This document shows positions 1 through 31,050 of a DNA stretch of 31,050 bases, one piece after another (positions within the stretch are counted from its first letter, which is position 1; each line of letters begins with the position of its first letter). The stretch spans positions 1 through 31,050 of the forward strand of contig CDMY01000684.1 in NCBI GenBank assembly GCA_001179505.1, in the 5' to 3' direction. A program made the position numbers and the translations under genes. Origin of the DNA: Vitrella brassicaformis CCMP3155 (Eukaryota; Protista; Chromerida). The notes under the pieces are model-generated. The model worked only from the letters and a program-made list of their open reading frames with translations. It searched no databases and had not been told where the DNA came from.

Positions 1-20
1 GGTTTGTGCTTAGCTTGCAG

Positions 21-3000
21 ACATGTCTTTCTATTTCGTGCATCTTCGGTGAGCGTTGGCAGCTCTCGTGCGTGTCTTGCTTGGCGGGCTGGCCATGCCC
101 ATGATGGACTCGTGCGTTGCGTGCCTTGCGTAAAGGCTTGTACGGCAGAGATTGATCCTTCTGACCACGGTGTGTGTTCGGCACACAGCAACTTCAACAC
201 CTTGATGACCCCAGAGGCGGCAACGCTCCGGAGCTCATCATGCTTGAGGCCCCGGTGCCCATCGACTTCGCAAGCGGCCCTTATCTGCGTCTCGATGACC
301 TCTCGCAAGTCAACGAGTCCATTGCAACGAGGCCAAGGCTGGCCGGCCACTCGCCCGTCTACGCCACACCTGAGCTTATCAACGCCATAACGGACTGTGA
401 GGAAGCTGGCGTGCGAGAGGACTACCCCATCGGCGTCAGCCGAAGGAGCATTGTGATGGTGAAGAGCAACGAAACCTCCATCGACCACAAAGAAGCCCCC
501 AGCGACCACAGGCGGCACTGGTTGGTGCAGCTGCCGAGATACCCCTCGTCTCTCTTCGAGCTCCGCTGGCTCTTGAGTGAGCAACGAGTGTATCCTTCCG
601 CCGAATCTCAGGAACACATGAGGCAGGCATCCGATCTCCGGAGGGCGGCGGCCGAAGAGAAAGACGATGCACTGTCATCCTTGTGGGCCAGGCTGAAGGG
701 GTCTCCTTCCGTGGCGAGAATCAAGGAGTGGCTCGCCATCTTGCCCGATGACGACTACGACGGTCTATCCAGCCAGCTGAGAGGCAACATCAAGCAGTTT
801 GAGGGGTGGAGAAGAAGGCTTGTCAACTCGGTTTTCGCATTTGCTCGAAAAAAGGTCGATCTCCCTCTTCTAAGCGAAGTACCAGGGATGAAGGAACATC
901 TCGATCGGGCCCTGAGAGAATGGCAGAAGAATACGATGGAATCCGTGAAGTCTGTGGCCGAGAAAGCCATGAAAACCACCGACAGTTCAGAGGAAGCGCT
1001 GGCGTCGTTAACGCACTCCCTGCAGCACTGGGAGAGACTCTTTCTGCCGCCCTCCCTGGCGGACAACAGCCTCGATGAGGTGTTGCTTTCGATCGACAGA
1101 ATGCGGCGTGCAGCGAACATCAGACTCTCCCACGTGCTGGCGGAGACATTTGTCATATGGAGGAGACAGGGCCTCTTCGGCAAAAAGACGAGACAGCCGG
1201 CTGATGATGCGAAAGAGCAGCTGATCGGGCTGGTTGTGACACTGCCGGACATTTCCTTGCCACATATGAAGGACCTGCCCGCTTTGACTACAGCTGTCTC
1301 CTCTAAGCTACAACAAGACACATCGGAACGGACCGCGGGCATCTATAAGGTCCTTGAAGGCATTCTGAGGGAGGGAGACATGCCAGCAGCAGTCAAGACC
1401 GCCATAATGGAGAGCATCAGTGGTATCCTCGCTCATTCAGAGAAAGACCAGCAGCACGCTCTTGCCATCCCTGCACACTTGGGGCTCCATCAGCTTCAGG
1501 GCTTCCTGTCCTACAAAGTCGACGAGTGGTCCGCGATGCTCGAGACAGAGATATCACGGTCGATGGACGAATGGCAAAAGATGGTCCTGCAGCTGACGGA
1601 GAAGCACCTCCTCTGGGCCAAAAATGTCGTCAGGGACACCTTTGGGTGGATCGAAGTGCATCAGGCGACGGCAAGCCCAGCAGATCAACCGATGGTGTTG
1701 GCGTATGCCTTGCAGACGGGCGACGGGGCCTTGTTCGGCGAGTGGCGGCTCACTGTTTCGGGAGATTACAGGACCACAACAGCGCGCATCGTTCCAATGT
1801 TTGGATCAAACTCTATCGTTGACACCATAATGACCGACACATTTGGTGAGGGGACCAGACGCACTACGGAAGAGCGCCCTGTAAGACACTAAACGCCGTT
1901 ATGTGTGTGCTCTGTCAGCGCAGTGGGCCTTTGCTAATACGGACACTTTGGTGCAGCTGATGAAGGCGATGGCGCAGACAATGGGCAGCCATGTGTCTGT
2001 TGCTGCTTCACTTCTCAGCAAATACGACAGCGTATACCGCGAAGTCAAGGGACACCTCAGTAAGAAAGTCGTGTGCGCAGAATATTGAAAAATATTAAGT
2101 GTCTGTGTGTGTATTCAGTGGATGTGCTGGGTGACCTCCAGGAGGGCTCAGAGACGATTAGTGAGGCCTTCGAGACGCCTGCCTTCTCCTATCGGCCGCC
2201 CCTCTGGCTTCGCGCCTCCATCCTCGCGTCATTCGCCACAGTCGCCGTCATTGTCTTTGTCTTCATTTTCTTGTGGAACCAGAGAAGATCATAGCCGGGG
2301 GCTGGTGAGCTTGCTGTTTCCCCATCAGCTACGGTCGGCATCATCGCCTTTGTGTCTCGGATATGGCGGGAGCTGACCGAACGGTTGGGTGGCGGCAAGA
2401 CTGTTCGAGACACTGAGCCGCCGAAGGAGGGCGCGTGGGCGCGTCGTGATGTGTGGTTTTCTTCGACATCACCTCGAGCAAGATCAAATCTCGATTGATC
2501 CCTGCGGTGGTCATGGCGTCGCTGTTCGACCTCCTGATGCAGTTGTTCGCCGTCTACATCCAGGCTCGCCCCAACCCCCTGGTTGTCTACTTCCACATCT
2601 GCCTGTTCGCCTCGCTGCTGATGCTCTTCCTGATCATCTACATTGGCAACAACATCTTCATCAACAAATTCTTTCTCCTTATCCCACTGCCCTTTGTGGT
2701 GCTGCTGTTGGTGGCAAGGTTGCTGGTAGCTGTGGCGGACGCGCCGGACCTCATGTTTGTCGGCGGCGTCATGCGGTGGTTCGGCGACGTGGCGATTGGG
2801 TGGTTCGAGAGCTTTGACGCCTTTGTGGGGTGGTTCGAGAGCCTTTTCGTGCCGGGGGGTCATGAGTTGAGTATCCGTCTCAGAGCCACAAGCTCCTTCA
2901 TGACTTACAGAGGTAAGGATGTAGAAAGAGCATTTCGCGGTGGTAGTGCATCATTTTGTTGCCTCTGGTTGATCATGCTTCCTGGCCGACTTTGGGCAGC

Positions 3001-5708
3001 TCTGCTTCTTGTTCCTTCTACTGTTCGTTTTGCTCTACGTCGTCTTCCTTCAAGCACCATCCTGTTGGTTCCGCAATGCCATCAACAGTGAGAGCCGCAG
3101 CTACACCGAGAAGCGGATTCAGAAGCCCGTCCTCGAGCCACAGCCAGAACCGTCCTCACCACTGGCCTTCCTGCAGAGGATGAAAAGACGAAAAGTGCCG
3201 CCGGGGGCAGACCAGCAGCAGCCTCAAGGCGAGAGCGTCGAGAAGCGAGAGGCAGAGGACGCTCCCGTGGCTGCCGAAGCTGCTACCGCATCTTCCCCTG
3301 CTGTTGACGGCAAGGGCCATTCTGCGACATCTTCCCCACACGGGGCATCGATCGGCGTTGCCCGAGTGCGTCAGCAGCCGGCTAGGGAGAGAGACGTGGA
3401 GCAGTGGAGCAGGGGAAGACGACGGGTGCTGGCCCCTAAGCTGCCCATATTTCTCTCGACCCTCATTATGATCGCCTACACTTTCTGCGGACTGGAGCTG
3501 CTCAAGAGAGCACTACGTAGCCCAAAAAACAAGCCACATATGGCATTATCCACCCGTGTCCTTGTTCTTTGTGTCAGAGATGAGTTTGAATGTGGAGCGA
3601 TTGTATGTGGGCTCGATGGCCATGGCAGATCAGGCAGAGGCGTGGGCATCCGTGCATGTCAAGCAGACCAAATGGCGTGCCCTCTTTGAAGCCTTGCCGA
3701 GCTACGATTCCGCGAGTGATGACAAAGACAACCGCTACTTTGCCGAGAAGCTGGCTTACGCGAGACACGACATGTTGAACAACAAAGTGCGCCTGATGGA
3801 CCTGAGCGCATCGCTCTCCCTCGCAAGAATCCTCGGCCCCAAGACGGAGCGCGACCTTCTCAAGCAGGCTGCCACCGACTCACAGCATCGGACCTCCACC
3901 GATGCTTCACTGGCCTCTTTTCGGTGCCACTCACCCCGGCATCCCCTATCGACAGCACCGTGCCGGAACTCACCGGTCCCTTGCCAGGAGAGTCTCGTGA
4001 GGTGTTGACGCAGGAGCAGCAGTCCTCTTTGGTGGACTTCCTGCGGAATTTCAACATGCAGCGGCTCGAGGACGTGGAGGAGACGGCAACGCGGCTTTTT
4101 AAGGGGCTTGCAGCCGTGAAGCTGCCCACTGCATTCAGTTCGGCCATCGGGGACTGTCTGATCGGAGACCAGAAGACGCGGCTTATGTCTCCCACCGCCC
4201 TTGCGGCCCCCGTCGACCAGTCGGAGCAGCTGCAAGACAGCAAGGCGCTGGAACACTTCTCGCTGTTCCTTCAAGACGGCTCTCCAGAACAGTTTTCCTC
4301 TGTCGCCCGCACTCTTTCAGCCGTCCACAAGCTGAAAGACCCAGCACTCGGCCAGAAGGACGAGAAGGTGCTCAAGAAAGCCGCGAAGCAGAAGGCAAAG
4401 CAACAGCAGGATGCGGTGTCCTACCTGTTGCGCAGCGCATTGCCGGAGGGGCTGAGAGGGCTTCTGTCCAGCTTCGGTGACGAGGCCATGAAAATCTCCT
4501 ATGCGTCGGTGTCGCTCGATTGCCGGCTGGTGATTCGCATACTGCGGCTCGGGCTGCACCTATCGAACGTGGTTGCGACGCTGTGTGTGGTTCTCCTGTG
4601 CGTGCAAGTGACCCGTTCTCATAGCGAGATGCTGGTGAGGATTGCGCGAGGAGAGACGGTGTCACCATTTCGTTCGAACAGAGTGATCAGGAAGCTCTTT
4701 GGGAGCACCGCCTACGCGTCAGCCTCTTTCTTCGTGGGCATATTATAAGAGCAGGCACGCTGGAAGGAAGCAAGCCATATTCTCCCCTTTTGTCTTGTGT
4801 CCCTTGCTGATCTGTCAGGTACACTCTCACCATCCTTTCGTACTGGACAGTGCACATCATCATAGGCCTCATCTGCGCCGGGCTGAGCGTTGTCTATGCC
4901 GACACGACCCTCAGGCGGAGAGCGATCTCCGCTGTCTCCTACTACCTCATTTTCTTGGCTGTCGTTTTGGTCCTCAAGTACCTCTTCGTGGAGACACTGC
5001 TGCTGCGGTTCGTGCTGATGGACAAGAGCAACAGCATTCGGCGACCCCGCCTGTTTGCGGTCATGTATGTGGCGATCATCGTGGTCAACTTCGCTTATGG
5101 CCTGCTGATGGGGGTGATATCGATCATCGCTGGGATCTTCTTTGGAGTTATCCTGGTCTTTCAACCGGGCCACTCATTGTTCCCGAAGTCAGCGCGGAAC
5201 TGGTGAGACATTCGTGTCTGAGACATCACAGGAGAGGGTGTCTGCTAATGGTCATTCTCTGCCCTCCATATGTGTGTGTGTGTGTGTGTGGATCTGTACT
5301 GAACGAAAATCAGGGACCCAGCATACGTTTCCTTCCTAGTACGAGGCGGACAACAGAGAGGCATCAACAGAAAGGCATCATTGTGTCTCTTCCGTATCCT
5401 TTCGTCAGGGCGCGTTGTATCTCGCCCACGAGGAGTTCAACCCAATCGCCCGCACGGCAGTGACCTTGCTGTCGGCCGAAGGCAAGAGACGTCATACGAT
5501 TCCTCCCGAGGACGAGCAAAGAGTGGCAGCTCACCGGCGAGCCAGGAATCGGTGGCATCTTGCACTGACCCTGGTAAACAACCCTTCTCTCTGTCAGAGC
5601 AAAGCATACGCTCTGTTGAGAAGAAACGATGCTTCAAATGCGAGACAGAGAGCCTCAGGGCAGACGGATGCCGGGACCCAAGGGAGCGACGGGACGGAGG
5701 CGGTGTGA
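21..5708 (+). CDS. STRA6-like (RBP_receptor family) multipass membrane protein with large N-terminal extension; 5'-partial, frame interrupted (possible pseudogene)
   Basis: Hand-spliced exons: 21-48, 189-1845, 1919-2059, 2119-(2848 or 2912), 3000-3516, 3578-3923, 3956-4717, 4819-5202, 5314-5338, 5409-5708 (TGA). The C-terminus RPRLFAVMY...VNFAYGLL...SLFPKSARNWDPAYVSFLGALYLAHEEFNPIARTAVTLL...RARNRWHLALTLVNNPSL matches human STRA6 as I recall it (NRRVLY...LNVLVG...SLLPPRAATLDPGYYTY...SHPAMTAFCSLL...RGRARWGLAYTLLHNPTL). Also SRLIPAVV ~ PRAVPAAV and TRSHSEMLVRIARG ~ LVTHRTNLRALHRG. In-frame TAG at 2292-2294 and frame changes near 2451 and 3924. Confidence 0.8.
2798..2842 (+). repeat. In-frame 30-nt-period duplication encoding GWFES twice
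   Basis: gggtggttcgagagc at 2798-2812 and 2828-2842; a degenerate third TGGTTCG at 2777. Confidence 0.85.
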
Positions 5709-5823
5709 GTGCTGCACTGCATGTAATGTGTGGAGACGTGAGATCATCCTGCAATCATCATGATCATGTCTGGTGCCCTTACTTTCTCTAACCGTGCCGG
5801 CGCTATAAGACACGCACAATGAA

Positions 5824-5912
5824 GGTCCATTGCTGGCAATGGACCCCCATTGCCGTCGGTGCCTTCCATTGCTGGCAATAAATGGCTATTGCTGGCAATC
5901 GAGATTCATTGC
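5824..5912. repeat. About 20-bp-period array of ATTGC(TGGCAAT) palindromic motifs, candidate cis-regulatory array
   Basis: ATTGC starts at 5829, 5849, 5868, 5888 and 5908. Full ATTGC-TG-GCAAT occurs at 5829, 5868 and 5888. The first copy extends to a 10-bp perfect inverted repeat GGTCCATTGC-TG-GCAATGGACC (5824-5845). Confidence 0.85.
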
Positions 5913-6072
5913 TGATTGACTCATAGAATGTCCCTGTCACCGTCATGTCACCGCACACAACAATCAACAAATGTCCATTCACTCAAGCACATGAACACAT
6001 ATGAACACATCACATCCATCCACAGTGTGTGTGATTCCACACACAGGCAGACACCACCACCACCCCGTCCGT

Positions 6073-6124
6073 CCATCCATCCATCCATCCATCCATCCAT
6101 CCATCCATCCATCCATCCATCCAT
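6073..6124 (+). repeat. (CCAT)13 microsatellite
   Basis: Direct reading; lies about 135 nt upstream of the ATG at 6259. Confidence 0.95.
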
Positions 6125-6258
6125 CAGTGTTTTTGGTAATCACCCAATGTGTTCGACGACCGATCGGCCATCCGATCGGCACATCATGTAGGGTTTGGGG
6201 TCAAGGGTTTGCTCCAGGACCCAGGGCACCAATGCGGCTGCGGTGCACGAACCGCGCC

Positions 6259-6786
6259 ATGGCCAGCAAGGCCTGCTCATCCCTCTTGACGCGCACAACC
6301 ACTGTCGCCTCGCCCCGTCCCCTCTTCGCGCCACTCGCCGCATCCGTGCGTCGCTTCGGCGCGGGCGGTCCCCCGATGAAGGTGGTCGACAAGCCGCTGG
6401 GCTACTACCCGAAGGAGGAGTATCACTCCCCCAACCCCGGTCCGCTCAGCCCGGTGGAGATGGAGTACAACCTGATGGGCAACCGTCTGAACGGCCTCAA
6501 CTCGCCCAAGATGGTGTACCGCACTGGCCCGAACATGGACAACGACAAGTGGGGCGTGCGAGAGGACAACTGGCTCAGCGTGGGCAGCCACCCATACGGC
6601 GGGTGGATCATTTTCTGGGGCGGGTCGGCCTTCACGTTGATTTGTGTGGTGCTGTACAACCTCAACGTGCTCCACTGGTGGAAGTCGTCGACCCCCTGGT
6701 CGGGCGGAGGAGGTCGACCGTGGGGCAGAGGATACCCGTGGGGCACATTCCCGGCCTGGCGACCGGGCGTCATGAAGGGATACTGA
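6259..6786 (+). CDS. Intronless 175-aa putative mitochondrial single-pass inner-membrane protein
   Basis: ATG in gccATGg context. N-terminus MASKACSSLLTRTTTVASPRPLFAPLAASVRRF is rich in R/S/T/A and lacks acidic residues, typical of a mitochondrial presequence. One hydrophobic segment (GGWIIFWGGSAFTLICVVLYNLNVL). Strong GC3 codon bias; flanked by microsatellites. An upstream in-frame ATG at 6232 is an alternative start. Confidence 0.8.
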   Translation: MASKACSSLLTRTTTVASPRPLFAPLAASVRRFGAGGPPMKVVDKPLGYYPKEEYHSPNPGPLSPVEMEYNLMGNRLNGLNSPKMVYRTGPNMDNDKWGVREDNWLSVGSHPYGGWIIFWGGSAFTLICVVLYNLNVLHWWKSSTPWSGGGGRPWGRGYPWGTFPAWRPGVMKGY

Positions 6787-8316
6787 TCTGTCTGTCTGTC
6801 TGTCTGTGCGGGCAGGGAGGGAGGGAGGGAGGGGCGGTGTATCTATCGGTTTGCGCTTGGTCTGTGATGTGGTGTGGTGTGGTGCTGCTACGCTACTGGC
6901 TGTGTGTGAGGTAGTCTGGTGGCGTATCTTCGCGTGAGTGGTCAGGTCACCCGTGAGTTCATTTCTTCGGTGGGCCACTCACTGCGTTGGCTTCGCACGG
7001 CGCTCTCCTCCAAGTGCCGTGTGGAACCGTCGCAGTCGCCAGCCGGAAGAGATGGAACACAGGGATCACATGCACACACACACACACGGCTCTGAGCGAG
7101 TAGCGAATCGACTTGGGTCGTCTTGGTTGTTGTATGTGCTGCAACATACTTGATGGTCTGCCTGCGATTGCTCTCGCATTCGTGTGCTTCTCGCTTTACT
7201 TGGCGTAGCATCGGATGACGTCGTTGGCTGTGGGGATCTGAGCCCGACAGCTGATGACGTCGATCGCTGCAGCGCCACGTGAGGCCGGAACACTCAGATT
7301 GAATGGATGACTTGGGCAAGTTTTTTCATCAGCGGAGGAGTGGGTGGTGGGTGGGTGGGGTGGGGTGGGGTGGGTGGTGTACCATGATCGGCATGATCGG
7401 CTGTGTCTGTCTGTGTGGCTGGGCTGCATCAGTGCGGTGCAGCAAGCGATGAATCAGAGACACACCACACCTGTGTGTGCGCTAGTAGTGAGTGTGTGTG
7501 GACTCACTCTATGCGAGAAGCGTAAGGGAGCATTTGAATTAGCATATATATGCCACCATGGATGTATCGATATATGTACGGGAGGTCTCTCACCCTTTCT
7601 CAACCAGCCATATACACCCACACAGACACAGACGCATACACACACCGCACACAGCACACAGCACAGACGTCCCTCCACCCACCCCCTTAGTTAGATCAAT
7701 CAAAACACGCACACGCCACTCCATTCCATGATTGGCATGCTCGTAATCACAGCACGCCAACATTGTGCACATCGCCTCTCAAAGAAAACCGCAGGGAGGC
7801 GGGCAGCGAGCGACAGACAGACAGACATGGTGATATATAAAGGAACGGAACGTTTCAACACATCCATCCATTCGCCAGCTTCCATGTAGGTCTGGATGGA
7901 TGGATGAATGGATGGATGAGCGAGTGGTGAGTGTGTGTGTGTGTGTGTGGGTGGCCCGCCTCAAAAATACGACTGTATGCAATCGACTGACCACACAATG
8001 TTGTCTCACCATCCCTGTCAACCAGAAGAGGTGACGCCACACCACACCGCTCAAGCACACCACAGGCAGACAGACACAAACTCACTCAGAAACCTTCCAA
8101 CCTGCCTCCATCCACGCCACGCACGTCAAATGAACACAAGCACGCACACGCCACCTTCGTTGAATCAATCAATCACTGAGGGAAATGGACATATACAATA
8201 CAGAGAGAGAGAGGATGTAGGCAGACAGAAGGATGGGAGAGCATTGCTGGCAAGACGGCCTTGGGGGGGAGAGGGAGGAGGGAGGGGGGAGGGGGGGAGG
8301 TCAGCTGAGTGATCGA

Positions 8317-8755
8317 TCACCCGCCGGCCCCGTGCTGCTCCTCGTCTTCGTCCACCACTCGAGTGTAGTGCACGCGCCAACGCACACCATCACCTGCACA
8401 CACACACAGAGGGAGGGAGATGGAGAGGGAGAGAGTGAGTGTGCGGGCGGGCTCCTGTTGTCTGTCTCTCTGTGTGCGAGTGTGTGTGTGTTCGCGTGCC
8501 GTGTCAGTCACCGACCCACCTCACCTGATGGTCGCGATATTGTTGTGTGGAAGGGGAGCATCCACCCCAGGATGTGGGAACCAAACACCTACACAACACA
8601 CGCACCTCGTCGCATCTCATCTCGTATGTGGTCCATTCCATCAGTGTGTGTGTTGCAGGTAGGTACCTGTTCCCAGTTCCGCCTTGAGCCGATGTCGTAC
8701 TTGGACCTCTGCGACGCGTCACGCTCCAAGTTCTCAATCGTCGTGTAGTTCTGAC

Positions 8756-8789
<34 letters not shown>

Positions 8790-8929
8790 TAAACACACAC
8801 GGGAGCATGGCTGACTTGACTGACCTCGAGGACCAGCCTGACGTGGAATTTGATGAAGTTGGTCAGCGCGAACAACAAGACAATCGACAGCATCGCAGAC
8901 TGACAAACATCCACACAGACGGAGGGGGA

Positions 8930-8971
<42 letters not shown>

Positions 8972-9687
8972 GGGAGAGAGAGAGAGAGGGAGGGAGAGAG
9001 AGCAGGCGTGTGTCGGTCTGGTCTGGTCTGGTCTGTGTGTCCTGCCTGCCTGTGTGTGGCAGGCATCATCCCACTACTCACTACTCACTCACTCACCACG
9101 AGGACACAGACGTCCCATATTTCGATGAACCTGATGGGCTGCTGCATCTTGATCAGGAACAGCACCCGCAGCACGATCCACGCTATCCTGCACACACACC
9201 CAGACAGACAGACAGACGCACCCATGTCATCCCATGCATGTGTGTGGGATGGGATGATCTCATAGATGCCCACCCACCCTACTCACCCTGTGCTGGTGGT
9301 GACGAGTAGGCAGATGTAGACGTAGAAGAGGAGCTGCATGAAGAACTTGCGGTTGTAGAAACCCACGCAGTTGTTGATCCATGGGCAGTGGTGGTCCATG
9401 TTCAACACACTGAATGAATGAGATGAATGAACTCACCGACAGATAGACCATCAAGCAAAGCAGCCACACTCCCTCCCTCCCTGTCTGTCTGTCTGTCTGT
9501 CTGTGTGTGTGTGTGGTGCCTGCGACCGCCGTACGTACCATCTGTTGCAGATGGAGCAGTGGTGGGTGCGGTCAGGTTTCCACACGTTGCACATCTTGCA
9601 GTACCGCCGCCTCTTGGTCTCGTCACCCATGTAGAACCCCCAGTTGGGCGGCACCACACCCGGATCTGTCATGACAGACTGAATGAA

Positions 9688-9720
<33 letters not shown>

Positions 9721-10131
9721 CGCACCCATCCATCCATCAGCCCGTCGGCCCAGCAATGTGTGTGTGTGTGTGTGTGTGTGAGAGGTGTTGTGCCTGCCTG
9801 GCAGAATGCGAGGAGCATGAGTAGGAAGAAGCCGTGGAAGACCAAGAGGAGGGTGATGCCCCAGGCCGTCCTGAACCATTGAGGCATGATGCAAAACATA
9901 AACACGAAATACTCAAACACTGCACCAATGCAATGCAATCAATGCAAGGCACACACGCACACAGCAAACCCATACACACAGAGAGAGAGAGAGGGAGAGA
10001 TCATCATCATCGCCTCTGTCTGTTGCCTGTCTGTCTGTCATTCTGGTACTACCGATGAGTGCGACGACCATCATAATGAAATGGATCCCGCTCTTGCGGG
10101 AGGTCGTGTTGCATGGCCGTAACCGCTGCAT
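8317..10131 (-). CDS. DHHC-type protein S-acyltransferase (palmitoyltransferase), 284 aa, 9 exons
   Basis: complement(join(8317-8393, 8525-8588, 8667-8750, 8825-8899, 9097-9187, 9287-9409, 9539-9678, 9798-9919, 10053-10131)); all phases agree (855 nt). Motifs: [66 protein letters not shown], four TM segments. Confidence 0.96.
8921..9003 (+). repeat. Near-pure polypurine (GA/GGA) tract inside a DHHC intron
   Basis: About 80 nt of G/A only on the + strand, i.e. polypyrimidine in the pre-mRNA. Confidence 0.9.
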
Positions 10132-10446
10132 CTTCACAAACACGCCCAGCACACGGCACGGCCGAAGAGCCCGCCTCCGGGACCTGCCTCACGCCAAGAC
10201 TCCTGCAGAAGGCCGATCCTCCCCTCTAGCTGGCTGCAGGGCCCACGGCGGTGTTGCCCAGCTGCAGAAAGGGTTTTTTTTGCTCTCCTTTGTCTGGTGT
10301 CAGTTGCGAGCTGAAAGGCGATCTTGCAGAGAGAGACCGTGGAGGCGGGATCCTGAGAACGGCTGGACTCCCCGGCGAGCACTGGTACCGCCTCCTTGCA
10401 CCGAAACCATTGCAAGCTCGAGGAAACTCTTTCGACTGTCGGACAA
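10132..10446. promoter_or_regulatory. Putative bidirectional promoter (DHHC gene / 10447 gene)
   Basis: Only 315 bp separate the two divergent predicted ATGs. Microsatellite-free, with an internal T-tract near 10273-10290. Confidence 0.55.
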
Positions 10447-13400
10447 ATGGCTGTTGACGCCAAGCTGATGGAAATCTCGCTCGACGAGACCGTCAGCAGG
10501 TGGTGGAGGCTCGTGGCCACACCCGTGGACACCCACCACCAGGAGGAACACGAACACCACCCGGAGAAGGGCCCGCCCCACGTGTCGAAGCTCCATGTGG
10601 TCACCGGCAAGGGCAGGAGGGGCCGGGGCAGGTGGCGGCGGGAGGCCCTGTTCCACCGGGACTACATCGCCCTCAACGTGCGGCTGCAGAAATGCCTTGT
10701 CAGAGGTAGTGTGTGTGAGAAGCCGAGAGGGAGACGGCACGACCAACCTTGAACCATGGTGACGTACCTTGTGTTCAGATTTCGACCACGCGTCGGCAGT
10801 TCGGTCAGCCGAAGGCGACTGGGCCAACGAGGAGAACAAGGTCACCCTCCGCCGGCCGGGCGAGCCCGATGAGCAGGTGCTGTCGCGCGAGCACCTGGCG
10901 TCCTTTCTCTTCCGCCTCGGCCGCGTGTGGCTGCCTGGGAAGGAGAATGCGACTGCAGGCGAGCTGCTGCTGCTCATCAACGGGTGCTGGTTGGCATGCA
11001 CCACGGCGAGGGGGAGGGTCACGACGGGCTGGAGAGACATTGATGACATTCAGTGCATCGAGGTCAGTGAGGGTCACCCTCTCCGTCTGTGTGTTTCCGC
11101 GATTGATGCATTGCGGCCTCTCTGTGTGCCTCTCTGTGTGTGGGTGCAGCCAACTCTGGTGGATCTGGTGGAGTACCTGCCGGGTTCGTCCGAAGCTCCT
11201 CGTCGGTCGGCCACCTCGCCCTCCCTCTCCCTATCGGCGATGGGCCGCCAGTTCAGGTTCAACCGCCCCAAGTCCCCCGGCAACATCTACCTCTCACGCC
11301 GGCTCAGAGCCACAGGGCGCCTCAGCCCATCACCAGCCGCCTCACCACGCGAGCCGGAGAGAGACAGAGGAAGGAGGGATGGCAGGAGAGAGGAGAGGGC
11401 CGGGAGGAGCGGTCGGCTTGATGGAGTGCTCAGCGTGATACAGGGGTCCCTTCACGGGATGACGCAGGATGTCCGCGCACTGGAGCTCTTTGCCCCACTG
11501 ACGCCTGGCGAGACCCCGCCGGGTGGGGCAAGCACACACAGGGGCGGGCAGGCCCTGTCGGCCTCGCCATCGGCCATCGCGGCGAAGCTGTCCGTGGCGC
11601 CGGATGATCCTCGCTTCTATGGCATACAGAGGTGCGTTGGGGTGCACTGCAGGGCGTGATGTCTCCCTGTGTCTACGTGTGTGTGTTTGCTTCTGCAGAG
11701 ACATAGCTTTCCTTCACCGGATGGCTCAGCAGCAACAACAGCAGCAGCAGCTGAAGCTGCACAAGGGGGCGACCATGGGAGCCAAGGCCAAGACGCCGAC
11801 AAAGGAACAGACGGGGGAGCAGGAAAAGGACAATGAGAGAAAGGAGGTGGAGCGGGGCGAGATCGACATGGTGCAGGGTGTCCAGGGGGAGAGGATCGGC
11901 ATCATTGCCGTGCCTCTGGGATCACTCACACGCTCAGGTGGGCAGTACACACCTCGGTGGGTGGGGACACATACCAACACAACTTTCCCTCTTTTGTTTG
12001 TCTGCTCTGCTCACAGACGGCTGGCGCCACCGGACCAGACGGTGGGGCCTGACCAGCACAGCACCAGCAAAGACGCCATCACCAGCGCCACCAGCAACAT
12101 CATCAGCCGAGGAACAACCAGCAGCAGCCGACCACCAACTACAGCAGCAGCTTCCCGAGCGAATCAACATCTTCAGGCCGAAGCGGACCCCCCTGCCGCC
12201 TTTGCCCCTCTCAGCCCCGGCCCCATGTCTGCCGGCCGATGCACTGACGACTGACATGCTCTTTGTGGAGCCGCTCTCCCGATCAAAACGCGTTTCGCCT
12301 GGTGCGTTGCGTGTGTGACTGAGAAAGAAAGAGACACAGAGAGAGGGAAACAGCCGCCCTTTCTCCATCCATCGCTGGGTGTGGTGCCTGGCGTCGTGTT
12401 GTGTTGTGTTGTGTTGTGTGTGCAGGTAGGACCACTCCCGTGACGGTGCCCGTGTCGTCCAACGCCTCAGACGACAACCTGCCCTTCGGCAAGCAGCGCT
12501 CCCACGGTGCCCTCACAGAAGACCAGGGCAGCTCCGCCAGGGGCGACGATCTCATGCAGCAGCAGCAGCAGCCGGACAAACGCACACCAGCAGCAGCAGC
12601 ATCACCGAACGCACCCCCACACTTGGCAAAAGCCGCGGCAAGAAGAGCATCAAGAGCCACAGAGAAGGAGAGGAGCAGCGAGGCAATGCCGCTGGTGCCG
12701 GCACTGGCCTTACACGCAGCAGCGAAGGCGCAATGGCGGCTTGTGCTGTCTCAGCGGGGAAAGAGCTCTACCATGCTCTCCGCACGGGCAATGGGCCGGG
12801 ACCTGCCGCCAGTGAAGGGGCACCGGGCGGCTGCTGCTGGTGTTCCTGGTGTTCCTGGTGGTGCTGGAGCTTCGGTGGGGGCTAAGAGATGGGGTGTTCC
12901 TACGATGTCTAGGGAAGGATCGAGGAGCAGAGAGGGAGGAGAGCCTGACAGCAAGCTGCCGAAGACATACACCCTTGAGGTGAGCGAGCAGGCAGCCTAG
13001 CCAGACGGGAAATGAAAACATATAGGGGTCTGTGTCCACGATAACTAGCTAAACCTGTACACCACAGGGCCGTCCGGCGTCTCGGGACTACATACCGCCT
13101 TCCAAACCACCCCCACAGCCGCCAACAGCTCCACAGCCACCTACACCCCCGCCCCCACAGCCAGACGTCCCAATCCCGCCAGAAGGCCTTTTGATCGCGG
13201 CCAAGTCACCCCCCACACCACCACCATCACCACCACCAACACACACACCAGCAGCAGGGCAGCCCTTCCTTCCCCCTGTCAGCAGCAAACAGCCGTCTTC
13301 CGCCTCACCATCAGCGGCAGCTGCTGCTGCTGCTGCTGATGATGATGCTGAGGGTGAGTGGACGGCGCTGGCAGGTCTGTCGTCTGAGGTGACGATGAGC

Positions 13401-14789
13401 GAGCTGCCGAGTCGTGTGAGCGGTGTGTATGAGTGCCGGGTGGGCGGGGCGATGCGCGAGCGGGTCGAGGGGGTGAGGTCGGTGGTGAGACGGCGGGCGG
13501 AGGAGGAGCTGAGGAAACAGAGGCCGGCGTTTGATAAGGTAGGTAGGACTGTGTCTGATTGTGGTGGCACAGAGAGCGGAAATGCATATGTGTGGTGTGT
13601 GTGTTGGGGTTGGTTGTGCGCGTCAGAAGATGAGCAAGTTCCCTGCCTACATCCGGGACTCGCTAGAGGTGCCTCGCACAATCTGAACGTTCTCCATTCA
13701 CCTCATTGATTGTGCCTTGTGTGTGCTGTCGTGTGTGTGTGTGTGTGTGTGCCTGCCTGCAGAAGGCGCAGCACTCCCCCAACCATCCTCTATGGGGAGA
13801 GCTGACGCACCGCGTCAGGAAGGCACTCGCGTACGCCTAAACACGCACACACACACACACACACACACCCCGCGTCACCCGATGGATCACTCGCTGCCTG
13901 CATGGATCACCCGATGTCCATTTGTTTCTGCAGGAACGTTGCTCGCAAAAAGCAGAGAAAGAGACGCAGAAAGGTGCGGCGGGCAGACAGACATGGATGG
14001 ACTCATTCACGTGCACTGCACCACACACATGACATGGGCCCACGTCTGTGTCTCTCTTTGCCTCCCTCCCTCACCCTCTGTGTGTATGTGTGTGTGTGTG
14101 TGTGATGGTTGTCGGATGCACACCACAGAGGCGACGTTATCCGGCCGGCAAGCCAGTCTCGTCACACAGGAGAGTCTCAGGCAGACACGTCATCGAATTT
14201 CTTGGTAGGTCACGGTCACCCCCCCCACACACACGTGTCTGTCTGTCTGTCTGTCTGTGTGTCATGCATGTCTCCCTCCCTCTCTCCCCTCTCTCCACCA
14301 GATGCCAAGAAGGTGCTCGACGCGCTGCACACCGCATGGCAGATGACCCGGACGCCCCAGCAGCACCGTGCCACTGTGGACGAGACCCCCCCGCCACACA
14401 TGGCCCACCCAGGGGGCCTCGAGTTTATCCACAAGGCGCAGACAAACATCCGACGGAGGGAGAGGGCACAGATGGGATACAGCGAGACGGCCGTGAGGCG
14501 GCAGCGGGAGACCGTTATGGGCGGTGGTGGGGGTGATGATATGGACGTGCTGAGGCGGGCTGTGATGGAAGAGATTAAGGTACGTGGGTGGGCCAGTGGG
14601 GCGAGAGTGAGTGGATTGATGGGGTCAGAGATGGCCGATGGATGGATGGATGTGCGTGTGTTGGGTGTGTGTGTGTCGTGTCGGATATAGGCTGTGGTGG
14701 CGTCTGACCCGGCTCTCTTGTCGCGGGTGGGCGAGCTGCACTTCTTCGGCGGCAACCTGGCGCAGAGGTTCCAGCACTACCACACCTGA
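10447..14789 (+). CDS. Hypothetical protein, about 1058 aa, 13 exons; folded N-terminal module, long low-complexity middle, basic helical C-terminus
   Basis: join(10447-10705, 10779-11062, 11150-11631, 11699-11937, 12017-12301, 12426-12979, 13068-13538, 13627-13668, 13763-13830, 13934-13973, 14129-14204, 14302-14579, 14691-14789). All GT-AG, all phases consistent (3177 nt). The start codon is inferred. Confidence 0.8.
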
Positions 14790-14843
14790 GGTGACTGAAG
14801 CACTGACTGAAGCTGGCTTTGCCATTAGTTGCTCGCTGTGTGT

Positions 14844-14870
14844 GGGTGGGTGGGTGGGTGGGTGGGTGGG
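14844..14870 (+). repeat. (GGGT)n with seven GGG tracts, G-quadruplex-capable, in the presumptive 3' UTR
   Basis: Direct reading; 55 nt downstream of the TGA at 14789. Confidence 0.85.
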
Positions 14871-16456
14871 CTGCTCGCTGTGTGTTGTGCTGCTTATTGC
14901 TTGATCGATCCATTGGTTCATCCGCTCAGCTGCTCAGGTATTCAGTCTGTCTCGTGGATGCTATGCTTCCTTCCATGCGCAGTCTACTCAGCCGGACACA
15001 CGACAGACAGACAGACAGACGGACAGACGTGCTACATAAAAGGGCTCGTTCCGGTATACACAGACAATTACAGACATGGCAGCTCAGCTAGCTAGAGATC
15101 GATGGTGCCAGCCAGTCAGCGCACAACAACAAAACAGAACACACAAAACGAGCGACGGTCGATCCACCCTTCTCTCCCTCCCTCTCTCTCTCTGTGTGTG
15201 TGTGGGTGGGTGTGTGGGTGTGTCGTTCTCTGCTTGTGGTGTGCGGCGTGACGACATGGGTTCACGCGACAGGTGGTCATCCGTCGCGCAAAATCGTGTC
15301 ATCACGTCGCACCAAAACAGAGAAGGACAGTGACACAGACACACACCACAGATAGATAAGATGGTGATAGATATCGGAGGCAGGCATGGTCTATCACACC
15401 CAAATACATAGCAGCGAATGAGCGAGCATTCACCCAGACGACCATCCAGCCCTCCAGCCAGGCAGCCAGGCTAGCTACTGCTACATTCATGTCTTCTCCC
15501 TCCCTCCCTCCCGGTGTCTTGCCGTCTCACGCGAGTGTCTCGCTGCGCGACAACGTCGACAACCGGTTGGCCCCTGTGGTGGAAAGACCAGCATGGATCC
15601 GACCCGCCCACGCAACGGCACTCGCGCGAACCGGTCAAGACGCCACCGCGCAGCCAACACATGACGAGCTAGATGTGCGATCCCTCCCTCCCTCCCTCCC
15701 TCCCGCCCTGTCTATCTGTCTATGCATCCGTCCGTCCACCAGTACCAGGCAATGCAGGCAGGCAGACATAGGCGAGCTCTCTGCAGGAGGCTGTTGTGTG
15801 TCGTACCTACCGTACCCATTGCAAGCAAGGCAGGCACACACGAACACACACAAGAAGACACGCAGGCAGGCAGGCAGCAGGCCAAAAACGGGTTGTGATT
15901 CGGGTGGGTGCGTGGGGTGGGCGGATGGATGGATGGTTGGTGTTGCTATCTGTCTGTCTGTCTGTCTGTCTACCTGCTCTGTCTGGTGTGGCACTCACTG
16001 TGAGGATCCGGACGCATGGACTCTGTCACGTCACGTCACGTGTGTGTCCGCAACCGAGTCTGAACGCCCCCACACCTTCGACCGACACAGACGCCGCAGA
16101 CGCGATGAACGGACACAGAGGAGAAGAGTGAATGAGAGTGGGAGTGAGAGGGAGAGTGAGAGTGAAAGAGTGTCACCAACACATACACACACACACGGGT
16201 GCACACACGCAACGCAACACGTCGCTTAAAAGGCAGGTAGCTAAGCAGGAAGACCGAACAGCCAGCCAGCCACACAGCTACACCCACAGCCAGCCAGCCA
16301 GCCAGCCAGCCACTCACCGCTGCGGCTTCAATGCACTCCCTCACTGCCTACACACCCGCACCGCAGCCACCCGGCGGCCCCCTTGACACACACCCACCCA
16401 CAGAGACACACCCACAGACACACACTTCCACACACACAGCCGTCGCTACAGTCTAT

Positions 16457-17472
16457 CTATCCGCCCTGGGGGTTCTCCGCCTGCTGCGCCGACTGCTGCT
16501 CCTGCTGCATCCTTGCCGTCTCTTGGTCGAGCAGCTGCTGCAGCCGCTCCACGCTGTTCTGCAGTTCGGGGAAGAGCTCGAAGCATTGGTTTCTGATGGA
16601 TGAAGGCATTGAGCCGTTGCGCAGGCCCACGGCCATGGGCGCCCGCTCCAGCATCCGCCGCAGCGTGCTGCGGCGTTGCTGCTCCACCATCCAGGCTGGG
16701 GTGTTCATGTGGGCACCACGTCCGGCTCCGGACCCTGTTGATTGCCACACGCACACACACACACACACACACAGAGAGAGAGCGAGCGAGAGGGAGAGAG
16801 ATGGTTTCGCCTTTTCTCTCTGGTCGTGTGTGTGTGTGTCTGAGTGTGTGCTGTGACTTTGTGTGCTAACCACCTGTGGGCTGTGAATTGTTGTTATTGT
16901 TGTTGTTGTTTGGTGTGTTGTTCATGTCTATGCCCCTGCCGCGGCCAAGGGGTGGCCGCGGCACCCCTCCCCCGCCCCCGCCGCCACCAGCGGCGTTGTG
17001 CTGCGTGATGCCAAAGGACGCAGAACTGCCACCAGCAGCAGCGGCAGCAGCGGGCCCCCGCTGCACGCCACCGCCACCCTGTGGCTGCTTGGGCTTGGCT
17101 GTGGGCTGCGTCGGGGGGGATGGTGATCGCCCGTTGGTGTTGTTGCCTCCGGCGTTGGTGTTGTTGCCACCAGAAGGGATGTGGGCCTGCTGGAAGGGCT
17201 GCATCCTTATGGGCGGGGGTGGGGGATGGGCCTGGATGGTCGGCCCTGCTGCGGGTGCGGGTGTAGGTGCGGGTGTGGGTGTGGGCTGGACGTGGACGGG
17301 AGCCGCACGCTGCTGCTGCTGCTGCTGTTGGTGTTGGTGTGTCTGGGGTGGTGGCCCCTGCTGCTGGACGTCGCCAAGAGCACGCGAGAAGGTCCCGCCC
17401 CCGCCCGCCACACGGGGAGGGTCCCTAGCTGCACGTGATGAAGGCGCCTGAACACACACACACACGCACACG

Positions 17473-17512
<40 letters not shown>

Positions 17513-19420
17513 AAAGGGGCTCGAACGTTGATGTCGTGGCGACCGTTCCCTCCCTCTCGCTGTCTATCTCTCTCAGGCTCTGTTTGTGGATGCGCACCGC
17601 ACCTGGTTGAGGAGGTCGCCATGCTGGTTGTTGTGTTGGTTGCGGTAGCTATTGTGGTGGTTGTCCCTACCACCCCTATCGCCCCCGCCGCCCCGCCCGT
17701 TGGTGGCATACCCATGACCCTCCCCATCCATCCCGATGTCCTCGCGCACAGCCCCCAAATCCCTTTCCCTCTCCCTCTCCCTCTCTGAGTGTGAGATGCT
17801 GGTTAGGTACCCCTGGCGGCCACCCATCTCGGGCCGACCCACACCAGCACCACCACCCAACCGCCCGTTCCCCTCCTCCACCCTCTCACGCGCTGCGCGC
17901 CCGCCGCCGCCGTTGCCGCCATTGCCGTAGCCGTCCTCCACATCGCCACGACGATACAACGCGGTGCCACGGTCGTCACGTCGCTCTTGTCGGTCGTCGT
18001 GGCGGCGGCTGGCATTGGCCATGCCATCGTCTCGGCGGTCGGGGCGGAGGCGGTTTGGGCGGTTGTGGCGGTTGTGGGGGTCAGTCTCGAGCTCGTCATC
18101 GGAGTGGGCGTGGTGCTGCTGACGGGGGGGCCCGTTGTCATCGGCACGGCGGTTTTCCTCGGCACGGCGATCTGAGAGAAGAAGAAGAAGAAGACGCGGG
18201 ATAAGGAGTGTGCATCAGGTGTGGGCAAATGTGTGTGCGTGTGTGCTGCCCACCGGCGAATGTGGTGCGTGGGATGCGGTAGCGCGGTCCGATTTGATAT
18301 TGCATGTCAGTCAGAAACTCACCTGACAACACACAATAACGGCCACAACACACCACACCACAGCACACCACACCACACCACACCAGATACACTCACTACC
18401 CAGGACGGCATCTGCTTCCTCCCTCCCTCCCTCCCTCCCTCCCTCTCTCCGCCACTTAGTTAACTTACCGAACCAATCCTGCCACTTTGCCAGGCACTCT
18501 ATCTGCGCATTTGACGCCGTCGAACTGGGGTTGTCCTCGCCGCCAACGATCATGTCGGGCAGCACGTCGAGGATGACCGACGAGATGCCGATGAGCAGCT
18601 GCCCCTCGTAGTGGCCGAAGTCGCCGATGTCCGGGCAGTTCTCTGCCCACTTCCTAATGTGGTTCATCAGCAGAATGCACTCCTTGCAGTCCTGCCGGTT
18701 CAGCTTGAAGGCACGCGTCAGCCGGTCGTCGTCACGGCGTGAGCTGTGGTTGTGGTTGTGGTTTTGGTTGTGGTTGCCGCGTCCGTTGTCCTCGGCGACG
18801 GCCGAGATGGGCGGGCCGAAGTCGCGGGGGCGGTTGATGCTCTCGCGCATGTTGGCTGCCGTTGTGCGCCGGTCGGGGTCTGGGCGGTTGTGGTGGTGGC
18901 TGCGCATGGGTGTCTCGGGCATGGTGTCGCGCTCGAGCTCGGGGTCGACTGACATTCAGATGAATGCGCACACACAGCGAGACATTCAGGGAGTGGAGTG
19001 GGGTATGTGTTGAGGTGCGCATGTGTGTGTGTGGGGTCTCACGTGGGTGTCGCGAGTCAAGGTCACGGTGGGCTTGGTACTGACGCTCTCGCGGTCGGTC
19101 TCGCTCGTCGTCCAAGTCAGAACGCCCCCCTGCACAGACCACACACGCGCGCACACACACACACATGCATGCCTTTCAACACATGCACCAGCTGAATACC
19201 GATGAGGAAACCTTCCCCGGCCTCTCTGTCCGTCGCCTTGTCCCTCCCCTCGCTCACCTCTGCGCCCGCCGCCCTCCCGCCTGTCCTCCCAGCCCCCGAC
19301 CGCATAGCCGTTCTCCACACCGCCTGCGTGATCTACAGCTACATCGTCGCCGCGGTGGCGTGTGTGCCGGGCATGGGCGGGTGCATCGGACCGCGAGTCG
19401 TCGTAGTAGGAGCTATGCAT
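16457..19420 (-). CDS. Hypothetical protein, about 746-762 aa, 7-8 exons; R/D/H/G/N/Q-rich disorder around a small helical domain
   Basis: complement(join(16457-16734, 16874-17447, 17603-17762, 17811-18171, 18254-18322, 18469-18948, 19043-19129, 19189-19420)). Phases are consistent; the 48-nt intron 17763-17810 is uncertain. Folded part: RLTRAFKLNRQDCKECILLMNHIRKWAENCPDIG...AQIECLAKWQDWFGEFLTDMQYQIG. Confidence 0.75.
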
Positions 19421-20533
19421 CGTTTGTGTCGGTCGTGTCGGTGGCCGATGGATGGCAGGTCGCCAAGGGACACACACCAAGAGGAGATCTATGACGGACG
19501 GACAAAGGGAGAAGGATGGAATGGACGCTGAGAGAGTGTGCGGCTCCCTCAACTCAGCGAGAAACTCCAGAAACACACAACAGCAGCAGCGGTTTCAGGG
19601 AGCACCAAGAAGTGCGAGCTGCATCGATTTGGGCCGAGAGAGGGGTTGGACAGGCCAGGCTGCTGCTCAGCTCACGTGGACGGCAGGCACTTGAGTCAGT
19701 GCATGCACAGGGATGCAGGTCCCACACGCACATGTATGTATCACCCACATGCAGTCAGTCCAAGCGACAGACAGACAATACAGACAGACAGACAGACAGA
19801 CAGACAGCACACTCACCCACCCACACCACACCCACCGCATTCCTCCCCACTCAGTCATGACATGTCCATCCGTCCTGGGCAGCCAGGAAGGAATGAAACA
19901 GTCGCGTCGCTGGGGGGAATCTCTGCCTGCATGCCTGCCTGCATGCCTGTCTGTCTGTCTGTCTGTGTCGGCTGATGAGTGAATGGGGCGGACAGGCACG
20001 CGCCCATCCATTCACTCACCCGTCGACACATGTAGCCACACAGACGTGGACGCAGCCACATGGCGCGACACGTTGTGTGAGTGGAGAAGCAAGGAAAGAG
20101 GGAGGAGGGAGGCCTGGCCTGGTCTGGCTAGGGGGCGATGATAAGAGGACAAAACGGTTGGCATATGGGGAAAGTGAAGTGGCTGTGTGTACCTTTGTGA
20201 TGTGATAAGTGACCAAGGGATGGTGACAGACAGAGGTACGTACGTCGGCAACGGGCAGGCTTCTGCTAGAGCTATCTATCTTACACTCATCATTACTTTC
20301 CTGCACCCCTCCTCCCTCCGCTTACGCATCCATCCACACACACACACACACATGTGGGTGACCCTATCTATCTCTCTGTGTGGGTCAGTCAGTAAATGGT
20401 GATCCCCCCCGCTATCATATCGCCCTCTATCTATCTGTGTCTCTCTCCCTCCCTCCCTCCCTCCCAGTAATTGCGTATCTATCGGTCGCTCGTCGGTCGG
20501 TCGGTCGGTCGGTCGGTCGGTAGATCAGATCAG

Positions 20534-22192
20534 TCAGTAGCCCAGCACAAATGAGGCCACCACCTGTTCCGGCAGCCCTCGCATATAGCGAATGAACCAA
20601 TGCTCCTCCTCCTGCTCATCGGTCGCCGCCCCCGATCCGCCTTGCTCCTTGTCCACCACACACCACCCTCCGCCTCCCACACAAGCGGCCACCATGGCCG
20701 CACTGCCTCCCTGCTGCTTCTCGGGTGCATTGGGTGCATTGGTACGATCCATCTCCTCCTCGCCATTGGTGTCCTCCCCGTGTCCGCCCTGCATCCCATC
20801 GGCATCGACATCTTTCCCCACCACCACGGCCGCCTTGCCCGATGAGCTCGCCGACGTCGTCAACAGACCCCTGAGCACACCCGTCTCCTTCGTGGCCGGC
20901 GCCTCGTGCATGTGATTGTGGTCAACGACGCATGGCGGCGGGGGTGCGGGTATCATCAGCGGAGCATCTTTCAGCGAGACAGGCTCTCGGCAAGCCTCTC
21001 GGTCCACAGGCGGCGAAGAGCGCCGCGCCATTGGACCGACAGGCTGGACGGGGGAGTTGTTGTGGCTCTTTCTCTGTGGGCTTCTGCTGTGGATGGGAGT
21101 GGGGGTGTGGGGCCGCGAGTAGACAACGGGAGGGCGGGGAGCGGCCTGAGAGGATGACGGGCGGTGGGAGGGTCGGAAGTGCGGCTCACCGGCATAGGCA
21201 CCTCCGGCTCTCTGGTTTTCGAGCTGCTGAAACAGCTGAGGACACACACGCACACACACACACACACGCAGAGAGAGAGAGAGGGAGAGAGAGGGGACGG
21301 ATGAAAGACGGCCGAGGGATGCGTGTGATGGTGTGTCGTGTTGTGGTTCCTACCTACCTTTTCGACAACCTTCATGCCCTCTCTCCTGATGGAATCGTCC
21401 ATCAGAGGCATGGCCAGGGGACGGCCGTGGGCAGGAGCGCTCTCATCGCCAACGCTGCTGAACACACAACACACAACAGGACGACAGACAGACAACACCC
21501 GAGTGGACCCACAGAACAACCAACCAGAATCTGAGCTCTCTGTGTCTGGCTCACCTCATATCATCGAGCGTCCGCACCTCTCCCTCTCCCTCTCCCTTGC
21601 CCCTCTCCTGCCTCACATCATCCACCATCCGCTCAAACAGCGCCCTCTCGGCAGCAATCGACCCCCTACCCAGCACCTCACGCTGCTCCAGCCAGTACTC
21701 CAGCCACCGCACACACAGACGCTCCCTCGTCCTCGGCCGCATCCGCCGCAGATACGAGTGCATCACCGAGTCCCCCCTGTCAGTCCACACGTGCTTGCGC
21801 ACCTCGGCCTCCCTCTCGGCCCGGTAAACCAGCTCCCGCTGCTTCCTCAGGTAACATGCGTGTTCCTCTGGGGTGCGGGGGACGGTCTTGAGCAGATTGG
21901 TCGACGTGAGCCGGGTGCTGCAGCTCGGGAGCGGCGGCACCGACTGGCCACATTTTGAGTTCGCGACCGTCACGGCAAAATGGCGGCTGCCGGGGCTGGT
22001 TCTGCCATTGCCCTTGCTGCCTGTCGTCCTCTCGAACTGCCGCCGTTTCTCCTGCACTGCCGAAATGTCCCGCAAGGCTGCCACCTCTTCACGCGCTGTC
22101 GAATGGGAATTCGCAGAGAGCTTCTTGGGGGAGTGCAGGCGCGAAGAGCGGCCTGCTGCCTTCATGCTGACCACCTCCGGCTGCATGCGCAT
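20534..22192 (-). CDS. Hypothetical protein, about 479 aa, 3 exons, charged helical/coiled-coil core
   Basis: complement(join(20534-21235, 21358-21457, 21555-22192)); phases consistent (1440 nt). Core YLRKQRELVYRAEREAEVRK...WLEYWLEQRE. Start uncertain. Confidence 0.72.
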
Positions 22193-22267
22193 GCACCTCT
22201 GGCGGTGCGCAGGTGAACAGACGGTGTACTGTAAGCGAAGGCCACTGCTGAAGTGGCACTGCCCGAT

Positions 22268-22296
22268 GTGATGCCTTCGTGATGCCTTCGTGATGC
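22268..22296. repeat. 11-bp tandem repeat GTGATGCCTTC x2.6 in a divergent intergenic region
   Basis: Copies at 22268, 22279 and a partial copy at 22290. Confidence 0.8.
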
Positions 22297-22859
22297 GAAT
22301 CAGCACAGAAAGGGTGAGAGCTCCAACAGCTGCTCGTCAGACTTGCCGTCTCGGCATTCCTCTCGCGAGGGGAGCGGTTTCACAGAATGTCCTAAGCGGC
22401 CTGACGGCCAAGTCCCATGTCTTTCACGCACAGTCAAACGACGACACGCAACAGGAATCACCCACGCACGCTCCACATGCACAGAGGAACCCAAGGAACA
22501 CACTCACGAGGCCTCCAGACCGAAACCCACGGCCGTCCGCTGAATACGAGTCGTTTGCTGGACTAAGTCGTAGATCTGGCCGAGTCGCTCCTGAGATGCG
22601 CCACCCCGGGCCTCCCCCACGCCGCAGAGTCGTCCCCCCTCGGCGCCGGAAGCTCCATCCGCTAGATACGGGTCAGTTGCAGGATGGGAACCCCTCGACT
22701 CCGCTCGAAAGACGACTCCGTTCGGGGGCGCGTCGTCGGCGGATCCCTGCCGCGCCTCGACTCGAGGACGGGCAGGAAGAAGTGACATCGTCACTTCATC
22801 GCCAAGTAGCGTGGATCGCGAGCTCGCAGGGTTTGGAAGCGGAAAAACGAAAAGGGGGG

Positions 22860-23855
22860 ATGACCGACACGAATAGCAGCGGCAGCTCGCCTCCCCAGGC
22901 AGCGGCTGATGCATCTCTCCTCGCCACGAATCCTCCCGCCGCCTCTCACCCATCGCACAGTGTCACACTCACCGAGGACGACAAGCCCAGGCCTGCCGCA
23001 GCACAGGAGAATCAGCCCCAGCCTCAGTCTCAGCAGAGCATTGCCAAGCCGATGACCGAGTCAGAAGCGTTTGCTATCGAGAGGGAGGAGGGCGAGTTGA
23101 GTGACGACGAGGCACCCGAGTGCATGCCCGAGGCGGCCTCTCACAGCGGTCTCTGCGACACTCATGTCGGTGAATGCCAACCTGCGTCGCACCCGCCACC
23201 CAGCACCCAGCAGCACTGCGACCCTGCCCTCACAGTTCCCCCACCCCCCCGCACCAGCAGTGACGACAGGCGCGGCACCACCAGCAGCAGCAGCAGCGGG
23301 AAGAGATGCGAGCCGCCGCCAACAACGCGGCAGGAGGGCTCCAAGAAGAAGCGTCGCAACACTGCTGCGGCATTGTCGGCTGGTGCTGCTCCTGCTGGTG
23401 ATGGTGCCCCAGCGGGCATTGCCATCAATCACTTGGAGACCTGTCCGTGGGAGAGCGGCCATTTCGATGAGGATGGTCGGGACGGTGGGAGGGGGAGGGG
23501 GAGGGGTGGTGTTGGGGCTGGTGGGCCGCTGAGGTCTGCGCGGTTCGGGTGGGTGTATCCGCCGCCGTGCCATCAGATGGATGTCGACGACCTGAGTAAC
23601 GAGCAACTGCGGTGAGCGAAAGCATTAAAGGGAGGTGGCTGTGTCTGTGGGTGTGGTGATATATGGCTGGTCTGGTTGTGTGGCTGCTTTGGTTGTGGGT
23701 GGGTGCAGCTTCTTGGTGGCCTACACGACTGCGCGTCTGCTTGCGTGTTTCCCAGCGGGCACCCTGACCGTCAAGGCCATCATGCGGCACCTCAACCGAA
23801 TCGCCAACCGGCTGTTCAGGTGACTGACTTATCAGACACCAGCACCACACACACG

Positions 23856-23886
<31 letters not shown>

Positions 23887-25856
23887 CCAGCAAACTGAAC
23901 GAACAAGGGGTGTCTGTCTGTCTGTCTGCCTGTGTGTCTGTGTCAGGCTAACGAGCCGGTCGGTCGAGGCCCGTCTCACCGACGTGAGCACCAGCTGCCT
24001 GGGCCCTCTCCCCACAGCCCTCGCCCCACTGCACCGCACCGTCTTCGAAGTCTGCGGCCCTCAGCACGCCCCCGCCGGCAGCGGCACCAGCAGCAGCACC
24101 AGCAACACCAACTCCGCCACCATCTCTCTCACCCGGCGGGTCAGCGAGCTCGATTTCGCCGAGTGGGACAGCAGGAGGCACCTCCCCGCCAAGTATGAAG
24201 GACCCAAGTACCTGAGGGGCGAGGGAGGCGGTGACGACGAGCGTGCGAGGATGATGGAGGAGATTCAGTCGTGGTGGGTGCGCATGTTGGGGGAGTACCT
24301 GAGAGGCAGGACCGAGCGCCGGCCGTGCAGCATGGACATGGCGGAGCAGGCCTGTCCGAACCCACTGCCGTCGAGTCCGTCGTCTGCCGCCTCGCCGTCG
24401 GCTCTCCCAGCGCTGCCCGCGTTGAAGCACTTCGTGAAGTCGAATCCTGTGTGTCGGGAGCGGTTCACTCTGTCGAGTGGTGCGGGTGGGCGGCAGTTTC
24501 TGAGGCTGGCTGACGTGGCGCTGGCGCCGGACAGCACGGCCAAGGAGTGGCTGCGACAGGTGGGGGAGTACCTGCAGAAGACCCGCCGCCGAGAGTGGAT
24601 CGGTGAGCACACAGACGTGCACACCCGCTCACCTACACACACACATACGACCTCTCTGTCGCTCGCTCTCTCCTCTGTGTGTCTGTGTGTGTCTGTGGCC
24701 ACCAGGGTCTCTGGGTCATCACTTCCCCCGTCCGGCAGGGCTGTCCAAGAACAACCGGCTGGGCCAGCTCATCCTCGCCAACCGCCACCTGTTCACTGTC
24801 GACTTCGACGACAAGCAGAGCAGCTTCATGGTCGGCCTCAAGGGCCCTCGCGACCAGTGGGACCGACTCATCGACACGGAGAACGTCCGACTCAACGCCA
24901 ACCCTCCGCCCCCTCCCCCTGCCCCTTCTTCGACGGCATCATCAAAGGAGGCTCAGTGTTCCCGAGCGCCTGGGACCAAATTCCCGATGCCGAAGATCTT
25001 GCCGATCCCGGTGGCGGTGAGAGAGAGGAAAGGTCCTCCCTCACCTCCACCAGAGCCGTCGAGGGCAGAGGGTGAGGCGAACGAGGCGAATGATGCCGAC
25101 GAGGACATGGATGTGGCGTCATTGTGGGCGGAGGGGAGGAGGGACGACCACCATGTGCCAACGATTCCAGCGATTCCAGCGATTCCGCCCCCCGTCTACC
25201 CATCACCACCGCTACCGCCAGCACCACCGGCCATGGGGGCCATCGGCGCGTCCTCTCCAGTACACCCCATGCCCATGCATCCCCCCTCTCCCCGCCCCTC
25301 CCATGGCCCCCCGTCTCTCATGCCTCCATCCTTCGACACGGGCCCGATGCCGCCACCGCCCCCACCACCAATGTCACTGCCGGCTTGGCCGTCCTCTCCG
25401 GGGGCGTCGATGGCGTCAGCCGGCGTAGGGTCTTCATTTCCCTTCGCAATCCATGGGATGCCCTCCCCCAGCCACGCCTCTGCGCCGGCTCCGGCAGCTG
25501 CCCCTATGGTGCCTCCTCTCGCGGCCGAGCTGGTGAAGGCCATCGTTCATCCGACTCAGGCGGCTGCGGGTGGCGGTGGTGTGCCAGCCGCAGGCAGCTC
25601 CCCGGCCGGTGGAGTGCAGCCTGACCTGCTGGATGCGCTGCGGCTGCTGGTGTCGGCAAATGGCGTTGCTGGGCTTGGGGGCGGGGGTGTCGGGGGTGGT
25701 GGCGTGACCTTCGGTGATCATGTTGGTGCTGGTGTTGGCAGCAACAGCAATAGCAGCACTAGCAGCGGCCATGGTGTGCCGAACGCTGCTGACGCCATCC
25801 AGTTGTTGTCGTCATTGATTCAGAGCAGGCTGCAGCAGTCGGTGACGCCCAGATAA
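22860..25856 (+). CDS. Hypothetical protein, about 889 aa, 4 exons; EEGEL motif, RG box, two winged-helix/LOTUS-like repeats, Pro-rich C-terminus (putative nuclear nucleic-acid-binding protein)
   Basis: join(22860-23611, 23709-23819, 23947-24602, 24706-25856); phases consistent (2670 nt). The frame is open upstream to 22290, so ATG 22596 is an alternative start. Confidence 0.78.
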
Positions 25857-27065
25857 GACGGACGGACAGATGGGTCGATCGACCGACTGAATGAGCGACA
25901 GGGGGTGCGGTGTGCTTGTGCTGGGTGTGAGTGGTTGAGTGGCTGTTGCGTCAGCGCGTTCCTCCTTGTCAGTCATGCGTGCGTCTTCGGTGCTGCATGC
26001 AGAGGACGGCCGTGCATGGCCATAGCCGTCCTCTGGATGTAGCAGCGGGATCTCACGAATGACCAAGAAAGAGGCGCAGAGACGGTTGGTTGGTTGACAA
26101 GTGTTTTCATCATAGTACCTTTATTCCTGCGGTGTGGACCGATCTGGGAACAGCCACTGATTGAGGACATGGTCGACCATGAATTGAGTGGACGGACACG
26201 GGCAAGAGTCTGTGTGTGTCCACTCCAGCAGACACACCACGGACAGACAGACAGACACCACAGACAGCTCACAAATGGGGAGAATGGGGGCGGACATTGA
26301 AACCCAGCTCATCTGTCTCACCCAAGCTTGCATGTCAAAACCACCACAGCCCCACGATTGGCCCGTCTTTTCTATCTGTCCTTCATAAATCGTTATAAAT
26401 CACACACACCACACACCACACACACCCATACGCAACCACGGAGGGAGGAGACGGAAACAAATGGCCCTGATGGGATGGATGGATGGATGGCTGGACTGAC
26501 TGATGCGTTGCATCGCCGCATCATTGCACAATCACTGACGAGACACACACTCGGATAGACAGCAAGACAAGACAGGCGGCACAACCCAACTCACTCACCG
26601 ATAAAGGTGACCATGACATGAAAACACTATCACTCACGCGGGCAACCATGAAGCGAAAAGGGAGAGGGGTCCACGCTCAGGGGCCGCTGAGATTGCCCCC
26701 CTCTCTCTCTCTCTCTCTCTGTTTGTCCGTCGCCACACAGACGTTCGTCGGTGCGCAGGCCGTTCAAGTAACACCCCCCCACCCCCCCACCACCCCCAGC
26801 AAATTGACGGACCCACGAGCATCCGATGATAAGGTACCTACCTGCCCCGTGATAAAAGCCCCACCACTACGCCAACGTACCTTACCTTACCGTCGAAATG
26901 GATGGCCCACACGCAACACAACACAACACAACACAACGCAGTCAACACACCCGTAGCAAGCAAAAGACACACACACACACACCTCCTACCTTCACAGGCA
27001 CACCATGTACCATGCACACACGCGCACGCTTGGCTTGGCTGGTATGTCTGTCGGTATGTCGTCAG

Positions 27066-30000
27066 TCACGGGAATGATATCGGTGCCTTGAGCATGGTCT
27101 CGTCCTTGTCCGGAGCAGGGCCGTTGGCGAAGCACCGATCCAGACAGTCCAGCAGCTGCTTCTCCGCCACCACGTCATCCGCACGACCTGCAAACCAAAC
27201 AAGTCAGTCCTTCGTCCATCCACACCACACCACACCACGCCACACCACACCTAGAGGCTTGTTCCAATGCACTGCACTGACCCTGGTGGGAGAGGATGCC
27301 GTCCGGTCGGATGAGGCAGAAGGACGCCGTCTCCAGTCTGCTCAGTGGGCACACGCCCAGCCCATACATGTCCCTGAGCACACACATCGGACACATCGGC
27401 ATGGGAGGGAGGGAGCGATCCGTTTCGGCGTGGTGGCATCAATCAGATAACGGTCATGTATCTGACTGGCTAGCTGGCTGGATGGCCGACCAGAATGCGC
27501 CCTCGACGTCCCACGCGCTCTGCAGACCACCCACATCTGGCCCCACCGAACCGAGGCTGCATGGCACCGCATTTCCACACACACACCCATCCAAACACAA
27601 ACACACACACAGACAGACACACACAGACAAACGGACCTGGTTTTGAATTTGGTGTTTATCTGTTCAAGAAGATTGCCGCTGGAGGCTCCTCCTGGTGTGG
27701 GTGCGGCGGTGCCTGCAGGGGGTGTGCTGCCGCTGCTGGTGGTGATGCTCGTGTTGGTGTTGGCGGTGGTGAGGGCAGACCGTGAGTCGAGCACTGGCAC
27801 GAGCGACGGCCGGCCAGCCGTGAAGAGCAGCATGATGCGGAGAGGAGGGGGGGGCGGGCGCATCAGCTGCTGCATGTCTTGGACCTCCTGCTGCTGCACC
27901 GATGAGTCAGGCGGTGAGTCGATGCTGCCGGTGCTGGTCATGGTGGTGTTGGTGGAGCTGACGCCCCGGTGGCTGCTGGTGGACCGGGTGACGGCCTTAG
28001 ACGCCAGGGAGAGCAGACTCTGCAGACCGCCCGTCAGGTGGATCCTGGACGATTCTGCACACCCATAACATGGATAAACAGGCCAAGACACACACACACA
28101 TGCATCCATCCATCCATCTATCTCTCTGTGCTGTGTGCTCTGTCTGTTTGTTGACTGACTGACCGGTTGTGGTGTCGTCACCGCACTGGTCCATGAGAGT
28201 GACAGGTGGCGGCACGCCCACCACACAGGTGCCCAGGCACGACGACCACCGGTGCTGCCCGCCAGATGCAGACAGCATCGACCCCCCGCCCGACGCGCTC
28301 GCCGGCACACGCAGCACCAGCACCAAAGTGTGCAGCGGACCGGCTATCGCCTGAAGCAGTCGTGTGAACCGCACCTCTCCCTCATGCACCTGTGAGTGGA
28401 GAAAGACAGCAATGCATTGGGTGAATGAAGGGTGTGTGGGTGTGTAGGTCGCACACACCAGAGCGATTTTGGCGTCGGGTGCGACAGCGCCCGGCTGCAC
28501 CGCACCCTTGATGGTGGCCGCCTGGCCGAACAGGGGGCTAAGGCACACACACGCACACACGCACACACGCACAGACATAAGACAGTGAGACAAGACACAG
28601 TTGTGGTGTCTTGTCTTGTCTTGCCCTGTCTTGTGTCCCTACCTACCTGTCTTTGGTCGGCAGCGGTCGATATTTCTGGAGTGACGTGAGTGTGGGCCCC
28701 AGCCACTCGCAAGGGTTCTGTGCCTGGCAGCAGAGGGCCACGTACGGCAGCAGCGGCAGACACATCCGGTACGCCAACGCACCTGACACCAACGAGCGAC
28801 AGAACGACAGACAGAAAGAACGAAGGGACCAATAGAGATCAGATTGCACGTCAGCTCTTTCTACGTGTGTGTGTGTGTGTGTGAGTGTGCCTGATTCAAA
28901 GTACTCCCGGTACTTCAGCGCCTTGGCCCGCTGCAGCGCTGCAGAGAAGAAGCCACAACGATAGTAGGCAGCAAGAGATCAGTACTTAACGAGCATCGCT
29001 TAAGCAAGGCAGGTAGGGGAACTCAACTCACCCTGGCAGATGAGCATTTCTCTGGCGTATGTGTCAAGCAGCGACGGCTGCATCTGCTGCCCCAGCACCA
29101 GCCCCATCTTCCACGACAGATTGAAGCCATCCTGCACCACACACACACACCCCCCCCCCTCAAATACACACCGAAGAAACACACTCACTCCTGTATCTGC
29201 GTCACGTGTGCTGCACCTGTATGGCGGCGTTGATGGACTGATCATGGAATGGGAGCCGCAGCTGAGCAGCGTCTCCGCAGAGGAACACCCGCCGGGCGAG
29301 GTCGTAGGTCCACTCGTACTTGTCGTGGATGGGCACACAGGTCGCCCAGTCCACCCTCTCAATCACACTACCGGGGTACACCTAAACCAAGGACATCAGA
29401 CAGACAGACAGACAGACAGATGGATGGATGGATGGATGGATGGAGAGAGGGATGGGGAACTTTCCTTCCCTCATGCATGTCTCTCACTACTCACAATGCT
29501 GATAATGAGCTGCAGCTCCTCCTTGGTTGGCATCAGCTGCAAACTCCCCGCCACATCCCGCGACGGACGGCACGACACAGTCCTCCACGAGTCATCGTCG
29601 ATGGGCACCACAGTGACCAGCCCCCCGCCCCCCTTGCTCCCAACCAGCACGTGGGCACGATTGCGCGCCAGCGGCACGTGCCAGTTGACTTGCATGTCGG
29701 CCACCACGAACTCGGTGGGCGGCGGGGGCGGTGTGGTCGCGCGGGGAATGAATGCGAGCAGCGGGTTGGCGGAGAGAGAGGGGGGCTGGTGGGGAGCGGG
29801 GGTCTGCTCCTCTGCGGCCGTCTCGGTCTCCCCCGGCTCATCCCGCTTGAACTCCTTGAGCTTGGCCACTTTCTGCTTGACAATCGACCGCCGGCCGTCA
29901 CAGGCGACAACCCACCGACAGCTAAGGGGAATGGGCGGAGGTGTGGGTGGGGCTGTGGGGGACCCACGAGCAGCAGCAGCTGTTGCTGCAGGGGTGGTTG

Positions 30001-30854
30001 GGGATGCGGTCACGGGCACGAGAGTGAGGTTGATGAGCTCCTGTGTGGGGGTGGCGCCGAGGCTGAGGTGGTCGATGGTGAGGCCGCGGTGGATGCGGTC
30101 TGCCTGGCCGAGCTGCGCAAGCCGGTCTGTGAGAATCGTCTCAACTGATGAGAGATTCACCACCTGAGCAGAGCGACCACACACATAACAGGCAGCCAAT
30201 GAGTGACTGAATGATTGGAGCGAGCGATTGTGGGCGTCTGTCTGGCCACGTATGTCACGTACCACAGGCTCTGTGAGGTTTGCGTCCGAGTTGAAGTGCG
30301 CGTCTGCCGTGACGTTGCCGTCGATCATCAGCCGTTCGCTCGTCAGGGCCTCCCCGGCATTCAACACATCATCAGACACACCCAGGTCTGACAGACAGCA
30401 TTTATATGGTGCAATATATAAGAGAGGAATCTCTCTCTCATCCCATCCACGGCTGTCTTGTCTGTCGGCCCGGCTGGCTGACTGACTGCAGTCACTCACT
30501 CTGCAGTATGTCCATCGTCTGTTTGTGCAGCACCGCCGCCCTCCCGCCCTCTTCAAGCACCGGCAGATCTCCGTCATCGAGCACCTCCGAGTTGCTGAGC
30601 GCCCGGCTCAGCATGCCACGCGTGGCCTCCTCCGTCGCCCTGGTGTCTACCAGCAGCCAATCGACGTGCCGCCGGGCAAGGTCTACAGGACACACAACCA
30701 GAAGATAGCTCATTGTTCGACGCATTGCAATCCACGCCAGGAGGGAAATCCTTCCTTCCCTACCGAGGGCGAGAGTGAGGCCGCTGACACCGTTGCTGAT
30801 GATCACCACAGATGCTTGCAGGGAAGCGGGAGGGGATGGCTCTGCTGACGCCAT
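27066..30854 (-). CDS. FAD-dependent monooxygenase-like protein (PheA/TfdB / phenol hydroxylase type, FAD_binding_3 plus C-terminal thioredoxin-like domain), 833 aa, 14 exons
   Basis: complement(join(27066-27187, 27282-27373, 27491-27556, 27637-28054, 28182-28389, 28459-28537, 28647-28782, 28891-28938, 29032-29131, 29217-29381, 29495-30163, 30263-30387, 30500-30682, 30764-30854)); all phases agree (2502 nt). Motifs in family order: VVIISNGVSGLTLALDLARRHVDWLLVD, RAAVLHKQTMDIL, WVVACDGRRSIVK, RVFLCGDAA...P...Q..N...DGFNLSWKM, LLDTYARE, LIRPDG. Confidence 0.9.
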
Positions 30855-31050
30855 CGCGCTGTCTTGAATTAGAGGGAAACGAGTTGTCAGGATTGCCAGC
30901 TTGGCAAGACGAACCACTGCGAGCTTGTGAGCTAGGGTAGATTGCTGTGTAACGGAGAGAGAGAGGTGAAGACAAGGAGAGACAAGGAAAGCATTCTGAG
31001 GAGACACGATCCTATCAGCCATCACCGAAGTGAGATCTGTGTTGACCACC

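What the first reader, a model, noticed from the sequence alone, without database searches (positions are those of the whole stretch)
2119..5708. STRA6/RBP-receptor-family transporter in an apparent alveolate protist
Seen: ordered matches to STRA6 across the whole domain (TM1-TM2 linker, THRxNLRxLHRG-like helix, SNRVIRKLFGSTAY vs human SRQAIFCWMSFSAY ungapped, SLFP...WDPAY, and RARNRWHLALTLVNNPSL at 5538-5591). Established: vertebrate STRA6 is a dimeric retinol-uptake receptor for serum RBP4, and its C-terminal RxRWxLAxTLxxNPxL helix binds calmodulin. Inference: a unicellular organism without serum RBP keeps the fold and the CaM-binding helix. That points to an older Ca2+/calmodulin-regulated lipid, sterol or carotenoid channel function that is poorly characterised outside animals.
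Basis: partly seen in the sequence, partly recalled or inferred. Interest (0 to 1): 0.85.

Follow-up and report, generated by a model that had tools for sequence, protein, structure and literature searches.

The report
STRA6-like membrane protein gene in Vitrella
The alga Vitrella brassicaformis has a many-pass membrane protein gene whose tail closely matches the calmodulin-binding helix of the animal vitamin A receptor STRA6; public databases already tag it with that family, but only its last ~230 residues show detectable kinship, and it has not been studied.

Summary
The window is the whole contig CDMY01000684.1 of Vitrella brassicaformis CCMP3155.

**What holds up**
- The core observation is real. 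The last exon (5409-5708) hits Pfam RBP_receptor above its curated cut-off.
- Its helix at 5538-5591 is 15/26 identical to the zebrafish STRA6 calmodulin-binding peptide BP2.
- The preceding transmembrane exon (4819-5202) is placed with RBP_receptor clusters by protein-language-model features.
- A close relative in a metagenome shows purifying selection (dN/dS 0.22).

**What does not hold up**
- "Ordered matches across the whole domain" is not confirmed. No other exon gives any RBP_receptor or STRA6 signal by Pfam, PDB search or language-model features.
- The fold could not be tested, because no tool accepted a spliced protein.

**Gene structure**
- Codon statistics suggest the last two are one gene, split by the annotators at an unresolved frame change.
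- No RNA evidence was found.

**Verdict**
This is a new member of a known family with moderate interest. Papers call STRA6 animal- or vertebrate-specific, yet databases already hold protist members.

The parts
240..2294 (+). Annotated gene 1, 640 aa (P0006). Exons 240-1845, 1919-2059 and 2119-2294. It ends in one hydrophobic helix followed by NQRRS and a stop, which looks like a tail anchor. It is probably a separate gene, not the first helix of the STRA6-like protein.
   Evidence: the exon model reproduces P0006 exactly. No Pfam hit. No homologue of 316-1006 aa. AlphaFold pLDDT 35.7. Joining it to 2479 would need a GTGGAA donor and a GAG acceptor, whereas all 7 annotated introns end in CAG.
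2513..3923 (+). Probable N-terminal half of the STRA6-like gene (annotated gene 2, 451 aa, 2513-4008). Exons 2513-2920, 3000-3516 and 3578-~3923. It has about five hydrophobic helices followed by a long soluble stretch.
   Evidence: the model reproduces 451 aa. Hydropathy. No Pfam, PDB or Atlas link to RBP_receptor. The annotated tail 3924-4005 scores as non-coding, -0.52 per codon.
3871..3992 (+). Unresolved frame change between the two annotated halves. The candidates are a 32-nt GT-AG intron at 3924-3955, or GC-AG introns such as 3885-3955 or 3904/3913-3992.
   Evidence: Enumeration. The DNA of three runs agrees with the window with no indels. The stretch 4009-4055, between the gene 2 stop and the gene 3 ATG, scores 0.60 per codon in the gene 3 frame. 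In-frame windows average 0.32 and off-frame windows -0.39; none of 118 off-frame windows reaches 0.44.
4056..4717 (+). First exon of annotated gene 3 (456 aa, PF14752). Soluble helices followed by one transmembrane helix; contains SNRVIRKLFGSTAY. The donor is either the GT at 4718 (used by the annotation) or position 4745. At 4745 the relative L001 has GTAAGA and this genome has ATAAGA.
   Evidence: A phmmer search of 3957-4745 against 1.84 billion representatives gave only 3 spurious hits. Atlas gave no family.
4819..5202 (+). Transmembrane exon with three long hydrophobic helices. This is the only membrane part with a family signal.
   Evidence: Atlas features: the top hits are RBP_receptor clusters (score 0.90, 203 of 256 features, 19 of 100 hits; the next family scores 0.69). 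It is 92% identical to P0005 of relative L001. No Pfam or PDB hit.
5314..5338 (+). 25-nt mini exon encoding (W)DPAYVSFL, flanked by GT-AG introns 5203-5313 and 5339-5408.
   Evidence: It is needed to reproduce the annotated 456 aa. Indels against L001 in the flanking introns are 4, 4 and 11 nt, i.e. not multiples of 3.
5409..5708 (+). Last exon: cytosolic tail with the RBP_receptor match, plus the stop codon.
   Evidence: PF14752 at E 5.4e-6, 25.8 bits against a cut-off of 25. STRA6 5sy1_A residues 596-634.
5538..5591 (+). BP2-type putative calmodulin-binding helix, RARNRWHLALTLVNNPSL.
   Evidence: The core is identical in relative L001 despite synonymous changes, and there it is interrupted by an extra 61-nt GT-AG intron.

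Best explanation
The stretch 2513-5708 encodes a Vitrella brassicaformis member of the RBP_receptor (STRA6-like) family.

- It is most likely one gene that the public annotation cut in two.
- The protein is a polytopic membrane protein: about five N-terminal helices, a roughly 300-residue soluble loop, a second cluster of four or five hydrophobic helices, and a cytosolic tail.
- The tail carries a helix nearly identical to STRA6 BP2, the main calmodulin-binding helix.

Shown here: family-level kinship of the last ~230 residues, purifying selection, and the exon structure of the 3' half.

Inferred only: that the tail binds Ca2+/calmodulin, and that the membrane part works as in STRA6, as an energy-independent, calmodulin-tuned conduit passing a small hydrophobic ligand (a retinoid, a carotenoid-derived molecule or another lipid) between a carrier and the membrane. 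No serum RBP would be involved.
For: - Organism and annotation.
- PF14752 above its cut-off on the last exon, and precomputed on the annotated 456-aa product.
- Matches to zebrafish STRA6 and its CaM-bound peptide. BP2 identity is 15/26.
- Exon 4820-5203 falls with RBP_receptor clusters, including diatom and mollusc ones. It sits in the right order, directly upstream of the BP2 match.
- Hydropathy gives a two-cluster helix layout with a long middle loop.
- dN/dS is 0.215 over 280 codons against relative L001. The one indel inside an exon is in frame, while indels in the introns are not.
- An intron precisely present or absent inside the BP2 codons keeps the reading frame.
- Coding signal upstream of ATG 4056, with no in-frame ATG, argues that genes 2 and 3 are one.
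Against: - All hard sequence evidence sits in about 40 residues of the tail.
- Every other exon is blank in Pfam, and the two exon regions searched against PDB gave no STRA6 hit. Two of three Atlas queries found nothing.
- PMC9333335 warns that some proteins hit only the late part of the RBP_receptor model (positions above 400).
- A fragment model (pLDDT 67) found no STRA6 fold.
- No canonical intron of normal length joins the two halves. The only GT-AG option is 32 nt, while the annotated introns are 59-111 nt.
- The donor at 4745 is ATAAGA here.
- No indexed RNA run holds the gene.
Confidence: 0.72

Rival explanations
1. Only the calmodulin-binding tail is shared with STRA6. The membrane domain would be an unrelated polytopic protein that acquired, or converged on, a BP2-like helix.
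For: The Pfam and PDB matches cover only the tail. No other exon is recognised. PMC9333335 reports partial hits to late positions of the RBP_receptor model.
Against: The transmembrane exon directly upstream is placed with RBP_receptor clusters at 0.90 with 203 of 256 shared features, well clear of the next family at 0.69. The overall helix layout fits.
Confidence: 0.13
2. The locus is a decaying or genuinely split gene. The frame break near 3900 and the G-to-A change at the 4745 donor would then be lesions, and the halves would be separate or non-functional products.
For: The annotation ends gene 2 at 4008 and starts gene 3 at 4056. There is no normal-length canonical intron. The window has ATAAGA where L001 has GTAAGA. 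No RNA holder was found.
Against: dN/dS is 0.215 for the 3' half. There is strong coding signal in the 48-nt 'intergenic' gap. An in-phase GT at 4718 rescues the reading frame. All exons have open frames.
Confidence: 0.12
3. One reading: the 640-aa upstream protein is fused to the STRA6-like domain as one protein of about 1600 aa, through an intron at 2273-2478 that bypasses the stop at 2292.
For: Only 218 nt separate the stop at 2294 from ATG 2513. The 11 codons upstream of ATG 2513 score as coding (0.43 per codon), and they extend the first helix to full length behind KIKSR.
Against: The annotation keeps the genes apart. The required splice sites, GTGGAA and GAG, are unlike the 7 annotated introns, which all end in CAG. 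Gene 1 ends like a classic tail anchor. A 640-aa N-terminal domain with no signal peptide placed outside the membrane is unlikely (inference).
Confidence: 0.3

Closest known systems
Zebrafish STRA6 (PDB 5SY1) and its BP2/CaMBP2 peptide bound to calmodulin (PDB 5K8Q)
   Same: The C-terminal helix matches with W, L, L, TLVNNPSL conserved, 15/26 identical. It lies about 65 residues after the last hydrophobic segment. The protein is multi-pass, with two helix clusters separated by a long loop.
   Different: There is no detectable sequence similarity in the membrane helices, or in the loop between the sixth and seventh helices where RBP binds. The soluble insertions are much longer (about 300 residues). 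No serum RBP4 partner is expected in an alga. Dimer formation and fold are untested.
Pfam PF14752 RBP_receptor members outside animals (for example the ESM Atlas cluster 'Retinol binding protein receptor domain-containing protein', mostly diatoms)
   Same: Same family tag, protist origin, and similar language-model features for the transmembrane exon.
   Different: No alignment could be made here, because their sequences could not be fetched. Whether they keep the BP2 helix is unknown.
RBPR2 / STRA6L, the vertebrate paralogue
   Same: Same Pfam family; an RBP4 receptor described in the papers listed.
   Different: It is a vertebrate protein tied to RBP4. Similarity to the Vitrella protein was not tested.

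Membership tests
Pfam PF14752 RBP_receptor (STRA6/RBPR2) | Whole-protein score at or above the Pfam gathering score | tested here: met
   The last exon alone scores 25.8 bits against a cut-off of 25, E 5.4e-6. A hit is also precomputed on the annotated 456-aa product. The margin is thin, and the match covers only profile positions 559-602 of 605.
Pfam PF14752 RBP_receptor (STRA6/RBPR2) | Match along the membrane part of the profile | tested here: not met
   Tested exon by exon, there is no RBP_receptor hit at E<=10 for 2513-2920, 3000-3515, 3580-3921, 4056-4715 or 4820-5200. The spliced protein could not be submitted, so weak scores could not be summed.
STRA6 | BP2 calmodulin-binding helix in the C-terminal tail | tested here: met
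   At sequence level only: hits to 5k8q_B (E 0.0026) and 5sy1_A residues 596-634, and 15/26 identity to the zebrafish BP2 peptide of PMC12714816. Binding itself was not tested.
STRA6 | Nine transmembrane helices plus an intramembrane helix; fold as in 5SY1 | tested here: inconclusive
   Hydropathy gives 5 (or 6) plus 4-5 hydrophobic segments. The AlphaFold model of exon 4820-5203 alone (pLDDT 67) found nothing in PDB or AFDB. The nine-helix count is taken from PMC8595884.
STRA6 | RBP4-binding extracellular loop between helices VI and VII | not tested
   No reference sequence could be obtained. No RBP4 is expected in a chromerid (inference).
RBP_receptor family, by language-model features | Transmembrane region groups with family clusters | tested here: met
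   Met for exon 4820-5203 (0.90, 203 of 256 features, recognition 2737). Not met for 2483-2911 or 4380-4745.

The most novel reading that the evidence does not exclude
The STRA6 family, together with its high-affinity calmodulin-binding BP2 helix, predates animals and serum RBP. A photosynthetic relative of apicomplexans keeps a full STRA6-fold, Ca2+/calmodulin-tuned conduit for a hydrophobic ligand. The ligand might be carotenoid-derived retinal for microbial rhodopsins, or cargo of algal lipocalins. The vertebrate vitamin A receptor would then be a late specialisation of an ancient eukaryotic lipid gate.
Probability: 0.45. Interest if true: 0.65.

Novelty: new member of a known kind. Interest (0 to 1): 0.45.

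Why it matters
Papers describe STRA6 as animal-specific (PMC5977736) or as appearing with vertebrates (PMC12714816), and link its mechanism to serum RBP. A chromerid alga has a tail helix closer to zebrafish BP2 than sheep BP2 is. This suggests calmodulin control is the oldest and most constrained feature of the family, and that the ancestral ligand was not RBP-bound retinol. If so, there would be a tractable non-animal system (Vitrella, and possibly diatoms) for asking what the fold does without RBP. The database tag already exists, so the value lies in pointing out the conserved BP2 helix and in correcting the gene model, not in discovering the family member.

Tried and rejected
1. RNA evidence. 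Read laying on 1-5950 with X1-X3 and X6: X1-X3 proved to be DNA runs (flat depth, no joints), and the RNA run X6 covers only the repeat at 1-200. Two run searches found no RNA holder.

2. Exhaustive phmmer with exon 3957-4745 against 1.84 billion representatives gave three hits. All were low-complexity or Ig-repeat proteins. In hindsight the transmembrane exon would have been the better query.

3. The search for homologous proteins. The last exon and the transmembrane exon each returned only the ORF calls of the one close relative contig, because of the length filter. The upstream ORF returned only the window's own 640-aa protein.

4. Two metagenome scans with exons 4056-4717 and 4820-5203 found no relatives.

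5. Structure. The fragment model of 4820-5203 gave only non-specific helical hits in PDB and AFDB clusters. P0006 folded at pLDDT 35.7.

6. Protein comparison does not accept a PDB chain id, and the STRA6 structure paper PMC5114850 is not held.

7. My first guess of a 43-nt intron at 1881-1923 was wrong. The annotated intron is 1846-1918, 73 nt.

8. No tool takes a spliced protein by reference, and long sequences may not be typed.
Full report
**Identity of the DNA**

The 575-aa open frame at 165-1889 retrieved a 640-aa protein that is 100% identical. It is named "unnamed protein product [Vitrella brassicaformis CCMP3155]" and sits on a contig of 31,050 bases. Looking that protein up returned NCBI record GCA_001179505.1:CDMY01000684.1. 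Its first 12,294 bases equal the window. Earlier notes of this scan said the same.

**Public annotation**

- 240-2294, 640 aa, no Pfam family
- 2513-4008, 451 aa, no Pfam family
- 4056-5708, 456 aa, with PF14752 RBP_receptor already on record

I rebuilt exon models that reproduce these products exactly or by length:
- Gene 1: 240-1845, 1919-2059, 2119-2294
- Gene 2: 2513-2920, 3000-3516, 3578-4008
- Gene 3: 4056-4717, 4819-5202, 5314-5338, 5409-5708

The seven introns are 59-111 nt long, and all end in CAG.

**The observation**

The helix RARNRWHLALTLVNNPSL is encoded at 5538-5591.
- The last exon alone scores 25.8 bits on PF14752 against a cut-off of 25 (E 5.4e-6), on profile positions 559-602 of 605.
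- Against all PDB sequences it finds zebrafish STRA6 (5sy1_A, residues 596-634, E 0.0065) and the STRA6 peptide crystallised with calmodulin (5k8q_B, E 0.0026).
- PMC12714816 prints the BP2 peptides. The Vitrella helix is 15/26 identical to zebrafish BP2, ungapped. Zebrafish and sheep BP2 share 12/27.

This part of the finding is solid and far beyond chance.

**The rest of the domain**

Taken exon by exon, nothing upstream of the last exon reaches RBP_receptor even at E<=10. Two exon regions were also searched against PDB: 2450-3088, which holds exon 2513-2920, and the transmembrane exon 4820-5203. Neither finds STRA6.

The ESM Atlas feature search gave three results:
- The transmembrane exon 4820-5203 falls clearly with RBP_receptor clusters: score 0.90, 203 of 256 features, 19 of the top 100 hits, and the next family at 0.69. 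The clusters include ones dominated by diatoms and molluscs.
- The exon at 2483-2911 was not recognised.

An exhaustive phmmer of 3957-4745 against 1.84 billion representatives found only spurious repeat proteins. Kinship is therefore supported for roughly the last 230 residues: three hydrophobic helices, the mini exon and the tail. It is not shown for the N-terminal half.

Hydropathy of the assembled product shows two helix clusters separated by a loop of about 300 residues. This is compatible with the nine-helix STRA6 plan described in PMC8595884, but it does not prove it.

PMC9333335 notes that some proteins hit only late positions of the RBP_receptor model, so a tail-only match must be read with care.

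**One gene or several**

*Genes 2 and 3.* They are 48 nt apart.
- With a codon model trained on the other exons, the gap 4009-4055 scores 0.60 per codon in the gene 3 frame. In-frame windows average 0.32 and off-frame windows -0.39. None of 118 off-frame windows reaches 0.44.
- The annotated tail of gene 2 (3924-4005) scores -0.52.
- There is no in-frame ATG upstream of 4056.

I conclude, at about 75%, that the two are one gene with a junction somewhere in 3871-3992. The only GT-AG solution is a 32-nt intron at 3924-3955. Several GC-AG solutions of 71-125 nt also exist. Contigs of three DNA runs agree with the window without indels, so this is not an assembly frameshift.

*Gene 1.* It ends with a single helix plus NQRRS and a stop, which looks like a tail anchor. 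Fusing it to 2479 would need a GTGGAA donor and a GAG acceptor.

**A close relative**

The last exon retrieved a 113-aa ORF from an ENA metagenome contig (L001, 2268 bp). The contig is 92-96% identical to window 4570-6833.
- Over 280 codons, dN/dS is 0.215.
- The one indel inside an exon is 6 nt. Indels in my introns are 4, 4 and 11 nt.
- L001 carries an extra canonical 61-nt intron exactly inside the BP2 codons, which the window lacks, and the reading frame is kept.
- L001 has a GTAAGA donor at window position 4745 where the window has ATAAGA. The annotation uses the in-phase GT at 4718, giving a product 9 aa shorter.

**Expression**

No indexed RNA run holds the gene. The one RNA run laid on the window covers only the repeat at 1-200.

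**Fold**

- A model of exon 4820-5203 alone (pLDDT 67, three helices) gave only non-specific hits in PDB and AFDB.
- Gene 1 folded at pLDDT 35.7.

The fold claim is untested.

**Mechanism**

This is inference. In STRA6, BP2 binds Ca2+/calmodulin with sub-nanomolar affinity, and calmodulin is thought to tune the direction of retinol transport (PMC12714816, PMC8595884). Calmodulin is nearly invariant across eukaryotes. That would explain why BP2 is the best conserved part of the protein. The most likely reading is a calmodulin-regulated, energy-independent conduit for a small hydrophobic ligand. The ligand and its carrier are unknown.

**Novelty**

Papers call STRA6 animal-specific (PMC5977736) or vertebrate (PMC12714816). 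My searches found no paper on protist members. The Pfam tag on this very protein, and on diatom clusters, is nevertheless already public. This is a new, unstudied member of a known family.

Noticed in passing
window 1-200: High-copy repeat. Contig word depth is 700-3300 against a genome depth of 12-51 in the same DNA runs, with many contigs branching at about 153 and 200. It is also present in the RNA run X6.
   Followed up: no
L001:1012-1072, against window 5567/5568: A canonical 61-nt GTAAGT...GCAG intron is present in a relative that is 92-96% identical and absent from Vitrella CCMP3155. It sits exactly inside the BP2 helix codons. This is a recent, precise intron gain or loss.
   Followed up: partly
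window 4745: The splice donor reads GTAAGA in relative L001 and ATAAGA in the window. An in-phase GT at 4718 can substitute, which removes 9 residues from a hydrophobic helix.
   Followed up: partly
window 240-2294: An orphan 640-aa, mostly helical protein ending in a tail-anchor-like helix. It has no Pfam family, no homologue of 316-1006 aa among 5.8 billion clusters, and an AlphaFold pLDDT of 35.7.
   Followed up: partly
window 3924-4008: The last 28 residues of annotated gene 2 (Cys/Pro-rich) score as non-coding. The public gene models for 2513-4008 and 4056-5708 look like one gene split in two.
   Followed up: yes
window 6068-6125: A (TCCA)14.5 microsatellite lies upstream of annotated gene 6232-6786. 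That 184-aa gene is 89% conserved at the DNA level in L001 and has no Pfam family.
   Followed up: no
window 8317-10131 (-): Annotated 284-aa gene with PF01529 DHHC, a palmitoyltransferase.
   Followed up: no
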